This document shows positions 1 through 64,000 of a stretch of 64,000 bases of DNA, piece by piece. Within the stretch, counting starts at the first letter, position 1, and every line of letters begins with the position of its first letter. The DNA is from Octopus bimaculoides (taxonomy: Eukaryota), in contig NC_068986.1 in the NCBI RefSeq assembly GCF_001194135.2, positions 74,196,776-74,260,775 on the forward strand, written 5' to 3'. The translations under genes were made by a program, and so were the position numbers. The notes below the pieces were generated by a model. The model was given only the letters and a program-made list of their open reading frames with translations. It searched no databases and was not told the DNA's origin.

Positions 1-20
1 AAAAGTATAAAAAAACGGTG

Positions 21-81
<61 letters not shown>

Positions 82-121
82 ATTATTTTAAGGAAGAAAG
101 TCAAAGCAAGACTCCACATTA

Positions 122-182
122 ATTGCGAATTAGCTAATTTCAAGACTAAGATCTTAGATAGATTTTCTATCTTCAGCGCAAT
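122..182 (-). ncRNA. Hammerhead-ribozyme-like motif (type I, Penelope terminal-repeat style)
   Basis: Minus strand: ATTGCG-CTGAAGA-(28 nt)-GAAATTAGCTAAT-T-CGCAAT; 6-bp stem I, intact CUGANGA and GAAA, 10-nt palindromic stem III; stem II closing pair non-canonical. Confidence 0.6.
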
Positions 183-187
183 ATATG

Positions 188-465
188 TGTTATAAACCCA
201 AACTGGAATATCTAAATTTAAAAGGTTATAATCAACTAAAAATACAGCAATCTCAATACAAACAAAGATTACTAAATTGTAAGCAAAACCAAACTTCAGC
301 ACAATAACAGTTTTATGCAGCAAGTTGCTACAGTCTTGACTAACTAAAAACCAACACTGAACACATTGTGCCGCAAACAGAATAGAACTCTATGCAGCTG
401 CACTGCAAGCAAATAACAGCAATTGAGACAATCAAAATCACGTGATCAAAACTAAAATCACAACA
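188..465 (-). repeat. 3' LTR of the Gypsy element
   Basis: TGT...ACA termini; direct repeat of 4530-4809 with about 19 differences by hand alignment (~93% identity). Confidence 0.95.
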
Positions 466-481
466 TTTTCCCCCTCTAAAG
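466..481 (-). promoter_or_regulatory. Polypurine tract (minus strand ...TAGAGGGGGAAAA) abutting the 3' LTR
   Basis: Plus strand ttttccccctctaaag directly follows the LTR boundary at 465. Confidence 0.85.
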
Positions 482-1427
482 AAAAAGAACAATTAACCAA
501 CAAAATGCAAAATACAAACATAACCATGAGCCAACAACGTAATGATGTGGCATTTCATAAGCGTAACACATTATCAATCAGAAATTTAACCTATCAGGAA
601 ATTTTTTTTTGTTCTGGATGAATGCCAGTGCAAAGTAGTTTCAGGTTCTGGTTCTTGGGCTGGTGTAGGTGGGACAGAATCAGTCACGGTATCAGAAAAA
701 CCACCACGGTGCTCATGCATTTGAGTAGGATCAGTGTCAGCAACATCGGTTTGATCCCTACTTAACTGATACTCACTCCTCAGTCATTTTGCCAGTAGGA
801 GCTAAATCTCTAATGGACACAGTACTTTCACATCCATCTGGGTACTGCACCCTCCCATGGTTAGGGTTAATTTGCACCAATTGGGCTTCATCTACTAATA
901 GATCATACTTATTGCATACATGTTGTTTAACAAACACTTTGTCAGGTCCTTGCATTAACCAAGTAGGAACAGAAACACCACACATAGAACATCTGGGAAA
1001 TTTAAAGAATCTCTCATGCGGGGTCTCATTAGTTGTTGTGCATAATAATGAATGTTGTGAATGCAAAACTTCTGGAAGCACAACTTCCCATTGAGAAACT
1101 GGTAAATTTCTGCTATGTAAGGCCAATTTAATGGAATTCCATATTACTCCATTATACCTTTCACATTCAGCATTTCCATGAGAATTGTACACCATAGAAT
1201 GAGTAATCTATATACCCCTATCGTACAGAAATTGTTTAAGTTCTTTAGATACAAAACATTTAGCATTATCACTATGAATAACTGCAGAAAATTTGAAAAG
1301 ATTAAACAAAACCTTCAAATTACTAATAACGGAATGAGCACTAGTATCAGTGCATGGAAAAATAAATGAAGAACATGAATACTCTTCCACAACAGTTAAA
1401 AAATAATGGTTCTTTGATACTGAAGGT

Positions 1428-1742
1428 GTGGAGGCGCAATGGCCCAGTGGTTAGGGCAGTGGACTCGCAGTCGGAGGATCGCGGTTTCGATTACCAGACC
1501 GGGCGTTGTGAGTGTTTATTGAGCGAAAACACCTAAAGCTCCATGAGACTCCAACAGGGGATGGTGGTGACCCCTGTTGTACTCCTTTGCCTCAACTTTC
1601 TCTCACTTTTTCTTCCTGTTTCTTGAGTAACACTGCGATGGACTGGCATCTCGTCCAGCTGGGGAGGAACACATACACCACTAAAACTGGGAAACTGGGC
1701 CCATGAGCCTGGCTAGGCTTTAAAAGGGCACATAGATAGATA
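1428..1742 (+). mobile_element. tRNA-derived SINE inserted in the Gypsy integrase
   Basis: tRNA-like head with A/B boxes, (TAGA)n tail, 12-bp TSD GATACTGAAGGT at 1416-1427 and 1743-1754; removal restores GPLPSVS-KNHYFLTVV in frame. Confidence 0.92.
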
Positions 1743-4529
1743 GATACTGAAGGTAGGGGTCCTTTAAAATCAACACTCAATCTTTCAAAAGCTTGAGTAG
1801 ATTTAATTACTGATGAAACAGAGGTTTTAGTAAAGTGAGGCTTCAACTCACAACATTACACAATTGTTAGTTATATGATTTACACCATCTACAGAGTATA
1901 GTAAATTCTAGACTTTAATATAATGAAATAATCGTGTGATCCCAGGATGACACAGTACTGCATAAACACAGTACAGTTCATTATCAGTCGTAGCTGTGCA
2001 ATATGTATATGATAAAGCATCTGATGCAACATTAAACTTACCTTGGTGGTAAATATCAAATTTATACTGGGCTAGTTTGATTCACCAACGTATTATCTTT
2101 TCATTTTTAGGTCTACTGTACTTTTGACAATTAAACATAAAAGCAACACTGTTTTGATCACTTATTAGTGTGAAGTTACATTCAAAAAGAAAATGAGACC
2201 ATTTTCTCACAGATTCTACAATCGCCATCGCCTCTTTTTCAATACAAGAATAACAACGCTCACTTGGGTTGAGAGTTCTTCAAAAAAATGCAACTGGCTT
2301 TCCATTTTGGTGTAAAATGCCAGATATAGCTAACTCCGATGCATCTGTTTCTATTGAGAAAGGAAGACTTTCATCAACCGTTTTTAAGGTAGCATTTGTT
2401 AAATCATCTCGTAAAGCTTTTAAATTTGACAAGGCTTGTTCACTCAAAGGAAAATATTTAGTATCAACCAACGGTTTTATCTTTTCAGAGCATTTTGGAA
2501 TCCATTTGGAATAATATGCAAATAAACCAACAATTCAACTCACTGTTTTGTGGGTACTAGGAATAGGTAGTTCCAACAAGGGTTTTACCTGGTCAGGGTC
2601 AGGCTTCAAGTTATCATTTTGAATTTCATAGCCAAGCAATCGAATCAGTGTAGCGCTGTAAATGCATTTGGCATCATTAAAAGTTATATTACAGTCTTTA
2701 GTAACTTGAAGAAAATGCTTTAAATTTTGATCATGTTCTTCCTTCGATTTACCACACACAGTTATGTTGTCGATATATGCAAAAGTAGCTCTACAATTAT
2801 GGCTTTCAATTATATTAGCTATCACTCTCTGGAAACAGGGCACTGCATTTGTAAATCTGAAAGCAATATGTTTGCTTTGATATAATTTTCCCTGTGCTTT
2901 GAAAGGTCGACCTTCAACTGGAATCTCAACTTGATGATATGCACTTTAAAGATCCAGTGTGCTAAAATAATTAAATTGAGCTTTTTTTGTGACCATGTCA
3001 TGCATATTTGGCAGTGGATATCCATCTAATTGTGTAAACTTATTTATAGTCTCACTATAATCAATACACAGTCTCTTGTGATGATTTTCTCCTGATATTA
3101 CCAATACCTGGACTCTCCAGGGTGAGACACTGGGTTCAATTACCTGTTCTGCCAGATCGTGGCTTATAGTATCAGCAATAAATTTTTCATTATTGGCGGA
3201 CTGTCTTCTCAATTTTGTAACTTTGGGTTTACAGTCAGAGTTTAAATTTCAAACAACCTCAGTGTAATGCAATTGAGAGCTCCCAAATGTAACGGGGGCT
3301 TGTTGCCGTCAAAAGTAATTTGTACATGTTGATGCTGTTTTAAGAAATTTTGTCCTAAAATTACATCTACAAACAAATTATCAAGTACCACCAACTTTAC
3401 TTGCTCGTAAATTCTTCCTTGAAGTTCAATTGAACCCATACAAAAACCGTCGCTTTGGGAATGATTTCCATTGACAGCCATGTTAATTTCATTCCTTTCG
3501 GACTTCACCAATAATTTGGTTTTCTTTTTTTGCAAAGTCTTTGCTAATATGATTCATAGTTGAGCCGGTATCAATCAAAGCAAATGCTTTCCATACCATC
3601 AACTGTTATTGTATAATTAACTTTAGTAGCAGCTCCACCTTGATATAAAACCACGGCAAAGTTGCCATCAAGAGCTACTGATATCTTATCAAAATTTTTG
3701 CGGTTACTTGACCAGCATTCTTGAGCAAAATGACCAAAATATCCACATTTGTTACACTTGCTCCACCTAGTGGGAAACTTAAACCTCAGATGAAAATCAT
3801 TAGATCTGCAAAAGGGGCAGGACTTTTGCATTCATTTTATTGCTGCACAAGCTGTGTTTCAGTCAGGAATTGAGATTTTGTCTTCTTCACATGGAATAAA
3901 TGTTGACGAACAGCTTCCCTGGCTATTTATATCAATATGACTGCTATTATACACTTCGGAATTCCTTTGAGCAACTTCCAGTGTGTGAGCTTGGTTAAAT
4001 ATTGCTTCTAAAGTTATCACCGTATCTTGAACATTTACTAAAAGTCTAAGGTGAGTTGAAGATGACGTTAATGCTGAGATAAATGCGTCACAAACAGCTT
4101 CATTGTTATGAGTCTCAGTGTCCACTGCTCTGTACCCGCAATCTTTAGTTAGTCATTTCAATTTCTGTAAATAGTCGTCAACAGATTGACTTGGTTCTTG
4201 TTGGCACGTCATTAAAAGGTGTCTTGCAAAAATAATGTTCAAGGGTTTCACGTACAGTCTCTCCAGAGTTTGAATTGCTTCTGCGTAATTCTCATATTCA
4301 TTTATGAGTTCGTAAACATCTTTATCTAAGTGCGCTATTAAACACCTAATCTTGCTTTCATCAGTGAAAGGCAGTTCAGGTGGAAATGATTCTAAAAATT
4401 TTTTAAAGTTCTGAACCAATATTTCCATTCTTTTGAAGCTTGACTCGAACTTGGATCAGTGGTGAACAAATTTTGTTTTATAGATTTACTGTCTATTCTC
4501 TCTTTCTGGTTATTTTTAGTTGATTAAAT

Positions 4530-4809
4530 TGTTATAAACCCAAACTGGAATATCTAAGTTTAAAAGGTTTTAATCAACAAAAAAATACAGCAATCTACAA
4601 TACAAACAAAGATTGCTAAATTGTAAGCGAAACCAAACTTCAGGACAATAACAGTTTTATGCAGCAAGTTGCTACAGTCTCGACTAACTATAAACCAACA
4701 CTGAACATATCGTGCTGCAAACAGAATAGAACTCTGCGCAGCTGCACTGCAGGCAAATAACAGCAATCAAGACAATCAAAATCACGTGATCAAAACTAAA
4801 ATCACAAAA
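4530..4809 (-). repeat. 5' LTR of the Gypsy element
   Basis: Direct repeat of 188-465; one terminus mutated (ACA to AAA on plus strand). Confidence 0.95.
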
Positions 4810-4823
4810 ATATATGAACTTAT

Positions 4824-4887
4824 ATTGTGGTGAAGATAGAAGAAAATCTATTTAAGATTTTAATCTTGAAATTAGCTAATTCACAAT
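4824..4887 (+). ncRNA. Second, inverted copy of the hammerhead-like motif (core C3 mutated to G)
   Basis: ATTGTG-GTGAAGA-...-GAAATTAGCTAAT-T-CACAAT; reverse complement of 122-182. Confidence 0.5.
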
Positions 4888-5047
4888 TAATGTGGTGTCT
4901 TTTTAAATATCTTCTCTGTAGCACAATTTCAATCGCATGTATTTATGGAGTTTGTTCAACCTCTTGATAAACTCCGACACTTGGGTCAATTCGTAATGCT
5001 CGGACATTGATTCTGTATGGAGGAGATAAGTGTTGTTTCAACTTTAT

Positions 5048-5085
<38 letters not shown>

Positions 5086-5348
5086 CCTATACGAAAGTCA
5101 TTATATTTAAACAAAGTATAAGCAACTTTTCAAGTGAGAATTTTGCTACTTTGATAACAGTTACAATACTTATTTTACCAAATATTTGGTTGATATTTAA
5201 ATACACAAGTATATATATATATTTATATATATAATTATTAATTTAATATATAAATTGTTTATTTCCATGCTGACTATCATTAATGTGATTTTTATCCTTA
5301 TTTTATGAGTGTATATATATATATATATTATATATATATATATATATA

Positions 5349-5969
5349 GTGATATTTTAAATTCTCAATCGCAGAATAATGCTAATAATATAGCCTGAAC
5401 AGGATAAACTATCCCTATTTTGCAGAGAAAAGTGTAGGTGACTAGCTGTGAACTCGAACTCACATCCCCGTCATTACATGTGACGATGCTTTTGCCGATT
5501 AAGGTAAACTACCCACTACAAATTCCTCTGCAAATTAAGATATATAAATCTCGCATTATGAGACGCTCTCAAAATATCACTTCTTTAACTTTCTAAAAAA
5601 GACATCTCAACGCTTCTAAAAGCAAGCTCCGCTTGTTTATTTACGTTTGTCGTAATTTGAATTTAATATATAAGAGCATCTCATAAAGCGAGATTTATAT
5701 ATCTTAATTTGCAGAGGAAATTGGGTAGTTTAGCTTAATCGGCAAAAGCATCGTCACATGTAATGACGGGGATGTGAGTTCGAGTCCACAGCTAGTGACC
5801 TACACTTTTATCTGCAAAATAGGGATAGTTTATCCTGTTCAGGCTATATTATTAGCATTATTCTGTGATTGAGAATTTAAAATATCACTTCTTTAACTTT
5901 CTAAAAAAGACATCTCAACGCTTCTAAAAGCAAGCTTCGCTTGTTTATTTACGTCTGTCATAATTTGAA

Positions 5970-5990
<21 letters not shown>
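5349..5990. repeat. Inverted plus direct duplication (A-S-A'-S) embedded in (TA)n, with tRNA-like segment
   Basis: 5349-5569 is the reverse complement of 5673-5888; ~100-nt spacer 5571-5672 is repeated at 5879-5980. Confidence 0.9.
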
Positions 5991-6012
<22 letters not shown>

Positions 6013-6643
6013 TTAAGTTTCAGTTATAACATGATCATATTGTTAAGTATAAATACATTTGCATACATACACGTAGTAAAGTTGACCTTAGTGTATGAAA
6101 GAGAGAGAGAGAGGGTTTATACTTGAATCTGATTGATGGTACACGTGAAATGATGACAGATGTACCTGTAATATCTCTCAGGTAGTTGGATATCTTCATA
6201 TATCATCTAACTCAGTGGTTCTCAAGCTAATGAATATCAGCACCACAATTCCTCAAAAAAAAAAAAAAACCCCCTGAAATTTTTGGGATCTACTCTTCTT
6301 CATTTATAAGTAAACTAAATAGAATTTGTTATGTTTATGATTTTTTTGTAAGATTCTTCATGTGAAAACGTGTTGAAACAGATATTGTTATACTTGGGGG
6401 ACAGTCTTTTTTTTCTTAGGTGTAGTGGAGGGATACTAATTATGTCTTTTATTGGCAAGAAAAATATGACTGTCCACAAGTATAACAATATAATAGAATT
6501 TTTGTTATCCACATAAATCTTCATCTTTTGCCTTCATGTTGGAAAAGATTAAGTTTTAAATGCATTTTCAATCTTCCCAGCACTCACTACCTCCATTTAA
6601 AAAACATTGGTCTCAACCATCTTCTGTTTTTTCTTTGCATTAG

Positions 6644-6997
6644 GATGAATCACGGCCTATGTCATTTACTGCCACTACTCCACCACCAATCAATGTGAAA
6701 CGCAGGTCATCATCTCCAAATCTCGATGCTCTCAGTGACCCAAGCCACAACGTGATCTCAGAAAGCAGCAGTAGCCCAGAAGGGGAGCTAACTTCCCAAA
6801 TATCAGAGGGTGACAGTGAAAACAGCATCGGTGAAATTGACCCAAGTGTCGGAGGTTATCAAGAGGTTGATCAGAACCACGAAAGTATCTATGAACCAAA
6901 GCGTGTCTTCTTGCCCCAAATTAAAATTGAAAGAAAATTTTTCACCGAACTTCAACAACTTGAATCATTAATAAATTCTGGCGGTACAAACGAACAG
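6644..6997 (+). CDS. PLEKHH: PLEKHH-family gene, first internal coding exon in window (DESRPMSF...GGTNEQ), 354 nt, phase 0/0
   Basis: Polypyrimidine tract + TAG acceptor (6641-6643), stop-free frame, CAG|GTGAG donor; joins in frame to next exon. Assignment to the gene rests on the exon chain, not on homology of this exon. Confidence 0.8.
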
Positions 6998-7235
6998 GTG
7001 AGTTAGAATTATTACAGGAAAATGGTCTAACATTCCTACTTTTTCTTCATTGTTGAACTCTGTGCGATAATCCCTACAGAATCAAATTTTCTCAAATAGT
7101 CCACTACCGAAATGCTGACCAGATTTGAACTTCTTTCTTTAGATCAGAACTACTGCACCCAATGGATTTATTATCATTATTATTATCATCATCATCATCA
7201 TCATTATTATTATTATCATTATTATTATTATTATA

Positions 7236-7470
7236 TGAAGGCGCATGGCCTAGTGGCTAGGGGTGCTGGACTCACAATCTTGTGATCGTGATTTCAATTC
7301 CAAGGTCAGGTAGTGCATTGTGTTCTTGAGCAAAGCACTTTGTCTCGTGTTGCTCTATGGTCACTTCAACACTTGACACATGGTACACAGTGCACCTGTT
7401 CAGACAATGTCGATTTGATCACTATAAACGAATCATTTGTACAAGTTGTTTGGCGAAAGCTGAACACTCA
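7236..7470 (+). mobile_element. tRNA-derived SINE, degenerate
   Basis: tRNA-like head (ggcgcatggcctagtgg...ttcaattcc) and gttcttgagcaa segment shared with 62268 and 11690-12030. Confidence 0.65.
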
Positions 7471-7527
7471 TATGTCATCTTTGATGGGAGAATTCATCAT
7501 CATTATTATTATTATTAATATTATCAT

Positions 7528-7950
7528 TGTGTGAGAGACAATGCTTGCCATCAAAGTGGCATTGGGTACAAATATATAAGCCCAAATACCCATCATGATT
7601 ACCTGTCTGATAAGGGTACACCAGGCACATGCTTCGCAACCATATGTGTGTGACATAGTGACCTGATACCAAGATAAACTGCACATAACCTTGCAGGTGG
7701 GACCCAGTTAGAATTTTCTTCCGGTCAAGTGACCCATCCCACTCAAAAGGTCCCTGAATAAGGGTTGTTTAAGGATAATGAAAAAAACTCATGTTTCCAG
7801 GGGTGAATTATACAAACCCTAAAGAATTACTCTTAACACATGGTTATGATTCTCCCCTACTACTCCTGCTTGTGATTAGAAATGCACATATCATCAACCA
7901 CTAAGGGACATGCTCAAACTGGTTAAGCTCAAGCAAATCTCTGATTGAAC
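7528..7950 (-). mobile_element. Partial copy of the ~540-nt (ATT)n-associated non-autonomous element
   Basis: Colinear with 8103-8646 and 17039-17590. Confidence 0.85.
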
Positions 7951-8102
7951 AGATTCAAATCCTGCCTGGGTTGACTTCGCCTTTCATCCTTTTGGGGGTC
8001 GATGAAACAAGTACCAACTGAGCTCTGAAGTCAACATTATCGACTCCTCACAAAATTTCTGGCATTGTGCCTATAACAGAAAGGATTATTATTATTATTA
8101 TT

Positions 8103-8646
8103 GAATTAGAGAGTAGTGCATGTCATCAAAGTGACACTGGGGTAAAATATATAAGCCCAAATACCCATCATGATTACCTGTCTGATAAGGGTACACCAGG
8201 TGCATGCATCACAACCATATGTATGCGACATGGTGATCTCATATCAAGATAAACAGTGCATGACCTTACAAGTGAAGCCCAGTTAGAATATTCTTCAGGT
8301 CAAGTGTCCCATCCCACCCAAAAGGTCCCTGAATAAGGATGTTGAACAAAGCACCTGTTTCTAAAGGTGAATTGTCCAAACTCCGAAGAATTCCTCTCAA
8401 CGCTTGGCTATAATGCTGCCCACCTACTTCTGTTTGTGATTAGAGTTGCACATATCATAAGCCACTAAGGGATATGCTCAACTGGTTAAAGTCAAACAAC
8501 TGACAAGAAAATCTGTGATATTGAGCAGAATATTTACTGTAGCCCATCTTTTATACCAAGACATAATAATGTACATGATAACACTTCCAATCAGTTAAGA
8601 TGAGAAGCCATGAGAGCCACTACTTGGTACTGCATCAGGGCATTTA
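8103..8646 (-). mobile_element. Full copy of the ~540-nt (ATT)n-associated non-autonomous element
   Basis: Flanked by (ATT)n on both sides; no long ORF; orientation inferred from (AAT)n tail. Confidence 0.85.
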
Positions 8647-9168
8647 TTATTATTATTATTACTACTATTATTATTATTATTATTATATTTGTGCCAAGAA
8701 TGGCCCATGTGAATGGGCCTACTCTAAGTGTGTGCCTGTAGGCTGAATGGAATGAAGAGGAGAGGGGTGCCTTTGGTGTTAGGGAGTCCAAAGTGTGTGA
8801 GATTTCTTTGGTCACCTCTCGGTGGAACTCCCTTCTATTGGGAAGTATATTGTTGGTTTTAATCTCTTTGTTAATTGTTGTGTTGTTTTGCTGCTTACAT
8901 GTTTAACCACACTGTCCCTCGTCTGTGTATTGTCTTTTATGTTTTGTGTTTGGCCCTGATGGCCAATAAATAATAATTGTCATCATTATCATCATCATTA
9001 TTACTATTATTATTATTATTATTATTATTGTGGTGGTGATATTATGAACATGAGTTTTATTTTCAGTTTTCTTATGTAATAAATCTAAAATGCATAAAAG
9101 GATTTATGTGTGTTGATCTATTATTTCTCTTCCTCTCTCAGACATAGTCTCCTTTCTATATCTTTTGA

Positions 9169-9209
<41 letters not shown>

Positions 9210-9719
9210 TCTCACTGTGTCTCTCTCTCTTGTTTGTTCTTTCTTACTTGCTCTATCTCAGAATCTTTATCACGTTTTTACAAAATATTTTTATTAGCTA
9301 TTTCAGGTAGTAATTTTCAGCTTTGACTCGATATCACTTCAACTTTGATGTGACAGTAATCTTTATAGTATTGCTATTGCCCATAGATGTAATCTACAAG
9401 ATTGTATGTTACACATTGAAATTTACTGATGTCTGATTTAGTTAGCCTATAAGTTTTAAGCTGTTGTCATTTCTTTTCCTCAGTCACGTTATATTTTCTT
9501 TTGCAATACTTTATTATGAAGTTTATCCTTGGAATTTTCTGTGAGTATATTCTCTCTAGTCGGAATAGAAGGAACAATGGCCATAGTAAGAAGAAGAAAC
9601 CACATATCTGAATTAGTGGTTATAGCACATTGATGAGTATCTAGGGCTATAATTGAAAACATTTGTGTATATGTGTGTTTATCCCATACATACAAGCAGT
9701 ATTCTAACATGGGTCTGGC

Positions 9720-9949
9720 TTAACCCCTTTGCATTCAGATTACTCTGTCAAATGTAAAGCTTATTTATTCACATTGTTTTGCATTAATCATGCATTATCT
9801 TGTAAACTTCAAGATTTTGATGATCTGATTGTTTATTTTTAGAATGAAATTGTAGGGTAAATGTGTGAGGCTTGGATCTGGCTGGTTTGAACATAAAACA
9901 AGTAGAATATTTGAGTCATATATATCTGGTTTAAGTGTTAAAGGGTTAA
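9720..9949. mobile_element. piggyBac-type MITE (TTAA-CCCTT...AAGGG-TTAA)
   Basis: TTAA flanks and CCCT termini; further copies at ~10756-10982, ~28205-28431, 30791-31021, 55806-56037, partial at ~28890-28984, ~47740-47855, ~63594-63770. Confidence 0.85.
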
Positions 9950-10088
9950 GTCATTGTCTTTAAGTGTTCCTACTGTCTATAAATTCTTGCTCATTTTCAA
10001 AAGTATTATCAAATAGTGATGTGAGTTAAATGCATATTCCAAATATGTTCTGGTGAATATGGAGGCAACAGGAGCATCAAAGTTATTC

Positions 10089-10335
10089 CTTTATTCTTTT
10101 ACATGTTTCAGTCATTTGACTGCAGCCATGCTGGAGCACCACCTTAAAGGGTTTTAGTCAAACTAATAGATTGCAGGATTTATTCTTTGTAAGCCTAGTA
10201 CTTATTCTATTGGTCTCTTTTCCCAAACCACCAAGTTACCGGGATGTAAACACACCAGCATCATTTGTCAAGCAATGGTGGGGGGACAAACACAGACACA
10301 GACACACATACACACACATTAATATACATACATAC

Positions 10336-10366
<31 letters not shown>

Positions 10367-10527
10367 TACGATGGGCTTCTTTCTGTTTCTACCTACCAAA
10401 TCCACTTACAAGGTTTTAGTTGGTCTCAGGCTATAGTAAAAGACATCTGTCTAAGTTACCACACAGTGGGACTGAACCTGGAACCATATGGTTGGGAAGA
10501 AAGCTTCTTACCACATACCTATGCCTG
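10089..10527 (-). mobile_element. Major SINE family A (tRNA-like head, internal microsatellite, conserved tail)
   Basis: Head ...gtgtggtaagaagctt...ggttcagtccc, internal (TA)/(CA)n, tail ...gctccagcatggctgcagtcaaatgactgaaaca. Confidence 0.88.
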
Positions 10528-11689
10528 TTTTTTTTTGTTTTTTTTTGTTTTTTTTGCAGAACTGTATTATTATGAAACAAGATGTTGTTGAAAATCATGT
10601 ACGTAATGATAGTAGTGCACTCACCAAGAAGCAGGAAATGCTAATAAATGAGGTTGCTGAAGAGATGAATGCATGGCCGAGAGAGGTACTAATGCTAGCA
10701 GACCCAACAGAGGGAGCTATTATTGAAATTGACAGCTACGTAGTTGAATGAGCATTAGCACTTTAGTATTTGAAACGGCCATATCCAGCCCAGATATTCC
10801 CCTTGTTTTATGTTCAAGCCAGCTAGATCTGGTTTCTCACACTTACCCTACAATGTCATTCTAAAAGTAAACGATCACATCTTTAAAATCTCAAAGGTAT
10901 GAGATAATGCATGATAAATTCAAAGCAATGTGAATAAATAATCATTACATTTCACAGAATAATTTAAACACTAAAGGGTTAAGGATGTGAAAGCAAATTA
11001 ATCAGTTGTTTGAAATCAGATGATGAAAATATCCAGTAAAATAAGACAGACAATGGTTAGTAGCATACTCAAACAGTATAACGAAGTATAATTTCTAGTG
11101 ACTGACATAGCAGTGTCACCATGAATTACCACAAGAAAAGAAAAGATACACTAGAAAGAAATAACTCTAGAGATATCAAACTGATATGGAAACATTTTAC
11201 AAAATTCTGTAGCACAACTAATTAGGAAAAGAATTAGTTTAGATGTAACAAAGTAAACATTTATCCTAAGATTGGATACCTTTGATGCTCTCTTTCTAGT
11301 ATGTTAATTACAGAAAAAAGTTCTTAATAAAGAGCCATGCACTATACCTAGCATTTGTTGTCCTGGAAAAGCCTTTAGCAGGGCACCATGCTGTGTAATC
11401 TACCGGTCACTAAAACACCTAGGTGTAGAAAGAAAACGTTTTATGACAACTGTGCAAGCTGTGTACTGAGATTGTGCTAGCAAAGTATGGAGTTGACAAT
11501 GTGTTTAGCATATAGGGAGATTTTCATCAGGGTTCAATTCTCTGTTGATCATTAGTCCTTCAGGCCAATAAAAGAGTTCAAAAGCTGCTGTTGATGGGAA
11601 CTCACATAGTTGAGCTGAGTCAAATCAGCCTTGATCAAGTAGGCCTAGGATTAAATACATTCCAGCATGATCATCTCATTTTTTTTTTT

Positions 11690-12030
11690 AGTAGTCTCAG
11701 TGTATATGGCACTCTGTTGGTTACGACAACAAGGGTTTCAGTTGATCCAATCATTGGAACAGCCTACTCATAAAATCAACATGCATGTGGCTGAGCACTC
11801 CATGGACATGTGTACCCTTAATGTAGTTCTCTGGGAGATTCAACATGACAGAGTATGACAAGGCTGGCCCTTTGAAATACAGGTACAACTCATTTTGCCA
11901 GCTGACTGGACTGGAGCAACGTGAAATGAAGTGTCTTGCTCAAGGACACAACATGTTGCCAGGAATCGAACTCATGACCTTGGAATTGTGATCTGAATGC
12001 CATAACCACTAAGCCATGTGCCTTCACTAC
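11690..12030 (-). mobile_element. tRNA-derived SINE related to 52412-52800 and 62268-63372
   Basis: Shares the ggccagccttgtca / gtggagtgctcagcc segments. Confidence 0.7.
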
Positions 12031-12863
12031 AGTGTCTATATAACAACATTATATAATGTATCCTTACCTTCTTTTAAAAAAGGTAGAATGTGATACAAGG
12101 AAAATTTGGCTGTTGTTTCTAGCAGGTCAAGCAATTAGGTTTCCTTTAGTAGAAGTAGCAGCAGTTGTGGTGGTAGTGGGGTGGGGATGTTGTTTTGGTA
12201 AAGTGATGATTTTGGAAGTGATGAAAACAATTTTATCCAATTCAATGGGAATAGTTTCTATGCCTCTGACTTCTCTAAAAATGAAAAGGTAAAAGAAAAG
12301 ACCCCAAAAAATCCAACCTGTTAAAAATCACGTCTTCAATTCCTCAGTGTAAATATCCTTTTTTCTTCCTTATAACAACCATTGACCATCATCCACATTT
12401 ATTTCATCTTCTAAATCACTTCTTCCTTTCTTTCAAATGTTGTTGGGCTTTCAGCCTCATCAGTCTTGCTTATCTACATCTTTCTTTTCCTTCTTTCTCT
12501 CTCTCATTGCATCTCACTTTCACTTTCCTTAATGTCTCTCTCTCTCTCTTTCTCTGTGTATTCCCTTCATTATTTACATTCAGTTCGTTATCGTCTCATT
12601 GTATACACAAAAGCTCGTTTATTCACACCATTTCACTTCATTATCACAAAGTGCTAACTAGGCTCTTCATTATAGCATGTACTTCACCTTAATGAAATTC
12701 TAATTATCCACATTATCTGTTTTCTAATTCTGGAAGAGAAACAACAACAACAAACACGACAACTTTCATTCAAATTATTAACGAATACTTCTCTCTTTGA
12801 TTTTTTTGATTTTGTTTCAATATACTCTATAACCACAAATACACTTGTATATGTGTGTGTGTG

Positions 12864-12909
<46 letters not shown>

Positions 12910-12916
12910 CGTGCAT

Positions 12917-12952
<36 letters not shown>

Positions 12953-12989
12953 TAATATAAGCAGCATGTGTGTGTGTATGTATCTTTTA

Positions 12990-13185
12990 TCTTTTACTTG
13001 CTTCAGTCATTGGAATGTGGCCATACTGGGGCAACACTTTCAAAGGTTAGTCAAACAAATCAACCCCAGTACTTATTTTTTAAAGCTTGGTACTTATTCT
13101 ATCAGTTTCCTTCACTGAACCTCTAAGTCACAGGAACGTAAACAAATCAACACCAAATGTCAAGGTGGTTTTGCANNNNNNNNNN

Positions 13186-13242
<57 letters not shown>

Positions 13243-13410
13243 GTATGTATACATATGCATGCACACAGGCTTCCTTCAGTTTTCATCTACCATGTCCCCA
13301 CACAAAGCTTTGGTTGACCTGGGGCTTTGGTAGCAAACACTTGATCAATGTGCTACACATGAATCTGAATCTGGAACAGTGCTATTTGGAAGCAAACTGC
13401 TCAACCATAA
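12990..13410 (-). mobile_element. SINE family A copy (contains short gap)
   Basis: Tail and head motifs as 10089-10527. Confidence 0.75.
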
Positions 13411-13496
13411 AACTGTGCATGCACTGAAATATATATATATATGTTTCCTGGAAAAAAGTACATGGGTCACTACATGGCTAAAAAATACCATATATC

Positions 13497-13885
13497 ATCG
13501 TTATCATCATCATTTAGCATCTGTTGTCCATGCTGGCATGAGTTGAATGGTTTGACCAGGGCTGGTAAGCTGAGGGGCTGCACCAGACCCTATTCTGATT
13601 TGGTATGGTTTCTATAGTTAGATGTCCTTCCTAATGCCAACCACTCTGAAAATGTAATGGGTACTTTTATATGCCACTGGCATGGGTACCAGTTACATGA
13701 CACCAGTATCTGCCACCACTACAATTTCACTTCACTTGATGGGTCTTCTTCTCAAGCACAGCATGTTGCCAAAGGTCTTGGTCATTTGTCATTGTCTCTA
13801 TGAGACCCAGTGCTTCAAAGATGCTTTCTACATGCCACCAGCACAAGTGCTAGTTATGCAACACTGATATCAGCCACATTACCTC
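13497..13885 (-). mobile_element. SINE-like family B copy (tail ...catgctagcatggaaagcggacgttaaacgatgatg)
   Basis: Degenerate reverse complement of 60612-61002. Confidence 0.7.
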
Positions 13886-14119
13886 TGTGAGGCAATACAC
13901 ATACACACACACACTTTCTGTCTGAAGATACACTTCAACATGTTGAACTGTTAATCCCAATATATCTTTTTCTCACCCTGTTATCTTTCTCTCAATCCTT
14001 TCTGTCAAAGAGCGTAGGCTTCAAAAATCAAAGACTTTTCCATTCTTCTCGAGTGCCAAACTAATACACCTGCTTGTTGTTCCCTCACTTGTTGTCATCT
14101 TTTGTTTACTGTAAATTCG

Positions 14120-14171
<52 letters not shown>

Positions 14172-14285
14172 AGAGTGTTAGGTGTATTATTATATCATCA
14201 TCATTGTAACATCCACTTCAGGGAAGAGGAAAAGGGGGAAGAAATGAATAGTTTGGAGAAATGGGTAGCTACATGGCCCAAAAAT

Positions 14286-14331
<46 letters not shown>

Positions 14332-14884
14332 ATACAAATAATAAATGAGTATATGCATATATACGTACATGTATGTACATACCTACATCTACATGTATAT
14401 ATAGATGCATATCTGGGTACAGGACATTGCAAAAAAACGTGGACAAAATGATAAACAGAGTACAGAAAACACACAGGGCACATAGAGAACATTTAAATTT
14501 ATATTGTATAAATGAGACTAGACTGCAATATCAAAGACTGGTTATTGCCAATTCAAATATGCTTGAGATAGACTTATTTCTGAGCTCACATCACATTCTG
14601 TCTGGTTTCTGTGACTGTAGAGGAGATAACCAATCCAAAATGCTTGCATCTAACAGTCTGGGTAGGTAACACTGTGAACTGATTTTGGTGTATTTGCACT
14701 ATTTGTTTATAGTGAGAAATTTTCTCCATAACAAAACACAGTGAATGACTTTCCTACGAGTTCAAATATGCCTGTCATATATGAATTGGAAATAACCTTT
14801 TATTTATACACATTACTACTTAGCCCTGCCACTCCATAACTTCTTTCTTATGGTTATTATATAGATTTATATTATGGATCTTTT

Positions 14885-15279
14885 ATTGTTTATTTCTTTC
14901 AGCTATTAATCTGTGGCCATGCTGGGGTTCTGCCTTGAATTTTTAGTCAAATGAATCGAACCCAGTACTTCTTTTTCTAAGTCCCCTACTTATTCTATTG
15001 GTTACTTTTGCTAAACTGCTAAGTTATAGGGATGCAAACTCACCAACGCTGGTTGTCAAGTGGTGGTGTTGGTGTGTGATGAGGCAACACAGACAGAAAG
15101 ACACACACATGTAGATATACATACATAAATGTAGGTTAATTTGAATGGCTTAACAGATCCGACTTAACTGGACTTTTCTTAGACTGTTCTTTTCTTCTGA
15201 AAATTGGCCTTTGTACCTGAAATATAACGGTTTTATTAAACTTACTGCATTCTCAGAAGCTGTATATTTTCTCTCTTTT

Positions 15280-15315
<36 letters not shown>

Positions 15316-15670
15316 CGGGCTTCTTTAAGTTTCTGTCTTCCAAATTCATTCACATGACTTTAGTCAGCCTGAGGCTATAGTAGAAGACATTTGTCCAAGA
15401 TTCCATGTAGTAGGACTGAACCTGGAACCATGTGGTTGGAAAGCAAGCATCTTACCACACAGCCACACCTTTGCCTGTATACATATATATACATATATAA
15501 ATACACACACACGCACACACACACACTCACACATAAATGATGAGCTTCTTTCAGTTTCCGTCTTCCAAATCCACTCACAAGACTTTGGTTAGCCTGAGGC
15601 TATAGTAGAAGACATTTGCTCAAGGTGTCATGCAGTGGGACTGAACTCAGAGCCATGTGGTTGCAAAGCA
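14885..15670 (-). mobile_element. SINE family A copy with a tandem second head
   Basis: Head block occurs at ~15312-15470 and ~15538-15670. Confidence 0.75.
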
Positions 15671-15676
15671 AACTTT

Positions 15677-15908
15677 TTATTTCTTTATTGCCCACAAGGG
15701 GCTTAACATAGAGAGGACAAACAAGGACAGACAAAGTGATTAAGTCGATTACATCGACCCCAGTGCATAACTGGTACTTAATTCATCGACTCCGATAGAA
15801 CGAAAGGCAAAGTCAACCTTGGCGGAATTTGAACTCAGAATGTAACAGCAGACGAAATACCGCTAAGCATTTCGCCCGGGGTGCTAATGTTTCTGCCAGC
15901 CTGCCGTC
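15677..15908 (-). mobile_element. SINE family C (tRNA-like head; core gtcgactttgcctttcatcc...aagtaccag)
   Basis: Well-preserved copy; related copies at ~19738-19905, 27750-27955, 31380-31530, 31590-31730, 31780-31977, 33845-34030, 53920-54135, 54350-54545, 59095-59290. Confidence 0.85.
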
Positions 15909-15981
15909 TTAGCAAACTTCTTATCACATTGCCATGCCTGTGCCTTGATGACGAAAATTAATTTTTTCTTTTCTTTTGCAG

Positions 15982-16389
15982 CTTCTTGAACAGGGTGATA
16001 ATTCATCAGTAAAAAACGACGAAGAAGAAAAAGGAGAAGAGGAAGACAGCAATTCATCAAAGTCATCATATGCAGTTACACCACTAACCCCAAAGTCTCA
16101 GACAGTATCTTTTGTTCCTTTTGCACCGCCAAGTTCTCCTAATGGTGTTTTTGTGCCACCCCAAAATTTGCAATATGTCTCTGCATTGGCCACACTGCCC
16201 AGAACTAAGTGCCAGCCAGCATCAATGAAATTCAATGAAGAAATATATTCTCAGGTGCCAAAACGAGAAATAAGGATTTCGACGTCAGATATCCAGAAGA
16301 ATGCTCTTTATGATGAGTGGCCAACATCACCCTTTGATCGAGAACTTCCTCCAAGGCTCTTATTAGCTGACCCACCTGACTCAAACGAG
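15982..16389 (+). CDS. PLEKHH: PLEKHH-family exon (LLEQGDNS...PPDSNE), 408 nt, phase 0/0
   Basis: ttttcttttgcag acceptor, open acidic/Pro/Ser-rich frame, GAG|GTGAG donor. Confidence 0.82.
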
Positions 16390-16398
16390 GTGAGATTC

Positions 16399-16424
<26 letters not shown>

Positions 16425-16429
<5 letters not shown>

Positions 16430-16592
16430 TAGTTTTATTTTTATAGCGTGCTTTCACTTCACTACCGAGTGCAGCTCTGTGTACCTTGGGTATGTGCTGT
16501 GGTTTGTTGCAATGCTCTTATGGTTACTGTATTGAAAGTGTTTTGCGTAGGATGTGTGCAGTGCCCATTAGTGCAATTTTCTGTATGTTATA
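16425..16592 (-). mobile_element. 3' end of R4/Dong-like non-LTR retrotransposon (family 1)
   Basis: Near-identical reverse complement of 32350-32518; ends in (TAA)n. Confidence 0.88.
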
Positions 16593-16619
16593 TATTCTGT
16601 ATCATTTCTTCTTCTTCTT

Positions 16620-16973
16620 CTTCTTCTTTTTCTTATTATTATTATTATTAATGCTGTTGTTGTTTTACTTCTCAGGATGTTTGGTCTTGTTTGTTCTGGT
16701 AGATTCTGTGAGAGCTGACAACAGCCTGCTGTCAGAGGTTTCACAGAGTCTCTTTCTGCACATTATAAGTTTTGATACTTGGTTGTTAATTATCATGGGA
16801 GACATTCAGCGTCCAAGTACCAAGCTCAAAATCCAGACTGTCCCCAGCAGAGCAGTCTTTTGGGCTTGCTCTGCTCTCATGTCAATTCCGATTTCTCAGA
16901 CATATTTCTTGAGCTTGGTTGCTAAGTGTTCTGAGGGTCTCTGCAAGTACTGGGATGACAAGCACTTATCATC

Positions 16974-16975
<2 letters not shown>
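16620..16975 (-). mobile_element. 3' end of a second R4/Dong-like element
   Basis: Minus-strand peptide EIGIDMRAEQAQKTALLGTVWIL, the C-terminal motif of restriction-like-endonuclease LINEs, then 3' UTR and (TAA)n. Confidence 0.75.
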
Positions 16976-17038
<63 letters not shown>

Positions 17039-17040
<2 letters not shown>

Positions 17041-17590
17041 AGTGGGAGAGCAGTGCATGCTGTCGAAGAGATACTGGGGTAAAATATACAAAGCCCAGCA
17101 TACCCATCATGACTATCTGTCTAATAAGGGTACACCATCTGTGCTCAACATGGTGAACTCATATCAAGATAAGCAACACATGGCCTTGTAGGTAAGGCCC
17201 TGTTAGAATTTTCTTCAGGTTGAGTAGCCCATTCTTCTCAAAAGATCCTTGAATATGGGCTGCTTAAGAATGTTAAACAAATCAACCATGTTTCCAGTGG
17301 TGAATTATTCAAACTCCAAAGAATTCCTGTCAGCACATGGCTATGATGCTCTCCCACTACTGCTGCTCATGATCAGAGAAGCACATATTGTAAGCCACCA
17401 ATGAACATGCTAAACTGGTTAAGGTCAAACAACTGACAAGCAGTAAATCTGTGGTACTGAGCAGAATGTTTGCTGTAGCCCATCGTTTTTTTAAAATTTT
17501 TATACCAAGACCAAACATGTACATGATAACACTTCCAATCAGTTAAGATCAGAAGCCATGGAAGCCAGTGGCAGGTACTGCATCAGGCCA
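17039..17590 (-). mobile_element. Full copy of the ~540-nt (ATT)n-associated element
   Basis: Colinear with 8103-8646; (ATT)n on both sides. Confidence 0.85.
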
Positions 17591-17631
17591 ATATCATAAT
17601 TATTATTATTATTACTGATGTTTTTCAATCA

Positions 17632-19062
17632 CAACACTGTCCTACCCAGTGTCAACCACTCTAGTGTTACTTGGTCAGCATTTAACAAGGTGTTGAGTTG
17701 CGCAGCTATTTGTCCATGACATTCACCAAATCTTTTGATTCAGTAGCCTTGAACTCCATCTGGTCCCAGAGTCTTCCAGTTGCTCATTTTTTATGCTGAT
17801 TCCCTTCACTTCCCTAACTGAAATTATTAGTTCTGCCTGTTTTGGGCAGACTGCTGTTTGATTCAGTTCTTGCAACCATTTAGCATCCTTCTTGCGCTCC
17901 TTGTCTTTGCTCCAGATATCACTTCAAAACCTTTGACTTTCATTGTTATCTGGTATCAACTTTTCATCTGTACACTCTCCATTTATTTCTTTATAGAATC
18001 TCTTCTTATCTACTCTGAATAACCTATTCTGGTGGTAACCCTTCATTCTTTGGTCATATCTTACCATCTTTGCTTTCTTTGCAATGAGACGCTATTTCAT
18101 TTCCTCCATTACCACTTTCAGGTCCTTTCTTTCACTATTATACTTCCTTTTCAGCGCCCTGTATTTTTGTTCGCTTTTAAGTTCCCCTTTCTCTTTTCGG
18201 TCTGACACAGAAATGTCCTTCGAGAGCATATCAAAACTCCACATGTATTCTTCTTTTCCAACATGGATCTTTTCTTTTGTTACTCCCATTATATTTCCTT
18301 TTCTTGACATCAACTCCCACGTTTTCTGCTACAACAATACTTGCTGCCTTGATCAAATTATTTGTTTCTGTGATGTTGTTTGTTCTGATGTATTTCAGAA
18401 TTTCATTGACATTTTTCGTTTCTTGGCTCAATTTCCACCAATCAACCTTTTTAAGATTGCAAATAATGTTGCTATCATTCTCCTGTAGGCTTGCCCTTAT
18501 TCTGTAGTAGATTGCCTTTTGCTCATCTGTCATGTCACCATTAGTTTTATTGTCTTCTTTTAGATCATCTATATGTCTCTCATCAAGTAAACTACCACTC
18601 CTCCTTTCCTGTGCTATGAGATTACTTCTATTTGTAAGAACTGCATTTTCATCCTTATCTCTGCTATTTTCCAAGACCAGTCTTTTGATAGCTTCGAACT
18701 CTACTTCAGTGAACCAACGATGCTTTCTTATTGCTCTAGCTTGATTACATAGCCTGTGTTCCGCGAGTTGAAACAATCCCTTTTCCCTCTAATGATCATA
18801 TATACATTGTCGGTAATCCCTAATTTGAGCACTATTTTCATTTACCAGGTTGCTCTAGTAGTAACACTCCATGACCACAGCATTAATTTGCTTGCTCCAT
18901 CTATGCCATGTGTGGTGGTCCCTTTCTGGATATTAACAGGCTGGAGCTGGACCAAAATTTCTCAGCCTGCCAGATGCAACACTGTCACCATCAATGGCTT
19001 CAGTTTCATTACCCCTGTTTTTCACAATATTTTGTTTCTTCATTGTCCCTCATATGAGGTAG
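17632..19062 (-). mobile_element. 5' portion of an R4/Dong-like non-LTR retrotransposon ORF, decayed
   Basis: LCNQARAIRKHRWFTEVE, ITETNNLIKAAS, PCWKRRI, QNRLFRVDKKRFY, NWKTLGPDGVQG motifs in broken frames. Confidence 0.82.
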
Positions 19063-19067
19063 CAATT

Positions 19068-19208
<141 letters not shown>

Positions 19209-19342
19209 GAGTGAAAGAGCCGTGCATGCCATCAAAGTGACACTGGGTTACAAATATATGAAGCCCAATATATCCATCATGTCGACCTGTCTAATAACGG
19301 TATACCAGCTACATGGCACTCTTCTTTTAATTTTGACTCTAT

Positions 19343-19688
19343 TAAGTTACTTTCGAGTTGGCCTTGGTGATGGATTATGTCAGCGATGTTTACCTTAGTG
19401 ATGGATTGTCAATCGTATACAAAAGTAAAGAACTTTTCTCTCTATTATACTTCTGCTGAGTTACTTCAGTCCTTTATATAAACTAAAAAAATGAATTAGA
19501 CTGACATTTATTTTGAACCTATGGAAGGCACACGAAATGCCGAAATATTGTTCAAAGCACCAATAAATAAGTTACTTTCGAGTTGCACTTTTTGTCATTA
19601 AGATGGCCTTGGTGATGGATTACGTCAGCTATGTTTACCTTAGTGATGGATTGTGTCAATCGTATACAAAATATAGAACTTTTCTCTC

Positions 19689-19691
<3 letters not shown>
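19343..19691 (+). repeat. ~100-120-nt direct repeat pair (19343-19445, 19568-19691) flanking a degenerate hammerhead-like motif (19512-19556)
   Basis: Direct alignment; second copy has a ~20-nt extra segment. Confidence 0.8.
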
Positions 19692-19737
<46 letters not shown>

Positions 19738-19929
19738 GTCAGTGAGCTGGCAGAATCATTAACACACTGGGCAAAATGCTTAGGTTCACTTTGCCTTTCA
19801 TCCTTTTGGGGGTCAATAAAATAAGTACCAGTTGAGCACTGGTGTTGGTCTAATTGACTTAGCACCTCACTCGAAATTGCTGTCCTTGTGCCAAAATTTG
19901 AAACTATCATTATTATTGTTATTATTATT

Positions 19930-20572
19930 TCATTTACTTTTAATCTGCATGTTTGTTACAATCACTTGCCAAGACACCCCCAACGTCCTAGGGTGAGTGA
20001 AGGATAAGAGATGCTACATTATGACTGAAAGCTTGGGGAGGGGAAGTGGCAGGGACAGTAGTGAAATATCTTCATGTAATGCAACACAGACATTTAAATG
20101 GATAGGGTTTTTCTAAAGATGTGGGCAGTACTTGTCAGCACAAGTTTTTGGATTTCTTTGAGACATGGTTCTCCTGGGATCTTATCTAAATGTTTCTGAC
20201 ATCCTTTTTTTTTTATTATTATACCAAGGCACCTACAATAATAGGAACAGTTCTCGCTTTAAGATGCCACATCTTTTGTATTTTAATTTCCAGGCCCTTA
20301 TATTTACTTACTTGTAAATTCCTTTACAAATATATTTTTATCAGAAGGAACACTTACATCTATTAGTCTATAAGTATTTTCTTCCTTGTCTTTAATAATC
20401 ATACCTGGTTGATTAGTCTGGATTGTTCTGTCAGTATTGACTGGAAAATCCCTGAGAATAGTGACATTTTTACTTTCAACAACTGGCTCAGGATGATGTT
20501 CACACAAGTAAGCAAGAATGCTGATTTTGTAGAGTTTACATATTTTCCAATGTAAATACTGTCCTACTCTAT
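19930..20572 (-). mobile_element. 5'-truncated R4/Dong-like element (family 3), endonuclease region
   Basis: EHHPEPVVESKNVTIL(W)DFPVNTDRTI...LIDVSVPSDKN (PD..D-type endonuclease); (ATT)n on both sides. Confidence 0.8.
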
Positions 20573-21499
20573 TATTATTATTAATATTATCATTATTGTT
20601 GTTGTTGTTGCTGTTGTTATTATTATTAGTTAAGGTGTCTTCCCTTTGTAATAGTCATGTGTTTAAAAAGTTTGCCTCGTGACTTAAATAGGGTAGACGA
20701 GATCTGAGTGGATGTCTTTTGTTTTTGTATTTAGTTTACAAGATTCTTGCTGTGAACTCATGTATTGAAGCAAATTTTGTATCTTGAGAGGGTCATTATG
20801 TCAACAATAAACACACACATTTGTTCAATTTCACTTCTTTATTTATTAGTCAGTTGATTAGTTATTTAACCAACTAACTGATAACTTACTTAATCAGTTC
20901 TTTGTCAATATTTGCAACCTCATCAATGACAGACTCTATCCTCTCAATTCCAGGTCCATTTCAAATCTCTTTCTTTTAAATGAACTTTGTACGTGTTCTT
21001 CACTTGATACCAACTAAGCTGAAACCGTTTCTGGCTCTGTAGTACAAATGTCTTGTTTTCATAAGTTTTGAATTAAAATCTCCCACTAAACCTTAGTCGC
21101 AATTTATGTTCTTAACACCAGCTTAATGATAACTAAGTTATTTTACTAAATTCTTTGTTATATTTAAAATTAAATGAAAGAAACACAGAGCATCTCAAAA
21201 GAAATATGGTAACAAAAGGATTAACCCAACCACCTATCCCTGAACTACCTTTAGCTAAATTCAATCTGTTGGAATCATTCAGATTTGGTTACTACTCTAA
21301 GGATACCTTCCAGTCTTTCTTCCTTACTGTCTTGAAGATCCAACAAAAACTCACCTGCTCTTGACTAAATCTTAAAAAAAGAAACTGAATTTGTTTTACT
21401 GAAATTACTCTTATAAAACTGCCGTAGTAAGTATGGTAATTATAGTTCACTGCTAAGTATAGTAACACTTTAGTAGTTATGATAACTACAATACCAATA

Positions 21500-21715
21500 A
21501 TAATTAAGGAAGCTATGTGTTTTGGTCAGTAAGTATGGTAGGTATGGGAACTGTGGTAACCATGATTGTTATAACAACTGCTATGTAACCTATAATAACT
21601 ATGGTAGCTTTGGTAACTATGGTAGCTACTGTAGCTATGGTAACTATGCTAGCCGTGGTAATTATGATAACAGCAGTAATTACTGCTGCTGCTGCTGCTA
21701 CTACTGCTGCTGCTG

Positions 21716-21747
<32 letters not shown>

Positions 21748-21748
21748 G
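21500..21748. repeat. Degenerate 9-nt minisatellite (GGTAACTAT-like) grading into (CTG)n/(CTA)n
   Basis: Direct reading. Confidence 0.75.
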
Positions 21749-22395
21749 TAAAATTATGTGACTAATGTTCCACACAACAAAGGTGACTTTATGATTTGAT
21801 GCAAATGGTTGGATCTGTCATCATTATTTCTCTTAATCATGTTGTTTAACCCCGGGTGGATCAATGACCAAAGGCTTTCCAGCCATGACAATTCTGTGTT
21901 TTATATATATCATGGACTACACTGTACAATGCAGCTTTCTTGAGGATGGTAGGGTGTGATTTGAAGGAAATTTTACTGTTATTTCTAGTTAATTGGGTGA
22001 CCACTTAGATACTCCCTTATTAACGCATCAACATATTTTTGCTGTTGCTTAGTATCTAACTTAGATAGATGTAAGCTAAACACAGCATTTATACAGGACT
22101 ATAACTGAGAGAGAGAGAGAGAGGTGGGGAAGTGGTTTAGGAGGAGTTTGTGTGTGGTGGGGGAGGGGAGTTTGATAATTATCATTAAAAGACATTTTTA
22201 TCTTTTATTTGTTCCAGTCATTAGACTGGTCTGTGGCCATGCTGGTGCACTGTATTAAAGGGTTGAACCAAACCTAGTGGTTTTTCTAAAACTTACTTAT
22301 TCTATTATTCCCTTATACCAAACTGTTTAAGTCCAAACTGTTAAGTTAGAGGGACATAAACAAACCAACACTGGTTGTCAGACAATGGTAGGGGA

Positions 22396-22624
22396 CACAC
22401 CCACTACATCACTCACACACACCCCACATCACTCACGTACACACCACATTACTCACAAACATCACATCACTCACACACACCACATCACATGCACACACAC
22501 CACATCACTCACACACAAACCACATTACTCACACATACACACACACACACACACTACACCACTCACACATACACACCACATTACTCACACATACACACAC
22601 TACATCACTCACACACATACCACA

Positions 22625-22656
<32 letters not shown>
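22396..22656. repeat. CA-derived ~18-20-nt minisatellite (CACACACCACAT[C/T]ACT)n
   Basis: Direct reading; replaces the internal microsatellite of a SINE A copy. Confidence 0.8.
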
Positions 22657-22658
<2 letters not shown>

Positions 22659-22899
22659 TATTGGACTCTTCCTTTATTCAATGATGGTTGAAGGTTTTGC
22701 ATTTTCGAGCTGTACAGCCACACAGATGATTTGTTCATAGCAATCAAATGCATGTGCTGTACACTATCTCACTTCCTCCATCAAGTGAGCATTGCCTGTA
22801 CAGGTACACAAGCGTTCCACATGTTTAGATGTCACAGTATTTACAGAGCAAGTAAAATGAAGTGTTATGCTCCAGAACTCAACGTACCACCCAGTCTGG

Positions 22900-23468
22900 G
22901 AATCAAAGCCTTGTGAGTGGATTTGGTAGACGGAAACTGAAAGAAGCCCGTCGTCCGAGACCTTTGGAAATGGGCTGTGCGTGAGAAGACCCGGCAAGCC
23001 AAGTAAGATCGTTGCCAGTGCCCCTGGACTGGTTCTTGTGCGGNNNNNNNNNNNNNNNNNNNNNNNNNNNNNNNNNNNNNNNNNNNNNNNNNNNNNNNNN
23101 NNNNNNNNNNNNNNNNNNNNNNNNNNNNNNNNNNNNNNNNNNNNNNNNNNNNNNNNNNNNNNNNNNNNNNNNNNNNNNNNNNNNNNNNNNNNNNNNNNNN
23201 NNNNNNNNNNNNNNNNNNNNNNNNNNNNNNNNNNNNNNNNNNNNNNNNNNNNNNNNNNNNNNNNNNNNNNNNNNNNNNNNNNNNNNNNNNNNNNNNNNNN
23301 NNNNNNNNNNNNNNNNNNNNNNNNNNNNNNNNNNNNNNNNNNNNNNNNNNNNNNCAAATCGGACTGGAGCCTGGTGTTGCCATCCGGTTTCACCAGTCCT
23401 CAGTCAAATCGTCCAACCCATGCTAGCATGGAAAGCGGACGTTAAACGATGATGATGATGATGATGAT
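22900..23468 (+). mobile_element. SINE family B copy fused to a family A fragment; central assembly gap
   Basis: Family A sequence to ~22953, then family B body and GAT tail. Confidence 0.75.
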
Positions 23469-23469
23469 A

Positions 23470-23940
23470 TGTTTGTGTGTCTGTGTTTGTGCCTCCAGCG
23501 TTGCTTGACAACTGATGCTGGTGTGTTTATGTCCCCGTAACTTAGCGGTTCGGCAAAAGAGACTGATAGAATAAGTACTAAGCTTACAAAGAATAAGTCC
23601 TGGGGTTGATTTGCTCGACTAAAGGCGGTGCTCCAGCATGGCCGCAGTCAAATGACTGAAACAAGTAAAAAGAATAAAAAGAGAATATATATATATATGT
23701 GTATATGCATGAATATAAATGTGTGTGTCTTGTGTCTGTGTTTGCCTGCCACTATTGCTTGATAACCAATATTGGTGTGTTTACATCCCCGTAGCTTAGT
23801 GGTTTGGCAAAAGAGACTGATAGAATAAGTATTAGGCTTACAAAGAATAAGTCCTAGGGTCAATTTCTTCAACTAAAAAGCTTTCTACAGTGGTGCTTCT
23901 GCATGGTTGCAGTCAAATGGCTGAAACAAGTAAAAGAATA
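23470..23940 (+). mobile_element. Two tandem SINE family A tails
   Basis: Tail block repeated at ~23470-23680 and ~23715-23940. Confidence 0.8.
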
Positions 23941-24109
23941 TAAATATGTCCACACGCGTACACAACAGGCTTTTTTCAGTTTCTGTCTATCAAATCCACT
24001 CATAAGGTTTTGGTCATAAGGTGCCATTCAGTGGTACTGAACCCAAAACCATGTGGCTGGAAAGCAAACTTCTTACCATGCAGCCATGCCCATGACAATA
24101 GAAATTATA

Positions 24110-24182
24110 TTCCCAAGCCAGGAATTGAACCTAGGTCACCTTGGTGAAGGCCAGAAATCCTAACCACTAGGTCACATGGGGA
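24110..24182 (-). pseudogene. tRNA-Glu(TTC) pseudogene
   Basis: Minus strand TCCCCATGTGACCTAGTGGTTAGGATTTCTGGCCTTCACCAAGGTGACCTAGGTTCAATTCCTGGCTTGGGAA aligns to eukaryotic tRNA-Glu; mismatched acceptor and anticodon stems, U33 to C. Confidence 0.8.
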
Positions 24183-24533
24183 ATGTAAACTAATCAATGA
24201 TTAATACAATGATAATTGTAATGATGCTGAACATGATTATAATGATGATGATGAAATTATATACATTTGTCTGTCAATTATTTATCCCTGTCAATTATAT
24301 TTGGCTGTTAAATGAAAGTTAACAAACCAATAATATCTTTGAAATTATATATCCATTATTATTATTATAACATATTTGATCATTTCACTTTGATCCAACC
24401 TCATTTCTTCTATATTGCTGTCATTCATCTTTATGTTCATAAAATTATAAATATTTGATGTCTATTTAAACGATTAAGTGGCTAGTTGTAAGGTTCAATA
24501 TTTGTAGTTAGGTAACTTGTACAACACATAAAC

Positions 24534-24577
<44 letters not shown>

Positions 24578-25481
24578 TTAATGTAGTCATTAGTAATAGC
24601 CGGTCAGAAAGTTATTGTTGGTTTCACATCTATTGTGTGGTTAACAACATAGGCAACTTATCAGATTTCCTGGCCAGCGGTCAAAAGGTTTGATGAGTTT
24701 TTACTAATGGAGGTAAGAATACAGTCTTGATCAATCAGGGTTGTGAAAAGAATCCCTGAAAACAAAATCTTCAATGTGAAAACCCCCTCTAGGTAAGGTG
24801 GAGTTATCTCCCTTTGACCAATTCCATTTGTGTCTGAAAAGGGACAACAGCAATTTATGTACGATTTCTGTTTATTAGTCAGCAAGCAAGGAATTCCATG
24901 TCAGCAGCATAAATTTTCTCTCATGAAGGCACTGATTAAACATCTCACTTTTGGAACAACTGTTTCTATATCTATGTATTTTTCCATACTTGTGAGAATT
25001 AGACAAATATATTAGTGAGACATTGTTTTATGGCCAGAAGCCTCTCCTATCCCCTAACCCTTACCTATTTCTCAATTAAGTGATCTCTTAATTCACATAA
25101 CTTCAAAGGTGTAAAGTGAACATAGAATTTGACAGGAGAAATAAAAACACCACCCCTACTTGTAATGACAGTCATAGAACAGAAATGTAAGCAAATACAC
25201 AATGTTGAGAATATACACCTTATTTATATAATTTTATTGTTGTGACTTCAGCATTGGCAAAATATTCTTTTAAGGTGATAATATAATGTAATAATAATGA
25301 TGATGATGATGATATTGAAAATGATAAAATTTTAGCTGTATTAATTTGACTATATGAACTCTGTGAACATATTCTATGTTTCTTGATGCTCTGAGTAACT
25401 TTTGCAGTGTTCTTGATATATGAAATATATACTCTACACAATGATTGAGTACACTTTTCTCCTTATTGTCAATACAAACTT

Positions 25482-25538
<57 letters not shown>

Positions 25539-26100
25539 TTCCACATCTACCATACACATAATTTCAAACATTTTTTTCTACTCTTATCTCTAAACAATGT
25601 CTCTGTGCATTCAACTGTGCTAACGATTCTTGTTATTCTCTACACCTCATTTAATTCCATACTTTCCTATCTGTCTGTATTCTATTTCTGTTTAACCAAT
25701 ATAATATACATATATTAGTAAATGTTGAACTATAATATTATGGGATGCTATACATACAAAAAACATCTATATGAATGTGTTTCTATGTATGTGTGCATAC
25801 ACACACACACACACAAGATATGTTGTTGACAGCAACTTCGAAGTTTCAGCCAGACGATAGCTTAGCTGGCCAAAACATTGAACTGCATTGTCAACAGCAT
25901 TGTTGCTTTAGAATTATAAATTTGTACTCAACAAAGTATAGAGTAATCCATCAGATTAATGTAAAATTGTTTTTATTATAACTGAACACAGAGCCTGAAA
26001 GATTGCTTTAAAATACATGGTGTAGTTTATAAATATGCCTCCTCAAGTATCATAATAGCATGAAACTATTAGTAGTTATTTCAATTGTGTATTTAATTTG

Positions 26101-26174
<74 letters not shown>

Positions 26175-26176
26175 AA

Positions 26177-26350
26177 TTAAAAGTAAAAGCACCCACTACA
26201 CTCTCGGAGTGGTTGGTGTTAGGAAGGGCATCCAGCTGTAGAAACTCTGCCAAATCAGATTGGAGCGTGGTGTAGCCATCTGGTTTCACCAGTCCTCAGT
26301 CAAATCGTCCAACCCATGCTAGCATGGAAAGTGGACGTTAAACGATGATG
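26177..26350 (+). mobile_element. 5'-truncated SINE family B, well preserved
   Basis: Near identity to 60830-61002. Confidence 0.88.
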
Positions 26351-26353
26351 TAG

Positions 26354-26392
<39 letters not shown>

Positions 26393-26749
26393 GCAAATAT
26401 ATGCAAGTACATATATATACATGCAAGTAAGCACATAAATGCAAACCAAGGTGGACACAATAGTATTCAGATACCAAAGGTAGTGTAATATGCTTTTTTA
26501 TCAAAACTGCCAAAACATTACAAAAAAACTGTTTCTCAGAGTTTCACGTTTCTGTTCATCGGACATTTGTGATCAAGTCGCATGGGTGTCTGCTGACAAC
26601 ATTTTCCATCATATAAGTGTAAAATACCCAATCTTTCTGCTGTTTTCACGTCTATATTGTTTTCGAAATATTACCTTTTTGTCTGTATAATACAGTACAC
26701 ATTCAATGCTTCCAAAACCAAAAACAAAAAGTTTGTTTACATATGTTGT

Positions 26750-26787
<38 letters not shown>

Positions 26788-26950
26788 CAAGATATATCTT
26801 TGTGTAACACTAAATGCACAGGTAAAATTACTGTCTTGAAATTGCAATGAACATAGCTTGATCATTTCCTTAGACTAACCTTCACAGATATACATATTTC
26901 ATGAGACAAGTACTTTAATAACGACAGACCAATGTCTCTTTCTTTTTCAG

Positions 26951-27017
26951 TCTGAACCTCTCTATGAAGAAGTATGGAAGGGAGCTAAGCATAAAAGTGG
27001 CAGAAATACATCCCCAG
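26951..27017 (+). CDS. PLEKHH: PLEKHH-family small exon (SEPLYEEVWKGAKHKSGRNTSP-G), 67 nt, phase 0/1
   Basis: tctttttcag acceptor, CAG|GTAAG donor; supplies the phase-1 end needed by the 38122 exon. Too short for the ORF track. Confidence 0.78.
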
Positions 27018-27280
27018 GTAAGACATATACCATTACCATTCTTTATAAATAATTTACGCTGTATTGACAGTGGCTGTGAATGGCACTAATTGCTGCTTTT
27101 GTTATTGTTGTTGTCTAGTGTCACATGAAACTTGATCCTTCAAACCTGTGACCAAAAGATGTTCTCTTCATAGATGTTCCACATTGTTTTTCTATCAGAG
27201 ATTATATTGTATCTTTACTTAACACATTAGCTGCAATTTCTAGCAGTTTAAGGCTGGACATAGGTTCCTTTGTTGGTTCA

Positions 27281-27687
27281 TACTCTTTACTTTTTTCAGT
27301 CATTTGACTGCGGCCATGCTGGAGCACCACCTTTAGTCGTGCAAATCGACCCCAGGACTTATTCTTTGTAAGCCTAGTACTTATTCTATCGGTCTCTTTT
27401 GCTGAACTGCTAAGTTATGGGGACGTAAACACCCCACCATCGGTTGTCAAACAATGCTGGGGGACAAACACAGACACACAAACATACACACACACATACA
27501 TATATACATATATACGACAGGTTTCTTTCAGTTTCCGTCTACCAAATCCACTAACAAGGCTTTGGTTGGCTCGATACTATAGCAGAATATAGCAGAAGAC
27601 ACTTGCCCAAGGTGCCACGCAGTGGGACTGAACCCGGAACCATGTGGTTGGTAAGCAAGCTACTTACCACGTAGCCACTCCTGCACC
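27281..27687 (-). mobile_element. SINE family A, well-preserved full copy
   Basis: Complete head, microsatellite and tail. Confidence 0.92.
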
Positions 27688-28465
27688 TATGTGTATTAGC
27701 TTTTGTTATACCCGTGTTTTTGTATGGCTAATATGACTGGTTAGCTTTAAGGTGCAAGCTGGCAGAACTGTTAGCATGCCGGGCAAAATGCTTAGTGGCA
27801 TTTCGTCCATCTGAGTTCAAATTCCTCTGAGGTTGACTTTACCTTTCATCCTTTCAGGGTTGACAAAATAAGTACCAGTTGAGCACTGGCATTGATTTAA
27901 TCAACTTAGCCCAACCTTTTATTTCTGTTCTGGCCTTCTGCCAAAATTTGAAGCCAATCTGACTGGTTAACTTGATACAATTTTGCTGCTGTGAGAATCC
28001 ATGATTTGTAATATGATGGATCTATGACCAAACTGTGGAAAGACTAGTTTATTTAGTTACAAATAAATACATCATGATGGGTAATTTAATTCATAGAGAA
28101 TTGACAAACAGACCAAACTGTGTTAGATGACTAATTTGTGTAGCCATAAATAAATATCTAGTGGTGGCTAGTACAGCTTACTGAGATAAATTGCATTTGA
28201 ATAACCGTTTAGTATTTAAACCAGCCATATGTAAATGAAAAAATATTCTACTTGTTTCATATTTAAACAGACCATATCCAGCTCCTCATACCTACCCTAT
28301 AATGTCATTCTAAAAATAAATAATCACATCACTAAAATCTAAGAGATATGAGACAATGCATTGGTAATTCAGAACAGTGTGAATAAATAAGCATTACATT
28401 TGACAGAGTAATCTGAATTCTAAAGAGTTAAGCTACTCTGGCTCTTAGATAAATTCTATTTTAAT

Positions 28466-28890
28466 GGTGCAGGCATGGTTGTGTGGTAAGAAGCTTGCTC
28501 CCCAAGCACATGGCCATGTGTTCAATCCCACTGTGTGGTACCTTGGGCAAGTGTCTTTTAATATAGCCTTGCGCCAATCAAAGCCTTGAGAGTGGATTTG
28601 GTTGACGGAAACTGAAAGAAGCCTGTTATATATATATATATNNNNNNNNNNNNNNNNNNNNNNNNNNNNNNNNNNNNNNNNNNNNNNNNNNNNNNNNNNN
28701 NNNNNNNNNNNNNNNNNNNNNNNNNNNNNNNNNNNNNNNNNATATATATGTATGTATGTATGTATTGTGTGTGAGTGTGTGCGCGTCTGTGTTTATGTCC
28801 CCGTAGCTTAGCCATTCAGCAAAAGAGGCTTACAGAATAAGTCCTGGGGGTGATTTCTTCAGCTAAAACCCTTTAAAGCAATGCTCCAGC
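28466..28890 (+). mobile_element. SINE family A copy (gap in microsatellite)
   Basis: Head and tail motifs. Confidence 0.8.
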
Positions 28891-29357
28891 ACATTATTGA
28901 AATCTCAGAGCTATGAGATAATGCATGATTAATTCAAAACAAAGGACTATGTTTGACAGAGTAATCTGAATGCTAAAGGGTTAAACTGTACTTGCTTCTA
29001 CATAAATTCTATTTTAAAGCGTTTTATACCCAAATATAAAACTTGTATAAATTTTATATCAGAAACTTGTTGTGTTCTAAATCTGAGATTTAATGATGAT
29101 AAAGTTCTTGGTTAATTTCAAATATGCTGTATATTACATTGACATCCCTATGATTGTAACAGGGGTTGGAGACTCAAGATCAGTGTCATCACAATGCATG
29201 GATACACTGAGTAGTTGCCTAAGGATCCAATAGGTCCAGGGTCTCAATGCTAATCTCTATATGCAGTGACTTGTATCAATGAATACAAAAGGCGCACTTT
29301 TTATTTTTGCTATAACACTCCTAAGATGAACCTGCTCAAAGTTAGGCTATATAGCAT

Positions 29358-29780
29358 CTATCTTTTAGATGTTTCAGTCATTGGACTGTGGCCATGCTGG
29401 AGTTCTGCTTCGGGGGATTTAGTTGAACAACTGGCCCCTGTACTTATTTATAAGTGTGATACTTATTCTATTGGTCTTTAAGTTATGGAAACATAAACAA
29501 CCAACTCCAGTTGTTGAGTGGTGGGAGCAAACAAACAGAAGCGCAGACACATGCACACACATACTCAAGCACAAAGATACATGCACACACACACGCACAC
29601 ACACACATACACACTTATACTTGAGCTTCCACACAGTTTCCATCAACCAAATTCACTCACAAGGAATTGGTTGAGCTGAGATGATAGTAGAAGACATTTG
29701 CCTCATGTGCTGCACAGTGGAACTGAACCTGGAACTATGTGATTGTAAAGTGAGCTTCTTACCTACACAGCCATACCTGT
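29358..29780 (-). mobile_element. SINE family A copy, degenerate
   Basis: Head and tail motifs. Confidence 0.75.
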
Positions 29781-30790
29781 CTTTCTCTATTTTATTGGTA
29801 TGGCAACATTAAAAGTCAGCTCTGCCAGATAATGGAATATTTATCCATTATGAATCATTCCTACTGCTTAAACTAATGTACTCCACTTTAACATGTTACC
29901 CCCAACATCAGCCCTTATTGTAGAGACCTATAATCAAATGTATCCCTGTCATAGCCATCCTTTCATTTTGCTTCTTAAGGATTACATTCCCCGGTATGTC
30001 TTTTTTTAAAGCAAGTAATGATTTGGTTGCTATTTCTGGCAGATTGAATGACCATGTAGAGACACTGTTTTTGGTATGTCACCATGGTGATAATTTTGCA
30101 GCCAGCTTTCTAATACAGAAATTGATAGCTATGTTCTGATAGGTTAGCTATGCATTTTATAGTCATGATTAGCTGTGAAGTTTAACACTCACCAGAACAA
30201 TCATCATAAACAGAAACATAAGCTGACTGTGGTAGGCTTTGAACTCAGAACATATAAAGAGCCGATACTCAATATATCACAAAAGCAAGGCAGCTGATTC
30301 TGCCAATCAACCACAGTTTTATCTGATATTCTATCAACTCTGCCAAAATAATAAAGAATATCTGTGTTAGAATATTAATTACAATTGCTGCAATTATAAT
30401 TACTTACAGTCACATTAATTAAAATTATTTCATCAGATAGATTCAAAAGCCTGTTTCTTTTCTTTCTTTTCCAAATAATTACAAATAATTAGTTAATTCA
30501 ATAACAGTATATAACTGGTTCTTATTTGATTAAGCCTTTTCCATGGAATTCAAAATCAAAATGCTAAGTGTTAACCCTTTACCTGCATAATTTAATTTAA
30601 TGGTTATTCTTATAATGATGTTAATTATCTGCCAAAATATAAAACTGGCATTTTCTGAAAGTCATGTTGCTTCATGATAAACTTAATTTACTTCAACAAA
30701 AGATATTTGCAAATATGATGTTCCTCAATAAAAGACAGATAAGGATAATGAAATTCTGAGTGGATATATCAGATTTCTGCAGTGAAGGGA

Positions 30791-31021
30791 TTAACCCTTT
30801 AGCATTCAGATTACTCTGCCAAATGTAATGCTTATTTATTCACATTATTTTGAATTTATCAAGCATTATCTTGTTACTTGGAGATTTCAAAGATGTGAGC
30901 ATTTATTTTTAGAATGACAGTGTAGGGTAGGTGTAAAAGACTGGATCTACTCAGTTTGAACATAAAACTGGTAGAATATTTCAGGTCAGAGGTGTTGCCG
31001 GTTTAAATGCTAAAGGGTTAA
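30791..31021. mobile_element. piggyBac-type MITE, complete
   Basis: TTAA|CCCTTTAGCATT...AATGCTAAAGGG|TTAA. Confidence 0.9.
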
Positions 31022-31978
31022 AACCATCATGGCATTCATGAAGAATTTAATCTGGTTTTATTCAATTTCTGACTCTAACATGATATTTTCTTTGTAGTTT
31101 AATAAGCCTCATCATCATCACTGCCATCACCATCACCACCACCAACACCACCATTACCCACAGCATCAACACTACCACCACCACCAACACCAGCATATGT
31201 CTATTTTCCTCCATGCTGGTCTTTATTTTATAGACACCCCAGGATTTGAACTCTCGTTATAAAGTGACATGACCTGATACCACAGGCACTCTACTGAGCC
31301 TACCATCCATTACCCTTTTTAATTACACTAATGATTTCTAAATTAGTCAAGAAGCTCATATATCTGTAGGGGGAGAGGTAGTCAATTATATTGACTCCCC
31401 AGTAGTTTACCAGTACTTTATTTTAACAACCCTTGAAAAATGAAATACAAAGTCGACCTCAGCGGAATTTGAACTCAGAATGTAAAGAGCTGGAAGAAAT
31501 ACTGCAAAGTATTTTTTTTCTATGCACAAGCAATTCTGCTAGTTTACCGCCTGAATAACAATACTACTATTAATAATAATAATAATAATCCTGTCTACTA
31601 AAGGCACAAGGCCTGAAATTTGGTGGGAGGAAACTAGTTGATTACACTGACCCTGAAAGGAAGAAAGGCAAGTTGACCTCAGTGGAATTTGAACTCAGAT
31701 TGTAAAGACAGTTGAAATGCCAGCTTGGCATCTTACTACTAATAATAATGATAATAATAAAAATGGTAATGATAATGATTTCAAATGTTGGCACAAGGCC
31801 ATCAATTTCAGAAGAGAAGATAAGTCAATTATATCAACCCCAGTGCTTATTTTATTGACCTCAAAAGGATAAAAGGAAAAGTCGAACCCCGCAGCATTTG
31901 AACCCAGAACATAAAGACGGACAAAATGCCCGCTAAGCATTTTGCCCAGTATACCACCAATTCTGCCACCTTGTTGCC

Positions 31979-32026
<48 letters not shown>

Positions 32027-32518
32027 GGTCACAGAAAACGAGAAAGCAACCATACTCTGGGATATGCCAATACACACAGATAGAGAAATTAAGGCCAATA
32101 GACCAGATATAGTTGTCAAAGATCATGNNNNNNNNNNNNNNNNNNNCTAATTGATGTATCAATACCAGCAGATGACAACGTTTCCCTAAAAGAAATGGAG
32201 AAAATTACAAAATACAAAGACCTGGAAATAGAGGTAACTCGAATGTGGAATCTAAAAACAGAAACAATTCCTATAGTAGTAGGTGCATTAGGTATAATAA
32301 AAAAATATTCAGACAAATACATAACAAAAACACCAGGACTTACAAATATATATAACATACAGAAAATTGCATTACTGGGCACTGCACACATCCTACGCAA
32401 AACACTTTCAATACAGTAACCATAAGAGCATCACAGCAAACCACAGCACATACCCAAGGCACACAGAGCTGCGCTCGGTAGTGAAGTGAAAGCACGTTAT
32501 AAAAATAAAACTACTGAA
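32027..32518 (+). mobile_element. 5'-truncated R4/Dong-like element (family 1), restriction-like endonuclease C-terminus plus 3' UTR
   Basis: ENEKATILWDMPIHTDREIKANRPDIVVKD...LIDVSIP...KYKDL...PIVVGALG...QKIALLGTAHILRKTL; embedded in (TAA)n on both sides. Confidence 0.93.
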
Positions 32519-32823
32519 CAATAATAATAATAATAATGTTTACCTCCAGCTGTGTAATTAAATTTATTTTCCTTTTATTTCCTTGTTTACTGCTTGTAAA
32601 AATATGTTTTGATTTTTCTTCGAAATTTTGGATGTACCCCTGACTGATTTAGCAGAAGTAACCTTAGGAGAAAGAGATTTAAACACATGAAAATAAGAAT
32701 GTCTTAAAACTGAACTTTTTATGCCCCACCCAAGTACTGGGTAACAGTACACTTTCATTAGGTTTCATAAGGTTTCCTCTTGGAAAATGCCTACAAAAAC
32801 AGCTTTTCATTTATGATTTAAAT

Positions 32824-33080
32824 CAGTGATTCTCAACCAAGGTCTCTATGACCCTTGGGGATCAACATAACATTTTGTTGTCAAAATTTATTTGCAATAT
32901 ATTGGGTACACTTCTACAATGCATAAAATATTTTAACAACTTTATTTTTATACAATTCTTAATATTTAATTGTAAAAATATAATAAAACATTTTTAAACA
33001 GCAAAATGTTTATTTAGGTCCAGTAGAGTAAAATAGGAATCAAAGGGGTCCACAGGCAAAAAAATTGTTGAGAACCTCTG
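32824..33080. mobile_element. hAT-type MITE
   Basis: CAGTGATTCTCAA...TTGAGAACCTCTG termini; 8-bp flanks ATTTAAAT/ATCTAAAC (6/8); same family as 40283-40603. Confidence 0.75.
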
Positions 33081-33129
33081 ATCTAAACACACAGTTCCAT
33101 CAGAACAAGATGATACATCTATCTATCTG

Positions 33130-33620
33130 TCCAGTCAGGTGACTTCTCCAGACCAAGGCAACTCTTCCATACCAGATCTCCTGATCTTCCATAGCAGTCT
33201 TCATGTTCTCAACTTGACATCCAGTGTCTTCTGTAAGCTGATCGGTATATGTGCTCCTCTTGGTCTGCTGAGACTTGGATGTCCCTGCATGGGTTTCCAG
33301 AGCAGAAGATCCCTGGATATTTCATCGTTGCTTCTCCAGCAGTGTCCTGCATAACCTGTTCTTCTTTCTCTGATTAGTGAGGTGACGGTAGGAAAACTAC
33401 CATACAGTTGTTGCTTTGCAGGGTGTTGCTACCAAGAAAGAGTGAGAACTGCATGAAACATTCTCGTGTATGGACCATCAAGCTTCCTTTCAAAACGCTT
33501 ATTTAGTGTTCATCCTTAAGAGTCATAGAGAAGTATTGATTACTGCTCTGAAGAAACTCCCCTTCATGTTCTCGATATAATTTCGAGTAGAAGACATTCT
33601 GCAATTAAAATATTGAATGC
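33130..33620 (-). mobile_element. RTE-type LINE 3' fragment
   Basis: Minus-strand RTGYAGHCWRSNDEISRDLLLWKPMQG-like peptide resembling RTE C-termini (RLRFAGHCWR...LLLW.P.HG). Confidence 0.75.
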
Positions 33621-34104
33621 TGATTATGCATATGGTTTTGAACTTCTTGGAGACAATGAAAGAAGTAAAGAAAATGCTACATGTACCTGAGATTGCAGAA
33701 ACACAACTAGGACTGTATATATATATATATCAATCCCAGTAAGACAGTGATGTCTGTACTCTGAATGGCACCAATCTGAAGTTGATACATATGTAACTAC
33801 AATAAACACAAATAATAGTTTGGGATTTAGACTCAAAGTAAGCAGTTTTGTTGGGGAGAAGTAATTTGGTACTGTTGACCCAGCACTTTACTGGTACTTT
33901 ATTTTATTGACCTTGGAGGGATAAAAGGCAGAGTTGATTGTGGCAAGATTTGAACTTCAAAATGTAAAGAGCCAAAAGAAATACTGCATAACATTTCTTC
34001 TGATGTAATGATGATCTTACCAATTTACTGTGCTTAACCCTTTCACTGTGGAAATCAGATATATTCACTCCAAATTTCATTACTTTGAATTGTAGAAAGT
34101 AGTT

Positions 34105-34912
34105 TCATTGTGTTGAGTCAAACGTTTTGCAATATTTTGGTAACTTACTTGCATTATTTGTCAAGCTTCGACAGAAGCAGTTGAACACTCAAAGTAGAGA
34201 CCATCTGAAGCCACCTTTCTGCCAGTTATTTGATCCACACTGATACCAGTTCTTGTCCTTAAGGTGAAGAACTCCTTCACTGAAGCAGCCACCTTCTCTT
34301 GGTCGATGAAGTATCATGATCGCAGGAAGTGAGCCATGGATTGGAAGAAGTAATAATCTGAGGGAATTGAGTCCGGACTATATACTGGGTGTGACATTAG
34401 TTTGATTCTCTCAAGTTCCTGGAGTTTATTCCGGGTCATTCAAGTGGTATAAGGTTTTGCTGCAGAAGACTTTGATTTCTGTTAACCAATGCCAGTTATT
34501 TTTGCCACACAGTAGCATACATTCACTCCAGTTTGGGGTACAGGTTGGCATCAGTGGTTCACCTGTCCAGAATAAACTTGCAGTGAATTATCTCCTTATA
34601 ACTCCACCAGACACAGTGCATCACCTTGTGTTTGAAATGCTCATATTTAGCAATAGGTTCTGAAAACCGGCCCTTACTTAACCACTGCTTACGTACGTTA
34701 GGATTGCAAAAAAATATCTTCTTCGGATAATTACTTGTTCAGATCCATGACAATTCATCAGCCAAGAGGCGGTGGAAGCTTCAATGAAAGGTGGTGTCAG
34801 ATGGTGCAACACAATGACCTCTACTTTCAATGCTTAGCTGCTTTTGTTGTAACTTGATGAATAAAGTAAATAAGCTACCAAAATATTGCATAACTTTTGA
34901 CTCAATGCAATA
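34105..34912 (-). mobile_element. Internally deleted mariner element
   Basis: ~40-nt TIRs (34107-34147, 34871-34911); decayed HPVYSPDSIPSDYYFFQSMAHFL (YSPDLAPSD motif) on minus strand. Confidence 0.88.
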
Positions 34913-35259
34913 TGTACCAATCTATCTTTTGTTGAGGCATGTCTTATTTGAAACTATTTTCTGTTGAGATGTGTCAAGTTTATTGTGGTAATGTAACTTT
35001 GCATAAAATACCAATTCCGTTTTTGGTTAATATTTAACATAATTACTGGAATAATCAGGAAATTTAATTTCACAGATTAAGAGTTCACAGAACAACAATA
35101 ACAACAACACAGATAAATAAACAAATAATAATTGGCCATAAATATAAGAGTAAATTTAATTACAGTTGAATTTTAATCATTGTTAAATGCTTTGGTAAAT
35201 ATTAATTAAACAGTAAGTGGATTGAGTTAAGGAATCAATATTTAACAAAAAAGGTTAAT

Positions 35260-35297
<38 letters not shown>

Positions 35298-37006
35298 GGT
35301 GGTGTGAAACAACACAGGCTACTTAATGTAGCTGAGTAATAGTGATTGGGTAAATCGCTTTTATAAAGATTAAATCTGCTAAATATTGTTAAGATGAGAA
35401 GTGGTTCTGAAAGGATTCTTCAAAATAGTTATTAGAAATCTGATTCTAATTTTAGCTTATTAAATTTGTTTTCTATCATATTTATTTATCTTCTTATGTT
35501 GTTTGTGTATGTACTTGTGTGTGAGTGTGTATCTGTAATGAATAAGGTATGCATTGACTACATTACATTATACAATACTCTAATGGTTAGAGGTTTAGGG
35601 CTCACAATCATAAGGCTGTGGGTTCAATTCCTAGACTGGACAGGATGGTGTGTTTTTAAGCAAGGTATATTATTTCATGTTGATCCAGTCTGCTCAGTTG
35701 AAAATGAGTACCAGCTCAATGTTGGTGCAGCTCTCTCCCTTTCCCAGANNNNNNNNNNATATATATATATCTCTTACACACACACACATTTATTGAATGT
35801 GGTGTTTTGCTGTTATATATACCCTTTGACCCTTTCCCACTCACAATGCTAAAGAAGCTAGCTGGAATATTGCTTTAGTCTTCAACAATGTTTTGCTCTA
35901 CAAAACGTTCTCCCTCCCAATTTCCGTATATCTTAAATTACAATTCAAATTAAACTCTGCAATAATTCAAATTAAACATAAATTTGTTTTATATTAGCTC
36001 AGGGTCGCAAAAACTATTGGGAGCGGTTGCTTTACTCAACTCCAGCATTTAACTGGAACAGTTTCTATCAATTGTTGAAAGATAAAGGACGAAATTGAAC
36101 AGATTTGAACAGGCAACATAAACAATCATTTATGCTATCAATTCAAACAATAAAAGGTATTAATTGCAATGACTTCACCTAATTATTCATGTTTCCAAGT
36201 CTGGGAGATTCTATAAAGGTTTTAACCCTTTGATATTCAGATTACACTTTCAAAAGTACTTATTTATTCACTGGTTTTGAATTAATCATACATTATCTTG
36301 TAGCTTTGAAATTTCAATGGTGTCACCATCATCACCATCATCATCATCATTTGTCCACTTTCCCTGCTGGCATGGGTTGGGCGGTTTTACTATCTATCTA
36401 TCTATCCATCCATCCATCCCTGCCTCCTTCCTTCCTTCCTTCCTTCCTTCCTATTTTATAGTTTGGAGGAAGAGGTTGTGGCCATGACCTTGCAGACCTT
36501 CCAAACTTGGTTATTTTTCTTGAATGCAGGAAAAATACATGTAGGGATTTTGTTAAGAGGTGGCAGGATTAGGTGAATTTGTTATTGCCAGGCCTGTGTG
36601 GGTAGGAGGGTGGTCTTATTATATAGTTGAGAAAACGAGAAGCAATATATAAATCAAGGGTCTGAGTGAGTGAATCATGATACCAATTAAGTCCAAGTTT
36701 TGGTGGGACATATCAGTGAGTTATGTATGATAGCTATCTTGTTGTCCTCTTATTTCTAAATAAAAACAAGGCATCTACTAATGTTCTAAAATGATTACAA
36801 TTGAGTTGAAATAAAACAGCTCTTGAACAGAATTATCTTTGGTTCACAGGTAAAGGTTGCTATCAGAGTATTGTGTCATGAACGATATTTGGTGGTTGAT
36901 ATCCAGATCACACACACACACACACAGACACACACACACACACACGTGAGAGGACAAACAAAAGAAAGGCTACTCAACACATTTATTGGGAGTTACATAT
37001 ATTACC

Positions 37007-37162
37007 CAAAACAGTTTTATTTGGATTCCATGCTACTTCAAGTTTTGAAGCCCCTACTGGGTCCTTTCTCGTCAGGCTGGTAAGAATTTAAATCAAATTC
37101 TTACCAATCTGATGAGGGCTTCAAAACTTGAAGTAGCATGGAATCTGAATCAAATTGTTTTG
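37007..37162. repeat. 156-nt palindrome of two inverted hammerhead-like copies
   Basis: Arms 37007-37053 and 37116-37162 plus inner stem GGTAAGAATTT/AAATTCTTACC. Confidence 0.88.
37028..37080 (-). ncRNA. Hammerhead-like motif with G12 to A change (predicted inactive)
   Basis: CCAGC-CTGACGA-GAAAGGACCCAGTAGGGGCTTC-(A)AAACTTGAAGT-A-GCATGG: stems I, II and III all fold, GUA cleavage triplet. Confidence 0.62.
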
Positions 37163-37298
37163 AGTGATATATATATGTGTATGTGTGTGTGTGTAGAAAG
37201 ATAAAGCGAGGCCGTAGGCTAATGAGTTTAGGGTCTGTAGAAACACTGTAAAGCTAATCGCTTTATGGATGTGAAACACTGGGTAAATCCATAAACTG

Positions 37299-37377
<79 letters not shown>

Positions 37378-37734
37378 GCACACACACCCACCCACATATA
37401 AATAGATATATAACAGAGTTATTAGTAAGGGATTATCAATCCAGGCAAATACTTTATTAGATCTCCGTGAGTATATCAGGCTGACAGTATTGTTTAGATT
37501 AGTAAAGAACTCCAGATATTCTTGTGGCAGGGTCCGAGGTTATAGTTCACCACTATTCTGTATCTTAAATCCATGGTTGTGCTCTAGTTAAACTGCTTTT
37601 TACACAGAATGATAATATATGACAAGGCGTATATAATGGAAAATATTTGATAACCATTATTTACGCCTTGGCTTCTATATATGTTTGAGCCTTCTCACGC
37701 ACAGCATATCACCAAAAGTCTTGATCATTTGAAG

Positions 37735-38073
37735 TTGCCTCTGTGAATCCCATGACCTCTGAATGTTGGACCTCATGGAGGCAACAACAAGCGACCAAGA
37801 CCTTTGGCAATATGCTGTACTTGAGAAGATTCCTCAAGCCATTTGAAATCGTAGTCATGGCCGTTGCCAGTGTCATGTAAATGGCACCTGTGTCAGTGGC
37901 ACATAAAAAGCAACCATTACACTCTTGGAATGGTTGGCACTAGGAAGGGCATCCAGCTGTAGAAACCATGCCAAATCAGACTGGATCCTGATGCAGCTCC
38001 CTGGCTTACCAGTTCAAGTCAAACAGTCTAACCCATGCCAGCATGGAAAGTAGACACAAAATGATGATGATGA
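37735..38073 (+). mobile_element. SINE family B copy, ending ~50 nt upstream of the 38122 exon
   Basis: Body and GAT tail similar to 60612-61002. Confidence 0.8.
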
Positions 38074-38121
38074 TATATTGTAATTAGCATTGACATGATA
38101 ATTATTTGTTTTAATTGACAG

Positions 38122-38228
38122 GTAAAAGATCCACAGGAGTTCCTTCAAATACAATCACATCAGATTTCCCGACATGTAAAGACTTATACCAGGAGGTTGT
38201 CGTTCCAGTGTTTGCAACTCTAAAAGGA
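38122..38228 (+). CDS. PLEKHH: PLEKHH-family exon (GKRSTG...LYQEVVVPVFATLKG), 107 nt, phase 1/0
   Basis: gacag acceptor, GGA|GTATGT donor; VPVFATLKG resembles the VPVYATVKG motif I recall from invertebrate PLEKHH/CG43867 proteins. Confidence 0.88.
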
Positions 38229-38772
38229 GTATGTAGAATTTTGCCTTTTTATTTCCCGTTTCTCGTTTCTTTACAGGTGCAGGCACAGGTGCATGATAAG
38301 AAGTGTACCTCCCTACTACGTAATTTCAGGTTCTGTCCCACTGCATGTCACTTTTCAGTGAACACAAACAGCACAATGACCAGGCTTGTTGTCACAAAAG
38401 ATAGCAAAGGAGCATTACAGCTTGTTAAGACCATGTCATCTAATTACTACTATTATGTAATGTCAAGACAAGGAGATGGACAATACATACACACATACAT
38501 ATGTGTTTGTATATATATATATATGTACACACACACACACACACGTTTGTGCATGTGTCTCTGTGTGTACATGATGGGCTTCTTTCAGTTTCCATGTAAC
38601 ACAACCATTCACAGGGCATTGTTGGACCCAGAGTTAAAGTAGAAGGCATGTGCCAAAAGTTACCACACTAGAGGATTGAACCTGGAACTACATGATGGTA
38701 AACATGTTAGATCTCTTGCCTTGGAGATCTAAAACGATCGAATACCCATTTTATCATCCAAAGCAGCACATT

Positions 38773-39152
38773 TATATATTTACCCATTCTTTAAACATAA
38801 TACTAAGTATTTAAACATAAGCTGAAATATTCTTATTAAAAAAAATAGTTGCAAACGTTGTATAATGTTCCTAACATTCTTTTTGTTTTATTATTTACCC
38901 TTAAATTAAGTATGACAGCTCAAACAGAATGTGAACAAATTGTAACATTGAAAATGGCTGGTATAAAGAATTTCAAGTTGATAAAGTTGAGAAAAAATTA
39001 AGGGCTACAGTGAAAGTAAAGAGTGGCCATTTTGAATTGTAAATATATAGTAAAATATTGTCAATAATTATAACAATTGGCCTGTAAACTTTCATTAACC
39101 AAAAGATAAAATGTTTTATTTTATGATAAAAGGAAGAATGGGTAAATATATA
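38773..39152. mobile_element. MITE-like element with perfect 18-nt terminal inverted repeats
   Basis: TATATATTTACCCATTCT (38773-38790) / AGAATGGGTAAATATATA (39135-39152). Confidence 0.6.
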
Positions 39153-40282
39153 TGGTACACCCAGTAGACTAAACTATCTAATTCCAAATTTCTTCAATTT
39201 ACGTTGCAGAGAAATAACTACATGGCATTCTGGGAACTTTAATTTTGATATACAAGTGAAAATATTTGTCTCATTTACTGATTGCTACAGAAACAGGGGT
39301 TAAGCATCAACTTCATAAACTTTTATGGTCTTTAGAGAAGATTAGAATTTTGTCAATTTAAAATAATCTTGTCAGTCTGCTGCACGTTTTTGCACAGCAG
39401 ATTATGCCATGAAATATGTGGTAGAAATAAATGAAGCAGAAGATGAAGGAATATAACAGAAGGAGGAGATATATATACACCTTATGAAATGAGATTGAAT
39501 AAAAGTACAGTTGCTTAGGGCTGCAGTATCTGAAATTTATTCAATATAAGAATATCTTTATATGGTTTCAACCAACAAAAAAGCAACTAATATATCTAAA
39601 AAATTATTTATATACCGACATTTCTTAAGAATTATTTTTTCTGGAAAAATTTGCTCTATTTCCCAAAGGAATAATTTACAATATTTATATAATCTTAGAG
39701 AGAAATTTCTTTCCTTCTCTCACAAAACTATTCAAAACTTCTTGAAATATTAGCACTTGTGACATTAAACCATTTCCCACCATTTTAAGGCGGGTATTTT
39801 TGTAATTTTTACACAGAATTTAATATTGGCATATTACTGAATTTTGTGGCATTTGACTCCGAAGTAATTACAAAAATGTAGAAATATGAATACAATAATA
39901 TTGCAAGCTGATGTAGTCATGGTTGGTTGCAGATCTAGCCAATATAACATAGATCAGGATGTTGTCAGTCACAGAACAATACACATATGAAATATTGAAA
40001 AATCTCTCTCTTTACTTTCAATCAACTTAGGATTCCCAATTTACTTTTTGTAGAAACTTATGAATGTTTGGCTACACATAGCTTAATGATAAAACAATAC
40101 CAACTGAGTATATCTGGTCTTGTACACTGTTTTATTGACACTTCTACAATTAATAATGACAATAACATTAAAACAAACAATATCTAAAGAATAAACAGCA
40201 ATTATTAGAAGAACAGTAGTAACAACAGTCTCAATGTAGCCACTCAATTTGTTAGACATAATAATCAAATCATCCTCTACTG

Positions 40283-40603
40283 CAGGGATCCTCAACAATT
40301 GTTTTACCTATAGACCCCTTTGATCCTTATTTTATTCTGGTGAACCCCATAACCATTTAATGTTTAAAAACTAGTTTTATAGAGACTTTTTTCAAAGTTC
40401 CTATTTTGTTTTTCACACATCAATTTGTGTAGGTTGAACTATGTAAAATGTTGGAGAAAGAAACCTAGCTATTTCTTGCAAAATGTTTTTCAGGGGCTTT
40501 TAGAATACTATTGTGGATCCCTAATTTACTCTTTTCTTGTGTGGACCCCAAAAATCTTAAATGGACCCCCAGGAACCATATGGACTCTGGTTGAGAACCC
40601 CTG
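40283..40603. mobile_element. hAT-type MITE
   Basis: CAGGGATCCTCAAC...GTTGAGAACCCCTG termini; 8-bp TSD CTCTACTG/CTCTAGTG. Confidence 0.82.
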
Positions 40604-41068
40604 CTCTAGTGGCTTAAACAAAAGACATGTTGGAATATGTAGTCCTACATGTGCAATACTTGAAAACAGTGAGCCAGATGATCATGGCTGGAGTGTCTTC
40701 TATCATAGGGTTGTTGGATTCAGGCAGAAATGAGACAGAAACATCAACAGAAGAACAAAGTTAGGAACTTATCTGTAGGTTACTTTGATCAAAGAATTCC
40801 AGCTATGAACACCCCTTCTATTTATGTGTCAATACAACCAGAATTGTAATCCAAATCATGTCTTTCTATTTTTAAGCATGTAGGGTATGTTTGAGGGGAA
40901 TTTGGCTGCTTCTTCTAGCAGACTAAGTACTCACCTAGTAGTTCTAATTATAAATGTTTCACTGAGTCTGTACAAAAAAATGCAGAGGCAGTGTGTGTAT
41001 GTGTGTATGAGTGAGTAGATTATGTATGCATATATTTATATCTATGCATGTATATATATTTATATATA

Positions 41069-42027
41069 GGAAAATGAAACATAATAATGGGGCAGAATGC
41101 CAAACTGGAAGCATATTTTAATAAAGATTTCTAACCGGCTTTCATTGCATAGCAAATTATCAAGAAGAGGGAGAATGAAAATGTTTTTTACAACAAAGTA
41201 AAAAATGAAAAAAATAATATATAAAACAAATTATATATAAAAAAATAAATATACCAATACATTATATTGTCTTTGAGCTTTTAAAGTTCAATGGTAATTC
41301 ATGTAGATAATGGTTGGAAAAATAAGGATGCTTGAAAATTGAGAGTTGTGTTAGGTTTAAAAAAAGAGAAAAGGGTCTAAAAGTTTGTGTTAAGCAGGAA
41401 GTGTGGTGTCAAAACAGGAAGTGTGTGTAAGGGGAGACATATCTTTTTAGTTGGAGTTATGAANNNNNNNNNNNNNNNNNNNNNNNNNNNNNNNNNNNNN
41501 NNNNNNNNNNNNNNNNNNNNNNNNNNNNNNNNNNNNNNNNNNNNNNNNNNNNNNNNNNNNNNNNNNNNNNNNNNNNNNNNNNNNNNNNNNNNNNNNNNNN
41601 NNNNNNNNNNNNNNNNNNNNNNNNNNNNNNNNNNNNNNNNNNNNNNNNNNNATAACTCCAACTAAAAAGATATGTCTCCCCTTACACACACTTCCTGTTT
41701 TGACACCACACTTCCTGCTTAACACAAACTTTTAGACCCTTTTCTCTTTTTTTAAACCTAACACAACTCTCAATTTTCAAGCATCCTTATTTTTCCAACC
41801 ATTATCTACATGAATTACCATTGAACTTTAAAAGCTCAAAGACAATATAATGTATTGGTATATTTATTTTTTTATATATTATTTTTTTCATTTTTTATTT
41901 CGTTGTAAAAAACATTTTCATTCTCCCTCTTCTTGATAATTAGCTATGCAATGAAAGCCGGTTAGAAATCTTTATTAAAATATGCTTCCAGTTTAGCACT
42001 CTGCCTAATTATTATTTTTCATTTTCC
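41069..42027. repeat. Long inverted repeat (arms ~390 nt) around an assembly gap
   Basis: 41069-41463 versus 41652-42027; inner part identical, outer part differs by substitutions and a ~16-nt indel. Confidence 0.88.
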
Positions 42028-42118
42028 TTTTATTTCTCCACGTGCGGTTAGCACATCCCCACTATTTACTGACTTATTTATATATATCTATATCTATACG
42101 TATGTATACATATACATG

Positions 42119-43886
42119 TCTACTACATATGTGGAAATCTGTGGGTGAGTTTGTTTGTGGCCTTGTTATCTAACTCCTCCTACATCGTTTTATCGATTTT
42201 GATGAAACTTGACACGTGAGTAGAACTCATGTCTGGAAAACTAGGGCTCCTGGAAGGGATTTCATATCAACTACATATAACTAATATATTATTTTTAAAC
42301 GTCCAAGGGAAATAGCCCATTCCCTCCTGCAAATAGACCCTTATATATAGCCAAGGGAAATAACCCATTCATGTTCATAAAGTATTTCATCTTAGTCAAA
42401 TTGAGTATGCTTATTTCTTAGTATTTGAACTATTTAACTTACTTTCGCAATTTATCCAGTACAATGCTTAACCCTTTCGTTACTATATTTCTGACCAAAA
42501 TACACCCCTCATGAGTTTCAATTAAATTCTAAAATAATCATGAATTTAGACTAGTCTCATTAAACACCTGTAACTTTTTTATTTATCAACACATTAATGT
42601 GATATTTGGAACATAATTAAAGAAAGGGTTCTTAATCAATTCTATTGCATAATATTTGTCTCTGGGGTACTGCTAGTGTCTCTCACATGTAAATATTGGT
42701 TCAGCTTCACGAATCGTACTCGTTCATAATACTGGAAATATATTCATCGCCAAAAGGTACCTGATCGCTCCAGTAATTTGTTATTCTGGGTAACTGTCTA
42801 ATACCCATAATAATATTTATGGCAAAAAATGCCCGTATTTCACNNNNNNNNNNNNNNNNNNNNNNNNNNNNNNNNNNNNNNNNNNNNNNNNNNNNNNNNN
42901 NNNNNNNNNNNNNNNNNNNNNNNNNNNNNNNNNNNNNNNNNNNNNNNNNNNNNNNNNNNNNNNNNNNNNNNNNNNNNNNNNNNNNNNNNNNNNNNNNNNN
43001 NNNNNNNNNNNNNNNNNNNNNNNNNNNNNNNNNNNNNNNNNNNNNNNNNNNNNNNNNNNNNNNNNNNNNNNNNNNNNNNNNNNNNNNNNNNNNNNNNNNN
43101 NNNNNNNNNNNNNNNNNNNNNNNNNNNNNNNNNNNNNNNNNNNNNNNNNNNNNNNNNNNNNNNNNNNNNNNNNNNNNNNNNNNNNNNNNNNNNNNNNNNN
43201 NNNNNNNNNNNNNNNNNNNNNNNNNNNNNNNNNNNNNNNNNNTCAAATGTACATTTAAATAACAATGGGTACTCTCGGACGGCTACGGCCGGGTTGGTCT
43301 TATGAACTAAAAATTTTTTCGGACGGCTACGGCCGGGTTAGTAACGAAAGGGTTAAACAAGCAAATAATATTTTCTTAAACAATAGATTCACTTATTTTG
43401 GTTAGTAACTTATTCATGAGTATACTAACACTAGCGCTGCTGAGGGTAACATTCTTTGCAAATGCACAAAAGCTTTTTTCAGAGTTATTTACTTTGAATT
43501 ATTATCTCATCTGATTAGCCTGTTATTACATAACATGTTTTGTGATTTTAGTATACATACCTTATCAGTATTTCCTCCTAAGTTCTATATACTCTGGGAA
43601 TGTATTAAAGCCCTTTTCATTGCTACTTTATCTGAATTCTTACTATCGGGTAATTAATTTCATGTTATTACATAACTGACTTCACAATTTGAATATTCAT
43701 AACTTATTTGGAATTCCTAAAAACAAGATCCTGTGTAAGACAGTTCACTATCCTCAATAAATGCACAAAAACCGTTTTAAAGGCTATATACTTTTTATTG
43801 TTGTTACTGGATTAGTGAAACAATTATGAGATTTGAACCAGGGGGTAAGCCCCACTTTCCTGGGAATTACCGGGTATGTCAGCTAG
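42119..43886 (+). mobile_element. Non-autonomous Helitron-like element interrupted by a piggyBac derivative
   Basis: 5' TCTACTACATAT..., TGTTTGT and GATTTTGATGAAACTTG motifs; 3' hairpin (GGGG-TAAG-CCCC) followed by CTAG at 43883-43886. Linking these ends into one element is inference. Confidence 0.5.
42472..43352 (-). mobile_element. piggyBac derivative with transposase remnant
   Basis: TTAA TSDs (42468-42471, 43353-43356), 14-nt TIR CCCTTTCGTTACTA, peptide EIRAFFAINIIMGIRQLPRITNYWS (42707-42843); central gap. Confidence 0.9.
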
Positions 43887-44170
43887 TCTACTACATATGT
43901 GGAAAATCAGTGTGTGTTTGTTTGTGACGTTGTTAGCTAACTCCTTCGTCGTTTTATTGATTTTGATGAGCCTTGACATGTGAGTAGAACTCATGTCCGG
44001 AAACCTCATTACATACTTAGATTGTTGAAAACATCGATAATACGGCCCCTGGAAGAGACCTTTATATCTACCTCATATAACTTATTTCTTTTTTTCTTTA
44101 ACACCCACGGAAAATAATCCATGGCACCTGTGCAATATTTTTTTAAACACTCAAAGAAAATAACCCATTT
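43887..44170 (+). mobile_element. Second Helitron-like copy, head-to-tail with the first
   Basis: Repeats 42119-42380; begins TC immediately after CTAG. Confidence 0.6.
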
Positions 44171-44329
44171 CATTGTTTATGTTCGATTGCTTTGAATATT
44201 GATTTTTTGTGTGTCCTATTTCTAATTTTTGCAGACAATATCACTTTTATACTTTATTTGACATGTGAGTAGAACTTATGTCTGGAAACCTCGTGACATC
44301 TGGCTTTGTGCAGCTCCTGGCAAACAGTT

Positions 44330-44815
44330 TTTGTGGAAACTGGGTTCTAGAAGTGATCATTAAGCAAAAGTAATTTTGGGAGCTGTACTTTTGTGATCCT
44401 TTCTAACAATTCGTGTAAAAGTCCATTGGTCCCTATCTGAAAGTTTTGGTTTTCTTCCGGAGTTTTATTTCAATGAGGAGGTTTTTCCCTCTTTCTCAAA
44501 GGGTGTCAGTACTTTTGAGACAGTACTTCTTGATACACCAAACATTTCGGTTGTTTTCATCATGCTAGAACCTGCCATATGAGCACCAAAAATTTGACCT
44601 CTTTGAAAGTCCGATAGATCTGTCATTTTAATGAATTTTAATTACCTTTTTCTGATGATATCTGAAAAGAAACAGCAATTTTAGCAAAGCATATTAAGCA
44701 ACACTAATAATAAACCAAAAAACATAAAAATAAACAAGCTTTTGGTGGTTTCATAGATATTTCAAAATTATGATGCTAGGATGCTACGTGTTTCCATTAT
44801 TTTGTCCAACCCCTG
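44330..44815 (-). mobile_element. Tc1 transposon 5' fragment
   Basis: TA|CAGGGGTTGGACAAAATAATGGAAACAC end; MTDLSDFQRGQIFGAHMAG...GVSRSTVSKV...SGRKPKLS HTH region from 44626. Confidence 0.88.
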
Positions 44816-46226
44816 TATATAGATACATACAGTAATGCAAGCACCTGATACTAGCCGGAAGCCTATTTCTTGGAGTATTAGTACTGTTCCTGAATAGGAG
44901 GAGGACCAAGAGTCAACTCATAGTGCCCAGGACCATTCTACTCAATATGCTCAGAGCACAAGAAGTGCATGCAAATCTGAAAGCCTTAAGCCACGAGAGC
45001 TTGAGGTAGTAGATACTACACATATTGCCTTTTGATTAAAATATATATACATTACTAATACTGAGAGGTAAAATTTATCTCACTTAAACGTAGATGTTCT
45101 GTTTGAACAAGTTATACTATGGTAGACATCATGAGAGAAACTCTCATAATGGCTTTTGGTGCAAAATGTGTAGAATGCACTCTTATTTATGTTGCTAGTG
45201 GGGAGATAAATTCCCATTATCTCTAGTGCCGAGACCACTAGATCACATGGTTTTGACCTTCTTTAGTCTTGTCAATGATGGACTCTTGGCTGCTAGAGAT
45301 AACAGCAACACATCTCCCTGCCAGTTATGTATAGAAGGACAATGCCAGAACAGGCATAACTGAATATGCTACCAGTAGCAGATTTGAGATGGACTCATTT
45401 GAATGGGGACTTAGATGTGATCCTGGACAACATTCTGGGAGGTAATTACACCTGCTGAAGATATGAAAGCTTTCCAAGCTGGTAGTACTTTTAGTCCACC
45501 TTCAAGAGATGAGGTTCCAATATATTTTAAGAAGCTTCTACATCTCAGATGTTGATTTCACATGTGGTGACCACAGTTAGGAACTTAGGTTGATGTAATT
45601 TCACATAGATATACTGCCTGGGAAAAAGACATAAAGCTGGAAATTATTTGAAATTATTTGATTGGAAATTATTTAACTGTGTCTCTGCTGGTTCAGGGGT
45701 GACTTTGGGCCAGACAACAATAAGAACAACACCAGTTAGTATCTCTAATTAGAGATAAAGACCAGCAAAGATTGAGAAAATGTCAAATGAAATGTAAGAA
45801 ACCAAAGTCTTAGATTTGAAATGGCACGCAAGAATGGTGTCTGGGGTTTGGAATGTTATATTGTAGATCTAGCAAATCATTCAAGCATGGGACTGACAAA
45901 ACAATGATGGTGCTGGTGTGGATGACTTATGATGATGACAGTTGTTGTAGTGGTGTGGTAGTAGTGAAGGTGATGGTGATGATGTTGCAGTTGTTTATGA
46001 TCTTATATTTTCTTCTTTGTATAGAAGATGACATCACTTCTACTACATTGCTCTTCACTATGTTGATCTCTCCATCAACATTGTCATCACCATTATGATC
46101 TTCCTCATCAATACCACAATTGTCATGGCCACCACCTAATCATCTCCCCCAAACCACCACTGATAACCCACTGCCACTAGCACTACAAATGATGTTGTAA
46201 CAGTTATTTTTATTTACTACTTTCAG

Positions 46227-46428
46227 AAAGCAGCTCAAATCCGCAAATCTCCATTCATGGATGATACTACATCAGACTCATCTGATGACGAGGCATGTAC
46301 TGGACTATACAGTGGCCAATCAGAGGCAATAGAATCAGTGACCAGCCCAGTTAGTGGACACACATTCAGCTCCCTTTCCATACGAAAGACAGCAATTAAC
46401 CAGAGTAGCTCTGGTGCTGTTAAGAGAG
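46227..46428 (+). CDS. PLEKHH: PLEKHH-family exon (KAAQIRKSPFMDDTTSDSSDDE...GAVKR-G), 202 nt, phase 0/1
   Basis: tttcag acceptor, AGAG|GTAATT donor; continues the motif (xAxQIRxxPF...SDSSD). Confidence 0.88.
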
Positions 46429-48257
46429 GTAATTATCTCCACAGTCCTTTGCAAGTGTGTTTCTCTTTCTAGTTTGAATAGATTTTATTTGTAATACCTT
46501 AAGTCAAAATAGAAGAAGGGGAAGCAGCATGTATTGTCTTTAGAAAAAGCTCCAAGACTGACAAGTGTAAGTAAAGAAGGAGGCACAAGTCACAGATTAA
46601 TGCTCATTACCAAATAGAAATTAAAATTTTTAAGTACCTTATTTTCTAGCATATAAGCCAAGCCAAATTGTTCAGACCAAAATATACTGCATAAAAAAGG
46701 TAGACAAACTTTATACACTGTGACAACTTTGAAAGACCAAAAATTCCATGCAAAATCCAGCAGGATTTGGAAAGATGGTAACTACAGCATAGAACAAAAA
46801 TTTTAGTTACTTGTTAATTTCCGTTATAATTACATTGTGTTCATATTGATGTGCAATTATAATCATAAACCACTCAATCATTTTACTATAGCAATTTGTA
46901 TGCTGGAAAATACAGTATCACAGCTAGACATTAGTGAACTTAGGTGGGTTTCACAAGATCCTGTGTTTGCTTTAGTCACCAATCATGAACTGTAACAAAA
47001 TTTAGAAGGTATTTAGTACCAACTTGATTTTTTTAAAACTTTGATTTCTTCTGTGTTAGTTAGAAACAAGACTCAGTATTTAGTGCAAAGAAAGAACTAA
47101 TGATAAAAATATTGAATATATCTTTTGAAAAATTCCTAATGCATAAAATGGAACCATTCCTTCCACTAGCTAGGAATCTATCACTGAATTATGATATAGT
47201 GTCTATTCTATTGTCATCAAACCTTGATTTACTTGACATAACTGGTAATACAGCTATCACATGTTACATATTTATTTAATATTTGCTATGTGGATATGAG
47301 TGAAACAGGTGATTGTCTATAGATGATAGTGAGTAGTAGATTCTCTGTTAGATTTAATGGTAAGCATTCAGTTGTTCAATCAATTAAACTTCCTAATCAT
47401 CAAATTAAGGGATAAGTGGCTAAGTATTCTACAGACATGTATATTGTTAACCTGGTAACGCAGCTCTCAAGCTAAATCAGCAAGACACAATATGTAACAA
47501 AGTTGGATCTTTGAATTACACGTATGATGAATCTGATGGACCTTCTCACAGTATCTGCTTCCCTAGTTTCTCTCAGAAGTTTCAATCAGTCTAAGGTTAA
47601 GGCAAAACATGCATGTAGAAGATGCTGCATAAAGCGACTGAACGCTGTACGTCATGATTTATGATTGCAAAGCAAACTTTGTAATACCTCAGGCATGTCT
47701 GTGTCCACTGTATAAATAAAATATCAAATACAATTGCTTATTTCTAGAATGACATTGTATGGTCAGTATGAGAGGCTGGATCTGGCTGGTTTTCATGTAA
47801 AACAGGCAGAATATTTGGACTGAGTATATAGCCAGCTTAAATGCTAAAGGTTTAAATTATATTTTCAAAAATCTGTTGTGACCTAGAAACCCTTTCATGG
47901 TGTGTCAGTGTTCTGAGTTACATCTAGATACCATTTATATTACACATGTGCAAAGATGCATGCCTGGATTCTACTTTTGCTGTACCAGTGCATTGCAGAA
48001 CACATAGTTAATGCATGTACTGTTCCAGTGCACCATAGCACACATAGCAACTCCTTTGTACTGCATCCATGCACTGGAGAACACATGGATAATGCAACTT
48101 GTGGGGCATTAGTCCAATGCAGCACATCTAGATTCCCCTTGCACTGCATCATGCATAGATATCGCTTATCCTGCACCAGTGCACTGCAGTACATACATAT
48201 AGATACTTTTGTGCTGCACCTGTGCCACACGACTTATTATCTGAGAACTACTTTAAC

Positions 48258-48860
48258 TGTGTGGTAAGAAGCTTGCATCCCAACAACATGGTTCTGGGTT
48301 CAGTCCCATTGCGTGGCACCTTGGACAAGTGTCTTCATCTTTAGCCTCAGGCCAACCAAAGCCTTGTGAGTGAATTTGATTGACTGAAACTGGAAGAGAC
48401 CTGTCGCGCGCGTGTGTGTGTGTGTGTGTGTGCGTGTGCGTGCATGCGCGCATGTGTGTGTGTATGCGTGTGTGTCAAGAGAGCATATTGTGGGTATGGC
48501 AAATTCACTATAAACATTAACCTCACTCATTAATTTAATCACAAATCTTAATGGAAAACCTTTGTTATACCCCTGCTTGAAATTTGGTGGCCTTGCGTGT
48601 GGAAGCACACCCAATGCAAAAACCACCATATGCCACTGATATGTGTGAGTGTGTGTGTGTGTGTGTGTCTTTGCATTTATATTTGCATTCTATCATCTCT
48701 TGACAACTGCTGTTGGTGTGTTTATGTCTCTCTAACTTAGTAGTTTGACAAAATAGATCCATTAGAATAAATACTGGATTTGATTCATTCAACCAAAAAT
48801 TCTTCAAGGCAGAATCCCTGCATGGCCACTGTTTAATGACCAAAACAAGTGAAAAAAAAG
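48258..48860 (+). mobile_element. SINE family A copy with internal insert
   Basis: Head ~48258-48405, tail ~48700-48860. Confidence 0.75.
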
Positions 48861-48927
48861 AAAAAATGGATATAAAAATCCATTTCCAACTGTGACAATT
48901 AAGTTTGGTTGTTTTCATTATTTATAG

Positions 48928-49067
48928 GTGTTTCGTGCCATTCCGAACTCTCAGATATCTCCTGCGACTATGCACTGCCCCCTGATGATACTTCCAGCAA
49001 GAGTGATTCAGAGAGTTCGGAACCTGAACAAAAAATACTCAAATATGCGACAGACAGTCGTAAACAT
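48928..49067 (+). CDS. PLEKHH: PLEKHH-family exon (GVSCHSELSDISCDYALPPD...QKILKYATDSRKH), 140 nt, phase 1/0
   Basis: tttatag acceptor, CAT|GTAAGT donor; DYALPPD motif typical of the pre-PH segment of this family. Confidence 0.9.
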
Positions 49068-49676
49068 GTAAGTTGCATTTTTTCTTATCTATTTGAGGGA
49101 AATTGATTTAATAATCACTGTAATTAATTATTGATACAGTCCCCTTCTTTGTTTGCTGTTCAATACATTACCTGTGTCCCTATATTCCCTACCCCTACCA
49201 ATCTGTCACTCACCTCACATTCTTGTAAATTTACCTGATTGTCTGCTCCCTATCTCCCTCACCTGTACCCCATCCTCATCCACACCCCTCACATTTTCTC
49301 TTTTGTATCTTGAAGGTATACCTAACATCTCGTCTCCAACATCTTTTCTCCTTTTACAGCTGAGTTAGCTATGTCTCTCCTTGAATGCAAGACACCTGTT
49401 CCTCTATCATACACCTAGCTTTCAACCCTGAGCATAAGCCACCTCTCTCAATACCACATTCCCATTCAATCAAAGGGTCTTGTCTTGTAAGCTACCTGGT
49501 GTCTTCACATGTGATACAAAACGAAAAGCACCCAGTACACCCTGTAAAGTAGTTGACATTAGGAAGGGCATCTAGTCATAGAAACCATGAAAAATCAGCT
49601 CAACATATGTCTTCACACTTGATGTACCCTGTTAAACCATCCAGTCATACCAGCATGGAATGCAGATGCTAAAGAT

Positions 49677-49720
49677 CCCCCTCCTCCTCTTCCTCCTCCT
49701 CTTCCTCCTCCTCTTCCTCC

Positions 49721-49752
<32 letters not shown>

Positions 49753-49776
49753 CTCCTCTTCCTCCTCCTCTCTTTC
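49677..49776. repeat. (CCT/CTT) triplet repeat with 12-nt higher-order period
   Basis: Direct reading. Confidence 0.9.
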
Positions 49777-52411
49777 TCTTGTGTATATTTTTGGTTCTTG
49801 TTTTCTTGATAACATATGGATACAGTTATGGCCATGTGATTATGAAGTTTCCTTATCATCAATCCCATGACATAGAGTTTGAACGTAATGGAAACTTTGC
49901 CACATGTTTTCTATGAATAAATCTTAGTCCAGCATTGCATTGTGAATAAAATTTGATCAACAGAAAATAAACGCCACCACATCAATGAGTAAATCGACAT
50001 TTGTTTTAAAAGCATGTTATTCAGCTGCCCCAACTTTCATAAAAGCACACACACACACACGCACACACACACACACACATTCATATACATATGCATGCAC
50101 ACATATATGCATGCAAGGGTGCACAGACACACACTATGAAGTAGTAGTAGTAGTAGTAAGTCCCCTGGACATTAATGTCTTTGAGTACTAGGATTCACTG
50201 GGCCAGTTACCTGGTTTCTATGGCGTATAAGTGACCGAGATCATGACATAGCCCTTGAACAGCACACCAGTCATAGTTGTGTGGTAAGAAGCTTGCTTTC
50301 CAACCACATTAGTTCTGAGTTCAGTCCCACTGCATGGCACCTTAAGCAAGTTTTTTTCTACTATATCCTTGAGCTAACCAAACCCTTAACGACTGGTGCT
50401 TGTGTGTTTATATCCTCGTAATCTAGTGGTTTGCCAAAAGAGACTGATAGAATAAGTACTAGATTTACAAAGAATAAATCTTGGGGTCGATTTGTTTGAC
50501 TAAAACCCTCTAAGGCAGTGCTCTAGCATGGCCACAGTTAAATGACTGAAGTAAGTTAAGGATCTTTGCAGTTTCCATCACTGTTTACAATTATCTTTAA
50601 AAATAATTATAATGTAATCATATAGATGTAATTTTTGAATCCGAATTTGTTCATTTATTCCAGAAAACTTTTGCAAAAATGTTATATGTGTTCGAAGCTT
50701 GATAATTTTTAGAATTTTCAGCCAATCAGAAAACAGCACGTTCACTGCCTCTTCCATCATCAGAGTGTAGGGCACTGGCATGTCAAAACATTAAACTATC
50801 TACAGTAAACAAACCAGCAGGAGTTGCTACAAATAAGTCAAAACAGACATTTGTTAGTTAAAGAAATTGAAGAACAAAAGTTTGCAATACACTCTAGGAT
50901 TTTATATAACAAATTATTTTTCTCATATCTCGTTTTCCACATAAATTCACAAAAATAAGAGTCAACCATCAAACTGTGTGTCCCACACCTGCATTTGTTT
51001 CCTACACTCCTTGTGTGCATGCACAGCATCTTTGGTTACTATAGAAACAGATGTGTAAAATACTCACTTCTGATTGGCTAAAATACCCAAAGTTTTCATA
51101 TTTTAAAGGCTAATGACTTTTTAATTATGGATTTATAGGAAAAATGAATTTCATTTTTATAATCAGTATACAAAACTTACTCCATAGACCAAATTTGAAA
51201 ACAATTGGAACAAAATTGTAAACAGTGACGAAAACCACAAAGATCCCAACTTAAAGAATTTTAAAAAATGTATACGGTGGTGCTCCAGCATGACCGCAGC
51301 CACATGATTGAAACTAGTAAAAGTATATGCACATATATACATATAAATACGCACGCACACACAGTGAAATAAAAATATATGTCTATGTGCAAAGTTGCAT
51401 CAAAGCAAACAACGCTAACTTGTGAAGTTACATAATTTTAAGCAAAAGGTGTATTAAGTCATTTGATAAACAGAGATGGAATAAATAAGTTACGGATTAT
51501 TAATTTACGACCTTATACACTATACCATGCCTTAAACAAGAAACAGCAAGTGCCAAGGGAAATAACTCTGTCGAGAAATATGTATAAATGTAATACAATA
51601 ATTACCTAAAAATTCACAGTGTTGTTGTTGTTGTTATTATTTCAAAAGATATTATGTATTCTATGTATTTTAAATATGTGATTATTTCAAAATTTTACCG
51701 AATGAATATGTTTTTATTATGTTTTTAAAGAAAAACATATGCATGTTTACTGAGACAGACGAGAGATAGAAAGGGACATAATTAAAAATTTGTAGGAGTT
51801 ATTGCCCTTAGATAATTCTTCACTTTGCTGTCTTTTCAATTTGTTTTTCTTTTATATGAAATCCATAGATATAAAAAAAATGACTTATCACATGATTATT
51901 TCTAATGACCTAAAGGAAACAAGAAATCCTAAAGGACTCTAAAGCTGAATATAATTATAGATATTTTATAGCGTTGATGCTGCAGCCAAAAGTCTCTGCT
52001 TTCATTAATTCACAAATAATTTGCATGAAATAAAATGGAAGAACAAATCTATAATACATAATGTAATATATACATAATANNNNNNNNNNNNNNNNNNNNN
52101 NNNNNNNNNNNNNNNNNNNNNNNNNNNNNNNNNNNNNNNNNNNNNNNNNNNNNNNNNNNNNNNNNNNNNNNNNNNNNNNATATATGCATGCATACATACA
52201 TACATACATACATACATACATACATACAATGGACTTCTTTCAGCTTCTGTCTATCAGATCCACTCACAAGGCTTTGTTCGACCCAAGTCTATAGTAGAAG
52301 ATACGTGCCCAAACCCAGCACCATATGGTTGGGAAGCAAGCTTCTTACCACACAGCCATGCCTGCGCCTATGTATAAACTTCCTTTTCATTTGTGTTTAT
52401 CCTATGACTTT

Positions 52412-52800
52412 GTGGAGGCGCAATGGCACAGTGGTTAGGGCAGCAGACTCGCGGTCATAGGATTGCGGTTTTGATTCCCAGACTGGACGTTGTGAGTGTT
52501 TATTGAGCGAAAACAACTAAAGCTCCACGAGGCTACGGCAGGGGATGGTGGCGAACCCTGCTGTACTCTTTCACCACAACTTTCTCTGACTCTTACTTCC
52601 TGTTTCTGTTGTACCTGTAATTCAAAGGGTCAGCCTTGTCACACTGTGTCATGCGGAATATCCCCAAGAACTATGTCAAGGGTACACGTGTCTGTGGAGT
52701 GCTCAGCCACTTGCACGTTAATTTCACGAGCAGGCTGTTCCATTGATCGGATCAACTGGAACCCTCGACGTCGTAAGCGACGGAGTGCTAACAACAACAT
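52412..52800 (+). mobile_element. tRNA-derived SINE sharing its 5' ~190 nt with 1428-1742 but with a different 3' half and (AAC)n tail
   Basis: Direct alignment. Confidence 0.9.
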
Positions 52801-52925
52801 ATCCTACGCCTTTACCAATGTTACCTATTTGTCTTAGTACTGAAAATCTTCCAGTGTATATATATCATTCATTTATTTTTCCATATATCTGTATATTGCC
52901 TTGACTCCTTTTATTTTCATTTTGA

Positions 52926-53138
<213 letters not shown>

Positions 53139-53194
53139 TAGAATAATGCATAGAAAGTAAACAATGAATAAATTGTTAAAAAAAGAAGAAAAAA

Positions 53195-53370
53195 AAGAAA
53201 CATGGGTTGTGGGGCATCAGGTGTACCATTGGTGAATTTCAGGAAGCATAGAAGTTTTGAAGGATGTAGTGTTTCGACAGCTATCTACTGATGCAGGTAG
53301 CTTATTCCATGCTTCAGCAGTTCTGAGTGTGAAATAATGTTTCCGAAGGTCATTGATGCTGTGTTGAATT
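53195..53370 (-). mobile_element. CR1/L2-type LINE 3' fragment
   Basis: RKHYFTLRTAEAWNKLPASV...TSFKT resembles the CR1/L2 C-terminal FFS.RV...WN.LP...FK motif. Confidence 0.7.
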
Positions 53371-53377
53371 TTTATCT

Positions 53378-53797
53378 TTTACTTGTTTCAGTCATTAGAC
53401 TGTGGCCATGTTGGGGCACCACCTTGGAGAATTTTTTAGTCAAATGAATCGATCCCAGTACTTATCTTTTTAAGCCTGGTATTTATTCTATTGCTTTCTT
53501 TTGTCAAACTGCGAAGTTACAGGGATATAAATACCAACACCGGTTGATAAGTGATGGTGAGGGACAAACACACACACATATGCATGTATACACACACACA
53601 TATGCACGTGTACACACACACACACACACATAACACACACAACAGGCTTCTTTCAGTTTCCTCTTGTCAAATCCATTCACAAGGCCTTGATTGGTATGAA
53701 GCTATAGTTGAAGACACTTGCCCAAGGTGCCATGCAGTGGGACTGAACTGGGAACCATGTGGTTGAGAAGGAAGCTTCTTACCACACAGCCATGCAT
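53378..53797 (-). mobile_element. SINE family A copy
   Basis: Head and tail motifs. Confidence 0.8.
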
Positions 53798-55805
53798 GCA
53801 CGTTTAACAATTAGTACTGAATAAATATCAAATGCATTTATATTATTTCACATTATTATGTTTGTCCAATGATGTAGTGTTTAAGAGTTAATACTGAATT
53901 AATATTAAATACATTGATCAAGATGGCAAAATGGCTGAATCAGCAGCTTGCTGGGCAAAATGTTTAACAGCATTTCGTCTGTCTTCATGTTTTAAGTTCA
54001 AATTCTGCCAGGGGTTGACTTTGCTTTCATCCTGTCGAGATCGATAACATAAGTACCAGTTGAACAGCAGGGTTGATGTACAGCTTACTCTTTCCCTGAA
54101 ACTTGCTGGCCTTGTGCCAAAATTTGAAACCAATATTAAATACATTTATATTTATCTTATGTTATTAGAATGTATGTCTATATTTTCAGAGTGGTCTTAT
54201 GATATAAGTCTTGTTGCTCTGAAATTATTTGTGTTTATCTGTGTACACATACATACAGTTTTATTGTATATAAAATGTGCATTGTTGTTGTGCATATGCA
54301 TATAAGTTTGTTGTTCATACCTGTGTAATATTGTGTATATATGTGTAATATTGATTTCAAATTTTGGCACAAGGTTAGTAATTATGGGTGTGGGTGGGTG
54401 GGTGTTCCGCTGGTACTTATGTTATTGTCCCTGAAAGGGATGAAAGGCAAGGTCGACTTCTGTGGAATTTGAACTTGGAACATAAAGACAGACAAAATAC
54501 CACTAAACATTTTACCTTGCATGCTATTGATTCTGCCAGCTTGATGCCCTGTATATGTGTAATATTGTCGTGCATACATGTATAATTATAATTATAATTA
54601 TAATAAAATATGATAAAATTATAATAAAATATGATAACATCGTGTCTGACACAATCTTAAGAAAATGCTTCTCAACCATTTTTGAAATGGTGTCAGTTCT
54701 TTTCTACCATATAATAGATTAAATTTAATTCCTTATAGCTTCCATTAGACTCTTTCAAATTCACCATTGCCTTTGCTGCTAGCACCAAACCACCACCATC
54801 ACTTTTAAGAACCATTTATCTATCATCTCTTTTGTCTTTCATTCTTTCACATTTCATGTTTCCCTGGCTATATTAGATGAACTATTTGAAATTGTTTCAC
54901 ATCACTTTCTTTGTGTCTTGTAGATCTCCTGCTGGCTAATTTTCTAAAGTTACTTCATCTTCTATCTTATGGATCACTCCCTAACCAACTTTTAGGTTCT
55001 CAGTGTTAGAATGGTCAAACCTCATCAAATATTAGTCTCTGTGGTGGAATGGCATGTGTGTGTGTGTGTGTGAGCGAGAGAGAGTAGGGGTGGAGTTTAC
55101 TCACTCTTGGTTCCACTAAAATATGTGGATCCTGTTGGTTTAGAATTCCCTCTACTAAATATCACTTTCTTTTTTTCTCTCTCTTTTCTTTCCCTTCCTT
55201 CCTTCCTTCCTTCCTTCCTTCCTCTGTTTCTTTCTATCTCTCTCTCCAAAATACCTTGTCAGTGATGAATAAATAATTTCTCAATTTATATCTATGTATA
55301 AGCATCATGCTTCCATGTCTCAAGGTGGCATGGCTTGCTTTGGACAGGTAATTATGATCCATATCAATTCATACCTTCTAGATGGGCTGGAGCACTATAC
55401 CTTGTTCTTGTGTCCCATATATGCCATGGTTTCTATGGTATCCAACCATAGTAACCACACCAAAATGGTTTTTGTTAAGTGGTTGCTATTAGGAAACCTG
55501 TATAGAGAGTATCTGTGTATGCTCATGACTGCATATTCTCAAACAGTAGAACACAGTATTGGTTTATAAACCCAAAAGTTTGATATACTTCATAGTATAT
55601 TATGGTTGCATAATGAAATACCATGACCCTACAAGTCATTAATTAATTAAAAATGGAGTACAAACTACTTGCTCACAAGTGATGGCTAAGATAACTACAT
55701 GCATAACCTTGTGTATAGATATATGTGTAATGTTGTTGTGTATGTAATATGTGTCCCTAGATTTATTTTGACCTTGAGTTAACTGTTCTGTCATTTTAAG
55801 TATGT

Positions 55806-56037
55806 TTAATCCTTTAGCGTTCAAATCATTCTGTCAAATGTAATAATGCTTATTTATTCAAATTATCTTGAATTAAACATGCATTATCTTGCAGCTTTGA
55901 GATTTCAATGAAGTGATAGTATATTTTTTGGAATGATATTATAGAGTAGGTGTGAGAGGCCAGATCTAGCTGGTTTTAACATAAACCAGGTAGAATATTT
56001 GTGCTAGATATGGCTGGTTTGAATGCTAAAGGGTTAA
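55806..56037. mobile_element. piggyBac-type MITE
   Basis: TTAA flanks; colinear with 30791-31021. Confidence 0.85.
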
Positions 56038-56164
56038 ATCTTCAATATTCATTCTTTTTTTAAAGTACACAATCATTGGGCAATCATATAGAAAGTATCT
56101 CATCGAGTCTTACTGTTAAATAATAATAAACGTATTGGAGCTTTCTCTGTTTGGTTATCGATTG

Positions 56165-56480
56165 CCAGTGACCCTGTTATCTTGTAGGTTCCAATAGGCC
56201 AGCAAGAATTTCCTGAAATGCAAGCACAGTCTGAAAACCTCCATTCTGGAGTTAAGCATGTTCCCTGGGTTGAGGGAGTCCCTTAGAATCCTCACCTGTT
56301 GCACTATGCATAGTTTACAGTACTTGGACCCGTTAAAGCTCCATCCCCTGTCTTCTAGTTACAAAGGTGTGTCAAAGTTTGTCAGTAAATCTAAAACATA
56401 GTTCTGGAAGTTTAATGTAGGTAATATCTGGAAGTTTCTAAGGCTTCCAACCATCTGTAATATCGAATTTTCCCATAAAT
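56165..56480 (-). pseudogene. Remnant resembling the C-terminus of a Penelope-like GIY-YIG endonuclease
   Basis: NYVLDL...*LEDRGWSFNGSKYCKLCIVQQVRIL...MLNSRMEVFRLCLHFRKFLL resembles the recalled motif YIWDLK...Y..GSKRCxLCxxEK..I......LNxRxE....CxH..KFLL. Confidence 0.55.
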
Positions 56481-56910
56481 TCAAGCAACTGAATATGTAA
56501 AGCTAATAACTATTGTTGGCTTGTTATGTTTTAACACTGTAATATACAACTGAACTGAATGCAATGCCACAACCATGCACTAATTTGCTTCATGTATTAT
56601 TTATTTATTAGCATGATGTGTTGAGAAAACCTCAGGGACACATACGTCTGGATATGCAGACCAAGATAAATAAATCACAAGGCCAACTGACCTTTGAGGT
56701 AAGAGTAAATTTTTGTCTTTTATTCTGTGAAAAATCATCATTCAGATTGAAAATAGAGTGACGAAGACTTCCTAAAGGAAAGAATTCTAGATATAGCATC
56801 AGATTCTAGATTAATCTGCTTACATCATTTCAATTTGTCTGATTTCACTCTGTGTATTTTTCTTGGTGAACTTTTAGGTTTGAAGGTTGAGGTATCTCTC
56901 TTTCTCTTTA

Positions 56911-57140
56911 ACTCTTTCTTTTACCTGCTTCAGTCATTTGATTGTGGCCATGCTGGAGTACCGCCTTTAGTCGAGCAAATCGACCCCAGGACTTATTCTT
57001 TGTAAGCCTAGTACTTATACTATCAGTCTTTTTTGCTGAACCACTAAGTTACGGGGACGTAAACACACCAGCATCGGTTCTCAAGCGATGTTGGGGGGAC
57101 AAACACACACACAAACATATACACACACATACATATATAT

Positions 57141-57183
<43 letters not shown>

Positions 57184-57358
57184 TATACATATATACGACG
57201 GGCTTCTTTCAGTTTCCGTCTACCAAATCCACTCACAAGACTTTGGTCGGCCCGAGGTTATAGTAGAAGACACTTGCCCAAGGTGCCACGCTGTGGGACT
57301 GAACCCAGAACCATGTGGTTAGTAAGCAAGCTACTTACCACACAGCCACTCCTACGCC
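56911..57358 (-). mobile_element. SINE family A, well-preserved full copy
   Basis: Near identity to 27281-27687. Confidence 0.92.
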
Positions 57359-57421
57359 TATTATGAAACATTTCTTAGTGTTGAGCATTTCTCTCTCTTT
57401 CTCTCTCTCTCTCTCTTCATA

Positions 57422-57824
57422 TCTTATCAATAACAATAAACGTGAAATTCTGTCTGCCTGTCCGTCTGGGACCCCTGTGTCTCAGTCTACATTTGCTCTA
57501 CATAGACATTATACCTTTTTGGAATAAGGATGATCTCGGGATTGCAAATCTGCCCTTCATTTGGTTCTTGGACATCCAGCATTGGAATCAGGTTTTAATG
57601 AAGATGTGTTATATGCTAACAGTTGAAAATTCAAATTTTAATAGAATTTCAAAAATTTGTGAATTTACAAGTTTTTCATTTAAACTGAATTTAAAATACC
57701 ATATTGGTGGGGTACCAATAAATGCTTTATTATTATTGCTCCCTTTAGATTTGGGCTGCCGGCCCAATTAGCCCTCCGCAGGAGCCAACCTAAAAGTCTG
57801 CGCAGAGTGCGGCTTTTAAGCTAG
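57422..57824 (+). mobile_element. Non-autonomous Helitron-like element
   Basis: A|TC start, (CTGT)-like 5' microsatellite, GC-rich subterminal palindrome (TCTGCGCAGA), CTAG end; followed by A rather than T. Confidence 0.5.
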
Positions 57825-57825
57825 A

Positions 57826-57856
<31 letters not shown>

Positions 57857-59911
57857 TGCATGCATGCATGGGTGGGTGGATGGATGGATTCATTCATTTA
57901 TTCATTCATTCAAATGCAGGTGATATTCAAATCATTTATACTTCCAACATATGTTTCGAAAAAGCATTGAGATTATTCCCAAGGGAATAAAAATGATGTA
58001 AAACAATGCAATCACCTCGTCAGGATAAAAAAAGGAATAAATCACATCAATAAACCATTTTAACTGAATGTGATTCTATATATATATATATAACTGGCAC
58101 ATCATATCATAAGGACTGCAATATAAAGGGCTTCATATGTGACACAAAATGTGTTGAAGCTTTTAAACAATCATCATGAGTTTTAATCCAGAATAAAGAA
58201 AAACAACTCTCCTGGCATCTAATGGAAACAGTGATGGTTTATATCAGCTAAATCAGTGGATAAAATTACTGAAAATAAAAGTGTATACTCTGGGGAGCAG
58301 TGTTTTCTAACCTTTTGAATAGGCTCTTGTTTGTTGATGCTTTGCTCCTAGTCAGCTTTGGTTGAGCAGACCTATGATCAAATGTGTTCCCTCCATGATC
58401 ATACTGTCTTTTTGTATACCAGGTACCAAATTATGCAATAAAACTGAGGAAGGGGTTGATTTATTTCAAGAAAATTTAGCTGCTGTATCTTGTAGGTTAA
58501 GTGAGCACATAAAGGATTCCTAATCAATTTATTTTGTTTAGAGTAGAAGCGTATATTGGATCAGTAGCATAATTGATGGATGGGGGTGAAAGATTACATT
58601 CTGTCACGAGCAATGCTTTTATGAGGTGGCACTTTTGAGTTTGTTGTATAAGTTTGTATAGGCTTGGAGACCTGGTGTGGGGGGGTGGTGGCAAACTCAA
58701 GAGCTCTCCTGAGCAGCATACACTCAAAGCTATGCTACTACTGGTTAGCAGTAAAAGAAATAGAAATGAATCCTGTGCTTTACAAATTCACCAAAGCATT
58801 GGCCTCATTGAATGTTACTTAACTAATTTTTTAAAGAATTATTTCTGTTTTACTAAGATGAAAATTTCACTTCAAATTAATAGTTTGAAATTTCATGACC
58901 AAAATTTCGTTGGTTCAGTCATTAAAATTTGAATTCAAATTGAAATTCTATAGAAAACTTAAATTTATATTCTAATGTGAGAGAAGCATAAATACATTCT
59001 GTTAAGAAAAACACTTCTAAATTTCAATTTTACTCAGACTTTCTTAGTTTCCATTACCAACCAATAACTTTGATCTTTTATTAGCAATGGTAAGGAGGCA
59101 GAACTGTGAGCATGCCAGACCAAATGTGTAGCAGCATTCCTTCTGGCTTTACATTCTGATTTTGAATTCCACAGTGGTTGATTTTACCTTTTATTCTTTT
59201 AGTTAGGTAAAATAATTATCAGTTGGGTGCTGGGGTTGATGTAATCAACTTACTCTCCCCTTCAAATTGTTAGTCTTGTGTCAAAGTTTGAAACGGCATT
59301 TATGAAATTCTTCATGGCAACTAGGTTGATATATACAATAAATCTGTGTTCTGTGTATGTAAGTTTAACAAAATAAAGTATCAATTGTTTAATCTTGAGT
59401 TTAAGCAATCAAATATACTTGGTCATTCACTAAAAGAGAGTTTATGCATAAAAAAATGGAAGAAATCAATAAAACTATAATATAGCAATGTGTTAAAGAA
59501 GAAGAATTAATAATATTCTCTAGCATCTAATGCAGAAGTGATCAAATGGTTGCTTAAGCATCACTTTGCTACCAAATCCTTTAAATGTGTTACACTTTCT
59601 CTGAAATATTATAACTGTTGCATGGTTTAGTTTCTGATATTTAGAGTTGATTAGATGTCTCAGCCATAAATATCGCTAGAGAATTTAGTAATTAATAATA
59701 GTAATATCAGTTACACTAACCTGTATGGAATGATGTACTTTTATACATTTCAGTCATAGAAAAAGACTGTCTTGTTTTAATAGTAAAATCCGCTACAGTA
59801 AACAAGGGAAACAACTCATCTATTCCACCAACATTATAATGGTCGTTATTACGTTCATTTCAATCCTCAACACACACACACACATACACACACACAGACT
59901 CGCGCGCACAC

Positions 59912-59951
<40 letters not shown>

Positions 59952-60361
59952 NNNNNNNNNNNNNNNNNNNNNNNNNNNNNNNNNNNNNNNNNNNNNNNNN
60001 NNNNNNNNNNNNNNNNNNNNNNNNNNNNNNNNNNNNNNNNNNNNNNNNNNNNNNNNNNNNNNNNNNNNNNNNNNNNNNNNNNNNNNNNNNNNNNNNNNNN
60101 NNNNNNNNNNNNNNNNNNNNNNNNNNNNNNNNNNNNNNNNNNNNNNNNNNNNNNNNNNNNNNNNNNNNNNNNNNNNNNNNNNNNNNNNNNNNNNNNNNNN
60201 NNNNNNNNNNNNNNNNNNNNNNNNNNNNNNNNNNNNNNNNNNNNNNNNNNNNNNNNNNNNNNNNNNNNNNNNNNNNNNNNNNNNNNNNNNNNNNNNNNNN
60301 NNNNNNNNNNNNNNNNNNNNNNNNNNNNNNNNNNNNNNNNNNNNNNNNNNNNNNNNNNNNN

Positions 60362-60409
<48 letters not shown>

Positions 60410-60611
60410 TACATATATATACATTTATATGTGTGTGTGTAGTTCTCCTCTCGAATGCTTCAGGTAATGAAAGGCTTTGGGAGAGCTCTCTCAGTTTAAA
60501 CCAGGTTATGACAATTTTCTGTTACCTGCGAATATATGACTTCATGCTTCCATCATTTTCACTGGTTCCAGCTATATTCCTTACTATTCATTCCATGGAT
60601 CAGTTGAAAAG

Positions 60612-61002
60612 ACATTCGAGCAAGATCATTGCCAGTGCCGATGGACTGGCTCCTGTGCAGGTGACACGTAATACACCATTTCGAGCATGGCCTTTGCCAG
60701 TAAGACATCCAAGCGAGATCGTTGCCAGTGCCCCTGGACTGGCCCTTGTGCAGGTGGCACATAAAATACACCATTTCGAGCATGGCCGTTGCCAGTACCT
60801 GCCTGACTGGCCCCCATGCCGGTGGCACGTAAAAGCACCCACTACACTCTCGGAGTGGTTGGCGTTAAGAAGGGCATCCAGCTGTAGAAACTCTGCCAAA
60901 TCAGATTGGAGCCTGGTGTCGCCTCCTGGTCCACCAGTCCTCAGTCAAATCGTCCAACCCATGCTAGCATGGAAAGCGGACGTTAAACGACGATGATGAT
61001 GA
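60612..61002 (+). mobile_element. SINE family B with internal tandem duplication
   Basis: ~80-nt unit at 60621-60701 and 60715-60797; GAT tail. Confidence 0.88.
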
Positions 61003-61188
61003 TTTGCAAGGCTGGTCACACTGTTGGTGAGATTAACTGCTGCAGATCGTTTTGAGCCAAGCAGAAAGAGGGAGCTGGTATGCTAGTAGTTGTTATAAGT
61101 ACTTTGAGACTGTTAAAGAAGAATGTTCCCAGTAATTCTAAGTTTAGCCAAAATACAGTGAATTATAATGGGTATACCTGATGTTGTA

Positions 61189-61541
61189 CAGGGTGTCCAC
61201 AAATTCTGGGTACATGGAGTAAATAAAATCATAACATAAACAATTAAATATAAGAAATAATAATTTTCCTTTTTTTTACATTTGTTTAAATTAAATAAAA
61301 AAATACATTACTTTTCTAAATTTATTTATGTTATGTTTTCTACCCAGTGTGCTGAAATTGATGGCAATGTAGACTTATGTAATTAAGTTCACCTGAATTT
61401 TGCAAGGCGCATCAACTTATGCATTGAAAATTATGGAAATCATTTTAAAAATATTATTTATTAACATTATAATTAAATGAAATTGTTTTGTTTTAAAAGT
61501 ATGTTTTAATCCCCATGTACCCAGACTTTGTGGACACCCTG
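61189..61541 (+). mobile_element. Tc1/mariner-superfamily MITE (353 nt)
   Basis: TA TSDs (61187-61188, 61542-61543), ~29-nt TIR CAGGGTGTCCACAAA[T/G]TCTGGGTACATGG, residual RRINLCIENYGNHF. Confidence 0.9.
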
Positions 61542-62098
61542 TACATTATGTTGCAGCGATTCCATAACTCTAGCAGAATCCCTTCATGTCACCAACATTA
61601 GTAAGATCACCAATTTAGTTGCATGAGAAAAAAGAACAGGTAAACCCCCACTTGACTAAGTGAGTGGGGGTAGGTATTTGAGAAGGCAAAGTTACTTAAT
61701 ACCAAGGTGAGAGTTTAAAGTATGATAGAGGTACAAGAAAAGGTGTGTTGCTATAAAGAAAATACATGGCTACCCCTCATTATATAAGGGTGGCAGGGAT
61801 GAACATAAGAATGGTAATGAAGAGATGTTACCCCCCCCCCCCCNNNNNNNNNNNNNNNNNCACACACATACATGCACACATACTTACACCCACATATACA
61901 GCACAATGGTAAAATTCATCAGTCACCAAGTTTGACATCTTCCAACAAACATTAAAATGGGATAGTATTGTAGTCCGCTTGAAGCATTGTGTCTTGTTTG
62001 TAAAGAATAAAAAGTTTTGAATGATACAACAATGCACTATAATACAAAAAATGGACTATAGGACTATATACCTGCTGTAATTTAGTTATCTATAGTCC

Positions 62099-62132
62099 GA
62101 TGATATTTCGGAATACAATTCTTTCTTCAGAT
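62099..62132 (-). ncRNA. Minimal hammerhead-like core
   Basis: AT-CTGAAGA-AAGAATTGTATTCC-GAAA-TAT-C-AT: intact core, GAAT/ATTC stem II, palindromic ATAT stem III, AUC triplet; stem I only 2 bp. Confidence 0.45.
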
Positions 62133-62267
62133 ATTCTTAGATGGAGTCGCGGGTCTATATTTTAAAATATTAAAAATGCCCATACTGGTGCCCATATAAA
62201 GTGCTTGTGCTGGTACCACACAAAAAGCACCTATGCTGGTACTACGTATAAAGCACTAGCACTGATG

Positions 62268-63040
62268 CCGCACTTAGTGGGTAAACTCTTCAGCTCATGA
62301 TTGTAAGGTCATGAGTTCAGTTCCTGGCGAAGCATTGTGTTCTTGAGCAAGGCACTTTATTTGACATTGCTCTGGTTCACTCTGCTGGCAAAAATCAGTA
62401 ACACTTGTATTTCAAAGGGCCAGCTTTGTCACATTCTGTGTCAGTCTGGATCTTTTTGGGAACTACGTTAAGGACACACGTGTGGTGCAGTAGTGGCTGT
62501 GTGGTAAGTAGCTTGCTTACCAACCACATGGTTCCGGGTTCAGTGCCACTGCGTGGCACCTTGGGCAAGTGTCTTCCACTATAGCCTCGGGTCGACCAAA
62601 GCCTTGTAAGTGGATTTGATAGACAGAAACTGAAAGAAGCCTGTCGTATATATGTATATATATATATATANNNNNNNNNNNNNNNNNNNNNNNNNNNNNN
62701 NNNNNNNNNNNNNNNNNNNNNNNNNNNNNNNNNNNNNNNNNNNNNNNNNNNNNNNNNNNNNNNNNNNNNNNNNNNNNNNNNNNNNNNNNNNNNNNNNNNN
62801 NNNNNNNNNNNNNNNNNNNNNNNNNNNNNNNNNNNNNNNNNNNNNNNNNNNNNNNNNNNNNNNNNNNNNNNNNNNNNNNNNNNNNNNNNNNNNNNNNNNN
62901 NNNNNNNNNNNNNNNNNNNNNNNNNNNNNNNNNNNNNNNNNNNNNNNNNNNNNNNNNNNNNNNNNNNNNNNNNNNNNNNNNNNNNNNNNNNNNNNNNNNN
63001 NNNNNNNNNNNNNNNNNNNNNNNNNNNNNNNNNNNNNNNN

Positions 63041-63079
<39 letters not shown>

Positions 63080-63372
63080 GTCCCCCAACATCGCTTGACA
63101 ACCGATGTTGGTGTGTTTACGTCCCTGTAACTTAGTGGTTCAGCAAAAGTGTTCGATACAATAAGTTCTAGGCTTAGAAAGAATAAGTCCTGAGGTCGAT
63201 TTCTTCGACTAAAGGCGGTGCTCCAGCATGGCCAAAGTCAAATGACTGAAGCAAGTAAAAGAGTAAAAGAGTTTCTGTGGAGTGCTCAACCATTTGCACA
63301 TTAATTTCATGAGCAGGCTGTTCCGTTAATTGGATTGACTGGAACCCTCGTTATCATAACCGATGGAGTGAC
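62268..63372 (+). mobile_element. tRNA-derived SINE split by a nested SINE A insertion
   Basis: ...acacgtgt | insert | ctgtggagtgctc... matches the uninterrupted sequence at ~52684-52705. Confidence 0.8.
62484..63272 (+). mobile_element. SINE family A, full copy (gap in microsatellite), nested
   Basis: Complete head and (AAAGAGT) tail. Confidence 0.9.
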
Positions 63373-63844
63373 ACTGATGCCACATAAAAAACACCCAGTA
63401 CACTCTGTAAAGTAGTTGATGTTAGGAAGGGCATCAAGCCATAGAAATCATTTCAAATGAAGCCTGGGGCAGCTCTCCAACTTGCCAGCTACTGTTAAAC
63501 CATCCAAACTATGTCATCATGGAAAATGGACATTAAATGGTAATGATGATGATGATGAAGATGGTGATGGGCATTGCTCCTTATCTTGACTTAATCCTTT
63601 AGCATTCAGATTATTCTGTTAAATGTAATGCTTATTTATTCCTATCATTTTTTATTAATCATGAATTATTTCATAGCTTTGAGATTTCAGTGATGTAATT
63701 GTTTATTTTTAGAATGGCATTGTAGGGAAGGTGAGAGAGGTTGGATCTGGCTGGTTTAAATGCTAAGTGTTGAGTTTCTTCCCCTTCTTTTTGCTCTGAG
63801 ATTTTTGTATTAATCCCCTGAAGCCAGCCTAATAAATATCTTAA

Positions 63845-64000
63845 TCTCTCTCTCTCTCTCTCTCTTCCTTTTTCTCTCTCTCTCTTCCTTTTTCTCTCTC
63901 TCTCTTCCTTTTTCTCTCTCTCTCAATCTCACTCTCTCTCTATCTCTCAATCTCACTCTCTCTCTATCTCTCAATCTCACTCTCTCTCTATCTCTCAATC
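63845..64000. repeat. (TC)n-derived repeat with 24-nt higher-order unit
   Basis: TCTCTCAATCTCACTCTCTCTCTA repeated about 3 times. Confidence 0.88.

Follow-up and report, generated by a model that had tools for sequence, protein, structure and literature searches.

The window analysed in this work (a 64,000-nucleotide stretch of the Octopus bimaculoides genome) contains a degraded, inactive Ty3/gypsy (Metaviridae) LTR retrotransposon without a chromodomain, which belongs to a compact animal lineage and, judging from anatomy and covariation, most likely primed its own reverse transcription in the manner of Tf1. The anatomy of the pairing between the primer-binding position and the element's own LTR, its conservation and its covariation were established from the sequences. 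Tf1-like self-priming had been suggested for this element in an earlier note, and the conserved, covarying pairing described below supports it, as a mechanism that we infer.

The LTRs (188-465 and 4530-4809) were 93.5% identical, with TG..CA ends on the sense (minus) strand. The 5' LTR (4530-4809, minus strand), a direct repeat of 188-465, had its sense start TG mutated to TT and ended in ...TATAACA; the 3' LTR (188-465, minus strand) read TGTTGTGATTTTAG...GGGTTTATAACA in the sense direction (TGTTG...AACA), directly downstream of a polypurine tract, AGAGGGGGAAAA (466-477, minus strand). A G-rich tract followed by TG was also present at the corresponding place in relatives. Both flanks of the window element carried ATATATG, a putative target duplication; target duplications in relatives were of 5 bp: TATTG (L008) and GGAGT (L023). 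L008 represents a family of Mnemiopsis leidyi whose LTRs are 99% identical. Between the LTRs, Pfam matches followed the order gag-PR-RT-RNase H-IN along the minus strand: gag remnants with a CX2CX4HX4C zinc knuckle (3571-4428, interrupted by stops and frameshifts), an aspartic protease remnant (3242-3535; gag-asp_proteas, E = 2e-4), reverse transcriptase and Ty3/gypsy-type RNase H (2082-3212; RVT_1, RT_RNaseH_2 and RT_RNaseH, with in-frame stops), and an integrase with zinc-finger region, rve core and C-terminal part (773-1990; rve and translation). The translated RT motif was FAYIDNITVCG, and the top solved-structure match was Ty3 Gag-Pol (E = 1e-62). Decay was evident from the many stops and from a SINE within the integrase, a secondary insertion on the plus strand (1427-1742) whose head is tRNA-like, whose tail is (GATA)n, and which lies between the two copies of a 12-bp duplication, GATACTGAAGGT (1415-1426 and 1743-1754); a second copy of this SINE was located at 52411-52607. 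The element had no other copy, and left no solo LTR, elsewhere in the 64-kb window, and an Rfam scan of positions 1-5200 (E <= 1) gave noise on a (TA)n tract only.

Relatives encoded the Pfam domains RVT_1, RT_RNaseH_2, RT_RNaseH, Integrase_H2C2 and rve, often with a YxDN motif in RT, in elements of 3.7-4.5 kb with LTRs of approximately 87-330 bp. Pfam searches gave no chromodomain match in the integrase pieces of the window, and none was present in the integrase C-terminal ORFs of L001, L003, L004 and L010 or in P0002 and P0099, in agreement with the earlier description of the element as non-chromoviral-looking. An identity with Troyka elements was ruled out by the CG..CG ends and 3-bp duplications of the latter.

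The primer-binding-site position of the window copy (4511-4528, minus strand) was occupied by an 18-mer complementary to the element's own LTR. The sense-strand junction read ...TATAACA, then the lone spacer base A (4529), then TTTAATCAACTAAAAATA (4528 to 4511), so that the 18-mer lay one base past the 5' LTR. The LTR arm, or putative self-primer, of the 5' LTR (4569-4587, minus strand; sense TATTTTTTTGTTGATTAAA, with ATTAAA at its 3' end) had decayed by a 1-nt insertion and one substitution, and showed 3 mismatches to the 18-mer over 4569-4586, remaining exact at 4569-4578 (TTTAATCAAC on the plus strand). The same arm in the 3' LTR (227-244, minus strand; sense TATTTTTAGTTGATTATA, plus strand TATAATCAACTAAAAATA) paired with the primer site at 17 of 18 positions, 229-244 being exact (16/16). 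Positions lost by one LTR were kept by the other, and full pairing (18/18) is therefore expected for the LTR as first inserted. Arm and site were separated by a 40-nt loop (4529-4568, minus strand) with an internal hairpin in the predicted fold, which under the self-priming model would be the rest of R plus U5. The fold of 4490-4610 (minus strand) included the arm-site stem (-26.1 kcal/mol, z = -3.5, none of 200 shuffles as good). The sequence thus bore out what had been noted earlier: an 18-mer one base after the 5' LTR and without a TGG start, a complement about 40 nt inside the LTR (229-244, 16/16, and 4569-4578), and a perfect 18-bp stem with a 40-nt loop when both LTRs are taken together.

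Chance complementarity in AT-rich sequence, or a rearrangement relic of one copy, is refuted by the comparative data below and was given practically no weight. The region is indeed AT-rich, and weak matches to the 18-mer occurred elsewhere in the window (35447, 49952 and 59638, with 3 mismatches each), but these lacked a partner arm and were rejected as chance matches. For the window alone, the probability of a 16-mer complement anywhere in a 279-nt LTR of the same composition was approximately 1e-5, and none of 799 internal 22-nt windows matched the 3' LTR over 16 nt (longest match 12 nt). The same architecture, with other sequences, was present in 34 distinct relatives.

Loss of the pairing in relatives was considered as a possible refutation of self-priming, and the opposite was found: the pairing was kept with different sequences that covaried. 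Relatives with the pairing kept in different letters shared 40-56% RT identity and came from Mnemiopsis, Hydra, Xenia and many metagenome/assembly contigs. The unbiased figure for conservation is that of the subset defined by LTR pairs alone (n = 18): 15 of these 18 relatives or copies had an exact LTR complement of 11-17 nt within the first 22 nt past the LTR. The complement began 0-2 nt past the terminal CA of the LTR in the window element and in 15 of the 18, and none of approximately 720 internal windows per LTR-pair-defined element gave a match as long. Inverted repeats of 11 nt or more, with arms 25-130 nt apart, had a background frequency of approximately one per 5-7 kb in related loci; the chance of such a repeat falling in a 3-nt window was approximately 5e-4 per element. 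The signature was not clear in approximately 20 more loci containing the 5' region, perhaps because the copies are decayed or the clades more distant. No LTR pair was present in Clonorchis (L005), L009 or L010, though L010 nonetheless had the signature, and the LTR-like pairs of L019, L022, L025, L027 and L043 were discarded, since they reflected coding repeats or the k-mer overlaps of contigs that had collapsed.

Covariation was strong across 34 distinct arm/site pairs. In counts over 32 distinct pairs, 92.4% of the cells were paired (60.7% in shuffles), a percentage inflated because the loci of this alignment (A2) had been chosen for an exactly complementary stretch of 11 nt or more. Both-sided changes were seen in 15 of 16 pairs, the covariation score was 0.769 (0.173 for shuffles), shifted registers reached only 30-48% pairing, and the observed score was not reached once when primer sites were swapped among elements (0/20000). 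One locus, L021, showed a concerted change: G had become T in each of its two LTR arms, and C had become A in the primer site, while the surroundings were near-identical to those of L023 and L028. A three-site change of this kind is expected where the primer site is copied from the arm.

None of the 33 primer sites started with TGG. Their sequences varied among families, each fitting its own LTR, and for both reasons a match of the 18-mer to a host tRNA appears unlikely. ARAGORN detected no tRNA in the window and made only one doubtful call in 31 related loci, so that no usable tRNA gene was present in either. This last point leaves some room for the duplex being a leader structure only, acting in 5' poly(A) masking, packaging/dimerisation or control of gag translation, with another primer, for example a host RNA or tRNA fragment. 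U5-leader stems are common among retroelements, and the poly(A) hexamer lies within the stem, as does the gag start codon of some elements (the gag ATG overlapped the stem in L001 and L011). We consider this explanation improbable, however: the stem lies exactly at the primer-site position, 0-2 nt past the LTR, and the gag ATG, where it could be located, was 13-44 nt after the primer-site start, which leaves no space for a second primer site; no site starts with TGG; no single conserved host primer would fit sites that are specific to each family and match their own LTR; and the three-site change of L021 among near-identical copies is more readily accounted for if the site is copied from the primer than if selection produced it.

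Under self-priming, the transcript would start at or just upstream of the arm (11-19 nt), 35-90 nt ahead of the LTR end, and the arm would fold back to pair with the complement that starts one base past the LTR. The RNase H of the element would then cleave at the 3' end of the arm, and the released 3'-OH would be extended across U5 and R, giving a minus-strand strong-stop DNA of approximately 25-80 nt. Plus-strand strong-stop synthesis would subsequently copy the RNA arm and rewrite the primer site in the progeny, by which arm and site would stay complementary. The arm-site duplex may also mask the promoter-proximal AAUAAA/AUUAAA in the 5' leader, while the copy in the 3' LTR would stay exposed.

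The overlap between arm and poly(A) hexamer, pointed out in the earlier note for the window copy, proved to be a conserved trait of the lineage: 18 of 33 arms ended in AATAAA or ATTAAA. In the window, ATTAAA was kept in the arm of the 5' LTR (TTTAAT on the plus strand, 4569-4574) and read ATTATA in that of the 3' LTR. An arm whose 3' end is the poly(A) hexamer adjoins the 3'-end processing site, and hence would be in R or at its edge. TATA-like motifs showed no positional peak upstream of the arm in the relatives searched, and so no constant spacing from it; L091 and L008 had a TATA-like run only approximately 10-15 nt before the arm, and if this were a real TATA box, transcription would start past the arm. 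Contigs derived from transcripts or ending in poly(A) were not found. Element-sized Logan contigs were uninformative as transcripts, L092 being a k=31 circular collapse and L091 genomic or chimeric. Two other contigs (L084 and L085) began 26 nt upstream of an arm, an observation uninformative on the start site.

These features bear on a further explanation, in which the 3' copy of the arm supplies the primer: the arm would end U3 and transcription would start just downstream, so that the arm would be present only at the 3' end of the RNA. There it would anneal to the site, either on its own RNA molecule (cyclisation) or on one packaged with it, and be processed into the primer. The hexamer at the arm's 3' end would agree with a poly(A) signal that closes U3 and does not have to be suppressed at the 5' end, no conserved TATA was located about 30 nt upstream of the arm start, the TATA-like runs of L091 and L008 lie near the arm, and the covariation and the concerted change in L021 would be expected equally. 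This arrangement is nevertheless without known precedent, requires an extra cleavage that parts the primer from the R needed for the first strand transfer, and confines R to the 10-30 nt from the start site to the poly(A) site, whereas the simpler cis hairpin of 25-80 nt was the predicted minimum-free-energy fold in all elements folded. It was therefore judged unlikely.

The arm-site stem was part of the minimum-free-energy fold of every element folded. It was usually followed directly by a small RCCU...AGGY hairpin resembling the U5-IR-like stem-loop required by Tf1 (work cited in PMC4600332). The two flanking duplexes of the Tf1 "pretzel" were not evident in the minimum-free-energy folds, in which the primer duplex and one adjacent hairpin were seen in most elements.

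To our knowledge, self-primed reverse transcription has been demonstrated for fission-yeast Tf1 alone; in the chromoviral relatives of Tf1, and in two lineages of plants, it has been inferred. Tf1 RNA pairs with the primer site through its first 11 nt and is cleaved by RNase H between nucleotides 11 and 12 (PMC7175516, PMC10085805). The comparison set for the Tf1/sushi group comprised Tf1/Tf2 (Schizosaccharomyces pombe), Tj1, Tosmo, sushi-ichi, Maggy, Skippy, Cft1, Boty and Tcn1. This group and the present lineage share the lack of a tRNA-type primer site and the presence, directly past the 5' LTR, of a complement to a segment inside the LTR (PMC7175516, PMC10085805), R-U5 as a foldback loop, the Ty3/gypsy gene order and an extra stem-loop beside the primer duplex (PMC4600332). 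The Tf1/sushi elements are chromoviruses, whereas this lineage has no chromodomain and is likened to them by anatomy, not by RT/IN phylogeny. It also differs in its hosts (animals, mostly invertebrates, including a ctenophore and cnidarians), in its primer duplex (11-19 bp vs. 11 in Tf1), in the poly(A) hexamer at the 3' end of the arm, in its often YxDN RT motif, in its much shorter LTRs and leaders, and in a three-duplex "pretzel" not being evident.

In plants, self-priming was predicted for chromoviruses of the Tcn1 clade and for the TAR lineage (Houba, Osr-1) of Ty1/copia (Neumann et al. 2019, PMC6317226), from at least 10 bp complementary to the LTR and starting 0-5 bp past the 5' LTR (PMC6317226). 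The inference for these lineages was drawn in the same way as here, and shows self-priming to be recurrent among LTR retrotransposons of unrelated lineages; they belong to another superfamily or clade and another host kingdom, and a poly(A) hexamer within the primer was not reported for them (PMC6317226). Similar in build are Mag, SURL/C-clade, CsRn1 and errantiviruses, which like this lineage have a compact gag-pol and short LTRs, are widespread in invertebrates and lack a chromodomain (PMC6238403, PMC3286476). In contrast to the self-complementary sites seen here, Mag and other non-chromoviral animal clades use tRNA primers where examined: mosquito Mag elements use Leu, Ser or Arg tRNAs (PMC3286476), and errantiviruses use Ser, Lys or Leu tRNAs (PMC13524379). 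No report of self-priming in non-chromoviral animal gypsy elements was found in the literature searched.

More tentatively, an ancient chromodomain-free animal Ty3/gypsy lineage (ctenophore, hydrozoan, octocoral, Octopus bimaculoides and many unplaced marine hosts) may self-prime with a primer that doubles as its poly(A) signal, one duplex both starting reverse transcription and silencing the promoter-proximal poly(A) site; to this broader proposal we give slightly less than an even chance. For the host, nothing beyond ordinary transposon biology is implied, the window copy being inactive. Self-priming would explain why these compact and abundant elements are missed or wrongly scored by tools that search for tRNA primer sites, and the lineage would, if the reading holds, provide a natural example of a primer duplex coupled to a poly(A) signal. 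If true, self-priming would reach beyond chromoviruses within the Metaviridae, to a second, non-chromoviral branch in early-branching animals, which would bear on whether self-priming or tRNA priming is older and would support the idea (PMC3601003) that hairpin self-priming was ancestral to LTR retroelements and tRNA priming came later.

The retrotransposon is a Ty3/gypsy-type copy whose sense strand is the minus strand, bounded by LTR direct repeats at 188-465 (3' LTR) and 4530-4809 (5' LTR) which are 93.5% identical (6.5% diverged). On the sense strand the LTRs run from TGTTGTG to TATAACA; the polypurine tract AGAGGGGGAAAA (466-477) adjoins the 3' LTR, and both flanks share the heptamer ATATATG (181-187 and 4810-4816). 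A single spacer A (4529) directly follows the 5' LTR, and after it comes the 18-mer TTTAATCAACTAAAAATA (4528..4511, minus strand) at the primer-site position (the "site"). The letters of this 18-mer were found on the plus strand within both LTRs, so the sense-strand LTR holds its complement (the "arm") 40 nt before its end. In plus-strand letters, the copy in the 3' LTR is TATAATCAACTAAAAATA (227-244; one mismatch to the 18-mer, 16/16 exact at 229-244) and that in the 5' LTR is TTTAATCAAC (4569-4578, beyond which come one inserted nucleotide and a substitution). Since the positions lost in one LTR are kept in the other, the LTR of the freshly inserted element would have paired with the site 18/18. 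For an LTR of such length and base composition, the chance of a 16-mer complement is p ~1e-5; none of the 22-nt windows inside the element came near 16 nt of complement to the LTR, and the predicted RNA fold of the primer region contained the arm/site stem. The earlier note's description of the 18-mer and its LTR complement proved accurate in every detail.

Pfam domains followed the order protease, RVT_1, RT_RNaseH_2/RT_RNaseH and rve along the minus strand, and gag bore a CCHC knuckle. No chromodomain was detected by Pfam in the window element, or in the integrase C-termini of intact relatives, which bears out the non-chromoviral look attributed to the element on first reading. The window copy is dead, with stops and frameshifts throughout and a 316-bp SINE within the integrase (1427-1742; inserted antisense, with a tRNA-like head, a (GATA)n tail and a 12-bp target duplication). 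The head of this SINE carried box A/B-like sequences (GGCCCAGTGG...GGTTTCGATTACC) and was not called as a tRNA by ARAGORN or Rfam; a second SINE copy lay at 52411-52607.

No further copies or solo LTRs of the retrotransposon were found within the window. Its flanks (108-187 and 4810-4901) were mutually reverse-complementary over 61 nt (92%), reaching ~85 nt, with (TA)n tracts farther out on both sides; the retrotransposon had landed in the middle of a MITE- or foldback-like palindromic repeat. A large near-perfect hairpin at 5348-5889 (168-nt arms 5348-5515 and 5722-5889, 97% complementary; nested pair 5519-5569 and 5673-5723, 94%) is probably also a foldback or MITE-type repeat. Microsatellites and N gaps were very abundant in the window, and a 181-aa ORF (MFQLAEHRLCNQARAIRKHRWFTEVEFEAIKRL...; 18231-18776, minus strand) lay beside long (TAT)n and poly-Leu or poly-Ile coding microsatellites.

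An RT-RNase H query (E <= 1e-10) retrieved 248 proteins, the best 45-56% identical, including matches from Clonorchis, Trichuris, Macrobrachium, Xenia, Mnemiopsis and Hydra; Ty3 was the best solved-structure match. The genomic loci of these proteins were examined together with 80 metagenome or assembly loci. The relatives were very compact (3.7-4.5 kb, LTRs of ~87 to 332 bp) and shared the same G-rich polypurine tract followed by TG(T/A)(T/C)GTG. Many metagenome and Logan contigs (L017, L018, L022, L025, L027, L030, L033 and L092) were circularly permuted and showed exact end overlaps of 31-184 nt, with LTR-internal-LTR collapsed into a circle; these overlaps mimic LTR pairs and should not be read as LTRs. 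RT motif C was Y-x-D-N in the window (FAYIDNITVCG, ~2760-2790, minus strand) and in 13 of the 20 relatives in alignment A1, the other 7 having Y-x-D-D. Some Y-x-D-N relatives had LTRs 97-99% identical, so Asn often stands in place of the second catalytic Asp in elements that look recently active; YVDN was earlier noted in C. elegans Cer7-12 (PMC554778).

The pairing between arm and site was conserved. In 18 elements picked by LTR pairs alone, and so not chosen by their primer region, 15 had an 11-17 nt exact complement to their own LTR within the first 22 nt after it, and none of ~720 internal windows per element had one equally long. The complement was 11 nt in L002 (18 with one mismatch) and 9 nt plus an imperfect extension in L088, and pairing had decayed through deletion in L026. 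Scanning all loci for the signature yielded 34 distinct arm/site pairs, including those of Mnemiopsis (TAGCAGATGAA / TTCATCTGCTA), Hydra, Xenia and one Tara contig; about 20 more loci with a 5' region had no clear signature, with weaker candidates in L013, L040, L062 and L083-85. Sites varied widely (for example TTTAACTAGCTAAA, TTTTAACAGCTTA, TTTATTCAGCTAAAAC, TTTAACAAACAAAAG and TCAAATAAACTTAAA), each complementary to its own LTR. In A2, a fixed-register alignment of arm/site pairs with a constant linker in place of loops, 92.4% of cells were paired (60.7% in shuffles), a percentage inflated because its members were chosen for exact complements of 11 nt or more; the LTR-defined set provides the unbiased figure. 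Both-side changes occurred at 15/16 pairs of A2, the covariation score was 0.769 (0.173 in shuffles), slid registers gave just 30-48% pairing, and swapping sites among elements reached the observed score in 0 of 20000 trials. The pairing was thus upheld across related families.

The arms and sites had further features in common. Sites started 0-2 nt past the terminal CA, with CAA preceding 22/31; the tRNA-type TGG start missing from the window element was likewise absent from all 33 sites. The gag ATG lay 13-44 nt from the first base of the site, sometimes within the stem, and no space is left for a second, distinct primer site. The poly(A)-like signal previously seen overlapping the LTR arm recurred, AATAAA (11) or ATTAAA (7) ending 18 of 33 arms and GTTAAA another 5. 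(G/A)CC came next after the hexamer, and the folds mostly showed a small hairpin (RCCU...AGGY) there that stacks on the primer duplex. In the LTRs of L016 (ATTTTAGCT twice), L017, L070 (AGTTTAGTTGATTTT) and L003, the functional arm was preceded at 15-35 nt by partial second copies of the arm, which might stem from aberrant copying of the primer.

In retroelements, plus-strand strong-stop DNA copies the primer, so that a primer-site mismatch is overwritten by primer sequence, as is established for tRNA-primed retroviruses. By this logic, an arm acting as primer predicts concerted arm/site changes such as that of L021, which, compared with L023 and L028 of the same family, carried G>T in the arms of its two LTRs together with C>A in the site, the region being otherwise almost identical. 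L012, with an arm change in both LTRs and a site not yet matching, represents the intermediate state. A purely structural role of the duplex fits the data worse, and we consider it improbable.

Under self-priming, the arm-containing 5' RNA end would fold onto the site, RNase H would cut at the arm 3' end, and the cut arm would prime minus-strand synthesis through U5-R. With the poly(A) hexamer at the arm's 3' end, the R after the arm would be just 10-30 nt, which is short, yet within the known retroviral range; we also infer that the hexamer in its 5' copy would be masked by the duplex. As for the transcription start, no TATA signal at a fixed position and no transcript-like contigs were found in the loci. 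Alternatively, the arm would be the end of U3 and its 3' copy alone transcribed, which seems unlikely, if somewhat less so than the structural role.

Self-priming has been demonstrated for Tf1 and inferred for Tf1/sushi chromoviruses of fungi and vertebrates, the plant Tcn1 clade and the copia TAR lineage (PMC6317226, PMC6934838, PMC10085805). In Tf1 it involves 11 nt and cleavage between nt 11 and 12, and it requires a structure of several duplexes (PMC7175516, PMC10085805, PMC4600332); a comparable 'pretzel' was not evident in the folds of the present lineage, which also differs from Tf1/sushi in lacking one of their defining features, the chromodomain. Invertebrate gypsy clades have been surveyed without examination of primer sites (PMC6238403, PMC8556966, PMC8220671), and animal non-chromoviral clades with examined sites use tRNA primers (PMC3286476, PMC13524379). 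No report of self-priming in non-chromoviral animal gypsy elements was found in a search mostly outside subscription journals, where an earlier mention is possible. The comparison among relatives supported the self-priming reading of the earlier note, the mechanism itself being inferred. Tf1-type self-priming is the most economical reading and probably the correct one, and the present lineage would then resemble the Tf1/sushi, Tcn1 and TAR elements in its working.
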